Positions 1 to 64,000 of a stretch of 64,000 nucleotides of DNA are shown here, in pieces. Source of the DNA: Octopus sinensis (taxonomy: Eukaryota); contig NC_043015.1 in assembly GCF_006345805.1 (NCBI RefSeq), positions 51,770,001 to 51,834,000 of the forward strand, given 5' to 3'. Made by a program: the position numbers and the translations under genes. The notes beneath the pieces were generated by a model that ran no database searches, was not told the origin of the DNA, and saw only the letters and a program-made list of their open reading frames with translations. The stretch's first letter is position 1. Each line of letters starts with the position of its first letter.

Positions 1-904
1 CACACACCACACACACACACACATATATATATAATGCGTATCTTATAAGTTAGATGCCTTTTATTTATTATTTTTTCGGCAATGTTCTATGCAGTAGTAT
101 TACTCAAGATATTGCACCTATTATGAAACATGTGCTCATACTGGGCCATATAAATATTCCTACACATCTGCCTGCGGTAGTCGCTGAATAGTTTCAGCAA
201 AGTATTGAAAAGGCAAATTGCCACATTAATCCCGCAAATCACCATCGTGTGCAGTAACATTATGATATTTACGAATGGAATTAGAAGCCATATTTGTGGT
301 GAATATACATTTAACAGACAGAGACGTAAATGCAAAGAAACTCTGCGTCTTGCTTATATCGACACTCTGTCAAGTTGGAATATAACAGCCTTGAAAATAG
401 TTTTACTTTGAGTATAAATACAAAGAACTCAGCCCGCGATCGATTTTTCTCCGCTAGGATATTTTGGCCATAACACGTCTGAACAAAAGTTGAATGTTAG
501 AATTACAGTGAATGCTGGACGTTATTTTACAGACTCTGTTGTAATGACTCATGGTTATATTTCAAGTTGAACTAACCACTGACACTAAAATTTCATAATT
601 ATTAAATGGGTTTATAAATAACTTAAACTTCAGTGAAACTGAAGTTATTTTTACTTCTGATGTGTAAACCGTCGTGTGTTTCCTATATTGAATAGTTGAA
701 GTATGAGTTAACTTTATAATGAGCGAGATAACAATAGCTTTGGGGAAATATCTTCTGTTATGAATAAATTAAAGGATTGCACGGTTCGCAGGAGCCGGGT
801 GAATAAGATATCGGTTAATGATCATGAGCCGATATCTTGTTAATGATAGTGAAGTGTGCCCTTGAGGGGAGGTATTCGGTTCTACCTGACTCAGCATATT
901 AAAC

Positions 905-924
905 AGAGAAGTATAGAGAGAGAG

Positions 925-960
<36 letters not shown>

Positions 961-1080
961 TGAGCAAGAAGACAAAGATAAGGAAAGAAAGAAATGGATA
1001 TATAGATATAGATTGAGAGAGAGAGAGAGAGTGAAAGCGAGTGAGACAGAGAAAGGGATAAAGAGAAAGATAGAGAGCTT
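905..1080. repeat. (GA)n-rich low-complexity tract
   Basis: Direct reading; produces the SLSLSL ORFs. Confidence 0.9.
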
Positions 1081-1436
1081 TCGGTCGGTATGGGCATAGA
1101 AGGTAATTAAAAATTAATGCGGAATTTAGGTCGCTTAAACTTTCCTGATTTAACCATGTCAAAGAAACTGGCGCAATCCGGAATGACATCTGGCATTCAT
1201 GAATACACCAGTCTATTATTTCTCTCATACTTCGCAAAAGTTTCCACACCAACATTCATCAAATAGAAAAAAGACGGTGACAAACTACTGTACTGTAACT
1301 TGTTATATCGTCCAACGCCCAAACCTTAATACATAGGTTCAAATCTTATGTGAAGCTGTTTTTGGATAGAGGTTTGTGTGGAAGCAAAGCATTTTCTTTG
1401 AGATTAACATATCATACTTTATCAAGTTAAAGAGAT

Positions 1437-1821
1437 TTGGAAGCACTCCGTCGGTTACGACGACGAGTGTTCCGGTTGATCCGATCAACGGAACAGCCTG
1501 CTCGTGAAATTAACGTGTAAGTGGCTGAGCACTCCACAGACACGTCTACCCTTAACGTAGTTCTCGGGGATATTCAGCGTGACACAGAGAGTGACAAGGC
1601 CGGCCCTTTGAAATACATGTACAACAGAAACAGGAAGTAAGAGTGAGAGAAAGTTGTGGTGAAAGAGTACAGCAGGGATCACCACCATCCCTGCCGGAGC
1701 CTCGTGGAGCTTTAGGTGTTTTCACTCAATAAACACTCACAACGCCCGGTCTGGGAATCGAAACCGCGATCCTACGACCGCGTGTCCACTGCCCTAACCA
1801 CTAGGCCATAGCGCCTCCACC
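1437..1821 (-). mobile_element. Full-length tRNA-derived SINE (group T, copy 1) with 12-bp TSD
   Basis: Minus-strand head GTGGAGGCGCTATGGCCTAGTGGTTAGGGC...GGTTTCGATTCCCAGACCGGGC has Pol III A and B boxes. AGTTAAAGAGAT flanks it at 1425-1436 and 1822-1833. The 3' part is homologous to 36760-36900. Confidence 0.9.
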
Positions 1822-1969
1822 AGTTAAAGAGATGCCTATTGGTCGGTAGAGTTACCATGAGGATCGGATATCGCTGATTCATTACTTGTCAGCGGAATCG
1901 ATTTGTCTTAGATGTTGAAGCAAGTAAATTTGAAATGATATAATTAGTTGAAAGTTGTTCTTGTAAATT

Positions 1970-2175
1970 ATTTTACAACCCCAGGCCAGCCCTGAATTAG
2001 GCATAACCAGAGACAAAGAATGTACATCTGTGAATATTCTGTTCAAATTTTTATCGACCTTAGCTGCGATAGATTATCTTATATTTTATTTCTTTCAAAG
2101 ATTGTCTGATACGATTTAAAGGTAATTTAAGCTGTTATTTCTATGTAGCCAAGCGACTCCATACAAGCTCCTTAG
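1970..2175 (+). repeat. Old dispersed repeat (group E), unclassified
   Basis: CCCCAGGCCAGCCCTG...ATTTAAGCTGTTATTTCT; degenerate homologues at about 10695-10910 (reverse) and 28680-28835. Confidence 0.45.
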
Positions 2176-3124
2176 TTTCTTCCTTCTATATTTAGTAGGT
2201 CTCACAACTACTTTGCATAAGACCCCTTCCGGAACCACAGGATGGTATCGGTCGTTACTTTCATTTACTGGACAACAGTAACGTTACACGGAATTCTGTG
2301 AAAAGACATTCTCTAGGAGACCAATCAGTATCATACATAGAGGAAGTTATTCCTCGTTTACTCAAAGCTACAAAAGCACGTTCTATGAGGTTTTTATTTC
2401 GAAAGGATTCGCTTATTACATTTCGGAAACACGTGTAGTTGAGGCGAAAAAGATACTTGGTCAAATATACTCCACGTGTACGATGTTGGGTATACATTTA
2501 GTAAGCAAAATACATAAGATCGGTAATTTTTATCCCTATTATTAACACGGCTTCTAGCTTTAAGCATTCAATAAACATCTACCTCGTGGCTCTTATAAAG
2601 CGTTCTCTGATATTTAACATGCTAAGATGGTAAATGAAAAAGCAGTTCTTGAGGTCTGGGATTAAACCTGAATTATTCCATAAAACGGGATAAGATGCTT
2701 ATACTTGAAACGGTAATAATTCTAACATGAAATTTCTAATATCGCCGAAGCGGTTATATATTACTCAACATCTTAACATTGATTGGACGCCATATTAACA
2801 AGTGTAACCTCCGCTATGTTATACAGGGAGGCGAACAATGCTGTAAAATGCTCTGTCGATATTGGATGGCTGCCTTCATTTGACGAATGCTTACCACATG
2901 CATACATAGCACATACGTACGCAGATATTTGCATACACATGCACATATATTCACACATACATCCTTATATATATATATATACGAACATACTTGCCTACAT
3001 ACATACATTCTTGTATACACAAAGGCACAAATGCTTAAAAGCATATATACATATCCGTGCCTACGTATCTACTTATACATATATGCATATATGTATACTC
3101 ACGCACATGTGTATATATGTCTTT

Positions 3125-3442
<318 letters not shown>

Positions 3443-4188
3443 GAAACATGTATACATTCACACACATACCTGCGCGCACACAAACACATAGTCAGACACA
3501 TACGCACACATATACATGCATATACATGCTTATAAATACAGACTGCAATAATGGATGTACGAGTGAAAGATGTCAAGGAACTGACCGGAAATTAAGCTTA
3601 ACAACAGTTATTCAACGATGTTATTCAAATGCCTGCACGCCTAAAACATCAGCCATATGACTGGAGCCAACACATCCAATCACTCTAATATTTATGTTCC
3701 AAGCCAAAAGGTCGTAACATCATAGCAGTATAAGCAGAAGCAACATAACCATTGCTTAAAAGGTAAGAAACAACCTTTAGAAGCTGTTTAATGCTGTATT
3801 TATGAGAAAAAGTACCATATAAATTGTGATCTCGATTAAATTGTCTAGCATTATTTCCTACAAAAATTTGTCCCTATTCGGGCATAAAAATTAAATTAAA
3901 ATTCGTGTTAGGTATCTGAGACACGAAATCGACATGTATCTGCTGGCTCTTAATCGTGTACTGCCGTTCGCTAATATACACTCATCGAAAAAAGTAAATA
4001 GCTACCGAATATCTGAAGGAAAGTTCTCCGAACGAGCCAACAAGGTTGATATGATATGTAGCCTAGTCGATGAAACTCTGAGAAATAATATTCAATGCTT
4101 CTTAGAATAAAATCCTGATTTAGGATTTTTAAAGGGAACAAGAACAAGGAAGAACCTAAAACCTTAAATAAAGTAGATCTAAAAAATA

Positions 4189-4265
4189 TACGAGGATGTG
4201 CTGAAGAGTTCCTGGATTGTGGATACTCCCGAAGCTCAAACTTTTTCAGCAGTCTCTCCTATGTA
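4189..4265. mobile_element. Minimal mariner-type MITE (two TIRs, almost no interior)
   Basis: TACGAGGATGTGCTGAAGAGTT at left and AACTTTTTCAGCAGTCTCTCCTATGTA at right; TIRs resemble those of 4610-4834. Confidence 0.55.
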
Positions 4266-4560
4266 CACATGTAATATGATTTAGTTATTGAATTTATTTA
4301 TCGATACGGTGGTACATTGAGTAAATGTATTTGATAGTTGTGGCTTCTTTGGTTTGTTTATTCCCCCAAAACACTTATTTTAATGCTGTTGACACCACCG
4401 GATTGAATGGTACTGCTCAGGTGTCGAAACCATAATGATATCTGTGGGGATGCTGATGATGGAGGTGTGTTGGCTTGTCGGTATGGCTGTTTTTGTATAT
4501 GTGGGATAATATTATTGGATTGTTGGTATGGCTGTGGAATAGTTATATAACACATTCTTA

Positions 4561-4609
<49 letters not shown>

Positions 4610-4612
<3 letters not shown>

Positions 4613-4834
4613 GAGGTTGTGTCCGAAACGTTTCTGGATTTGGTGAAAAGAAAATACAGGAGGCGGATCAGTTAATTATGATTTTATTCAACATATTAAC
4701 CTCTCAGATTCAGACACTTATTGCAGCCGTCCTTCAGTTTTTCTATATCCTGTAAAAGAATTGGCGAGTTTGGGCCTCCAACCAGGCCTTTCGCGATAAC
4801 CTCAAAGTCAGGGACGTCTCAGCACTCCCTCGTA
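4610..4834 (-). mobile_element. Mariner-derived MITE
   Basis: TIRs TACGAGGTTGTGTCCGAAACGT and ACGTCTCAGCACTCCCTCGTA with TA ends. Interior minus strand reads CNKCLNLRG*YVE*, like a mariner transposase C-terminus. Confidence 0.8.
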
Positions 4835-4889
4835 CTGGAAACTCATACGACAGATTCTTGCTCAGCCGTTGTATATACACAGACACATT

Positions 4890-4891
<2 letters not shown>

Positions 4892-4923
<32 letters not shown>

Positions 4924-5345
4924 TGTATGTATGTATGTATGTATGTATGTATATATGTATGTATGTATGTATGTATGCATGCATGTATGTATGAATGTAT
5001 GTATGTATGTATGTACGTATGTATGTATGTATATATGTATGAATGTATGTATGTATGTATGTATGCATGTATGTATGAATGCATGTATGTATGTATGTAT
5101 GTATGTATGTATGAATGTATGTATGTATGTATGAATGTATGTATGTATGCATGTATGTATGTATGTATGCATGTATGTATGAATGTATGTATGTATATAT
5201 GAATGTATCTATGTATGTATGTATGCATGTATGTATGCATCTATGTATGCATGCATGTATGTATGTATGTATGTATGTATGTATGTATGTATGTATGTAT
5301 GTGTGCATGCATGCATGTATGTTTGTATCTATCTATCTATCTATC
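4892..5345. repeat. (TATG)n tetranucleotide array with GAAT/GCAT variants
   Basis: Direct reading. Confidence 0.95.
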
Positions 5346-5649
5346 TTTAAAGTTTTGTAGAACTAACAAGATAAATTAGAATTTAGTACCTGAATATATA
5401 AGACATATATTTTTAACCGAATATTTATGTTTTTAACCGAAAAAAGTCACAAAGTGATTCAAGAATCGAACATTTCATTAATGACCGAGGAGTTAATTTG
5501 ACAAATTCCACGGACGAAAGTCTCCGCCCTGGAATCGCTTTGTAGCTTCCGCTCATTGAAATTACATAAATACATATATACATGCATGCATACATACATA
5601 TATACATGCGTGTATACATACCTACATAATACACACACACACATATATA

Positions 5650-5654
5650 AATGC

Positions 5655-5691
<37 letters not shown>

Positions 5692-5729
5692 CGCGCGCAT
5701 GTACGTAATATATATATACATATATGCAT

Positions 5730-5795
<66 letters not shown>

Positions 5796-5830
5796 ACATG
5801 CGTGTGTGTGTATGTGTGTGCGTGCGCATA
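5650..5830. repeat. (TA)n/(TG)n compound microsatellite
   Basis: Direct reading. Confidence 0.9.
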
Positions 5831-7070
5831 TACAAGCGTACTCATATGAAGTGCATTTCTTGGAAACATGTATGGATGTTTTATTTCTGCCAGTTAATAT
5901 TACTGTATTCCATAAAATGTCATTTAAACTTGTGTAGTAAAAATTTTGTCAGCTTTTCACAAACTCTTGTCAACATGTTTCGAAAAATACCAAATAACAA
6001 TAAAAAATAATATTAAAAAAAGAATATAAAATAATAATTCCAACGGACAGAAAACATGAAATATTTTTTGGTAAAAGTATTTTTACGTTGTTTTATTTAT
6101 TTATATAATTATCTATTGATTATTGTGAATTCTTCTTTATTGTTTTCATTTTTAATTTGTTTTTGTTCTAATGCACCTAATATTAATTCTAAAATGATTG
6201 TTGGAACTAATCTAAACGGTTAATTCTTTCTATCCCAAAGGGAGCAATTTGTCTTTTTCACAACACTTCTATAATGAAATGACGGAAGATTTTGTGACAT
6301 GATGTCGGAATAGTTTAAGTGTTGTCGATCTTGAAATGAAAGGAAAAGCCCTGAAAAAGAGACAAATTACCTGAAAATCTTTCAATAACTTTTGTTTATT
6401 TATTTATTGCTTTGCTTTGTTCTTGGCAAATATCTTCTTTTCTTTACCGCGCTCCGCGAGAAACGTCAAAGCTATTTAGCTGATTAGATTTAAAGTGTCT
6501 TACGTTCGCCTTGTCATTTGTCTCATCGCATAAAGCCAACGAAGAGATCTGGCACACGTGATTATATAACAACACATGATAGGTTCATTGCAATAGAGTG
6601 ATGTCGACAATGCTGCTGCCGTTATTGTTGTAGTTGTTGTTGTTGTTGCTGTTGGTTATGTTGTTGTTGTTGACGTCATCGATGTTCCCGTTTATCAATG
6701 TATTTGTCATTGCAATTCTAGTCACACTCTCTTTTCCCTCTCTCTCTCTTTCTCTCTCTCTTCCTCTTATTTGTTTTTCTCTTTCTATTCCTCTCTACAC
6801 TGCCAAGTGTAACTTTTGACTTAGATTTCACAAAACCGAATCAATCAGATGTACACGATAATATCATACCATGCAAAACGGAAAAATCAAACAGGAATAT
6901 CAAACAACAACAACAACAAAAACAACAACTCATGACAACAACAACAACAACAACAGCAACAACAACACAACAGCAATAAATACGTCACTTCAGTATGCCC
7001 AAACACACGAAAAGCGAAATGAACAAATATAAAGAAAAAGGAAAATATTACCAAATTTTTACACGTTTGT

Positions 7071-7261
7071 TATTCTTTTATTCTTTCACTTCAGCCATGC
7101 TGAAGCACCACCTTTAGTCGAACAAATCTACCCCAAGACTAATTCCTTGTAAGCCTAGTACTCATTCTATCGGTTGTCTTTTGCTGAACCGCTAAGTTAC
7201 GGGGACGTTAACACAAAAACATCGGTTGCCAAGCGATGGTGGGAGGACAAACACAGACACG

Positions 7262-7339
<78 letters not shown>

Positions 7340-7361
7340 GCGATAGATAGATAGATAGATC

Positions 7362-7457
<96 letters not shown>

Positions 7458-7632
7458 TAGATATAGATATACAACCGGCTTCTTTTAGTTTCCATCTACC
7501 ATATCCACTCACAAAGCTTTGGTCTGCCCGATGCTATAGTAGACATTTGCCGAAGGTGGTACGCAGTGGGACTGAACCCGGAACCCGGTGGTTGGGAAGG
7601 AAGTTTATTATCACACAGATACGTCAGCACCT
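7071..7632 (-). mobile_element. tRNA-derived SINE group A with expanded internal (TA)(GA)(GATA)n
   Basis: Colinear with the intact copy at 50521-50933 on both sides of a roughly 205-bp microsatellite. Confidence 0.9.
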
Positions 7633-7694
7633 ATGTTTGTTAAGTTTAATTTTAGAAGATTACTTCCTGCATACTTCGCAACTCGAAATTGTGC

Positions 7695-7746
<52 letters not shown>

Positions 7747-8409
7747 TACCAAAGTCGTGAACTCTGATCTGTTAATACTGACATCGTGTGTTTGTTTGAC
7801 CTGCGATATTTCCCGCAAAACTCTGTTTTCCATTTGCCCTCAACAATATTTATAATGAGGCTGACTTATGACCCATGTGACACGTGTACACCGTTCAATC
7901 CATAACGTTTTAAGTAAGTGAAATAACCGCCATTGCTGTTAGATTACAAAATGTAGTTCTGTTATTATACAGCTGTCTGTTATATATGTTCAGCTATAAA
8001 TTTGTTGGATGTGCATTGTTCTTAGCTGTAAGCAACCCTGAACTTGTAACCACTCTCATTAATTGTATTATATAATTCTACTGACATTTGTAGGGGAGAG
8101 TTTAGTTGCGGACGTTTTCGCCTAAATGGTTTTCGTGAATAGGATTCTGTTCTCGTATGAATCGAAGCGCTATTTCTGTCACTGATCTCTCGTGGGAATT
8201 AGATGAATGTTCCAGTCTCGTGTACCCCTCTTGCTTGGATCCTAAAATGTTCAAATATTCAGACTCTATGCCCAATGTTAAATAATCGCAATCGAGTCAC
8301 GCATACCTCCTGTCTTCTGTGAAAACCCTGGAGATGAAATTAATGCAGTGTTGTTTTCGTTTTGGCGGCATGCTCTGAAATATATTCTCATCATATTCTT
8401 TCTCAACAT

Positions 8410-8492
8410 AGATGCAAGCATGGCTGTATTGTTTAGAATATTACCTATCAACCACGTTGCGTCAGGTTCGATCCCACTGCAAGGCACATTGG
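8410..8492 (+). mobile_element. Degenerate SINE group A head
   Basis: TGGCTGTATTGTTTAGAA...CAACCAC...GGTTCGATCCCACTGC. Confidence 0.6.
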
Positions 8493-9149
8493 TAACATCT
8501 TTTAATTCGACCTTTCGGTGAATAATCTAAGATAGTATTAAGAGACGCATTACGGGAGAACATCAGAGTTCTTGCCAACCCCCAACCCCCCACAGGCTAT
8601 ATCACTGCTCACCGCTGTCGGGGCGGAGATTACTGACCGCAAGAGCGACCTCCGTGGCTGTTCCAGCGCACCTTCTTCGCTAACCTCCAAGGCAACGCCT
8701 TTTCCATTTGTCTGCCGGTACCATGAGAAATGTTTCTATATCGTGAAAGGCAAGAGTCTCCCTTTATTACTATCGGCCCAAAGGTTTGTCGAGAAAGTTC
8801 GCATAACTTCTAGTATCTCATGGTTTTCCTTTCTGAATTAAAAAGCTTTCGGGTTTCAACTTTATCAATCATCATTTCTGTTTCACTAACTCTGCACCGG
8901 TTATACGCTTGGTGACAGTCGATACATTTTAAGAAACCTCTTCAAATGAATTAGCTATTGTTGCTGTTTTATTTTTTGCAATTGATGTTCCATTGTTTAT
9001 TGAGAGCGTAGTGTAACAGACCCGCATCATGCGCATCGTTAGTGGACGGACAAGGTTTTGATCCTCCTTTCTATTATTGTAGATATAACTTGCATTTTCT
9101 AATAGAGGACCATGTTACGCATATCAACATTCATTGTTACATCTTTCGT

Positions 9150-9410
9150 AGATATATATCTATATATGTGTGTGCGTGTGTGGTGTGCGTGTGCGTGTAT
9201 GTGTATATTTGTGTGATTGTGATTGTCAGCCCACCATCACTTGACAACTTATGTTGGTGTGTTTACGTCCCTGCACATAGGAGACCGATAGAATAAGTGC
9301 TAGGCTTACAAGGAATAAATCACGTGGTCGATTTGTTCGGCTAAAAGGCGGTGCTCAAGCACGGCCGCAGTCAATTGACTGAAACCAATAAAAGAATAGA
9401 AAAACAGAAT
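9150..9410 (+). mobile_element. SINE group A, 3' half
   Basis: GACCGATAGAATAAGTGCTAGGCTTACA...GGCGGTGCTC...GACTGAAAC matches the 3' half of 50521-50933. Confidence 0.85.
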
Positions 9411-9627
9411 AAACATTCATATATATGTACATAGAAACAAATACCTATTGGCTGTTTTGTGAAGGTGCCCTCGGCAGTGTTTCTGTCAACCAAATTTTAG
9501 AAAGATATCGTTTTGATGTGAAAAGACTTCATGTGCCAAGTGTGTGTCTCGATGTGGAATCGAAGCCGAATGAACTAAATTATAAAATTGACAAAACGGC
9601 CCATACAACCACACTACAAAACCACAA

Positions 9628-9861
9628 TTACTTCGTTGTTGCACACAGGGGACTAAACATAGAGGGGACAAACAAGGACAGAAAAAGGGATTAAGTCGAT
9701 TACATCGGCCCCAGTGCGTAACTGGTACTTAATTTATCGACTCCGAAAGGATAAAAGGCAAAGTCCACCTCGGCGGAATTTGAACTCAGAACGTAAAGAC
9801 AGACGAAATGCCATTATGTATTTCGCCCGGCGTGCTAACGTTTCTACCTACTCGCCGCCTA
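9628..9861 (-). mobile_element. Nin/Deu-domain SINE (group N, tail B), solitary
   Basis: Reverse complement of head, GCCTTTCATCCTTTCGGGGTCGATAAATTAAGTACCAG-type core and tail B. Confidence 0.9.
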
Positions 9862-10694
9862 TAATATCGTTTATAAGGTGATGAGTATGGAAATTATACA
9901 TATGTTAAGCAGAATTTGATCGACGAACCGATTTAGTAGATTATACTCCACTATAGATGTGTTTACTTAACAGTTTGTAATCACATTTAGTTTTCTTGGG
10001 GTAAAACAGCAGGAAAAAAAAAAACTGAGAAAATTAGTGCAGAGTCTGGGTCGAGAATGAAAGAATTTTGCTGCCAGCTTCTTAAATGCTTAAGACAACC
10101 TTTCACCGTTTAAACTGGCTGATTTCACGAATATATTCCAGCTGCTTTGCTACCGTAACATTGTTAATGAATAAACATTCTTAGGCTTCAAATTTATTGT
10201 AGGTCACACACGATATTATTCAGTGGTTGTAAATATGGCGCCATACCATTTAGTGCAAGAATTTTGCAACAGCACTCAAGCTAAATATGTGTAAAACACT
10301 CAAACCAAACATTATCTACACCACTCATGTTAAAACGTGTGTGTACGTCGACGAAATACTTTATAGAAATATATCACGAAGCTGTGTTACGTTCAGTCGA
10401 TTACCCCCACATACGCTACATTAAACAACACAACTACGCAGTCAGTAAATGGCACTTGTAAAATCCAAGTCATAACAGTGGAAAAACTTTCAGACGAGAG
10501 TTATACACTAAACGCTTTCGATATTAAAAGTACGCCAGCCCATGCTTACTATTGCGAACAAATTGTATTTTGTCTGGTTTCTTTGATCGAAGTTATGCAG
10601 CAAGGAGGAAGACCAGACAAAGATAGCAGTTTTACTCAAGGTGTTTCTGTGTAGCTACTTCATGAATAGTCTTCTTTTAGGTAAATACTTTTAA

Positions 10695-10910
10695 GTCATA
10701 GCTCGACCTGTTGGAAATATCAGTTAAATTCTAGCCAATTCTCGACGCTCTAAAAAATAAATAAAGAGATAAATAAATGAAAGAAAACGACACTTGGGAT
10801 AATATACTCAATGATAGACAATGCCGTAAAATAAAATGGTCGAAACAGTCAAGAGAAGAACGCTTTTATTAGAATCAGCTCAGTTAGGTTTAACCTGGTG
10901 TTAGACACTA
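10695..10910 (-). repeat. Old dispersed repeat (group E)
   Basis: Reverse similarity to 1970-2175. Confidence 0.4.
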
Positions 10911-11099
10911 ATGGAGACTACGAGTATTCTCTCGGCGATCTTTTCCTGTTTTATGTCATATATAAACACGGATGCATGCATACATACATACATAAATACA
11001 TGTTCTCTCTGCACATATGTCTGTGTATTATTTCTGCACACATACATATGAAGACACACACACACACAACACACATACGTAAGTATGTATTATGGGCAT

Positions 11100-11295
<196 letters not shown>

Positions 11296-13372
11296 GCATA
11301 TAATCTTGTCTTTTTTGTATATTTAGGAGGATATAAATTGTAGAAAGAAATCGAAACATAAAACAGTGAAAATTGTAATGGAAAAGGAAAAAACAAAAAA
11401 CAAAAAAACAAAAGTAAGGAAGCATCTTTTTAATATTAATAAGAAACGCTGTCATAAATAATGAAAGCCTTTTAAAACATTTAATTACATTTTAAGAACT
11501 TTAAAAAGTGAATGTTATAAACTATTAAAGTGCGAACGTATTTTGAATAAACGATGTTGCTATATGTGAATAGGTTGGCATTTTTTTAAAGTTATATTTG
11601 CTCTACATGAATTTTATGTAGTGAATCTATAGTTTTTACAGAGTTCTTTGGAAGTTTTAAAAAGTGTCTCCATAACAAACAGAAAGTGGTTTTTCTTGAC
11701 AAGGTAGACAGTTTTTTGCTGAATATCAATCAGAAAACATACTTATTCATACATCTATGCAAGAGAATTTCATTGTAGTTGCTATTTAAATCAAACACAA
11801 ACCTTAACTTAGCCCGGTGATCACTAGGCTAATCAGACATACCGCACATTCTTTATCGGCCTGATAAAATAATTTAGAGATATTTATCAACAGGACAGCA
11901 TATATTAGAAACAAAAGATCTTCAAACTAGTTGACGTAGAGTTTTTTTAACAATATTGTCATGATAACGGAAGTTAAACCAGGGGGCGGGGATGACAACG
12001 AATGGATTTAGCAGTAAAGATGGAGTCAAGAATTCGGAATGGTAGCTGTTATATGAACGATAGTAGTAGAGAATGAACTGAGATTTGAATCATATAACGA
12101 ATGGAAAATGGGCAATTATGCAATATAGTAAAATACATAAAAATTATAATTTCAATTTTACCAACATTTTAGATTGACCCCCAAAGGTTGTTCAAACTTT
12201 TGGCTACACATTTAAAATGTACTTACGTTACTACTATTATCTGAAACGTTTCTTCATATCTAATTTTAATAAAATTATCTCTAAGGTTTCCTTGCTAAGA
12301 AATTGTATTTCATAAGAAACGCATTTTAAGAAGTTAACGTTTTGGAAACATGGCGGTTAGGCATTGTCAGTTAAGATTTTATCGCACGGCGAACTATAAT
12401 GTAGAATTAGCTGTGACCTGACCACAGCATATACGGCTTTCAAATAATGATTCTCATTCACATTTAAATAATTTATACCATACATAGCATGTATGTTATG
12501 TCATACATACCTTGTTATATACTTGTAGCAAATAACACTCTGATGTAATCTCCGAGATTTAACGAACAAGCGGCATAAGAAGAGGTGGTAATTATAGTAG
12601 ACTGTTTGCTCAGTGGAATACAACAATTTCCTCTTTCTTCAAGAAAGTCAAATGTAAATGACAGAATAAAATATTATTAATGATTCATGCTTATCTGTGT
12701 TGTTTTCAACAAAGTATTCTGTTAGGCCCCCGAAGGAAAGAAAACTCATTACTCAGAATGATTTTAATTAGATATGACAGTTTAATATGCATTTGTTCCT
12801 GCATGACAAATAATTAGGCGTGGACATGAAACGGAGCATTACTTTTAAGCAGGAATCTTTCATAGCGTAAACATATTTCGCACAGAGAAGTGATTAGATT
12901 AAGTCGTTATAATTTCGTTTTATGTAACCTCTCCTTAAATCTTCTTCAATATCTGTTGTGTATTTTAATCTTTCTTCCATGATCTGTACTTACTTTCCAT
13001 TAAACGTTGAGTACAGATGCCAGATGCTGCATTTGGTGAGAGGGTGGAGGATGTGCAAGGGAACATTTTAAGGTAAATACATGTGGAAGGTAATTCATGC
13101 ACTGAGAACTGATCGACAAGGAGATCCATCATAGGAATATAAACATGCACACAAACATGCGCATATACATTATACATACATTATCTTTACACACAAACAC
13201 ACAAACATATATTTACATGCAAAATAAGAAAGACAGAGAGTGGGAGAGAGGGGGTTAAGGGAGAGGCACATTGAAAGATAGATGCAGATACGTTGTATCA
13301 TCGATGTGTTCATATATATGTATGCGTATATATAAATGAAGACACAGGTATAAAGAGCAGGGCAGGTATTTT

Positions 13373-13542
13373 TAGGCGCAGACGTGGGTGTGTGGTAAGA
13401 AGCTTGCTTCCCAACCACATGGTTTCGGGTTCGGTCCCACTAAATGAAAGGCAAAGTAAACATGAGCACAATTTGAACTCAGAACGTAAAGACTCCAAGC
13501 ATTCTCCCCCAGCGTGATGTCGATTCCGTCAGCTCACTGCAT
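13373..13542. mobile_element. SINE A head (+, 13373-13441) abutting a degenerate SINE N 5' fragment (-)
   Basis: AGGCGCAGACGTGGGTGTGTGGTAAGAAGC...GGTTCGGTCCCACT, then ATGAAAGGCAAAGT...ATTTGAACTCAGAACGT. Confidence 0.75.
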
Positions 13543-13877
13543 TGTTCATATTAAGTACTAGGTACAAATCGGAAATGAATCAATGAGGATGATGATCAAC
13601 CGGGTATCCACGGATAATACGGACTATATTGTACTAATCCAAGGATACAGTCTCTGATGTCAAAATCTTGTGATTTGTGGAAACGCGCGTAACGATATAT
13701 TAAATATCTATATATTCCATCCTATAATTATTGTTATTATATTTATCCAAGATTATATCGGTATAACCGTGATGCAACCCCTAAAAGCTGACTCACTAGT
13801 CAATATCATTAAACGGTAGCATGTGGTTGGAAAATAGGCTTCTTACCACACAGCAGCCACACCTGAATAATATAGAG

Positions 13878-14280
13878 CAGCGAGCTGGCAGAAACGTTAG
13901 CAAGCCGGGCGAAATGCTTAGCGGTATTTCGTCTGCCGCTACGTTCTGGGTTCAAATTCCGCCGAGGTTGACTTTGCCTTTCATCCTTTCGGGGCCTATA
14001 AATTAAGTACCAGTTACACACTGGGGTCGATGTAATCGACTTAATCCGTTTGTCTGTTCTTGTTTGTCCTCTTTGTGTTTAGCCTCTTGTGGGTAGTAAA
14101 GAAATAGTTATTTCGTCTGTCTCTACGGTCTGAGTTCAAACTCCGTCTAGGTCTACTTTGCCTTTAATCCTTTTGGAGTCAATAATTTAAGTATCAGTTG
14201 CGTGCTGGGGTCGATCTAATAGACTGCCCCCCTCCCCACCAAATTTTCGGGCCGTGTGCTTAGAGTAGAAAAATATAATT
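13878..14280 (+). mobile_element. SINE N composite: tail-B copy joined to a 5'-truncated tail-A copy
   Basis: Junction GTAGTAAAGAAATA|GTTATTTCGTC at 14106/14107. Confidence 0.9.
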
Positions 14281-14789
14281 ATTCGTTCGTTTCTCGAACT
14301 ACCCACAAAAGTTTCAGGATTCCTCAATCCGATCAGAGAGGAATCGTTGATCGTTCATTATATAATAGTGCATCAGATCAAGGATTGTGTATTAATCTGT
14401 CCGAAAATCATAAGATTGTTTACGAATGTATGTCATAATCTAAATTTTGTACGACTCTCTTATTTTTTCTTTCTTTCTTTCTTTCTATCAGCCCCTTCAC
14501 ACTTCGTTGTTTCCATTCTTCTTTGTTTCGTTCCCCCTCTCTCACATTTCCTGGCTCTCTCTTCATTCTCACCTTACCTCCACTTTCACTTCACTCTGTT
14601 TCTTTTCACTTTTTCTCGTCACTCCCTAATTCTTCTATCCCTCTGCTTCTACCCCTCACCTATCTCTCCACGTGACCGGTATTCGGCCAAGCCTGGCCTT
14701 TCTTTCTTGGTTCAACTTCCATCCGTGCAACATTTATATTCTTCATCATGCCTGTCATGTTTTATGTCCCTTCCTTAAGGCTTCACTTC

Positions 14790-15180
14790 CAGGCACGAGA
14801 GCTTAATATAATTCGTCCTTTGTCGAAAGATACCTGTTATGTCCTATTATTTGCATTTGTATTTGTGTACCATTTCTCAGTTTTTTTCGTCCATGTTTTC
14901 ATATACATTCGCTGCTTTCTCCCAAGGAGTGTAGTGCTCTTAGCTTAGCTTTTTCCTTCGGGCTGGCCAGATTGGCGCAATCTCGAGTATAACCAGGCGA
15001 AATTGCAAAGAAAATCTGAAACGAAACTGAGGTAAGAAAATTTCGAATGACACATCCTTGTTTTTTCTTGACCCTTTTTTTGCATCATCTGTCTGGATGT
15101 TTTGTTGTTCCATTTTGTATCATCTACCTGTGTAAATGTTTTGCGTTCTTGACCCATTTTTTGTATTCCTTTATATATAT
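14790..15180 (+). mobile_element. Short repeat ending in (TA)n (group P1)
   Basis: GCTTAG..TTTTCCTT..GGCTGGCCAG..GCAATCTC..GAAATTGC..TTCGAATG shared with 29690-29990; left boundary uncertain. Confidence 0.65.
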
Positions 15181-15201
15181 ACACATACATATAAATATAC
15201 T

Positions 15202-15260
<59 letters not shown>

Positions 15261-16299
15261 GTTTATACATACATACTTAGATATGTGAGTTTATATGTAT
15301 GTGTGTATATATGTGTGTGTGTGTACATATATGATTAAATCTACATATATACATGTGTATGTGTATATTTATATTCATATATGTATACACACACACACAT
15401 ATATATATATCGTTTTAATTGTTATAGTCATTAACTCATTAGCTTCATTGCTGTTGTCATGTTCAAGATTCATATCCATTTTATCACCATCAGCAATTTC
15501 TCCGACCCACAATGCCACCACCACCACCACCACCATCACCACTACCACCACCGTTACCATTATCACCGCCAGCATCGCAATCATCAACAATACGAAAAGC
15601 AACAAATCCCACAGAAGCAGCAGCAGCAGCAGCAACAACAACAACAACAGCAACTGCCTGACGTAAAAAATAATCGACGTCATCAACGAAACCAATGCTA
15701 ACAAGCGACGAAGAACCTCTGAAGCATCACGTGTTGCTAAAACGAGAGGTGAGTTGGCGAATAGGAGTGAACGATGTTTGCATTGAGGGTATATATGAAG
15801 ATAAAAGAGCTCAACAAGGGAGAGAAATGTAGTTCGTGTCTCAGTATAAAATAATATTGATTGGTGGATGTTTAACATGGCTGACAGGAACACTTAAGTT
15901 GATCAACTATTTTGATTTATGGTTCGAACACTTAACGTAACGGAAGACAAGCAACATTGGGATAAATATACATCGCAATCTTTCATTGTTTAGACTGATG
16001 AATAATTGCTTATCTCTTCCTCCCTAAACCGTTTCTACTTTCTATTTGCAATCCACAACTCAAATATGTGACATCAATTTAAAAGTATGGAAAACAGGAT
16101 TGTTTATATTATAAGGTACTGAACAACGATTTCAAAGATTTCCAGTTCAAATTCACTGAAAGTTTAATTTTCGTGTGATTTATTTCAGATAGCTGTTAGG
16201 ATTTTTACCTGCAAAAGAGGGGAACTGTACGAGGCCGTTTTATTCGCGGAGATCTAGTTGGGAACACTCTCTCAAAATAATAGTCGATTTGTAATGTAA

Positions 16300-17150
16300 A
16301 TAGGTGGTCTGATCAATAAATATCCGGACTGTTGCTATGGTAACGAAGTTAAAGCACCCAGAATAATATCGCTCGGGACAGATTGATATTAAACTTTACT
16401 TTGCATGCACACGAAGTTTTATCAATCATTCCTGCTGTTTACACCAATGCTTGGAAGGAAGGAATGTAGCGTGTGATCGTGGCATTGACCATGACAGGGA
16501 AAGTTGAGCAGAGAATCTACATCAAATTTTACCAAAAGCTTGGTGATACCTGCTTAGAGGTCTTCGCAAAGTTTTCAAAAGTTTTTATCGTTCTGGACAC
16601 AACTTGTAGAACTGAAAACCGATTTTTTTTGAGTCAGCTGAAAACAATTATGGCAGAAACTTGGCTGACATATGTCTCATACCTAAATTTCTGTGGTAAT
16701 GGACTGAACTGAACCGTAACTCATCTGAACATCTTTTGATAACTCTCGGTTGGTGATTCGATGATTTCCCCCCACATCTTCATGCACATCTGCGATATTT
16801 TTCTCAGTTCTGCTAGTTGCGGGTTTCCCAGGACCTTCGTCAATATCAACATTTTTCGGCCATTTTGGAAACGTCTGAACCACTCGTACACTGGTGTGTG
16901 TCTAATACACCCCTCCCCGAACACTTTCTGCAACTCTGCGTAGGCGTCTGTCTTAGACAATGCGACGATCACACGTTACACACGTTATTTCAAAGCACTG
17001 CTGTAAACAGCGGAAGTGAGCTAGAACGTTAAAACTCAGAGCGCATGCAGAATATAGTTTACGGTCAATCTGTGCCAAGCGGATTTACTCTGCATGTTTT
17101 AGCTTCGTTACTATGGCAACTGTCCGAATACATATTGACCACGTTTCATA
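16300..17150. mobile_element. Fold-back mariner derivative made of two inverted 5' ends
   Basis: 16300-16490 is an inverted homologue of 16955-17150. Plus arm encodes EQRIYIKFYQKLG; minus arm encodes VYEWFRRFQNGR and GKPATSRTEKNI...RITNREL (mariner DNA-binding region). Confidence 0.85.
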
Positions 17151-17324
17151 ATGTAGATTTACATATACAGTAGCAGAAGAGGAGACAGAGTAGGTCACCT
17201 ATGGAACGTCTTTGATTCTATTTCTATTCAATCAGAGGTGATACTTGGTTAAATAACATAGCAATGGATTTAAAACAAAATATGAACGCTTTCCATCCAC
17301 CAAGCGTAAAGGCTACGAGATGCT

Positions 17325-17495
17325 ACAGTCATCAGCCCGTTGGACAAAATGCTTAGAGCCATTTTGTCTGTTCACATTCTGATTTCAAAATGCCTCCGAT
17401 CTCACCTTTGCCTTTGAACGCTTCGAGGTTTTATAATGTAAGTACGAGGATCCATGTATTCGACTTCTGATTTCTTTCTAAAATTACTGGCCTTA
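17325..17495 (+). mobile_element. Highly degenerate SINE N
   Basis: AAATGCTTAG...TTCTGATTTCAAA...CTTTGCCTTT...AAGTAC. Confidence 0.6.
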
Positions 17496-18169
17496 AAACC
17501 TTCAACGGACCGGTATCCCTTTCAAGGGGAACGTTGTGATGTCGACAATTTTTACAGAAAACCGGTGAAATGGCCTTATGAATTCAAAGGATCTAGAAAA
17601 ATGGAAAAAATAAATAAATAAAAAGGAATCATGAATTGAAACTGGATTATTGAAGGATATTAGGTGAGACGCTTTACTGTCTTAATACTATAAAATCACT
17701 GCAAATCAACTGCGTTTAAGAGTCTCTTATGCTTTAAGATCTAATTAATCATGAACTTACAATTAAATAGGCCAAGCGTATCGAATAAATTGCCTTGCGA
17801 TAATCGCCCTGGTTCTCTACGCTTTGCTTTTAAAACGCTTGTGGTCAGTTTTGCATTTCGTCCTTTAGGGGCCTGTAATTAAGCAATCCTTTACCAGGAT
17901 CGATTCTTCTCTTTCTCTCACTCTTTCTTTCTTTCATTCTAAATTCTCTCTGCTCCTTTAGGAAGAAATCGGTTGCTGTCAGACATGGGGAGGGAGGGAT
18001 TCTCACAAGTTTAAAGTTACCAAAACATGCTATGTACAAGAATGGTGATTCTACAACTCCATCAAGAAGTTGAGGTCTCGAGCTAATGTGAAGCAAAAAA
18101 AAAAAAAGCAACCGTATAAGGAAAGAAGCCATATTCCATTGTATTCTATAATAACACAATTACCATGCC

Positions 18170-19410
18170 AATATTTATCTTGTTGAAGGCAGCGGGCTGG
18201 CAGAGACGTTAGCACGCCGGACGAAATTCTTAGCAGCATTTTGTCTGTCAACGTTCTCAGTTCAAATTCCGCTGAGGTCAACTTTGATTTTTATCTTTTC
18301 CGGGTCGATAAATTAAGTACCAGTTGCGTATTGGGGTCGATCTAATCGATTAGCCCCCTCCCCCAAAATTTCGGGCCTTGTGCGTAGAGTAGAAAATAAT
18401 ATTTATCTTGCTGAAGGCGTCGAGCTGGCAGAAACGTTAGCACGCCGGGCGAGATACTTAGCGGTAATTCGTCCGTCTTTATGTTCTGATGTCAAATTCC
18501 GGCGAGGTCGACTTTTATCCTTTCGGGGATCGATAAATTAAGTACCAGTTGCGTACTGGGGTCGATCTAATTGGCCCCTCCCCCAATATTTCGAGCCTTG
18601 TGCCTAAAGTAGAAAAGAATATTTATCTTGTTGAAGGCGACATAATCGTTAGCACACCGGGAAGAATGCTTAAAACAGCGTTTGGCCCATCCTTACATTC
18701 TGAGTTCAAATTCCGCCGAGGTCGACTTTGCCTTTCATCCTTTCGGGGTCGATTAAATAAGTACCAGTTACGCACTGTGGTCGATATAATCGACTTAATT
18801 CGTTTGTCTGCCCTTTTTGTCCTCTCTGTGTTTATCCCCTTGTGGGTAGTAAAGAAATAGGTATTTCGTCTGCCGCTACGTTCTGAGTTCAAATTCTGCT
18901 GAGGTCGACTTTGCCTTTTATCCTTTCGGGGTCGATTAAATAAGTACCAGTTTCGCACTGGTGTCGATATAATCGACTTAGTCCGTTTGTCTGCCCTTTT
19001 TGTCCTCTCTGTGTTTAGCATGCCGCTACGTTCTGAGTTCAAATTCCGCTGGGGTCGACTTTACCTTTCATCCTTTCGGGGTCGATTAAATAAGTACCAG
19101 TTAAGCACTGAGGTTGATACAATCGACTTAATGCGTTTGTCTGTCCTTGTTTGACGCCTCCATGTTTAACCGCTTGTGGGTAATAAGGGAATAAGAAACT
19201 TTAGCACACCGAGGGAAAATGCTTAGCGGCATTTAGCCCATCCTTATGCTTTGAGTTCAAATTCTGCCGAGGTCAACTTTACCTTTTATCCCTTTTGGGT
19301 CGATAAAATAAGAATCAGTTTACCAGTGGGGTCGATAAAATCGTTTTACTCCCTTCTCTGATATTGTTTGCATTCATCCAGAATTTGGAATCATTATCTA
19401 TCTTGTTGGT
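18170..19410 (+). mobile_element. Tandem/nested array of six SINE N units
   Basis: Six Nin cores; AATATTTATCTTG(T/C)TGAAGGC at 18170, 18398 and 18618; internal junctions at 18859/18860 and 19193/19194. Confidence 0.92.
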
Positions 19411-20159
19411 TACGCCAGTAAGTTTGAAAAAATGACCGACACACATTAAAATATTTTAAAAAAGAGTATAAATTTCTCACAAGCCAAACATGGTTCCTTT
19501 ATGTGGATCCTTATTATACAGATTATACCAAAATAATCTTCCCCAGTTTACTCCCTCTCCGATATTGCATGTCTTCATCAAAAATTTGAAACCATTATCT
19601 ATCTTAAAAAATTACTATTTTTAGAAATAGTAAATTTCTAATTTATAAATCAGTGACTAGTTGTCACTTTGAAAGCTTTATATTTCGAACGGGAATTCGG
19701 CTGCGCCAGCTCTAGCGGAGTAATTATTTTGTGCTGATGAAGAGAAATAACCTAGAAATCGCGATACACAGATATTGTTTTGAGCTGAGTGGGGGTGCTA
19801 AGTTCCCTTGTTCGAAAGTGTATATATATATATATAGCGTGTCGTATAGCCAGCTGGAGACAATATCTCCTGGGGATAATTACAGCAACATTCGTCCTAA
19901 ACAAGGACTACCATATTATGTTGGCAAACAATCATTATTGTCTATCTTGTTGGATACGCTACTCATCCTCATCATCATCAGCCAGCCAGCCAGCGAACAT
20001 GTCTCTCCGTGGTGGCCTAATCTCCCCGAAATTCCACGCTGCCGACTTAGAAAGAGGACACGTTCACTGCGTTTTTCAGCTTGTTGGGGGAGGAGGTGGG
20101 GAGGGGAAGACAGGATGGTCACAGTACGAATACTATTTCAAGGTTAACTTGAGAATACA

Positions 20160-20270
20160 CAACACCATCATCAACATCATCATCATCACCATCATCATCA
20201 TTGCCCACATAGTTTCCATCGTTTTCAATGTCATGGATATCATCATTGTTGTCACATCCTCCTCCTCCTT

Positions 20271-20328
<58 letters not shown>

Positions 20329-21430
20329 CTATCATCATTATCATCGTCGTTGTTGTTGTCGTTGTCATTATCAATCACCGTCAACATCAGCGTCAACATC
20401 ATCGTGAACAGCATCATCATCATCATTATCATCTCCGTCATCATCATCATCATCATCACTATCATCATCATCATTATCGTCGTCGTCATCATCATCATCA
20501 TCGCTGTCGTTGTCATTATCAATCAACGTCAAGAGTAGCACCAGCATCATGGTGGACATCATCAACATCATCATCATTGTCGTCGTTGTCATCGTCATGG
20601 TAATCTTTGATGCTGTCATTTTCATTATCGTCGTCGTCGTCGTCGTCGTCATCATCATCACCGTCATCACCATCACATCAGCATCCTCGTAACTTCTTTC
20701 GACGTTTACGTGATGTTTTTCGATTTTATAATTCAGAAACGTTGTTGTTTATGTCCTCAACACAATAACAATCATCATACACCATTTTCCTCTTCCACCA
20801 TGATCAACATCACCACCACCACCACCACCATTATCAACATCATCATCATCATCATCATCATCACCACCACCATCACCATCATCATCACCACTACCATCAC
20901 CATTATCAACATCATCACCATCACCACCACCATCGTCATCATCATCACCACCACCATCACCATCATCATCACTACCATCACCATCATCATCACCACCACT
21001 ACCACCATTATCATCATCACCACTACCAGCATCATCATCATCATCATCCCCACCATCATCATAACCATCCTCATCATCCTCATCATCATCATCATCATCA
21101 TCTTCCTCATTCTCATCAGCAGCACTACCATCTTCACCACCACCACTACCACCACCACCAAAACCATCACCACCATCGTCATCATCATAATCAGCATAAG
21201 CAGCAGCACCACCACCACTACCACCACCATCACCACCATCACCACCACCACCACCACCACCACCACTACCACCACAACCACCACAACCACCATCACCACC
21301 ACCACCACAACCACCATCACCACCACCACCACAACCACCATCACCACCACCACCACAACCACCATCACCACCACCACCACAACCACCATCACCACCACCA
21401 CCAGCATCTTCGTTGACATCATCATCGTTC
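20160..21430. repeat. (CAT)n/(CAC)n/(CGT)n trinucleotide field including a 24-bp minisatellite (about 21280-21400)
   Basis: Direct reading; unit ACCACCACCACCACAACCACCATC repeated about 5 times. Confidence 0.9.
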
Positions 21431-21604
21431 ATTTCCTTACATACCTTTTCCTCCTCGTCCTTTTCAATTTCCTCTCCTCCCCATCAGGTCTATCATCGCC
21501 ATCATTCTAATCGCCATCATCGCCGTCGCCATTTCGCCAGCAACGAGCAACGAAAGAGAAAACGCTGTTGGAGCAGTTACAAGAACAAACACTATCAACG
21601 TGAT

Positions 21605-21800
<196 letters not shown>

Positions 21801-21859
21801 CATCAAAGGGCGGTACTGTAAGCTACTGTATATTAGGTAGAAAGATTGAGATTTAGCGT

Positions 21860-22304
21860 GAGAGCGTAAGAGAACATGCGAGAGAAAGAGACACAATGAG
21901 TGAAAAATAGGAAGGGAGAAAGAAAGAAAGAAAGAAGAGAAGAAAGGAGGAGGAGAATGAGGAGGAGAGCGCCAGAGAGAGCAAGTGAGATCAAGAACGA
22001 GCTAGAGAGAGGGGAAGAGAAAGAGAAAGAAAGGATGAGGGAGTGAGAAAAAGAGGGTGAAAAATAGTCACAACAAGAGGAAACTAGGTAGAAAGAGAAG
22101 AGAAGGTGCGAGAGGAGAAGAGTGAGAAGGAGAGCACCAGAAAGAGAGAGAGAGAGAAAGAGTGAGAGAAAGCATGGGCAAGAGAGAGAGAGCAGGAAAG
22201 AGAGCAAAAGACAGAGAGAGAGAGAAAGAAAGAGCGAGAGGGGGCGAGGGAGAGCAAGAGTGAGAACGAAAGAGAGAATGAACGTGCGAGTGTGAGCGCA
22301 ATAC

Positions 22305-22345
<41 letters not shown>

Positions 22346-22410
22346 CGAGGGGAAAATAGGAAGAGAGAAAGAGAGGGAGAGACAGAAGAAGACAGTGGAG
22401 ATAAGAGAGT
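21860..22410. repeat. Polypurine GA-rich tract
   Basis: Direct reading. Confidence 0.85.
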
Positions 22411-23195
22411 AAATCCATGTCAAAAATGGCGTGTCTATTGAATTGGTTTTCTCCTGAATACAACAACATCAACGGTTTTTTAGTTTTTGTTGTTATTGTT
22501 GTTGTTGTTGTTGTCTTTCTTCTTTTTTTAAAAACGTCTACTCATTCGTTTGTGTCACTCTTTGAAGAGTTCTACATTTAACCATTGAAAACTCGCCATG
22601 TTTTTCTGACAACAGCCAGACTTCATGAAATGTCATAATATGTTGAAGAATACTTATTGTAAACCATGCCATAACAAAAGGTGGAAAAGATAAAAAAAAA
22701 AAACGAAACAAAAATACCTTTCTTTTCGTTTTAGACTAAACTCTACTACATTTAAACCTGGTCTTAAAACCTCCCTCTCTCTCCACCAACCAATCGACTA
22801 ACCGACCAACCAACCAACCAACCGACCAACCAACCAACAAGTCAGCCAATCAACGAATTTAGCAATCCATCATGAAATATTCACAGATCAATTGCGTGTG
22901 ATCGTTAGATCTATGTTTCAAAATTAAAACTCATTGAATGGGATTTGTGATAGAGCTGGGTTGTCTTGTGAATCTTTGTGCAGCTCTGACATGTTTATTT
23001 TCCTCTTATATGGCTTTTAAATTGTTTCCAAGACAGATCTGCAAGTGGATATTGAAAAAAAATATTTTTATTTATCATCTATTATCCTAACGAAAACTAA
23101 ATATTCTCATCATCACAAGGCCGTAAATTTTAGGCCGTCAGATAAATTCGTTGCGCGGGTTATATATATTTTTTATTTTGTACTCCAACAACATA

Positions 23196-23370
23196 TCTTT
23201 TAGCTTTTGTTTGCTTCAGTCAATAAACAGTGACCATGCTGGGGTACCACCTTAAAGTTTTGGTCGAATGAACCGCTAGATCGGCCCGAGGCCATAGTAG
23301 AAACCACTTGCCCACGGTGCCATGCAGTGGGACTGAAACCGGAACCATGTGGTTGGGAAGCAAGATTCTT
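23196..23370 (-). mobile_element. SINE group A with internal deletion
   Basis: Tail CCATGCTGGGGTACCACC fused to head part CACTTGCCCACGGTGCCATGCAGTGGGACTGAAACC. Confidence 0.8.
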
Positions 23371-24219
23371 TATTTCATTATATTGGCCATAAAGGCCTTA
23401 CATGGAGAAAGGAATCTGCGGGCTGAACACAGACATGATGTTATATGAAATGAAAAATGAAAATGATGATTAATGGGGGGAAAAGCAACACCGGCCGATC
23501 GTTTTTTTTCCCCGAGAACATTGATCATTTATATTATTCATGAGGCAACAAACCTCTTATATTGTTCACAATATTCAATAACAAAATGAGGCACTAAGCT
23601 TCTTACCTTTTTTTCCAAACTAGGAACTTTCAATAACCCCGAAGGAAGCAAATTTCTTACCACACAATCACGCCTGTCTAAAAAGAGGTAAAATTTATAG
23701 AAATTTCAAAGCGATAAACAAAAGTTTTTGACGAATAACAGCTGCGAAACCAAACACAAAAAATCCCTAAAATAAAAATATTTTTTCTGTAAATTTGAAT
23801 AAAATTGGAAAGGGATTAAAATAAACAGAAACTATAATAATATATAAACGAACGAATTTGTGGCAATCGAACAGAGGTTATTTTCATGATATTCCAAGAA
23901 ACGTGTGTGAAGTTGAATTCATAAACAAGAACGAAAACGTAAGCAATGAAACGCGTGGACGCTCCATGTCGTTTTTTCATCTGTTAGAAATAATAGCTAG
24001 ATTTTCTTCAAACAGCAAATTGCACCGTGAGGAAAATGAAGGTTATGTTTCAGATAGACAAATAATGACGACGTCACTAACCTTTAGAACTAGAATGCCA
24101 ATGACTATATATTTGTTTCTGAAAATGCAAGATTAAATAAAAATAAGAAAAATGTAGATTGGTGTTGCTCCAGCCTGACCAGATCCGGAACATTGATTGA
24201 AGCAAAGGAGCAAATGAGT

Positions 24220-25560
24220 GTTTATTTCAGATTACGATTCCAAAATTCAAATGCATCTCAAGTGTGGATCTCAAGAAGTGAGGTGTCAAGAGTTTGAAAA
24301 TAGGCAAGGTACGATTCCTGACAGGGATAGAATTACTAAGTGATGAAGCAAATTGAAAAGGAAGTCTCTAAGTACCTTGGCTTGCGAGAGTTCAATGAAA
24401 TTATGGAGAAGGAAATGAAAGAACAGCAGAAGAAAATTTATTTCCGAAGACAACGAATGGTGTTGCGCTCAAAACTGATTGGATGGAATAAACTCCAATC
24501 AGAAAATACATGGGCGATGGTATCACTTTGATATGGAACTGGAATCATAAACTGGCAAAAGACAGAACTGATGAGTATAGATAAGAAAATACGGAAACTG
24601 TTAAGGTTACACGGAACTTTCCATCCTAAGTGTGACACTGACAGGTTGTACTCATCCAGAAAAAGGGCAGGAAAGATTTGATCAGTTACCAAGACTGTGT
24701 TGAATAAAAGGAAAACAGTTTGTGGTGGTATGTAGAAAATGTCGGTGAATCATTATGGATGTTTGTGAAGAAGTCCGGCCTCGTCAAAACTGATAAATGT
24801 ATTGAGAAAGAGAAGTTGAAAAAGGAAAAAGAAAAGCACGAAAATGACATAGAAAGGAAAAAAATGTACGATCGGTTTGCAAGAGATTCGAGCAGATATA
24901 GAAGGCCAGTGGTTATGGATGCGGAGGAGTGATTTGAGAATAGAAACAGAAGCACTTATATGCAAGGCACAAGAACGAGCATCGAAGACCAATTATGTGA
25001 AGTGCAGGATTGTTAAAACAACCGAGAGCGACAAATGTGGTGAGAGGAGTAAAACGGCATGGCACATTGTTTGGGAATTCCCGAAATTGGTACAACGTGA
25101 ATAGAAAAGGCGACAAGATAATATGGCAAGAATGATACATTGAGAACTTTGGGGAAATTATGGCCGAGAAAAATCAAAGATGTGTTAGGAGTAAATCTCA
25201 GAAGGGGTTACTGGGAATGAAGTGTGACCATCAGATTAGATAACGAAAAACTGACGTTGTGTTGAACAGAAAAGAAAAACAGTATGCCTGATAATTGACT
25301 TAGCTTTTCCTGGTGACAAAAAGATTAGAGAAAGAAAAGAATAAAAAGGAACAAATATGATGAATTGAAATGGGAAATACGCAAGTTGTGGGCAACGAAG
25401 AGAGTGAACGTGATCCCAATAGAGTTTAGCGCGCTTGGAAGTATCAGCACTCAAGTACCAACTGGATTCAAAAAGATTGGCACAAAATTAACGATAGAAA
25501 AGCAACAAAATTCCTCATTGCTTGGAACTGCAAGAGTTCTCTGTAGGGTTATTGAAGTTA
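24220..25560 (+). mobile_element. Decayed R4/Dong-clade non-LTR retrotransposon (end of RT, zinc knuckle, restriction-like endonuclease)
   Basis: Frameshifted peptides SKYLG, KLIGWNK..NTWA, HGTFHPKCDTDRLY, LRIETEALICKAQE..TNYVK, HIV, IDLAFPGD, WEIRKLW..VIPI..ALG, LLGTARVL. Confidence 0.85.
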
Positions 25561-25654
25561 GTATCATCTTAGTCTCCAGGCTATGAGGAGATGACATTTT
25601 CCATCTCACCGAGAAAATTAAGCTGAGAGTTTTCATAGTAATAACGATTTCAAT

Positions 25655-25737
25655 TTTTGGCACAAGGCCTGCAGCCTTAGGAGACGAGGAAAGTCGACTA
25701 CATCGATACCAGTTCCCTACATTTACTTATTATATCA

Positions 25738-25740
<3 letters not shown>
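25655..25740 (-). mobile_element. SINE N tail fragment
   Basis: TTTTGGCACAAGGCC...AGTCGACTACATCGA. Confidence 0.55.
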
Positions 25741-25771
<31 letters not shown>

Positions 25772-25793
25772 TTACTACTACTACTACTACTAC

Positions 25794-25825
<32 letters not shown>

Positions 25826-25888
25826 CACCACCACCACCACCACCACCACCACCACCACCACCACCACCACCACCACCTCCACCACCAC
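25738..25888. repeat. (CTA)n(CCA)n microsatellite
   Basis: Direct reading. Confidence 0.95.
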
Positions 25889-25889
25889 G

Positions 25890-26448
25890 GTGTGATCATT
25901 ACTGCAGACTCGGCTGAAAGACGAGTCTGTCCCACACGTGACAAGAGCTGTTCGACATAACCCCACAAGTCAGAAATGCCCGGAAACTAAACGATTGCCT
26001 GCAGAATGGTTTCGTCAATGCGTGCCCGTCTGACATCACATTCGTGCCTGTAGAGTTTATCTCGAACCAGTAGCAGTGTCAGGCCAAGAACATCTGGAAA
26101 TTATCCATGATAATTCCCGACCGGAAAGTCCTCCAAAACAGACAAGCCAGTTCGTTCTCGTCTGTGCCCACAGTCTCTCCGAAAACGTCGTCGCAATCTC
26201 CGCCACTAATCCTCTATAAATTTCTAAAGCGGAACATCCACCGATCCCATTGGTTGATTGGTTGAGGGCTGTGTGCGTCTGAGGACATTCTAGGTGCCAG
26301 GTGCCCAATTTCGGTGTTTTATTCACCCAGGACTGCAGCTCCGTCAAGGAGACGAGCTGCGGAAAGACAAACCTCGCAAGCGGAACCCACACACCGTCCA
26401 GAAATCGTTGCAGGTAGCGTAACCTAAGAACGTATCTGCATATTAGGA
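25890..26448 (-). mobile_element. Fragment of L1/Tx1-like LINE ORF2 (post-RT region), decayed
   Basis: GC-richer coding-like block; minus strand reads LRLRYLQRFLDGVWVPL..FPQLVSLTELQSW..YRGLV..DKLYRH..DETILQA..LWGYVEQLLSRVG. Clade call is from recalled similarity only. Confidence 0.5.
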
Positions 26449-26452
26449 AGAA

Positions 26453-26470
26453 ATGATAATGATGATGATG

Positions 26471-26524
<54 letters not shown>

Positions 26525-26540
26525 TAATAATGATGATAAT

Positions 26541-26596
<56 letters not shown>

Positions 26597-26613
26597 CAGT
26601 AATAATAACAACA

Positions 26614-26677
<64 letters not shown>

Positions 26678-26936
26678 CTGTAATAATAATAATGATGATA
26701 ATAAAAATAATAATAATGATGATTACAATAATATCGGAGCCCTGAGTACAGTGAGTGAAAATCTCGAGAAGTACGTGGAACAAATAGGGGCTGCAATAAG
26801 GGTGGAGCACTTGCAGAAACCTGCACTGCTTGGAACCGCTCGAATACTCCAGAAGGTGCTTGAAAAATAAGAGGTGTTACCTTAGTGAACAGTTGGAACG
26901 ATAGTACATCTCCGGCTTTAGAAACTGTGCAAAGGC

Positions 26937-26995
<59 letters not shown>

Positions 26996-27023
26996 TGATG
27001 ATGATGATGATGATATGATGATG

Positions 27024-27055
<32 letters not shown>

Positions 27056-27177
27056 GATGATGACGATGATGATGATGATGATGCTGGTGATGATGATGAT
27101 GCTGGTGATGATGATGTTAACGATGAAAGTAGCAGTGCTGATTGTAATGATGGGGATGGTGATGACGATAATGATGA

Positions 27178-27242
<65 letters not shown>

Positions 27243-27282
27243 ATAATGATGATAATAACAACAACAACAACAGTAATAATAA

Positions 27283-27360
<78 letters not shown>

Positions 27361-27368
27361 TGATGATG

Positions 27369-27400
<32 letters not shown>

Positions 27401-27402
27401 GT
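26453..27402. repeat. (TAA)n/(GAT)n/(TAG)n trinucleotide field
   Basis: Direct reading. Confidence 0.95.
26722..26937 (+). mobile_element. 3' end of a Dong-type LINE inside (TAA)n
   Basis: IIGALSTVSENLEKYVEQIGAAIRVEHLQKPALLGTARILQKVLEK*, short 3' UTR, then (AAT)n. Confidence 0.85.
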
Positions 27403-27605
27403 GTTTGAAAGTTTGAATGAAGTAATAAAGTGAAAGAGACATGACGGAATGGATTAAGCTACAAAAGATGCAGTTAATCAGGTGTATTGAAGACATTGCC
27501 TTTAGCAGGAGATCAAAACAAGAGAAAGATATAACGTATTGGCTTCATTGATATTCATGAACCTATACACAACGATAAAAACACCAACACAAACATAAGA
27601 AAAAA

Positions 27606-27653
<48 letters not shown>

Positions 27654-29029
27654 AGAATGAAAGAATGGCTTGCAACGACGATACAGTTGTTAATAAACAC
27701 GTTTATCACTGATATAATCTAATGGTACGTAAATTTGTGTCTTGTTTTATTGCCAGAGAAATGCTAAATTTAGGGACGTTGCCCTTTATTAAGTGAAGCG
27801 GATATAATTACCGAGTTTAGAGAACATACATCGGTGACTTTTAAAGAACAGTTTTTTTTTTCGTTTCTCTAGGATTACTTTGGTTTGGTTTGTAGCTTCA
27901 GTTATTGATTAAAACAACAATTTTTTATTCTTTATTTTTTTTTATTTTCTTCTGTCAGATGTCGTTCTATGTGAATTGAAGAAGCAATTATAGTAAGTTA
28001 GGTAGGTTTATGATAGGTTTTTCAGAGAGAGTTTATGCGGAGTTTTTCAAAGTGGTTTATGGTAAGTCAGCGTGATTTATGACAGAATTTTGAGTGTTTT
28101 CAGGTAGGTTTTGACAGTTCTAACAGTTTTTACTTTAAAAATAAAATCGAAATAAAATAAGTTATAACACAATAAAGAAAACTATGGACTACAATGCTGT
28201 GTTTGATCGTATAAATTTCTATACACGGCTTCACCATAGAAATAACATATGCAATAAAATCGTATTGAGGAGCTAAGTAAGCAAAAATGACATTAATTGC
28301 TTTTCGTTGTTAAGTTACGTCATTATATTTTTGGAGATGGAATCCTGAGGAATCTGCTTTGATTTTATCGCTCTTGGATTGATTAAATAAAATATCTTGC
28401 ACTCGTATACCGAATATAATTTACTCTACTTACTATATCTCTACCCTACAGGATTTTAAAATTAAAAAAACCTTTGATCGGAAGTCAGAAATGAAGGAAT
28501 ACATGAAACTGACTTTCAATCTTCTCCAAGTGTACGAGCTTTTAACCATATTCAACTAATGTATTTAACTTGTGTTGAATTCAAATAAAGAGTGTATTTT
28601 TAGATTTTAAAAATGAAATCGTCTTTGCCACACTTTCTTTGAAAAATTTAATACACAGAACTATACTTTTGCTCTGGTTGTTTGTTTAATGACAACTCAT
28701 CCTTATTCTATCAGACTTATTCTCAGAGAAATTCCTGTTGTGACTGTCACATCTAACCTTCATGCATAATGCATCTAGAATCACATGATCCAATGCGTGT
28801 TACTGTATTTAAGATGGTTGGTAGTGAATTGAAGAATGTGTGAGATACAGAGAAACTGAACAGTCAGATGCCGCTAAGAGTTTGTTGGTAAAACGTTCGC
28901 TTTGGAACAACGCAGCTTCGTGTTCAATCTAATTGTAAGCCACCTTGCGTAAGTATCTTGAGCAATTGTCCCGAGCCTACCCAAGCCATGTGAATGAGTT
29001 TCTTAGGAGTGAAACAGCAGAAGTCCGTC

Positions 29030-29181
29030 ATATATACATACATACATACATACATAAATACATACATATATATATATATATATATGCATGTATGTATGTA
29101 TGTATGTATGTATGTATGTATGTATGTATGTATGTATGTATGTATGTATGTATGTATGTATGTATGTATGTATATATATAT

Positions 29182-29233
<52 letters not shown>

Positions 29234-29503
29234 AAATATATATATATATATCTATATATATATATATATACATAAAATATATATATATATAATATATATA
29301 ATATACATAAAATATATATATATATACATATATATACTCGAAATACGAGAGTAGAAAAACAGCCAACAACTGATGAAGGGTCGTTCTTTATGTTGTGTGT
29401 CTTGTTTTACATTTGTTTCTTTCGTTGTTCGAAAAAATACTTCATATTCCATGTACTCGTACTTTTTTGTTGTACAAGTTTCATGACATCCTTTACCGAC
29501 ATA

Positions 29504-29541
<38 letters not shown>

Positions 29542-29579
29542 AAATATATATATATATATCTATATATATATATATATAT

Positions 29580-29632
<53 letters not shown>
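29030..29632. repeat. (TATG)n/(TA)n field hosting a P2 element
   Basis: Direct reading. Confidence 0.9.
29336..29507 (+). mobile_element. Short (TA)n-embedded repeat (group P2), 5'-truncated
   Basis: GAAATACGAGAGTA..AAAACAGCCAACAACTGATGAAG..GTTTCATGAC colinear with 54805-54977. Confidence 0.8.
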
Positions 29633-29636
<4 letters not shown>

Positions 29637-29689
29637 TGTGACGTCCTATTTTTGTTGTTATTATTATCATTATTGTTTTTACGTATTTT

Positions 29690-29990
29690 CGTATTCTTAT
29701 TCGTGTTATCATTATTATTTTTACGTATTTTTGTATTCTTATTCGTTCCCGTCCTTGTTTTGTATACATTCGAGGCTTTCTTCCAAAGAATCTAATACGC
29801 TTGGCTTAGATTTTCCTTTATGGCTGGCCAGGTCGGAGCAATCTCAAGATTAATCAGCCGAAATTGCGAGGATGATTCGATTCTTGACTGAAGATTGAAG
29901 GCTTCGAATGTCCCGTCCGTGTTTTTTGTATCATGTTCTAAATGTTTGCGTTCTTGTCCCAGTTTGTGTTTTTTTACATATGCATATATA
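29690..29990 (+). mobile_element. Short repeat ending in (TA)n (group P1)
   Basis: Homologous to about 14880-15180. Confidence 0.65.
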
Positions 29991-30043
29991 TATATGGCGG
30001 CGCCCGTACCCTTTTTGGTCTTGTATATAAGTACATTTTTCTT

Positions 30044-30094
<51 letters not shown>

Positions 30095-30599
30095 GTATAT
30101 TCAGGTGTAAGTAACCAGGGCTATTGTACTGTTTGGAGGGGGGTAACCATTTCGGTCTATTATGTCATGAAACTTACTAGCCACACTTATGGGTCTTGGG
30201 ACACATGTTAAGGCTTTCTTAAGTGTAATTCAATTTCATTTCAAATTGAGAAGTTAATTCATCCAATGAAACCTCGTCTTCTTCTCCTCTGGTCTATGAT
30301 ATTCAGTTCTTTAATCATTCTGTGAATCGACATCTTTCGAATTTATAGGGTCTTCTTTTTCTTCTTTGTAGTCCCTTATGCTGCTGTGGCCTGAAGGCTT
30401 ATTTGTAATAAAATGGTTTTAATAAAAATAGCTTACAATGACGATGTGGATTGTGATGGTATGTTAGAGAATGATGATGAATATGTAGATTGCGAAATTA
30501 CGAATATTTTTAATAATTATTTTGGCATGCAACAGAATTAACTTGGTAAAGTAGCTCGTATTGCAGGAGACCCTTCCGTTCTGGAAGATTTTAGCTTCG

Positions 30600-31300
30600 G
30601 TAGTCTTTAATGAAGTGAGAACAATTGCCAGATCATGTGTAGGTTTCTAACAAGCAATGAAATACATCAAAACTATACCAAGGAGCAGCATGGACTTGAA
30701 TTACAATTAATCAATTATACAAAAACAAGATGGAATGGTTTCTTTGCAAAGCTAGAGCGATTGTTGTTCCTTAAAACGTGAATTGCAGAATTTATGATCG
30801 ATATGGAACAAAACTTTCACTTCTCTCTCAGACAATGGATTTAATGTTCTACGTGCTGCTGGATCAGCATTGGAACCAATTAATATTGCAGTTAAAAAGT
30901 TTGCTAGAAAGGAAACAACTTTGATCTCTGCAGAACGCCTATTAGATTTTATTGTTAAAGAATTGAATTAATAAAATAGTGCATTGTCCATCTGTGCTAA
31001 GAAAACGTTTTAAGAAAAGGATCAAACAGTTAAGAAATAAATATCTGATTGGATTAATCGAAACAACCTTCTTTTAATTTTGGACGCCCCTGACTGTTTT
31101 CTAATTTTGGCATCAGAAAATTCATTGCAAAATATCGCTAAGTAACTGTCTAAAAGATTGTTCGCAGCTTTGTCTGGAGAATGATATATTCCCAACGCTT
31201 GATTATAGAAACACTCATACCAACAAAAGAATAATTGCATCTACTATAGAAATTAGATTTCATCAAGAACAAAGATTTTGAAACAAATCAAGATAGCATC
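30600..31300 (+). mobile_element. hAT transposase relic
   Basis: NEIHQNYTKEQHGLELQLINYTKTRWNGFFAKLERLLFLK and ALEPINIAVKKFARKETTLISAE; TRWN motif with stops and frameshifts. Confidence 0.75.
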
Positions 31301-31934
31301 CAATCGTAAGAGGAGCCAAAGATACAAAAAAATGATTGAAGTCACAGGCTATACACCGTTAAACTATGCAAACCGCTGCTTGTCTTCAGAAGCAATCGTC
31401 TAAATAAAGAGCATTTACTGTGACAGAGCAGTTGTGTTACACAAACTGCAATACTGCAATCGTGATCGAGCGATAGTACCTTCACCAATGTGTCTCTTCT
31501 TGAGAAAATAATTTCAATATGATAGAAATTATTTTTGTATTTAGAAAAATATTGATCTTGCTTTGTGTATATTAAAAACTTTATTTTTTTAATAGAAGTC
31601 AACATTTTTATAAGAATAAATAGTTCTGCACATCAATTTTGCTTTCTAAGCTTTCAGTTCAGGAAAAAACTTCAAGAAAAATTGGTTCTATCCCGGGAAA
31701 TTACTTGCAATTCGAAACATTTTATTCTATACACGTGATCCATGGGAAAGATGTGTTCCAGGAAATTATGAAATACTTGTACTTATATATACATGTACCC
31801 ACTAAATATACATATATAAATCTTCCCCACAGATATACCGGTCATGTGCACATCTATTTAGGTTGACTGAATAAATGCTAAACAGATTAATCAAAATAAA
31901 TGCACAAAAATGGCAACATATAAATCCATACCAA

Positions 31935-31984
<50 letters not shown>

Positions 31985-32227
31985 CTTTATATATATATAT
32001 ACATATATATGCGCATATGAGTAGGACAATATTCTCGTGTCTCAACAATTTGCCTCCATTTTGAGGCGAACACCTTTCTCCATGGTATCGGCTTGAAATA
32101 TTGTGGCGACTCTAGGATGTTTTCCTACTTTTCGTAACACGAAACCAATGATAGCCTTAACAAGTAAAGTGATTATAATCAACCAATGCGGTGTTGAGCA
32201 CTTATTTTCATCTTCCGACATTTATTA

Positions 32228-32384
32228 TATAAATATACATACATGCATACATATACATACATACATACATACACACATACATACATTCATACATACATAC
32301 ATACATACATACATACATCATACATACATACATACATACATACATACATACATACATACATACATGCATGCATACATACATACA

Positions 32385-32418
<34 letters not shown>

Positions 32419-32458
32419 CCTACATATATATATATTATATATATATATATATATATAC
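32228..32458. repeat. (CATA)n/(TA)n microsatellite
   Basis: Direct reading. Confidence 0.95.
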
Positions 32459-32688
32459 TGTGTCGAGTCAACGAAAGTTAAGGTTGAAAGGTTCCGGATC
32501 AAACTGTTATTAAGTTTAAATATATGAACTGTCAGAGCCTCTTTCTTTCCTTCCTTCATTCTACACACACATACACACAGACACAAACACACACACTTAC
32601 ATACTCACACACTGACACAGAAATAAATATGTAAATAGATAATAGATAACTATATAAATATGTGTGTCTGTATATACATGTGTATGTC

Positions 32689-32734
<46 letters not shown>

Positions 32735-32802
32735 CAAAAAGAGAGAGAGAGTGTCAGAGAGAGAGAGAGTGTCAGAGAGAGAGATAGGCAGGCAGACAGA
32801 CA

Positions 32803-32803
32803 A

Positions 32804-32846
<43 letters not shown>

Positions 32847-32901
32847 CATAGATAGGTTGACAGATATGTTGATAGATAGATAAATAGATAGATAGATAGC
32901 C

Positions 32902-32992
<91 letters not shown>

Positions 32993-32993
32993 C

Positions 32994-33051
<58 letters not shown>

Positions 33052-33052
33052 G

Positions 33053-33093
<41 letters not shown>

Positions 33094-33160
33094 GGATAAG
33101 ATAGTTAAATTACTTGATAGATAGATTGATAGTCAGATACATAAGTAGATGGATAGATAG
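32803..33160. repeat. (GATA)n microsatellite
   Basis: Direct reading. Confidence 0.95.
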
Positions 33161-33238
33161 AGAGGAAATAGGGAGAGGAAAAGTGAAAGACAGATATGTT
33201 CAATCCATAGGGATACACCTTGAGAGAAGAACATACCT

Positions 33239-33269
<31 letters not shown>

Positions 33270-33659
33270 AAGAGAGGAAGAGAGAGAGAGAAAGAGAGCG
33301 AAAGAGAGAGAGACTTGAGGTTGCGGTGACAAATATAGAAATATTATTTGTCTGAGAGATTGGATGTTGGACAACAAGAGAAAACCTAAGAAATATATTT
33401 AAGTAACAAGCTAACAGCTGGAAGTCATACCCTCATTGTAATATATGATCACTTCCGGTTCTGAAACAGCAGGGAGTTTATCTCTGTTTACTACATCTGT
33501 TTCAGGCTAGCAATCTCATTCTTTTTCTGCTGTCTGACAATGCACTCCTTACTGAATTCCTGAAACTCCAAGAGACCGAGAAAATAAATGAAAGTGTAGC
33601 ATTTATTTATGCTTGATTCTGTTTGTGCTCTCCATCGTGAGCATATATGAGAATATATA

Positions 33660-33795
33660 CACGCACAGTCACACACACGCACACACACACAGACACACAC
33701 ACATACCCCCCCACATATATATATATATATACATACATACATACATACATACATACTTGTATGGATGGATGGTTAGATGAATATATGTGTATATA

Positions 33796-33886
<91 letters not shown>

Positions 33887-33950
33887 GTATATATATGTAT
33901 ATATGTATATATGTATGTATGCATGTATGTATAATTATATATATATATGT
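33660..33950. repeat. (CA)/(TA)/(CATA) compound microsatellite
   Basis: Direct reading. Confidence 0.9.
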
Positions 33951-35129
33951 GTACAGGAGAAAAAGAGAGAAAAAAGAAATAGAAAAAGAAAGAATGCGTG
34001 AGTGATAGTTGAAAATGTTGTTTCTGCGAGTGTGCGTGTGTACGTGTGTATTTATGTATGTGTGTGCACAGATTTCTGGTGCATGCTGTGTCAGTGAGTG
34101 TAGGTGCAGTAAATTATTCAGACCACCTCTCTTCCCACGTAAAATTTGTTTTTAATCGTGCGCCAAATTCTTCCACCTAAAATTGCTTTGCATTCTACCT
34201 CACCAGAAATGACTCAAGGTTTTCATACCGCCATCTTTATTTCAGCTTAGCTCTATAACGAAACACGCAACAATTACTTCTCTAACGACTTTCGCAGCAG
34301 GAACCATCAATTAATCTTATTATTATACGTATTATTATTATTGTTATTATTATTGTTATTGTTATTATTATTATTATCATTATCAATATTATTATTATCT
34401 GTTTTCTTCTCCTCCACTTCCTCCTCCTCCTCATTATCATCATCATCGTATTTTAATGTGAATAGAAGCAAACGGACTCATTGACAGCGCGCTCGCGAAA
34501 ATATAAATTTTGCCAAGATTGCGTAATAAATATTTATACGTCAACCACATTACTTCGAGTGGGAAAGAGAATTCCCCCCAAGACATTTTATTGCATGTTT
34601 TTTTTTTTTTTTTTTTTTTGCCAAAGTCCATTATGCTTTTCGTTTTTACTTGTTCTGTTTTCGTTAGTCGTTCAATATGGCCACCGCCTCAACAATAACT
34701 CAATGAGGCAATAACTACTATAGTGATAAAGCCGCGAATACTTTACTTGTATGTTTACAGATACAGAGACTGTTTTTTTAAAAAATGAACTGAATATAAC
34801 ATGAAACGTAAATTGAACAGACGGAGTTTATACAAACAGTTGCTATTTCAGGAGTACACAAGAAAAGAAATTTTCGAACGTGCAAACATAAATTGTAATA
34901 ACAATTGCATCGGTAACCACAGTTTGTTATGATTTGCTTGCGAAGGGAAATCTAAACGGCATTTAGACATATGTCGAGTCTGCGCAAAACGAAAAATGGA
35001 GAGACATAAAGGGGTTGGGTTTGTTTACGGGAATTTTCACTAAGTCGTCGAAGAGGAAAACTGGAATACATTTTAGTTAATGGGATAGGTTTTCGTATGC
35101 CTCAACACAATTTGGAATCGATGTATGTG

Positions 35130-35295
35130 GGCTCCCTGGATGATGTTCTCAGCTGAAATTCTGCCGACGTTTAACATGAGTTTTATCCTGTTGGGGGTCG
35201 ATAAAATATACACACGTTGAACACTGGTATCAATGAAATCGACTAGTTTCTCCCCCAAATTTTCAGGTCGGGTGCGTAAAGTAGAAAGTATTATT
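35130..35295 (+). mobile_element. Degenerate SINE N (tail A)
   Basis: GGGGTCGATAAAAT...CCCCCAAATTTTCAGG..GTGCGTAAAGTAGAAAGTATT. Confidence 0.65.
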
Positions 35296-35913
35296 ACTAT
35301 TATTATTGTTGATGTTGATGTTGTTAATATTAATTCTTAACAGCTCTGTCCGCAAATATTGCGATTATTGTACGTTTACGCGATTTTTCATAAACTTTTT
35401 ACGAAGGAGACAAGAATTTTCATAGATATAATTGATTAAGACATTTTCGGAGGAAAAACAGGTTCAAAACCTCATTGATTTAAATTAGTTGAGGCAAAAT
35501 TATTTTACCATGTCATTTACCACTAATAGACAAATAGTGTGTATGGCGTCCATTGCAGCTGAAGTAGCGGAAACGATAAAACTGTCGTCTGACTTGAAAA
35601 TTTACGCTTCAGAAAGAGTATGTGGCTTTTTACGAGATGTTCTCGAAGTAGAAAACGCTAGGAGTGGTATGGTAAAACAATATCAACAACAACAACAAAA
35701 GCAACATCATGACAACAGGAAAAACAACAGTTAAATCAGTGGCAACAGCAAAAAAAATGAAGGACACGTTTGTTTTGCTATTGTTGGTAGGAAAGAGCGA
35801 CGAAATTAATATCTCATTGACATTGTAAGCAATTACAAAAAAGAAACAGAAATCAATAACCACAACAAATACAGCAAGAATACAGTAACTATCAACATCG
35901 AGACAGAAAACAT

Positions 35914-36128
35914 AGGTTTCATATTTTGGCGCCAGGCCGGAAGTTTGAAGGGAGGGGTTAAGTTCATTGCATTGACTCGAGTGTTTAACTAATAATTATT
36001 GAATCGATCCGGAAAGTATAAAAATCAGAGTCGACGTTGGTGGAATTTGAACTCAGAACGAAAAGACGGACAAAATGCCACTAAGCATTTTTTCTGGCAT
36101 GTTCAATATTCTACCAGCTCGTCACTTT
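35914..36128 (-). mobile_element. Degenerate SINE N
   Basis: GGAATTTGAACTCAGAACG..CTAAGCATTT..CCAGCTCG; degenerate flanking repeat ATCGAGACAGAAAA / ATCAAGACAGTAAA. Confidence 0.75.
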
Positions 36129-36211
36129 ATCAAGACAGTAAATATCACGAACAACAAAAGAAAAAATAACTAAATAAAAATAAGTGGGGAGGAAATAACA
36201 TTTGACTACAA

Positions 36212-36628
36212 TATTTATTTTTTATTGCCCACAAGGGGGTAAAATACAGGGGATAAACAAAGACACGCAAAGGGATTAAGTCGATTACATCGACCCGAGT
36301 GCGTAACTGGTACTTATTTAATCGACCCCGAAAGGATGAAAGGCAAAGTCGACCTCGGCGGAACTTGAACTCAGAACGTGACGGCAAACGAAATACCTAT
36401 TTCTTTACTACCCACAAGGGGCTAAACACAGAGAGAACAAACAAGGACAGACAAACGGATTAAGTTGATTATATCGACTCCAGTGCGTAATTGGTACTTA
36501 TTTAATCGACCCCGAAAGGATGAAAGGCAAAGTTGACCTCAGCGGAATTCAAACTCAGAACGTAGCGGCAGACGAAATACCGCTAAGCATTTCACCCGGC
36601 ATGCTCAAGTTTCTGCCAGCTCGCCGCC
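36212..36628 (-). mobile_element. SINE N composite (two tail-B units)
   Basis: Junction CGAAATACC|TATTTCTTTACTACCC at 36397/36398. Confidence 0.9.
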
Positions 36629-36744
36629 CTGTTTGGCGACATTGGTGTCAAAACAAAAATGGGATTATTTTGCAAAAACCACCACTACCTGGACTGAGCA
36701 TTTACCTCAAAACTAATCTGGCACTCCATCGGTCACGTCAATGA

Positions 36745-37032
36745 CTGCACCAATTGATCTGATGAACGGAACAACCTGTTCGTGAAATTGACGTGGAAGT
36801 GGCTGAGCACTCCACAGGCACAACTACCTTAAAGTAGTTCTCAGAGAGATTCAGTGTGACACAAATGTGACAAGGCTGGACCCTTTGAATTACAGGTACA
36901 AAGCTGGCCTTTTGAAATTTTTGCCAGCGGAGTGGACTGGAGCAACGTGAAATAAAGTCTCTTGTTCGAGGAAACAACACGCTGCCATGAATCGATCTCA
37001 GGATCATAGGCTCGTGACCAGAATACCCTGAT
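36745..37032 (-). mobile_element. tRNA-derived SINE group T, copy 2
   Basis: 3' domain shared with 1475-1620; middle domain (ACTGGAGCAACGTGAAATAAAG) shared with 56495-56550. Confidence 0.8.
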
Positions 37033-37069
37033 CGAAGAGACACGCAAGCCTCGAAAAATGAACAGTAGC

Positions 37070-37473
37070 TGTGTTTTACGTAGCTTGCTTACCAGCCACA
37101 TAGTTCCAAGTTCAGTCCCACTGCGTTACACCTTGGGCAAGTGTCTTCTTCTATAACCTGGAGACGACCATAGCCTTGTGAGTGGATTTGGTAGACGGAA
37201 ACTGAAAGAAGCCCGTTGTATATATGTTTTTTTATGTGTGTGTGTCTGTATGTGGGGTGTATGTTTGTTTGTCTGTGTTTGACCCCACCACATCGCTTGA
37301 CAACCGATGCTGGTGTGTTCACGTCCACGTAACTTAGCGTTTCGGCAAAAGAACCCGATAGAATAAGTTCTAGGCCTACAAAGAATGAGTCTCGGAGTCG
37401 ATTTCTTCAACTAAAAGGCGGTGCTCCAACATGGCCGCTGTCAAACAACTGAAACAAGTAAAAGAATAAAAGA
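37070..37473 (+). mobile_element. SINE group A, near full length
   Basis: Colinear with 50521-50933. Confidence 0.9.
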
Positions 37474-37884
37474 ACATGCAACAACATGATTGAGCGAAGT
37501 CATATTTTCCGGGAGGGGAATAATTCCAGTGACTCTCTCGCCGAGAATTGTTGTCATCTGACGGAACACATCCTTACAAATGTGGGCTTGCAAAGAAGTT
37601 GATACGTTTGTCGTTTGGCAAAACGGAGCCGTGAAACAATACAGGATGGTATTAGGCTGTCTGACAAATGCGTTCGTTTTCGTGCATTGAATTTTAATAC
37701 TTTCCAGTGTTGTTGGAGTCAACAGGAAAAATATTTTGTCGTAGTATTTTTGGGGATGTTTTGTTTTATTATTTTTTTTAGCTCTATTCTTCCTCAGCAG
37801 CTTTTGTCTAGCGTTTTTCTTTTTTTCTTTCTTCTTTTTAGATTTAATTAAATTTTACATCTTTTCAGACGCCAAATGATAATC

Positions 37885-37920
37885 ACGACGACGACGAAGA
37901 CGATTAATGGCGATGATGAC

Positions 37921-37970
<50 letters not shown>

Positions 37971-38062
37971 CAATGATGACGATGATGATGATGATGAAGA
38001 TGATGATGAGGAGGGGGAAGATGGATGATGATGATAATGAAGATGATGATGATGATGATGAT

Positions 38063-38093
<31 letters not shown>

Positions 38094-38280
38094 TGGGAAG
38101 ATGGATGATGATGATGTTGATAATGAAGGTGATGATGATAATGATGACGACGATGACGATGATGATGATGATGATGACGATGATGATGATGATGACGATG
38201 ATGATGATGACGGCAACAATGTTGACTACGATGATGATGATGATGATGATGATGTTGATGATGATGATACTGATGATACA
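37885..38280. repeat. (GAT)n/(GAG)n field
   Basis: Direct reading. Confidence 0.95.
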
Positions 38281-38687
38281 GTTATTTAAACTTATACTGA
38301 TTTGATATCGCAGCAGGAAACAGCTAACAAAGAAAATTTGAAATGAAATTAAGAAGCTATTTTTGTCCATTTACTTTTCAAACTCGACAGAAAATGTATA
38401 AGTTTCGTGTAATTTTATGAGATTACTTGTATGATATTACAGTACCATGAAGAAAAAGAAGCGAGCGAATGTATTTTATCAATCCAACAGAAGCGTTTTC
38501 CTTAATAAGGTATGCGCAAAAGAATTTTAACTTATCCCTCCATATATGCAAGGTCATTCTAGGAAAGTGACATATGCAGAACTCTGAAAATCAGAGTTGT
38601 TGCAGAACAAAGTCTGGATTTCGAATAAACAGCAAATATCAGTGTTATGTGTTAAGTACGGTTCTTAACCATTGGTAAATGGAAACT

Positions 38688-38908
38688 CGCGCACGCACAC
38701 ACACACACGCACGCACACACACACACACTTGCTCTCTCTCTCTCATTCATACACACAGTCACTCTCTCACACACGCACACTCACACTCACACAGGCACTT
38801 ACACAGACTCACATATTCCCTCACACACTCACACGCACACCCATCCACACACACATTTTCACACTGACGCACACGCACATACTCACACACACTCACACAT
38901 ACACACAT
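38688..38908. repeat. Degenerate (CA)n tract
   Basis: Direct reading. Confidence 0.85.
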
Positions 38909-39489
38909 ATAGAGAGCAAAGAATATATTTAATACGAAGAATTGGTACAAAAAAGATAAAAAGTGTGCATTAGTTTTACGCTTAAAAGGAAAATAGAAGG
39001 AAAAGCCTTTTATATTTCGAGTAGATGCTCTTCATCTGAAAGAACAGACGAGGAGAGAAAAAAGAGAAAGAAAATTTTAAAAAAACCACATGTATCTGAC
39101 GATGATGGCCTACCGAAATGACCGGAAATGGTAAAGATAATATTTTGGGCGTGAGCTTCATGGGAGACAACTGCGAGCCTGGCATGTATGTGCGTGTGTG
39201 CGTGTGTGCGTGGGTATGTATGTGTATATGTGAAGCTATTCTGAGTATATATACTGTATGTGTTTGTGAATATGTGTGTGACGCTGTTTTGAGTGCCATA
39301 CTGCACTGTCATGTTAAACGTATGTCCGAGAATATTTATAAATACATGAATATTTCACGTAGGCATTATGAGACTAACAACCTGGTGTAGAACTCAATGG
39401 ACGTAGGCTTCAGCATGCAGCATTTGTCGAGTACAAAGTGGTAATAAGAAAATAATATGAAAAAGGAATAAATGATTATCTTATGAACT

Positions 39490-39585
39490 TCATTCGCTTA
39501 CAGCTGTTTCTGCTCTAGAACGCAGTGGACTCATATTCGAAAGCCTGAGTAACTGCTTATAGTTTCTTCGGGGCCATCAATATGA
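39490..39585 (-). ncRNA. Degenerate hammerhead-like motif
   Basis: Minus strand TTGATGG..long hairpin (GCAGT/ACTGC, ACTCA/TGAGT)..GAAACAGCTGTA; core mutated. Confidence 0.4.
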
Positions 39586-39629
39586 AATGCAATTTAATTG
39601 AGAAAATAATTACATTTATGCATATATAT

Positions 39630-39835
39630 ATAACGGGAAGGTTTACGAAAATAAACAAAAGACGAAGGCAGGTGGAGTACAAACAAAGAAATGTATTAGT
39701 ATGCCGCTCAGGAATAGAAACAGAACAAGTCTTCTACGTTTCGAGCCTACGCTCTTCGACAGAAAGATACACAGAAAAAAAACAAGGAGAGAAACAAGGA
39801 GTGAAAAAAAAGCGTGTAGGAGCTAACGATCTATC
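39630..39835 (-). mobile_element. Short (TA)n-associated repeat (group P3) with minimal hammerhead-like motif at 39730-39767
   Basis: Homologous to 45181-45327; minus strand TCTTT-CTGTCGA-A-GAGCGTAGGCTC-GAAACGTA-GAAGA. Confidence 0.75.
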
Positions 39836-39921
39836 AATATATATATTAAACAAAAAGAGATAACAAAATCTAGGCTGTGAAGAGTTTTCGGGTCATTTAT
39901 AAGGAATGATATGTAGATATA

Positions 39922-39969
39922 GTCTTACCGCTTTTTCTGGGATATTATGGATATTCCTTCATCATAGAC
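39922..39969 (-). ncRNA. Degenerate type I hammerhead motif
   Basis: Minus strand GTCT-ATGATGA-AGGAATATCCATAATATCCCA-GAAA-AAGCGG-TA-AGAC; stem I GTCT/AGAC, C3 mutated. Confidence 0.55.
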
Positions 39970-41547
39970 GAGGTAACATGGTTAATTGGAGGTAAATATT
40001 TGAGTTCGAAAAAAGGAATTATTATGGAAAAGGAGGAGATAGGGAATATAGAAGGAAATAAGAGAATGAAAGTAGAAATAAAATATAAAATATATAAATA
40101 TATTGTAGATGCAGTTCTATTATTCGAAGAAAATGGTATAAAGAAGTGGTAAAAATTTTCCTGTATATGTTAAGTTCCAGTAGCAGTTCATGTTTAGTCA
40201 TTTCAAAGTATGGAGCCGTGGATGCTGTTTTGTTCATTCGAAGGGATTTTGTGGTGTGAATATATAGATTGTGTGTAAGGACAAAACAATGCGAAGTAAA
40301 TGCAAGGTAAATCAGAAGAAAACAGATATGTGAATTAATGTAGGCTTAACTTGTAGTCAATATTTTTAGGTTATGACTCCCTTTCCCAGAAATTGATGAA
40401 TGCTGCAAATGTGCGCGTGATCAACTATAAACGCGTATATAGTTGATCAAAGCCGGGTGTATTCATTATTTTTTTTTTCTCTTTACCTGCGTGAGTTGGG
40501 AGTATTGCTGTCTGAGAGATATCTTCTGGTAGTGGAATAGTATTTAACTGCTATTTCTAAATTTCGGTCTGTGGTGAAGTAATTTTGCTGAACCCTAATT
40601 ATAATTATGCTCATAATTATATAATTTATATATATATATATATATTTGTAAAAATACAGGGAAAAGCAATACCAGTGAGAAAGCAAATTGCTTTTAATTT
40701 CACGTTCGCTACGTATTGTACACGAATTTCCTTGTTCCTACACACGACATATGCACAAAGAGACATACACACAAACACACGTACACAAATACAATCACAC
40801 TCACACAGACAAGCATTCTCACATACACATGTGTGCGCGTGCGTTTGGCGTGGAGCAGTTAAGTGTGTTCATACATGTTTGTGTGCCTCAGTAAACTTGT
40901 GTGTACGAAACCATCACCATATACTTTATAGCATATCTCTCTAACGTTTCTATATAAGCATATACAATTTTAGCAGAATTTCACAATTCCATTTAAATCA
41001 TTATTAACTATGACGTCACGCATTCAAAGATTGACTAATCAACCTACACGTTTGATATTTCTTGCTGTTCTCCTCTACGATAATCGTGCGTGGCGGCCAT
41101 TCACTTCAGTATCACGTGAACAGAACAACGACCGTTTGTGTTACTCGATACGACATTTCGATTTCTCCTTCAAAATTTATGTCGACATCTCAGATACGGA
41201 TTCATTTGCACAGAGACACTGTTAATTTATGAATGAGTAATAAAATATATTACCGGATTTTAACACCGTTGCAATACGGATTGCAGTAGAAGCAGCAACA
41301 GCACCAGCAATTTAACAAGACTTCTAATTCTACGTTGTTGTAGATGACGTTTGTTTAATTAAGAATTCTGCTTCTTACTTATGTGGTTCAACGTTCGATT
41401 TCATGTTGGGTAACGTTGGGCAATTGTCTTCTGATAAAAGCTTCGATTGGGCTAATCCAACTTGAAAGGAATTGTTTGATAAAATCCGACTGTTTATATA
41501 TATATATATATATATATACATATATCTATATCTATATCTATATCTAT

Positions 41548-43760
41548 AAAATAATATGTTACATTACACGATAGTCAAGATAAGACTCTGAGTTTCAGAT
41601 GCCGAAGTGGGAATCCACGACGCCATCTCTTCGGTTATCTGGCTATTTGAAAACGCTATGAAAAAATACCGTTATACAAAGGGAAATTACTGTGTTATAA
41701 CTCTGCTTGCCTGCGTACTTATACATCGCTATGTAAACGTACACATCTTCACTCGCATTTTTCGCCATAAAAAAATATATAAAAATACATAAAAGATATA
41801 TAAAAAATATATAAAAAATATACATAAAAATATATATAAAAAATATATGATAGAAGGTATGATGAGGTAAAAAACCCTTCTTGGGACATAACATAGGAAG
41901 CATGTTCTATCTGTTTTCCTTAGGGGACCAAAAACGTAACAGAAATTTAGTCACATATGGACATGATCCGAAAAGTTCTGTCCTTGAGTTTAGACATGTA
42001 GTAGGGTCTAAGCTGCTTTTCCAGATAAGCCATCTCCCCATGTCGCATAGACCGCACCTTCCGCTGCCGTTGGTATAGGGCTTACATTTGGCCAAAATAT
42101 TCCAATGTATGTTATAATCGACACCTTTATCTTTTAAAGACCAAATGTGACTAGATAATTGTGTCGCTTTTCTTTTGTTCCAGTGTCTAAAGCTCAAAGT
42201 GTGGTTATTGAACCTGGCCTTGAAATTACCCTCTGTTAGGCCCACGTATTTCTTCTTCGCGCTGGCGTGTCTTTAGTGGTTATAGAGTCTACGGTAGCTT
42301 CATATATGATGGTCTTGGACATGCAAGCTCCATTAGCGGGCACATTCTTTATTCCTGCATGAACAGCTGTTTTCTTGATGTATTTTTATGTTTGATTATG
42401 TTTTTAAAATTGGTAGTGGAACTAAAACTAATTTTTAAATTGTGTCTATTGAAGAGTTTCCTATAAGTATGGTTAACTGGAAAATGTCTATCTATTAGTG
42501 CTAGAAATATTTACCTATATTGAAGGCCACCTCGGTGAGTAAGGGGGTGTAAACCAGATGACCTTCATATTTCTATATTCCTTTTCCTTACTGTTGGGCT
42601 AGTAACAGGTGTATATTTTATTTTTTCGCTAAAACCACTATCTTTTAAAGCATTATTATAAACTGGGGCAACGCTATTAAAGATGTCCTTATCAGAGGAG
42701 AGGCTAGAGATCCTCTTACTAATATTTTTAACTAAATTTTGAATGCTATAGGGGGATGGCATAAACCTACATTAATATAACTTAGTCTATCATTGGGCTT
42801 CCTATAAGGCTTATAAATATTCTTATTAAGATCTAAGGAAACGTCTAGAATTGACAACCGTCACGTTAGTATCTATAGTTATACTAAGTCGAAGTATTTC
42901 ATTAACTGGATAATATCCTTCCTAAAACGATCTTGTGCTGGTCCATTTGTATTAGCTGTTAAGCGAGGCATCATCTTTGTAGATGGCGAAATGTACGTCA
43001 GGGAATGTCTTACCTAAGGTATCTAGGAGAACAAATCCAATAAGATCGCAAATGCCTGCTCCATCATATGACCGCATGCTCCCATCGAAAGCGCCCTCTG
43101 TGTCGGTGTTTTTGACCCACTTTGCGTTCTCACTGAAAAGGAAGGTCTTTCTAGCATGGAAGATTATGTCCTTATCATGTGTACTAATTTCTATGAAGTC
43201 GCTAGCGAAGACGAGGGCTTTATCTAGCAGTTCTTTAGAGATAGAGGCATAAAAATCACAATATCGAATTGTGTAAACCTCGCTTTTTTCTTATTCTTAA
43301 TGGCTTTAAACCAGTCTACGACTTCCATACTATTGGACCATTGTACTCCTAGCCTGTCGGTCTTAATTTTCGCATTTATTTTATCTAAAATTTCTTTAAT
43401 AATCCCCAGTTCTGACTTGGCTGGGTTGATAAGCCTACAGTTAGGGTTGGAAATGAAGTTCTCTTTGTGATCTTTAATAGTAATAAAGGCCTCTTTTTGG
43501 GGGAGGGCTTCTATTTTTTTTATCTAATTTAAGTTTCGCGGCGATGACGCTAGCTTCTTTATTAATTTCGTTATATGTCTGTGCCCTAGCCTTAGTGTAA
43601 TTATTATGATGCTGTTGTGTAAGAATTGTGTGTATTTGGTGTTATCTACCAGGTATAACTTTTTAGTTTTGTCCGAAAAAAGTGCTTTTTTCTGGAGCTT
43701 TTTATATGTTTAATATAATACTGAGGTCTCTTTCTTTCTTTTGATATCTTACCGTTTTAC
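41548..43760 (-). mobile_element. Penelope-like retroelement (RT plus GIY-YIG), 5'-truncated and frameshifted, flanked by (TA)n
   Basis: Minus-strand peptides DFYASIS..HARKTFLF..SYDGAGICDLIG..IYKDDA (RT), ISKRISSLSS..YNNALKDSG, and YVGLTEGNFKARFNNH..LSSHIWSLK..RCGLC..LNSRTE (GIY-YIG). Confidence 0.92.
41571..41646 (-). ncRNA. Type I hammerhead ribozyme in the Penelope 3' region
   Basis: ATAGCCAGATAA-CCGAAGA-GATG..CATC-T-GAAA-CTCAGAG-TC|TTATCTTGACTAT; stems I and II pair, stem III near-palindromic, GUC site. Confidence 0.75.
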
Positions 43761-43762
43761 CA

Positions 43763-43797
<35 letters not shown>

Positions 43798-43839
43798 ATA
43801 CATATAAACATACATACATATATAAACATACATATACAA

Positions 43840-45004
43840 TTGGGTTGGCAAGAAAATAATTTCGGCTTTTTAGTGTGAAATGAAAGACAATTTTTTCACA
43901 CAAAGAATGAACTTTAAGCAATTATTTATTTTCCAGTTTGTTCCATGACTTTTTGCCATCTTCATGATTCTTCGCTCATAGGACTTCTCGTCCCAATCAG
44001 CCAAAACCTGAAGCAAGTGCGATTTCAGGTCATCATCATTATTGGAATCTGATGGTACAAGGTTAGGGCTATATGGTGGATGTGACATCGCTTCCTAACC
44101 AAGCTCCAATAATATTTCATGTGTTAGCAAAGACGTGCGCGTAGGCTACCGTTGTATGGTGGAACACGATTCTTTTACAATTTACTAGTTCTGACCTTTT
44201 TTCTTTGATAGCTGCCTTCAGTCTCATTAGTTGTTGACAGTAAACATCCGAATTGATAGTTTGGTTTCTTGGAAGCAGCTCAAAATATACAACACCTTTG
44301 TAATCCCAACAAATTGAGAGCATGACCATTTTTTGATGCAATTCAGCTTTCGATGGGGCTTGTGCTGGTTCATTACACTTGGGCCGTTTTCAGTTGATAT
44401 TATTTTAGACAATCTATTTTTCATCACCGATGATGATTCGTTTCAAGAAAGGTCGATATCACTGCGTTTGAGATGCATATCGCAAATATTAATTCGTTGT
44501 GTTAAGCTTCTTAAAGAGTCCAAGACATTTTATATGATTTTCAATTGTTGTGTGTGATACATTTAAACTTTCTGCAATCTCTCGCACAGTCATATGGCAA
44601 TCGGATTCAATTATGGTTTTGATTCGGACATTATCAACTTCAGTACGTCGACCACAACGTTAAACTCATCTTTGAGTGAAGAATCTCCAAAACTGAATTT
44701 TTAAAATCCATTTCTGACACGTGCATTCTGTTAAGCAATCAACGGCATAAACTTCACATACCTCTTTGTGAGCCTCGGCAGCTTCCTCGCTTTTACAGAA
44801 ATGAAAAAGCAAAATATATGCATTCCGTATTAAAATTGACGCTGAACTAACAACTGTAAACAAAATTATGCGCAATTTGTTTTTAAAGTAAGCTAACACG
44901 GCTATCAAATTTCAAAAGGATAAAATCATAACACTGAAAACGTCATTAAAAAGTCGTAACTCTGTCTATTTGTGAAAAATAAAATTACTTTATTGCCAAC
45001 CCAA
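43840..45004 (-). mobile_element. Decayed mariner transposon with both TIRs
   Basis: TIRs TTGGGTTGGCAA..AAT and ATTACTTTATTGCCAACCCAA(TA); peptides ILLFHF..EVY..TCQKW, KMVMLSICWDYKGVVYFELL..TINS..YCQQL, HPPYSPNLVPSD. Confidence 0.95.
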
Positions 45005-45138
45005 TACATTTAGGTATACATGTATGTATGTATGTATGTATGTATGTATGTATGTATGTATGTATGTATGTATGTATGTTTGTATGTATGTATGCACGTA
45101 CGTATGTATGTATGTATTTATGTATATACACACACACA

Positions 45139-45180
<42 letters not shown>

Positions 45181-45184
<4 letters not shown>

Positions 45185-45327
45185 AGAGTTTACGAAAAAA
45201 CAAAAGACAAAACAAACAGATGTATTAGTGTAACGCTCAGGAATTGAAAAAGTATTTTACGTTTCGAGCCTACGCTCTTCTACAGAAAGGGACACAGAAA
45301 AAACAAGGAGAGAAAAAAGGAGAGAAT
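45181..45327 (-). mobile_element. Group P3 repeat with hammerhead-like motif at 45255-45288
   Basis: Minus strand TTT-CTGTAGA-A-GAGCGTAGGCTC-GAAACGTA-AAA; abuts (TA)n. Confidence 0.75.
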
Positions 45328-45330
45328 ATA

Positions 45331-45721
45331 TATTCTCTTTTACTCTTTTGCTTGTTTCAGTCATTTGACTGCGGCCATGCTGGAGCACCGCCTTTAGTCG
45401 AGCAAATCGACCCCGGGACTTATTCTTTGTAAGCCCAGTACTTATTCTATCGGTGTCTTTTGCCGAACCGCTACGTGACGGGTTCAATGCTAGGGGGACA
45501 AACACAGACACATAAACACATACAAACACACATATATATATATATACATACATATATACGACAGGCTTCTTTCAGTTTCCGTCTACCAAATCAACTCACA
45601 AGGCATTGGTCGGCCCGGGGCTCTAGCAGAAGACACTTGCCCAAGATGCCACGCAGTGGGACTGAACCCGGAACCATGTGGTTGGTTAGCAAGCTACTTA
45701 CCACACAGCCACTCCTGCGCA
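45331..45721 (-). mobile_element. SINE group A, near full length
   Basis: Reverse complement of the 50521-50933 type with a small internal deletion. Confidence 0.92.
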
Positions 45722-45772
45722 TGTATGTATGTATATGTTTGTTCATGTGAAGTTGAACAGATGATCTGGACG

Positions 45773-45803
<31 letters not shown>

Positions 45804-45809
45804 TGTATG

Positions 45810-45843
<34 letters not shown>

Positions 45844-46351
45844 TGTATGTATACCATTGGACTTAAGCGGCAAAATGTTGTAGAGCACTTTTGCAATTCT
45901 CTCGGCCGCCATCGCATATAGATGTGTCTATCTTTTAACGTGAGACGACTACTACCTCAGAGGATGAGGCAATCATCATATATATTATCATGTGTGTATA
46001 TCTGTATATAAGTATGCGTATACACATGTATGTGTGTATGTATGTATCTATGTAAGTGAGTGTGTATTGATGTAAGCAGATATGTATGTATATGCATAAG
46101 AGAGGGACAGAATAAGAAGGAGGTTTGAACAAAAGAATTACTACACCCGAGTCATTCGACAAGAAGTTTATCAAGGTAGTGCTCCAGCATGGCTGCACTC
46201 GAATGACATGTCTGCTTTACGTGTGTGTCTATATATACATGTGGAGTCCAAATTTTGGAGCTTCCTTCTGATTACTCAATATATTTAATCTATAAATCTT
46301 CACACCATGGTTTTGCCTAAATCAATTTATGTCACTCGCCTACCGTAACTA

Positions 46352-47352
46352 ATTATTTTTATTCTTTTCTACTCTAGGCACAAGGCCTGAAATGTCTGAC
46401 GAAGGAGCCCAGTCGATTAGATGGACTCCCGTACGCAACTGGTACTTAATTTATCGACCCCGAAGGATGAAGGGAAAAATGTCGACCTCGGCGGAATTTG
46501 AACTCAGAACGGAAAGACAGAGGAAATACTACTAAGCATTTCGCCGAACGGGCTAAAGTTTCTGCCAGTGCGCCGCCATAATATTCTTTTCTACACTAGG
46601 CACAAGGCCCCAGTACGCAACTGGTACTTAATTTAACGACACCGAAAGGATGAATGGTAACGTTGACTTCGGTGGATTTGAACTCAGAGCGTTTAGACAG
46701 ACGAAGTATTGCTAGGCATTTCGCCCGACGTGCTAACGTTTCTTATATCTTTATTGCCCACAAGGGGACAAAGAAGGACAGACGAAGGTATTAAGTCGAT
46801 TACATCGACTCCAGTACGTAACTGGTACTTAATTTATCCACACCGAAAGGATAAAAGGCAAAGTCGTCCTCGGCGGAATTTGAACTCAGAACGTAACGGC
46901 AGACGAAATACCTATTTCTTTACTACCCACAAGGGGCTACACACAGAGGGGACGAACAAGGACAGTCAAGCGGATTAAGTCGATTTTATCGACCCCAGTG
47001 CGTAACTGGTACTTATTTAATCGACCTGAAATGATGAAAGGCAAAGTCGACCTCGGCGGAATTTGAACTCACAACCTAACGGCAGACGAAATACCGCTAG
47101 GCATTTCGCCCGGCGTTCTAACGTTTCTGCCAGCTCGCCGCCATAATATTCCTTTCTACTCTAGGCACAAGACCTGAAATTTTGGGGGATGGGGCCAGCA
47201 AATGGTACGCAACTGGTACGTAATTTATCGCCCCGGAAAGGATGAAAGGCAAAGTCGACCTCGGCGGAATTTGAACTCAGAACGTAACGGCAGAGGAAAT
47301 ACCGTTAAGCATTTCGCCCTGCGCGCTAACGTTTCTGCCAGCTCGCCGCCTT
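46352..47352 (-). mobile_element. Array of five SINE N units
   Basis: Head-to-tail GAATATTAT|GGCGGCG joins plus internal junctions at 46743/46744 and 46912/46913. Confidence 0.92.
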
Positions 47353-47466
47353 AGAACAAATTATTTTTATTACTGTTACTGTTATTTCTGCGGAGAAGGC
47401 CCCAGACATAAAACTGATGAAACCATCGTTTATCAAATATTCCTTCCATTTCACTCTGCCGTGCTT

Positions 47467-47591
47467 TTAAGTGTGTCGGCTTAACATATTAACTTTCTTT
47501 CCGTAAACTTTCGTTAAGTGTGAAAGAAATTATTGTTCGCCAGAAAGTTTACGGAACATAGAAGATTAATATAGTGTGGCGACAGTCTTAA
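47467..47591. mobile_element. Palindromic MITE-like element bounded by TTAA
   Basis: About 46-bp imperfect inverted arms including perfect TTCCGTAAACTTTC / GAAAGTTTACGGAA. Confidence 0.6.
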
Positions 47592-47789
47592 GCTACAAAG
47601 AGAAATGCGAACAATAACTTTAGCTTAGGAATTTAACCAAAGTTACATCTATGGCACTGTCCAAGGAAATATCACCAGTATAGGTAATTTATTGCGGAAA
47701 GAGGTTGAAATAAATTGTTAAATGGAAAACCCTACTTACAGTTTTATTAATTCGTTTCAACGCAAACGCACACATGAAAGTAATACACA

Positions 47790-47972
47790 CACTATATATA
47801 TATATATATATATACACACACATGTATATATAAATATATATATATATATATATTTACGGATATTTACATGTGCATATATCTGTATATTATATGTATGTCA
47901 TATATATATATATACATACATATATATATACATACACACGCATATATATATATATATATGTATGTATATATT

Positions 47973-48026
<54 letters not shown>

Positions 48027-48039
48027 ATATATATTATAT

Positions 48040-48097
<58 letters not shown>
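47790..48097. repeat. (TA)n field
   Basis: Direct reading. Confidence 0.95.
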
Positions 48098-48101
<4 letters not shown>

Positions 48102-48192
48102 AACATCTGTACAAGTTTCTGTCTCTTAAGTACGTGGTGGCTTTGCGCTGAATGTTGATTATACGTATTTTCATATAGCCAGAAAATATTTT

Positions 48193-48262
48193 AGGCGCAG
48201 GCGTGGCTGTGTGGTAAGAAGTTTCTTTCGCAACTGCACGGTTCCAAGTTCAGCTCCACTGT
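48193..48262 (+). mobile_element. SINE group A head only
   Basis: AGGCGCAGGCGTGGCTGTGTGGTAAGAAG..AGTTCAGCTCCACTG. Confidence 0.75.
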
Positions 48263-48619
48263 ACGTACGTGCGTTTGTGTTTGCATATATGAGCGTTTAC
48301 AATATGTGTGTGGGAATATCCTGCGTTCTCTTGTAGAGAAAATGACGTCATCAGGTTTTGACGTTTCAAAACTGGTAACAAGGAAATAGAAAAACCAAAA
48401 CATTTCTAATCCAAATTGAGCGAAAGGAGCAGATATAATCCAGGTTTCATATGTTTACGAGCGAGCAGATTTTCGGAAGTAATAATTATTCACTGAGCGG
48501 CGCTCCACTGGCTAATCATCAGGCCGGAGATTCTCTTGTTATATGACGGTGACAATGTCGTTAAGAAATCTCGAGTTGACGCGCCGCAGTTATGACTTAA
48601 CGAAAACAGAAGAGTCAAT

Positions 48620-48858
48620 TTACTCTTTTTTTAAAACTCTTTTTACTTGTTTCAGTTATTTGATTGCGGCCATGCTGGAGCACCGTCTTCAGTTGACCAA
48701 ATCGACCCCCAGGACTTATTCTTTGTAAACCTAGTTGTTACTCTATCGGTCTCTTTTGCCGAACTGCTAAGTTACGGGGACGTAAACACACCAGTATCGG
48801 TTGTCAAGCGATGTTGGCGGGGGGTCAAATACAGGCACACAAACATATGCACTCACGT

Positions 48859-48915
<57 letters not shown>

Positions 48916-49083
48916 CATATACATACGACGGGCTTTTTTCAGTTTCCGTCTACCAAATCCACTCACAAGGCTTTGGTCGGCTCGAGGATATAGTAGAAGA
49001 CGCTTGCCCAAGGTGCCACGCAGTGGGACTGAACCCCGGGACCATGTGGTTGGTAAGCAAGCTACTTACCACACTCCTACGCT
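48620..49083 (-). mobile_element. SINE group A, full length
   Basis: Colinear with the other A copies; internal (CA)(TA) tract. Confidence 0.92.
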
Positions 49084-49096
49084 TAAAAATGAGCAA

Positions 49097-49144
49097 TGAG
49101 CGTATGTCATATTTCAGGGGTTGTTACCCCTTCATCAGCACCCA
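49097..49144 (-). ncRNA. Minimal type I hammerhead ribozyme with intact core
   Basis: TGGGTG-CTGATGA-AGGGGT-AACA-ACCCCT-GAAA-TATGACA-TA|CGCTCA; 6-bp stems I and II. Confidence 0.7.
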
Positions 49145-49629
49145 ACTAACTTAGTTTAAAAGTTCTGTGTAAATGAGATCGAATTCCTCGCTTTCTTCAT
49201 TCCTTTGGTGCGTTACGTTAGTCATTCACAAGTATATTTATCCTCATGACTTTGAGGCCTGTAAGTTCGGCAGAGTCATCATTTCTTCTAAGAAGGTGCC
49301 CTCTCAGTTGTTCCACAAATTATAGCCATTTGATGTAAAATTTTCGGCTAATTCCGTCAAACTACAGTTATTGTGCTTAACGTTATACGTATGCCCACTG
49401 AAACCAACAGAAATCCAAGTTCTGTTTGGTGCTTTCCGCTGCCTGCACCGAAAGGAAATCCTTACACATCCCAATGGTAGTTTTATTGTTGTTAGAGGGG
49501 GTGGTTAATAGTTCTCGTATGTTTTTATTGCATCTAAATGTTACAATAGAGAGACGAGTGTATACTGTCAAAATATTAGTTCAATGCAATAAACAGGGCC
49601 AATCGCTATTACAAATCTGATAGCTCTCT

Positions 49630-49927
49630 TTGTTCTTCCTCCTCCTCTTCTTCTTCTTCTTCTTAATAATATAATAATGATGATGATGATGATGATGATG
49701 ACGATGATGACGATCATGATGATGATGAATGAGGAGGATGATGATGATGATGATGATGATAATAATAATAATATAATAATATAATAATAATAATAATAAT
49801 AATAATGATGATGATGATGATGATGCCGATGATGATGATGATGAGATGATGATGATGATGATAATAATAATATAATAATATAATATATAATAATAATAAT
49901 GATGATGATGATGATGATGATGATGCC

Positions 49928-49977
<50 letters not shown>

Positions 49978-50058
49978 GGATAATAATAATAATAATAATA
50001 ATAATAATATAATAATATAATTAATAATAATAATATTTATAATAATAATAACAACAAC
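49630..50058. repeat. (GAT)n/(TAA)n field
   Basis: Direct reading. Confidence 0.95.
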
Positions 50059-50059
50059 A

Positions 50060-50245
50060 CTTTTCTACTCTAAACACAAGGCCCAAAATTTTTGTGGAGG
50101 GTGCTAGTCGATTATATCGACCCCAGTACGCGGGTGGTACTTACTTTATCGACCCCGAAATGATGAAAAGCAAGTCGACCTCGGTGTAATTTGAACTCAG
50201 AGTGTAAAAACAGACGAAATATCACCCAGCGTTCTAAAATTCTGC
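50060..50245 (-). mobile_element. SINE N (tail A)
   Basis: CTTTTCTACTC..CACAAGGCCC..TCGACCCCAGTACGC..TTGAACTCAG. Confidence 0.85.
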
Positions 50246-50520
50246 ATGAATGTTAGTATATACGTGTCTTTGTATTTGTGTGCATGTTGCAAGCACTTCA
50301 GAACCGGTGTAAGTTTGTTTGCATCGTCATAATATAATGGTTCAGAAAAAATAGCACCTATATAGCAAGTACCAGAATTAATATACCATAGTCATTTGTT
50401 GGACGTATAGCACTTCAAGATGGAGCTCCAGCATAGCCGCAATGAAATGACTGAATGAAGTAAAAGTGTGAATACGTTCATTGATCCGACTCCAAAGGAT
50501 TTTCCTAAAAATATCATCAT

Positions 50521-50933
50521 AGGCGCAGGAGTAGCTGTGTGGTAAGTAGCTTGCTAACCAACCACAAGGTTCCAGGTTCAGTCCCACTGCGTGGCACCTT
50601 GGGCAAGTGTCTTCTACTATAGCCTCGGGTCGACCAATGCCTTGTGAGCGGATTTGGTAGACAGAAACTGAAAGAAGCCCGTCGTATATATGTATATGTA
50701 TATATATATGCGTGTGTGTGTGTTTGTGTGTCTGTGTTTGTGCCCCTAGCATTGCTTGACAACCGATGCTGGTGTGTTTATGTCCCCGTTACTTAGCGGT
50801 TCGGCAAAAGAGACCGATAGAATAAGTACTGGGCTTACAAAAGAATAAGTCCCGGGGTCGAGTTGCTCGACTAAAGGCGGTGCTCCAGCATGGCCGCAGT
50901 CAAATTACTGAAACAAGTAAAAGAGAAAGAGAG
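50521..50933 (+). mobile_element. SINE group A, intact reference copy, flanked by a 158-bp direct repeat
   Basis: tRNA-like head (TAGCTGTGTGG, GGTTCAGTCCC), internal (TA)(TG), tail GGCGGTGCTCCAGCATGGCCGCAGTC; repeats at 50360-50517 and 50934-51091. Confidence 0.95.
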
Positions 50934-51566
50934 ATATAGCAAGTACCAGAATTAATATACCAGAGTCATTTGTTGGACATATAGCAGTTCAAGGCGGAGC
51001 TCCAGCATAGCCGCAATGAAATGACTGAATGAAGTAAAAGTGTGAATACGTTCATTGATCCGACTCCAAAGGATTTACCTAAAAATATCATGATACATGT
51101 TGCTTGTTGCAGATACATTTGTTGTAAGGAGGCCGTGATTTCTCCGCCCTTCTGCTTAAATTTTCAGTTTCTCGCCGTTGTCTATTAACTTCCCATACAT
51201 ACTTTATAAATCTGCTTCATTCATATTTATTTCTAGTTTCTGAAGTATTAGACACATTATATTGTATATTCAAAAGCAGACAGCAATGGTTGACTATTCT
51301 AGCGTTTCCTGTTCGACAGCTTCACTGTTCTACCGAAAATAATCGCTTCGCGTTTTTAGATAGTAGTTACCAAACCTTAACACTGCTATAAAACAGAGTT
51401 AAAAGCAAACTTATACCCCTAGAGTGCATCATCACTGATCCTTATCGGAGACGTAAATAGCATAAAAATTCTTGCAACCATCTCTAATTTATCATCAACA
51501 TTTAGGTATTTCTCAATTATTGTTAAATCTCCAGAGGCGGATAAAATCAAGATAAATGCAAAAAGC

Positions 51567-51567
<1 letters not shown>

Positions 51568-51639
<72 letters not shown>

Positions 51640-51788
51640 CGTTATTGTTAATGTTATTATTACCTTTGTTGTTGTTGCTGATATTGCTACTACTACTATT
51701 TCTATTATCATCATCATCATATCTTTATTTTTATAACTGATCATTATTATTTAGTGGTAGTAACAAGAGTAGTTGTAGTCCTAATGCT

Positions 51789-51823
<35 letters not shown>

Positions 51824-51904
51824 GCTTGTTGTTTTTGTTGTAGTATCATCAGCAGTATCAACAGCAGCAGTAGTAGTAGCAGCAACAGTAGTAGTAGCAG
51901 CAAC

Positions 51905-51945
<41 letters not shown>

Positions 51946-51960
51946 CAGCAGCAGCAGCAT
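51568..51960. repeat. (TTA)n/(CTA)n/(TAG)n/(CAG)n tracts
   Basis: Direct reading. Confidence 0.9.
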
Positions 51961-52244
51961 GTTCATAGTTATCGAATGTATTTTCCCCCCCACCTCTCAA
52001 CTATATTAATATTAATGACACGGAAGTAACGATTGTTATGACAAAGATGAAACTACTAAAAGATGTCTAAATAATATAGACTGACTGTGTTTTTTTTTTA
52101 AAAACCCATAAAAATACCAAAAAATATATATAAATAAAAAATGCAAACTCGGCATCAGTTGTTTTTCTTGCCGTCTGCTCATTAAGGAAACTTGTGAGAA
52201 AACACCGAACATGTACACGCGCATACACACACAGAGGCAGGTTT

Positions 52245-52611
52245 AAGTGTGTGTATGTGTGTATGTGTTTGTGTATATACATACTTTTAGTCGTATATAT
52301 ATATATGCATATTTACATATACATATTTATACATATTTATATGTTTATATATATGCATATATATGCATGTTTGTATATGTATATATATACTTATATATAT
52401 ACTTATATATATGTAAGGATGTATATATATATATATATAATATTTATACTGATATATATATATACTTATATATACATATATATATATATATGTATGTATA
52501 TAATATATATATATTTATATATAATATATGTATATATATGTATATATATATATATATATATTACCATATACATTGAAAAGTAATATATATTTATATATAT
52601 ATATATATATG

Positions 52612-52652
<41 letters not shown>
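52245..52652. repeat. Degenerate (TA)n field
   Basis: Direct reading. Confidence 0.9.
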
Positions 52653-52653
<1 letters not shown>

Positions 52654-53394
52654 TACTTTTCACTATATATGTGTTAATGGATGCTTGCATGCAAATTTAT
52701 CTCTATCTCCGTCTCCCTTTCTCTCCCTTCCCGTTCCCCTCTCCACCCTATGTCTCTCTTTCTCGTCCCCTCTCTGTATTAATGAATTGCTATCATTATA
52801 GAAATAGACAGACATTATTTATTTCCATAAACTTATCCAAAGCCCATGTGAAGTTGTAATATCGCAAATCGCGCTCATATTTACGCTCCACTGACCATGC
52901 AAATACTTTCTATTGAGTGCTAATAGCCGAGTCTGCGATAGACTGAATACCCAGGAAATTCAGTTCTGTTCTCTGATTTTTATATCGTTCTTTATCGTTC
53001 TTTATATAGGATATAGAATTTCCTAAACTACAGTAGAATTTTTCTCTATTTGTGTCAACTTCACACAGCTCCGTTATGGAAGCGAGAAGAGATTAAAAAA
53101 AAATGAAAAGAAACAGTAAAAACTTTGGGTTACTGTATCGGGTTATCAAGTGTAGAGAATAATGAAGATGATACGATAATAACTGGATATATGCAGTTTG
53201 TGCTATGATGTGGCGGTGTAAAATATCGAAAATAAATAGCTTCGATTTTTTAACGAACACATTGATGTGTATATGCGTATGTATATAAGTATACGACATG
53301 TGAACAGCTGAGTATGCACTTATTCATATTCCATATAAATGTACTTGTAATAAACATATATACCCCCATATATTCGTCTGTGTGTGCATTTTAA

Positions 53395-53396
53395 GT

Positions 53397-53430
<34 letters not shown>

Positions 53431-53463
53431 TATGTATGTATATATGTATATATATGTATACAT

Positions 53464-53498
<35 letters not shown>

Positions 53499-53650
53499 AT
53501 ATAATATTATGTATATATATGTATACATATACATACATACATACATACATACATACACATATATTATATATTATATATATATATACATATACATATATAC
53601 ATACATATATGCATACATATATATATATATATATATATATACACTCACAC
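53395..53650. repeat. (TA)n/(CATA)n field
   Basis: Direct reading. Confidence 0.9.
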
Positions 53651-53669
53651 ATTTCTGCTAATACGCACT

Positions 53670-53870
53670 TATCCTGAAATTTTGAAGGGACGGGTTAGGT
53701 AGTCGACTGTATCGGCCCACTGCTCGTCTGGTACTTAATTGATCGACCTCGAAAAGCTGAAGAATATATAACGTCGATTCGGGTAACATTTGAAATCGGA
53801 ACGTAAAAAACAGACAAAATAACGCTAAGCATTTTCACCGGCGTGTTAACAATTCTATCATCGCGTCCTT
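53670..53870 (-). mobile_element. Degenerate SINE N
   Basis: CTGGTACTTAATTGATCGACCTCGAAA..CGCTAAGCATTT..CCGGCGTGTTAAC. Confidence 0.75.
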
Positions 53871-54494
53871 TCAGTATCAAATTATATATATGAAAACAAT
53901 TTACCAGTAAACTGAAGAATTTCTGAACACTTTTTAGACTTGCAAACTGTTTGCATGTGCAAGAGCCGCCATTTGAAAGATTCGCATACCACATGCCTGT
54001 AAATTTCAGACGTCATAAGGAGAAAATGGGTACGTATTTCGAGGCCTTCCTCTCGACTGTTTCGCAGCATAACATCTCGGCAATCACTAATGTAAGGGTT
54101 CCACTTTACGGGATCCATATATTTATTAAACATTTACGTGAAGTTGACAGTGACTTCGAAGTTTGGGCTGGTTCGTTTTCATCAGACTGTCTTCAAATTC
54201 ATTCTCAACCATCTTATATAATTTTAATATGTATGTATGTATGTATGTATGTATATATGTATGTATGTATGTATGTATGTAGAGATGTGTGTGTGTATAC
54301 AGAGAGAGAGACTGGGAAAGAGACAGACAGACAGACAGACAGACAGAGAGAAAAGTAATAATGCAGATAAACACTATAAACCATGAGACCGACGCAGACA
54401 TACCCCACGCACTCACACACACACAGATGCAAATATATTTATATTGAGCATAACAAGTTCAGAATACTGTGAAGAAAATACAAAATTTAGTAAA

Positions 54495-54641
54495 CCGACA
54501 GCTGTTTCAGGAGGCTAGGGGGTACGCAATAATCTTGATGGTCATAATTTGCAGATTTAGTATTAAAAAAGAGTCATGGGTATGCAATTGATAAAGAGTC
54601 ACCCAGAGATATTACAATAAATCCAGTTTCCTTCATCAGGA
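54495..54641 (-). ncRNA. Hammerhead motif with a long insertion in stem II
   Basis: CTGATGA-AGGA..about 115 nt..TCCT-GAAA-CAGCTG-TC; stem I weak. Confidence 0.55.
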
Positions 54642-54764
54642 AAATGTTGTCAAAGACGATTTATACAGGCTTTGCTGCACTTCCTGTTTGTTTCCACTGT
54701 CCAGATTGTGTTACCAATTTTGACACTTCGCAAAATCCTAAATTTTATTTAATTTGCTTTGAGG

Positions 54765-54974
54765 GAGCAACTGTTTCATCGAAAGTGTATACTGTTGTTA
54801 AATGCTTGAAATACGAGAGTATAAAAACAGCCAACAACTGATGAAGTGTCGTTCTTTATGTTGTTTGCCTTATTTTCCATTTGTGTCTTTCGTTGTTCGA
54901 AAGAATAGTTCGTATTCCATCTACTCGTACTTCGTTAATTTTTGTTGTACATGTTTCATGACGTCCTGTGCCCA

Positions 54975-54977
<3 letters not shown>
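54765..54977 (+). mobile_element. Group P2 repeat with a degenerate hammerhead at 54771-54830
   Basis: CTGTTT..AAGTGT/ATGCTT-GAAA-TAC-GAGA-GTA-TA-AAAACAG; homologous to 29336-29507; ends in (TA)n. Confidence 0.7.
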
Positions 54978-55336
<359 letters not shown>

Positions 55337-55914
55337 ATTAATTATTAAAAAATTGTATGGTATGCACCTGACAGTTCGCAGTAAAGCTCATTTATAGGCT
55401 TAGTGTTCGTTGGGGAATTGATTAATGAAAGATACGGAAGATGTATGACCCCCATCTAGAATCGATCCTTCGCGATTGGGATACTGAACATCTAGTCTAG
55501 TCGTATCTGTCGGTGTAGATGTGACTCAGGTGATTTCGAGAAGTATCTCGTTAACATAAACTCTGTTTCGCAAATTTTTTTCTTGTTCTTCGTATATATA
55601 AATAGCAAATAGATGTATGCAGCTTCATGCTTGTATAACATCTATAACAAATATCAGATACAAAAGGAAACCGATACACAATAAACTGAAAAAATATTGG
55701 ATATAATCTTTGGTAGATATGGATGTATAAGCGCCCACACATACATAGTCTGCTGCACGTACATGTGCTCGTACAAACGCATACACAAGCGCGCGCACAC
55801 ACACATATACACACATACTGCACACACTTGTGAACTGGTGTAATTTGCATGTGACTCACTCGACAAGAGTTTAATACTTAAACAGTGAAACCATATCAAT
55901 ATCCAGAATGTGTA

Positions 55915-56365
55915 AGACGGCGAGCTGGCAGAAATGTTAGCACGCCGGGCGAAATGCGTAGCCGTATTTCGTCTGCCGTTGCGTTCTGAGTTCAAATTCC
56001 GCCGTGGTCGACTTCGCCTTTCATCCTTTCGGGGTCGATTAAATAAGTACCAGTTACGCACTGGGGTCGATATAATCGACTTAATCTGTTTGTCTGTCCT
56101 TGTTTGTCCTCTCTGTATTTAGCCCCTTGTGGGTAGTAAAGAAATGGGTATTTCGTATGTGTTTACGTTCTGAGTTCAAATTCCGCCGAGATCGACTTTG
56201 CCTTTCATCCTTTCGGGGTCGATTAAATAAGTACCAGTTACGCACTGGGGTCGATATAATCGACTTAATCCGTTTGTCTGCCCTTGTTTGTCCCCCTTTA
56301 TGTTTAGCCCTTTGTGAGCAATAAAGAAATATAAAGAAAAAACATTAGCACGCCGGGCAAAATTC
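55915..56365 (+). mobile_element. SINE N composite (two tail-B units plus a head stub)
   Basis: Junctions at 56146/56147 and about 56335. Confidence 0.9.
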
Positions 56366-56423
56366 TTTTTTTAAGATCTCAATGAATTCGAAATGGTATT
56401 AAAAAGAAGTGCAATATACTGTC

Positions 56424-56755
56424 AGCGCATGGCTTAGTGATTAGAGCGTCGAGCTTACGATCATGAGTTTGTGAGTTCGATTCCCAGACCGGGCTGCGTG
56501 TTGTATTCTTGAGCAAAACACTTTATTTCACGTTGCTCCAGTTCATTCAGCTGTAGAAATGAATTGCGTCATCACTAGTGCCAAGCTGCATCGGCCCCTT
56601 TGCTTTTCCCTTCGATAAAATCGATGGCTTAGAGAGGTGAGGCTGGTATGCGTGGGCGTCTGCTGGTCTTCCATAAACAAACTTGACCGGACTTGTGTCT
56701 CGGAGGGGAACTTTGTAGGTGCAACCCATGGTCATTCATTAGCGAAAAGGGTCAC
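56424..56755 (+). mobile_element. tRNA-derived SINE group T, copy 3 (different tail)
   Basis: A box TGGCTTAGTG, B box GAGTTCGATTCC, then GTGTTGTATTCTTGAGCAAAACACTTTATTTCACGTTGCTCCAG. Confidence 0.85.
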
Positions 56756-56771
56756 TCCAATATACTGTATC

Positions 56772-56980
56772 AAATTTTGGCAAAAAGCCAGCAATTTTCA
56801 GAGGAGTGATAAGTTGATAACATCGAGCACAAAGCCCAACGGGCATTTATTTTATCGACTTCTACAGAGTAGAAGTCAAAGTGAACGCCAGTGGCGTTTG
56901 ATCTCAGAACGGAAAGAGCCGGAAGAAAGGTCGCTAAACATGTTTTCGACACCCTACAGATTCTGCCAGCTCGCCGCCTT
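56772..56980 (-). mobile_element. Degenerate SINE N
   Basis: TTTGATCTCAGAACG..TTCTGCCAGCTCGCCGCCTT. Confidence 0.7.
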
Positions 56981-57068
56981 TCTGTAATTTGTAATAATAT
57001 ATGAATATTTGTGCAGGATGCAGCAGAAGCAATTGCATCTTTTCCTAGACCATTGCTGTAACGTTATT

Positions 57069-58409
57069 AATATTAAACAGATGGAAGGCGACACGATTGC
57101 AGAATCGTTAGCACGCCGGGCAAAATGCTTAGAAGCGTTTCGTCTGCCGTTATATTCTCTGTTCAAATTTCGCCGAGGTCGACTTTGCCTTTCATCCTTT
57201 CGGGATCAATAAATTAAGTACCAGTTACGCACTGAGGTCGATGTAATCGACTTAACCCGGATACGGAAATTCTTGGCCTTGAGCTAAAATTTGAAACCAG
57301 TATTCTTTTCTACTCTAGGCACAAAGTCCGGAATATTTGGGGAGGGGCCACTCAATTAGATCGATCCCAGTACGCAACTAGTACTTAATTTATCGACCCC
57401 GAAAGGATGAAATGCAAAGTCGATCTTGGCCGTAAAGACGGACGAAATACTGCTAAGTATTTCGCCCGGAATTCTAACGTTTCTGCCAGCTCGCCGCCTT
57501 AATATGAAACCAATATTCGTTTCTACTCTTGGCACAAGTCCCGAAATTTTCGTGGGAGCGGCCAGTCGATTAGATCGACCCAAGTACGCAACTGGTACTT
57601 AATATATCGACCCCGAAATGATGAAATACAAAAGTCTATCTCGGCTGAAATTGAACTCAGAATGTAAAGACATAAAATACCTATTTCTTTACTAATCACA
57701 AGGGGCTACACACACAGAGGACAAACAAGATCAGACAATCGGATTACGTCGATTATATCGACCCCAGTGCGTAACTGGTACTTATTTAATCGACTCCGAA
57801 AGGTTGAAAGGCAAAGTTAATCTCAGGGGAATTTGAACTCAGAACGTAACGGCAGAAGAAATATGGCTACGCATATCGCCCGGCGTGCTAACGATTCTGT
57901 CAGTTCGTCGCCTTAATTGAAACCAATATTAAACTCATGGAATTCGACAAACTGGTTGAATGTTTAGCACGCTGGGGAAAATGCTTAATGGTATTTCGTC
58001 CTCGGCGAGCTGGCAGAAACGTTAGCACGTCGGGCGAAATGCGTAGCTGTATTTCGTCTGCCGTTACGTTGTGAGTTCAAATTCCGCCGAGGTCGACTTT
58101 GCCTTTCATCCTTTCGGGGTCGATAAATTAAGTACCAGTTACGTACTGGGGTCGATGTAATCGACTTAATACCTATGTCTGTCCTTGTTTGTCCCCTCTG
58201 TGTTTAGCTCCTTGTGGGTAATAAAGAAATAGGTATTTCGTCCTCGTTTACGTTCTGACTTCAAATTCGGCCGAGGTTAACTTTGCTTTTCATCCTTTCG
58301 GGGTTGATGAAATTAGTACCAGTCGAGTACTGGAGTTGATGCAATCGACATGCCCCTTACCCCGAAATCGCTGGCCTTGTTCCAAAATTTTAGACCAATA
58401 TTAAACAGA
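57069..58409. mobile_element. Nested cluster of six SINE N units on both strands
   Basis: Direct repeats AATATTAAACAGA (57069, 58397), TGAAACCA(A/G)TATT (57292, 57505, 57918) and GGTATTTCGTCCTCG (57990, 58232). Confidence 0.92.
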
Positions 58410-58467
58410 CGCTAATGGCATCTTCATGCATCTAATTTCTTTCTTTCTTGAATTTTTTTTTTTTTTT

Positions 58468-58716
58468 GAGGCGGTGAGTTAGAGGTTTTAGCGCGTCGAA
58501 CAAACTGCTTGACTGTTTTTCGTCCTGCTTTCCCCCCGTCTTTAAGTTCTGAGTTTAAATTATTCACCGAGGTCAAACTTGTCTTTCATCATTTCAGGGT
58601 CCATAAAATAATACCAGTCACGCAATGGGGCCGATTTAATCGAGCGATACCTCGCCACCCCTTAATAAAAAGAAGAAAGAAAATTGCTGACCTTCTCCCA
58701 GCATTTGAAACCAAAA
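58468..58716 (+). mobile_element. Degenerate SINE N
   Basis: GAGGCGGTGAGTT..GTTCTGAGTTTAAAT..CTTTCATCATTTCAGGGTC..ATTTGAAACCA. Confidence 0.75.
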
Positions 58717-59551
58717 TTTCATTGTTATCTTTTTTTATAGGTTATCATCTGGTCTGGACCTTTGAACATCGTGCGTATGCTTTTGAAATTTATCAAGAAC
58801 GGTGATGCTGAGTTTCTTGGCCACACCCTGTAGATGAGGGACATATTTCCTAATGTTTAATGTCTGTTTTTCTTCTTTCTTTCTTTTTTTTTTTTTTTTT
58901 GATATGTTAACATCCTAAGATTCGAAAATGAAAAGGAACAGAATTGTTAACTACGGAGCATTAACAATTTTCCTTTTGTCTGGAAATGTTCCCTTTTCAA
59001 ATCAGAACTTGCAGATATGAGACAGAGATTCGGCAATTCTTTGAATGAATTTCCTCAGTATCACCCTCTCATCTTAATTCAAGTCTGTAGAATTTTGTTC
59101 TTACATTTACAAACAATGTTCGATGATTCTATTATGATTCCATTATTCTTCTATCGCTCTAAGTAAAATCGAATTCAGATTTTTATTCTCATAATCACAA
59201 TCGGTAGACGTGTTATATTTTTTTTTGTTTCTTACTGGACGAATCATTGTTTTTGTTTTGTTTTGTTTTGTACTTTTTTTCTCTTGTTCTTGCTGTCAAT
59301 TCTGGTCGCACACTTACAAAGAATTTATTAAAACCATCAACCACATCATTGATATTATTTATGGTCTTATCGTTGTCAATAAAATATTGAAAGTAACTTG
59401 AGATTTAAGAACCAGCTCAATTAATGCTGTTTAACACACGCCGTATATCTTTAATGTGTGTTTTATTATTCTCCCAATATTTTATCATGATATTAGTCAA
59501 GTCCTTGATACGCACACACACACACACACACACACACAACACAAACACACA

Positions 59552-59590
<39 letters not shown>

Positions 59591-59886
59591 AATATATATA
59601 TATACTTGTATACATATATGTAGGTATGTGTGTATTTTATACGTATTTCTTTTCTGCTTCTGTAGTTCTATGCATTATGAATCCTTTATATACGATATTT
59701 TCTTCCTTTTGAAGGCATTTCGTAATCACTTTGTGATTCATGAAGATTCTATATTATTGTATATTTTATCGGTCGATTTTTGTCGCACAACGATTTAAAT
59801 ACTTTTTCTAATGTTTCATGAGCTTTGTCGAAATCTTCTTCGTGCAATCTTTTCAAACTTTATTAGTAATTCATACTGATATATGG

Positions 59887-59887
<1 letters not shown>

Positions 59888-59933
<46 letters not shown>

Positions 59934-59974
59934 GTGCTGGTGATAGTGGTGGGGAGAGTGAGGGTAAGACAGGA

Positions 59975-60005
<31 letters not shown>

Positions 60006-60210
60006 AAGGGAGAGAGCGAGAGAGAAAAAGAAATAGACATTGGGATAGATAGACAGACAGACTGAGAAAGGAGTGTGAGAAAAAAAGAAAAAAAGTAAAC
60101 GTAAATATACACAGATGTGTTCACCATCATCATCATCGTTATCATAATCATCATAATCATCATCATAATCATCATAATCATCATCATAATCACCATCATC
60201 ATCATCAGCA
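59888..60210. repeat. (TG)n, (GA)n and (CAT)n tracts
   Basis: Direct reading. Confidence 0.9.
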
Positions 60211-61475
60211 GCAACAGCAATTACAGCAGATACTTTCTCTCTCACTCCCTATATATATATTTTTTTTCTTCCACTCTCTTTCTCTTTATATATATATACA
60301 GAGAGAGATAAAGAGAGAGAGAGAGGGGGAGAGAAAGAGCTACAAATAGAATTAATATATATGTATGTTTTAAATGTACGTATATATATATTTATATCTA
60401 TGTGTGTATAGTTGTGTATATTTATAATTATGCGTATGCATAAGAAGTTCTATTGAGACAGTTGTTCGATAACTGTGACTGGTTTAGAACATTCAGTAGA
60501 TATAATACCTATATCTAGGCTCTTGATTATATTAAACGGATAGTTTTTTAATTCACAACAACGAGTGATTGATATGTTTCTTTGATTATAATATACGATC
60601 TTTACTGTATATGTACTTGCACAGACACACATATGCACATATATTCATACATACACACACACACACGTGTGTGTGCAAGTGAACACACTGTATCATTAAG
60701 TACAATTATTGTGCGTGCGACAATTACCTTATTTTCTTTAAAATACTCACTCAGCACTTCAAAGTTTGTTATATAAAGGTTCTCATATGTCAAATGCTAT
60801 TTTTTTTAGCATTATAAAGACGATATCTGTTGTCAAGATATCTCTAGCTAATGGTATCCTAAGATATCCTTAGCTTAATGGTAGTATTCATAGGTAACTT
60901 TTCCCAGTCTTCTAAGGAGTCTTTACTCGATCGTTCACTGTTTTTCTGTTTCTTAGAATTCCATTATTTTCTGGAAAATACCAACTCAGCGCTTCAAACT
61001 TGTTGCTTCGATCTTAAGAATTGAAGTCGCATAGTAGTCCACTTGATAATTTTTATTTCAAAATATCTGTAACATCTAAGACGTGGATAATTTAAAATTC
61101 AGTTGAATTTCCCTCAGTCACTTTAGGCACACTTACCTCTGATTACAACAGATTTCGATGTGATTAAACCTGTTAAAATTATAAGTTGCTTCCACAAATA
61201 TGCATATAAGTTTATCTTCTCTAAGTCTATATCATTCGCATGTCGGTCCACCTACTGACATGGAATAAAAACTTCTTATGAGAGCATGAAATTGTAACAT
61301 TATCACTTGATTCTGAGTTATAATTAGCACAAGGGAAACCGGTCGACTACAGAACTATTTTACTTCATGAACATATGTATTATATATATATATATATATT
61401 CATATTTAGTACAGCATATTTTTTTTTTGTTTTCTTTCTATTCATATTTTTCACTACATGGAATTTTTTTGATCG

Positions 61476-61512
<37 letters not shown>

Positions 61513-61739
61513 ACATACACACACACACACACAACAGAGACACACACAGACACACACACACACACACACACATGTAATGGCTCAATTGATCGAAACCTCG
61601 AAGTTGGTTTCAATGATATTCTTGGTTAAGAAAGATAAATTTGTATTCTACAAAATTATAGAATTGTCATTAAGATTAAAGCAAAACATTTCTTTTTAAT
61701 ATATCTGAACATGAAAACAAACGTTAATAAATAAATTCA

Positions 61740-61789
61740 AACATATAAACCTATATACATACATACATAAATACATACACATATACATA

Positions 61790-61845
<56 letters not shown>

Positions 61846-62632
61846 CATACATACATATATATATATATATATTATATATATATATATATATATTATATTA
61901 TATAATATAATATATATCATATATATATGTATATGTATACTTACGTATATATATATATGTGTATATAATTGTATACATGCAATATATATGTATAAATGCG
62001 TACATATATACATTCATGTACAAACTCACACATTTATATAAACCCCTGAACATAAATGCACGCATACATGATTGCGTATATACATATACATCAACAGAGA
62101 GTACATATTTGGTACGTGCACTGAATGGTGGGGAACCCTACTGCTAAACACAACTCACAAAAACCAAACCCATAAATTCAAGACGACAGTATTTTTTCCA
62201 GTATCCCTGTATGCTATAAGTAAACTCAACAGTCCCATGGCTATATTTTAATAATTCGTTCATCATCTCAATTATAATGTAACATCTTGTTTTCCTAAAA
62301 ATATACGAGAAAAACGACAACAATATAGTTTTATATATCGTTTCATACATGCGTTGACAATTAAGCTAGGTGTATGTGTCTATGTTACGATGGAAGCATA
62401 GAAAAACCAAAGTTAAGACTAATTGGAATTCATGATGCATTCATCCACGTCTCTGCAGATAAGGCCTTAAGCAGAGCCGCTTCATTTCTTGTTTCTCACT
62501 TCGCATACATTTCTTTGCCAGAATATCCGTCCTTATTTAAACATCATATATATATAGTAATACATATATATATGTATATATATATATATATATATAGATA
62601 TATATATATAGTATATTATCTTATATAATATA

Positions 62633-62674
<42 letters not shown>

Positions 62675-63159
62675 TATATATATATAATAACTATATATAT
62701 ATATATATATAATATATATATAAAAATATATATATATATACCTACACACATAATTATATATATATACACACACATATATATTCATGCACGCACATGTATA
62801 TGCAGTTATATATACACATATATATACATGTATATACACATATATATATATGTATGTATATATATAGTATATATATATATCTGTATAAATATATGCACAT
62901 AAATATGTTATGTGTGTGTATGGCTACTACAAACATATATCGTATGCAAATATGTATATCATGTATGAATTCACACAAGTATACACATACACACACACAG
63001 ACACACCCGTATATATATAGAGAGAGAGAGAAAGAGAGAGACCCACACGTTATATCATACATGTGTATATTTTATATATACATTTATAGATCCATCCATC
63101 ATATGATATATGCATATATGTAAAATATATATGTATAGATATGCATTATATATATATAC

Positions 63160-63210
<51 letters not shown>
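61740..63210. repeat. (TA)n-dominated compound microsatellite fields with short unique spacers
   Basis: Direct reading. Confidence 0.8.
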
Positions 63211-63212
<2 letters not shown>

Positions 63213-64000
63213 TGTGTTCGTGTGCGAACGCTCTTACGCACACTTTTATATAGATATTTTTTCAGCTTCTGGTTGCCTTCAACTAAAATCCTAATTAAAC
63301 AAAGGTCACGGTGTTACAGATGATAATTAATTTAAATATTTTATGTAAATATTTTCGCTTTTACGCAAGAGACTAGATGCGCGAATAATTGAAAGAGAAA
63401 CGTGAAAGCACAAATGATTTTAATCCTGTGAGAATGTACGTGTCAAAAATAGCTTCACATAGCTTAAAAAGAGGCTGTGAATTGGAACGAACTTCGAGAT
63501 AAGACATTTTTCTGTCTTAACGAAGACAAAAACGGAAAAAACCATCGACATTGTTCTTGTTCGTTTTAATAGTCTAGGTCGTGGATATAGCTTGTGTTTT
63601 TTTCTTTTATTGTCAAAGTGTCGTCATTCCTCAATTCCAATTAATACATATCGTAGTCATGTGGAAAGATTGAAATGGATTCTGAGGCGAATATGCGAAT
63701 GTCTACTCTTGTTTATATCACGCAACACTTTGTGAGTTGTCGTCGTAAACAGCAATGACTTGTGTAGTCGGAATGTCCATCTGAAGCAACTTCGCAAACA
63801 AAGTTGAGTGCCTTGTTTATCGTTTCTTCACATATGTTGATTTACTTTTATTTGCTGTGAATCTACTTACTATGCGCTGACTGGTGAAGGGGACAAGAAA
63901 TGTCTACAAGTAAGCAGCTGTTGTTTTTTTTTGTTCCAATCTTTGATTATTACATCTGGGCGATAACTGATATTTCCGTGTCAGCTTAAACATGCACAAC

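Follow-up and report, generated by a model that had tools for sequence, protein, structure and literature searches.

Structure of the nested locus

The window analysed here is a stretch of 64,000 nucleotides of the Octopus sinensis genome (NC_043015.1, positions 51,770,001 to 51,834,000 of the forward strand). A 227-bp SINE (58005-58231, plus strand, as are all parts of the nested locus) interrupts an older SINE in this window and is enclosed by two exact copies of the 15-mer GGTATTTCGTCCTCG (57990-58004 and 58232-58246), with zero bases extendable on either side. The old, decayed head of the host, which aligns to the head of the insert, runs up to the insertion point (57941-57989), and the remaining host follows the right copy of the duplication (TSD) with a shared core and then a different tail ending GACCAATATT (58247-58403). 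The insert carries the tail end AAAGAAATA and belongs to a subfamily with the internal arm TACCTAT, from whose column majority it diverges by 1.3%. The divergence of the host body is 16% (first 100 nt); the insert is young and the host old. Head and core are common to both elements and their tails differ; the host is therefore a member of a sister family, not of the insert's own family as an earlier note on this DNA had it. That note also described the insert as complete and well preserved; about 4 nt of the usual family start are missing. Likewise, the TSD had been given as 15 bp. The 15-mer is exact, but its final CG is at the same time the family sequence just 5' of the insert's first base, and the TSD is therefore 13-15 bp long, with a 2-nt overlap at the 5' end. 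Overlaps of this type between the TSD end and the family start are common among the two-head cases described below.

Two motifs of the insert were identified by eye, one A-box-like (58011-58021) and one B-box-like (GAGTTCAAATTCC, 58073-58085). The target site is placed between them. An internal arm, AATACCTAT (58168-58176), is predicted to pair with ATAGGTATT, and the TATTT inside the right TSD copy is a candidate weak Pol III terminator of the insert's RNA. The host may itself possess an outer TSD (left copy ACCAATATTAAAC, 57922-57934; right copy, 58394-58406), the left copy being weak as its letters are mostly tail-like. A decayed family copy lies directly downstream of the host (58520-58690), and three adjacent copies (57505-57934 and 58394-58406) meet at ACCAATATT / AATATTGGT, the host-type tail end, which may be a further target.

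When the genome (2.72 Gb) was searched for GGTATTTCGTCCTCG followed by N6+D, a filter that about three-quarters of places pass and that skips about a quarter of possible matches, two matches were found, both at the nested locus. The continuation CTCG followed none of 374 other GGTATTTCGTC starts in the fetched loci. The restriction of GGTATTTCGTCCTCG to this locus and of CTCG to this host therefore show that the duplication was copied from the host, and the reading of the earlier note, a SINE nested in a SINE with a host-copied TSD, stands. The old host head quoted there has one match in the window when up to 3 mismatches are allowed.

It is very improbable that the locus holds no insertion at all and arose as a two-head unit moving whole, by local duplication or through an assembly error. 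An empty allele was not seen, which is compatible with such an origin, the contigs at this place being dominated by other family copies: over 55600-59300 this was so in all four runs (270,000-700,000 records per run, with 15 joints listed out of some 5,990), making the presence or absence of the insert in relatives unreadable there. One contig of organism C spans the host tail (58328-58424, 6 differences) plus flank beyond. Against an origin without insertion, the 15-mer occurs only at the nested locus within the filter, and scoring 40 candidates brought up nothing near-identical to the 541-bp stretch (best 90% over 399 nt); the nested structure is thus not a recurrent unit, whereas recurrence would have spoken against the earlier note. 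Furthermore, insert and host are 16% apart, carry different tails and are joined by a private 15-bp repeat, unlike a duplication or a mis-join. A dimeric SINE moving as one unit was considered and rejected on the same uniqueness of the 15-mer within the filter and on the downstream bodies, which differ between loci by a median of 11%.

Insertion points across the genome

In loci chosen regardless of what follows the tail, 109 of 198 tail ends were found to run into family sequence. The junction starts at family position 49 (GGTATTT) in 88 of these and at position 16 (AGAAAC) in 13, with 8 elsewhere, 1 of which is inverted. Insertion points are accordingly not uniform, and the preferred site claimed in the earlier note was recovered, a second site being added to it. 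Genome-wide, exact junctions number 26,355 at position 49 and 2,539 at position 16, as compared with 107,769 exact tail ends under the 3-in-4 filter, or about 144,000 unfiltered; junctions at position 49 thus make up 18-24% of exact tail ends. GGTATTT itself is barely enriched in the window (19 observed vs 13.0 +/- 3.1 expected).

All 109 of these first junctions, from loci not chosen for two heads, are one-headed, and the form with two heads and a TSD was seen in none. Two-head, TSD-bearing cases, which the earlier note had suggested counting, do recur in different hosts but are rare: the pattern has 87 exact genome matches, about 66 places by row count. Loci were fetched for 50 of the 87 matches, together with three from the search for copies of the 541-bp stretch, and 33 junctions passed the filters. 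TSDs of 10-23 bp (median 14 bp) were identified in 26 of the 33, their first 11 bases matching partly by search design, and in 12 of the 26 a non-majority base is common to both copies. In 27 of the 33, divergence is higher in the downstream body than in the insert. Nesting at the position-49 base is therefore recurrent, with a different host each time. At the second site, a duplicated head start was found in none of the 24 junctions having a head in range. Head-only tandem runs were also observed, with units of 65-67 bp (head plus TSD) in 5 to 11 copies (G000:C3430:1366-2210, C1:195358953-195359257 and C7:15322782-15323091; L027-L031); these are likely to be expansions of the short repeat created by a two-head insertion.

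The six other tail-to-body junctions of the window (14107, 18860, 36397, 46912, 56147 and 57681) had been read as using the same GGTATTT site as the nested locus. All six exist, five with exact GGTATTT and one with GTTATTT, but they belong to one-head arrays and have neither a second head nor this kind of TSD upstream, so the likeness is one of site and not of structure. One array of this common form neighbours the nested locus on the minus strand (57512-57912) and consists of a head, a body with an insert-type tail and a headless body with another tail.

Target preference and its switch between subfamilies

The target depends on the subfamily. In the insert's subfamily (TACCTAT arm), GGT follows 10,290 of 12,540 ends (82%), and in the narrower group of the insert GGTA follows 304 of 443. 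In the GGGCAAT sister group, GGTA follows only 416 of 12,577 ends (3%); by-eye counts assign to this group 88 of 100 listed rows at the second site, AGAAWCGTTAGC, and 2 of 100 listed rows at GGTATTTCGTC. Monomers in non-SINE DNA were also analysed, and a TSD was identified for 26 of 52 (control, 3 of 300). The TSD starts with GGTA in 16 of 23 monomers and arrays of the TAAT-tail group, mostly in non-SINE DNA (three of the 23 sites were chosen for a GGTA flank and one lies inside a SINE head), and with TATA, AGAT or AGGA in 9 of 12 of the C-tail group. The preference for GGTAT(T) extends to unique DNA and is not special to SINE hosts. Upstream of the cut, the TAAT sites have a pyrimidine at -1 in 19 of 23, a purine at -2 in 18 and a purine at -3 in 20. 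This bias lies beyond the reach of RNA pairing, and a nuclease therefore contributes.

Such a contribution could in principle be the whole of it. The insertion would then be real and its site picked by a sequence-specific, Tx1-like LINE endonuclease cutting between RRY and GGTAT, with subfamily targets differing through different partner LINEs at different times. We regard this as the main rival and as unlikely, while giving it appreciable weight: the flanking bases are biased both before and after the cut, the median TSD of 14 bp falls in the L1 range of 13-15 and not in the RTE range of 10-12 (PMC4245944), SINEU-3 is directed into a different repeat next to Tx1 LINEs that share its target (PMC4494074), and the families listed for one octopus genome include active L1-Tx1 elements (PMC13282606). 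The upstream bias and the TSD of about 14 bp favour some nuclease role. However, the GGGCAAT group has targets (AGAAA, ATAT) that look like its own 3' end, and tails that differ in a single base go with different sites; a site set by endonuclease alone fits poorly with targets that switch between subfamilies. Nor does this explanation predict an arm complementary to letters past the element's end, and no LINE of this kind was found in a small sample of 50 reverse-transcriptase (RT) loci. A Tx1-mobilised SINE with one fixed family target, as in SINEU-3, was rejected in view of two sites used by different subfamilies.

The complementary arm is the internal arm of the insert. AATACCTAT is the exact complement of ATAGGTATT (58229-58237), which extends 6 nt beyond the element end. 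For the TACCTAT arm and the letters past the end, 5.7 of 7 positions are predicted to be paired at -7.2 kcal/mol, and for the TCCGTTT arm with a GGT flank the prediction is 2.4 paired at -2.4 kcal/mol; the insert's arm has by far the strongest predicted pairing of the arms compared. The fold of the whole RNA was no better than that of shuffled sequences (z -1.6, 14 of 200). Short slippage repeats of GAAATA were seen between the tail and GGTATTT at four loci (L160, L202, L008 and L036), as expected from re-priming at the RNA end.

Form and origin of one-head arrays

The arrays have one head and up to 8 bodies. Their period is 184 bp or 217 bp, and the units, which lack a head, have a fixed starting base. 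The 217-bp period from the AGAAAC site is exemplified by L339 and by matches at C1:31310350 and 31310567, and 184-bp and 217-bp units can mix in arrays. Neighbouring units have many more rare bases in common than shuffled controls do, and more of them at the 5' end. This 5' polarity was dropped as proof of re-insertion for internal units, since triples of units show that unequal exchange yields the same pattern.

For the one-head arrays, an origin mostly without re-insertion into a host is a substantial possibility that we would rate somewhat short of even. The routes would be the copying of read-through RNAs into multimers, switching between RNA templates at GGUAUUU, gene conversion with another locus as donor, or unequal exchange. 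An outer TSD surrounds 26 of 58 one-head multimers (control, 5 of 300), TATTT is leaky, 14 of 90 first pairs are at most 3% apart, and first units lack 5' polarity (362 of 2000 shuffles were as extreme). Rare bases of the middle unit were compared in 89 triples: at the 5' end they are shared more often with the downstream unit (21 vs 6, nt 1-50), at the 3' end more often with the upstream unit (14 vs 7, nt 101-184); being downstream-like 5' and upstream-like 3' is a mark of unequal exchange, which explains part of array formation. On the other hand, duplication does not readily produce the first junctions: 60 of 90 same-tail first pairs are more than 6% apart, different tails are joined in 35 of 133, and the downstream unit is the more diverged (58 vs 24). 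The decay of the head partly tracks that of the unit downstream of it (slope 0.33 +/- 0.14). For two very young units followed by an old body, scoring 40 candidates per body gave no near-identical source (best 92% and 89%). The set of 13 one-head cases with a young unit and an old body gave a marginal contrast in head age (p 0.06), and one of its members, L040, is actually two-headed with a short host head.

Gene conversion fits the points against an origin without re-insertion as well as re-insertion does. As far as the sequences of first junctions go, they favour formation in place, either through an insertion whose 5' end anneals to the host by homology or through gene conversion, and read-through multimers probably add to the mix.

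Class of the element and its partner LINE

With a length of about 232 bp, a dispersed high copy number (the 107,769 exact tail ends under the 3-in-4 filter) and TSDs of variable length (10-23 bp), the repeat has the properties of a SINE. ARAGORN identified no tRNA gene in the window, and Rfam gave no match at E<=10. The repeat presumably resembles octopus SINEs. The octopus SINEs OK, OR1 and OR2 (Ohshima & Okada 1994) are cited in PMC4824008 and PMC4758252. With regard to MetaSINEs, which are defined by a 66-bp Meta domain, comparison by eye with BivaMeta-SINE1 in the first of four parts of a supplementary file showed no likeness, and three core words were absent from the file. Membership of the T+ SINEs (B2, Dip, Ves) was rejected: AATAAA and TATTT are present at the insert end, but the listed ends have no poly(A) tail after them.

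The search for a partner LINE covered 50 of the 150 RT loci listed, from a total of 59,986 candidates, and gave none that shares any of the three tails; 12 tail ends whose bodies matched poorly likewise yielded none. At L309, two young copies of the insert's subfamily (4594-4759 and 5997-6163), 1.4 kb apart, adjoin a reverse-transcriptase frame. The best RT matches (L275-L304) lie on unplaced contigs and are many near-identical LINE copies with 3' ends unlike the chromosomal ones, several then having GGGTATTTG-like flanks; they may represent foreign DNA or a LINE family of very recent origin. A chromosomal LINE (L305-L308, L311, L322 and L323) has frames of up to 958 codons and ends ...GCACTGTACACA(ATT)n, with no tail in common with the insert-family SINE.

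Proposed mechanism

We consider it probable that the young SINE entered the sister-family copy by target-primed reverse transcription directed by the 3' end of its own RNA, in which an RNA that we infer to end in GGUAUU(U) primes on matching nicks. In copies followed by GGTATTT, Pol III would be partly stopped at TATTT, giving the RNA end GGUAUU(U). A LINE enzyme with a loose preference for cutting between RRY and NNTA would nick the DNA, and the RNA end would then pair with the target. As GGTATTT is located between the promoter boxes in every family head, old copies would be common and well-matched targets, and a new copy arriving at GGTATTT would acquire the same stop, by which the loop would be maintained. 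At the nested locus the 5' end would have been joined with a 2-nt overlap, giving two heads and a TSD, a rare outcome; the one-headed state of most junctions is likely to be due in part to cDNA annealing with the host's homologous sequence, of all steps the least secure. As for the locus itself, it is a true nested insertion and a rare, readily interpreted product of self-targeting, a habit that is very common and differs by subfamily.

In mammalian assays, TATTT has been described as a terminator that stops Pol III 42-50% of the time (PMC8466645), and pairing between 3' repeat and target has been proposed for RTE SINEs (PMC6007223). Two points run counter to the mechanism: the head's own TATTT at position 49 should stop some transcripts too, and the subfamilies may differ in age and partner.

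More tentatively, and with slightly less than even confidence, the element can be viewed as a self-targeting SINE whose terminator, priming sequence and target are one word, GGTATTT, present in its own head. New copies would enter old ones and usually join by homology, retrotransposition itself would give rise to tandem arrays with one head at tens of thousands of places, the insert's arm would pair with the hidden RNA end, and the sister subfamily would run the same loop at the second head site. Each part of this mechanism is known already; a published case in which the parts close into a loop on this scale was not found. No account of the self-targeting pattern was found among the open-access papers covered, and the words nested and dimer are absent from the portion of PMC13282606 covered.

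Relation to known systems and implications

The variation of target with subfamily is observed here, and the RNA end is what we infer when the repeat is set beside RNA-3'-end-guided elements of the AfroSINE type. Gilbert (2008) and Ichiyanagi & Okada (2008) reportedly treat RTE-related SINEs with 3' repeats matching the TSD start. In the AfroSINE, Au-like and Sauria RTE-related SINEs, the start of the target goes with the RNA 3' end (PMC6007223), as would be the case here; families within one genome differ in it, and a nuclease bias lies upstream, as is also seen here. The match there is one of 1-2 nt to a microsatellite tail (PMC6007223), whereas here it would cover 4-7 nt, lie beyond the visible element end and equal a word in the family's own head. 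SINEU-3 in Mariner-N4_AMi likewise possesses a fixed insertion point in an abundant repeat and sequential tandem copies with TSDs (PMC4494074). Its target is another element and is ascribed to Tx1 partners (PMC4494074); the target described here is the own family, depends on the subfamily and usually lacks a TSD.

The two outcomes at the 5' junction recall the annealing and direct joining described for LINEs, in which an exposed target overhang can anneal to cDNA (PMC4245944). That work concerned L1, ZfL2-1 and Nimb-2 in cell lines and at non-homologous sites (PMC4245944), and annealing to a fully homologous host to give headless units would be our extension of the pathway by analogy. A large tandem share and a TATTT terminator are found in the Dip, B2 and Ves multimers (PMC8466645) and SINE-derived satellites (PMC10702118). 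The former are described as full-length units (PMC8466645), in contrast to the headless units with a fixed start seen here, and the satellites of squamates are ascribed to duplication and unequal recombination (PMC10702118).

The presence of a SINE within a SINE is ordinary; what is unusual is that 18-24% of exact tail ends are joined to one base of another copy and that the target switches by subfamily. If the RNA pairing is true, the family would provide a large natural test of RNA end versus nuclease in the choice of insertion sites and a direct path from dispersed SINEs to tandem repeats. Repeat libraries would also break up a single family into numerous composites and assign wrong ages to chimeric copies. 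In a recent annotation of an octopus, 900 SINE families are given as recently active (PMC13282606), and our guess is that these listed families may reflect such composite splitting.
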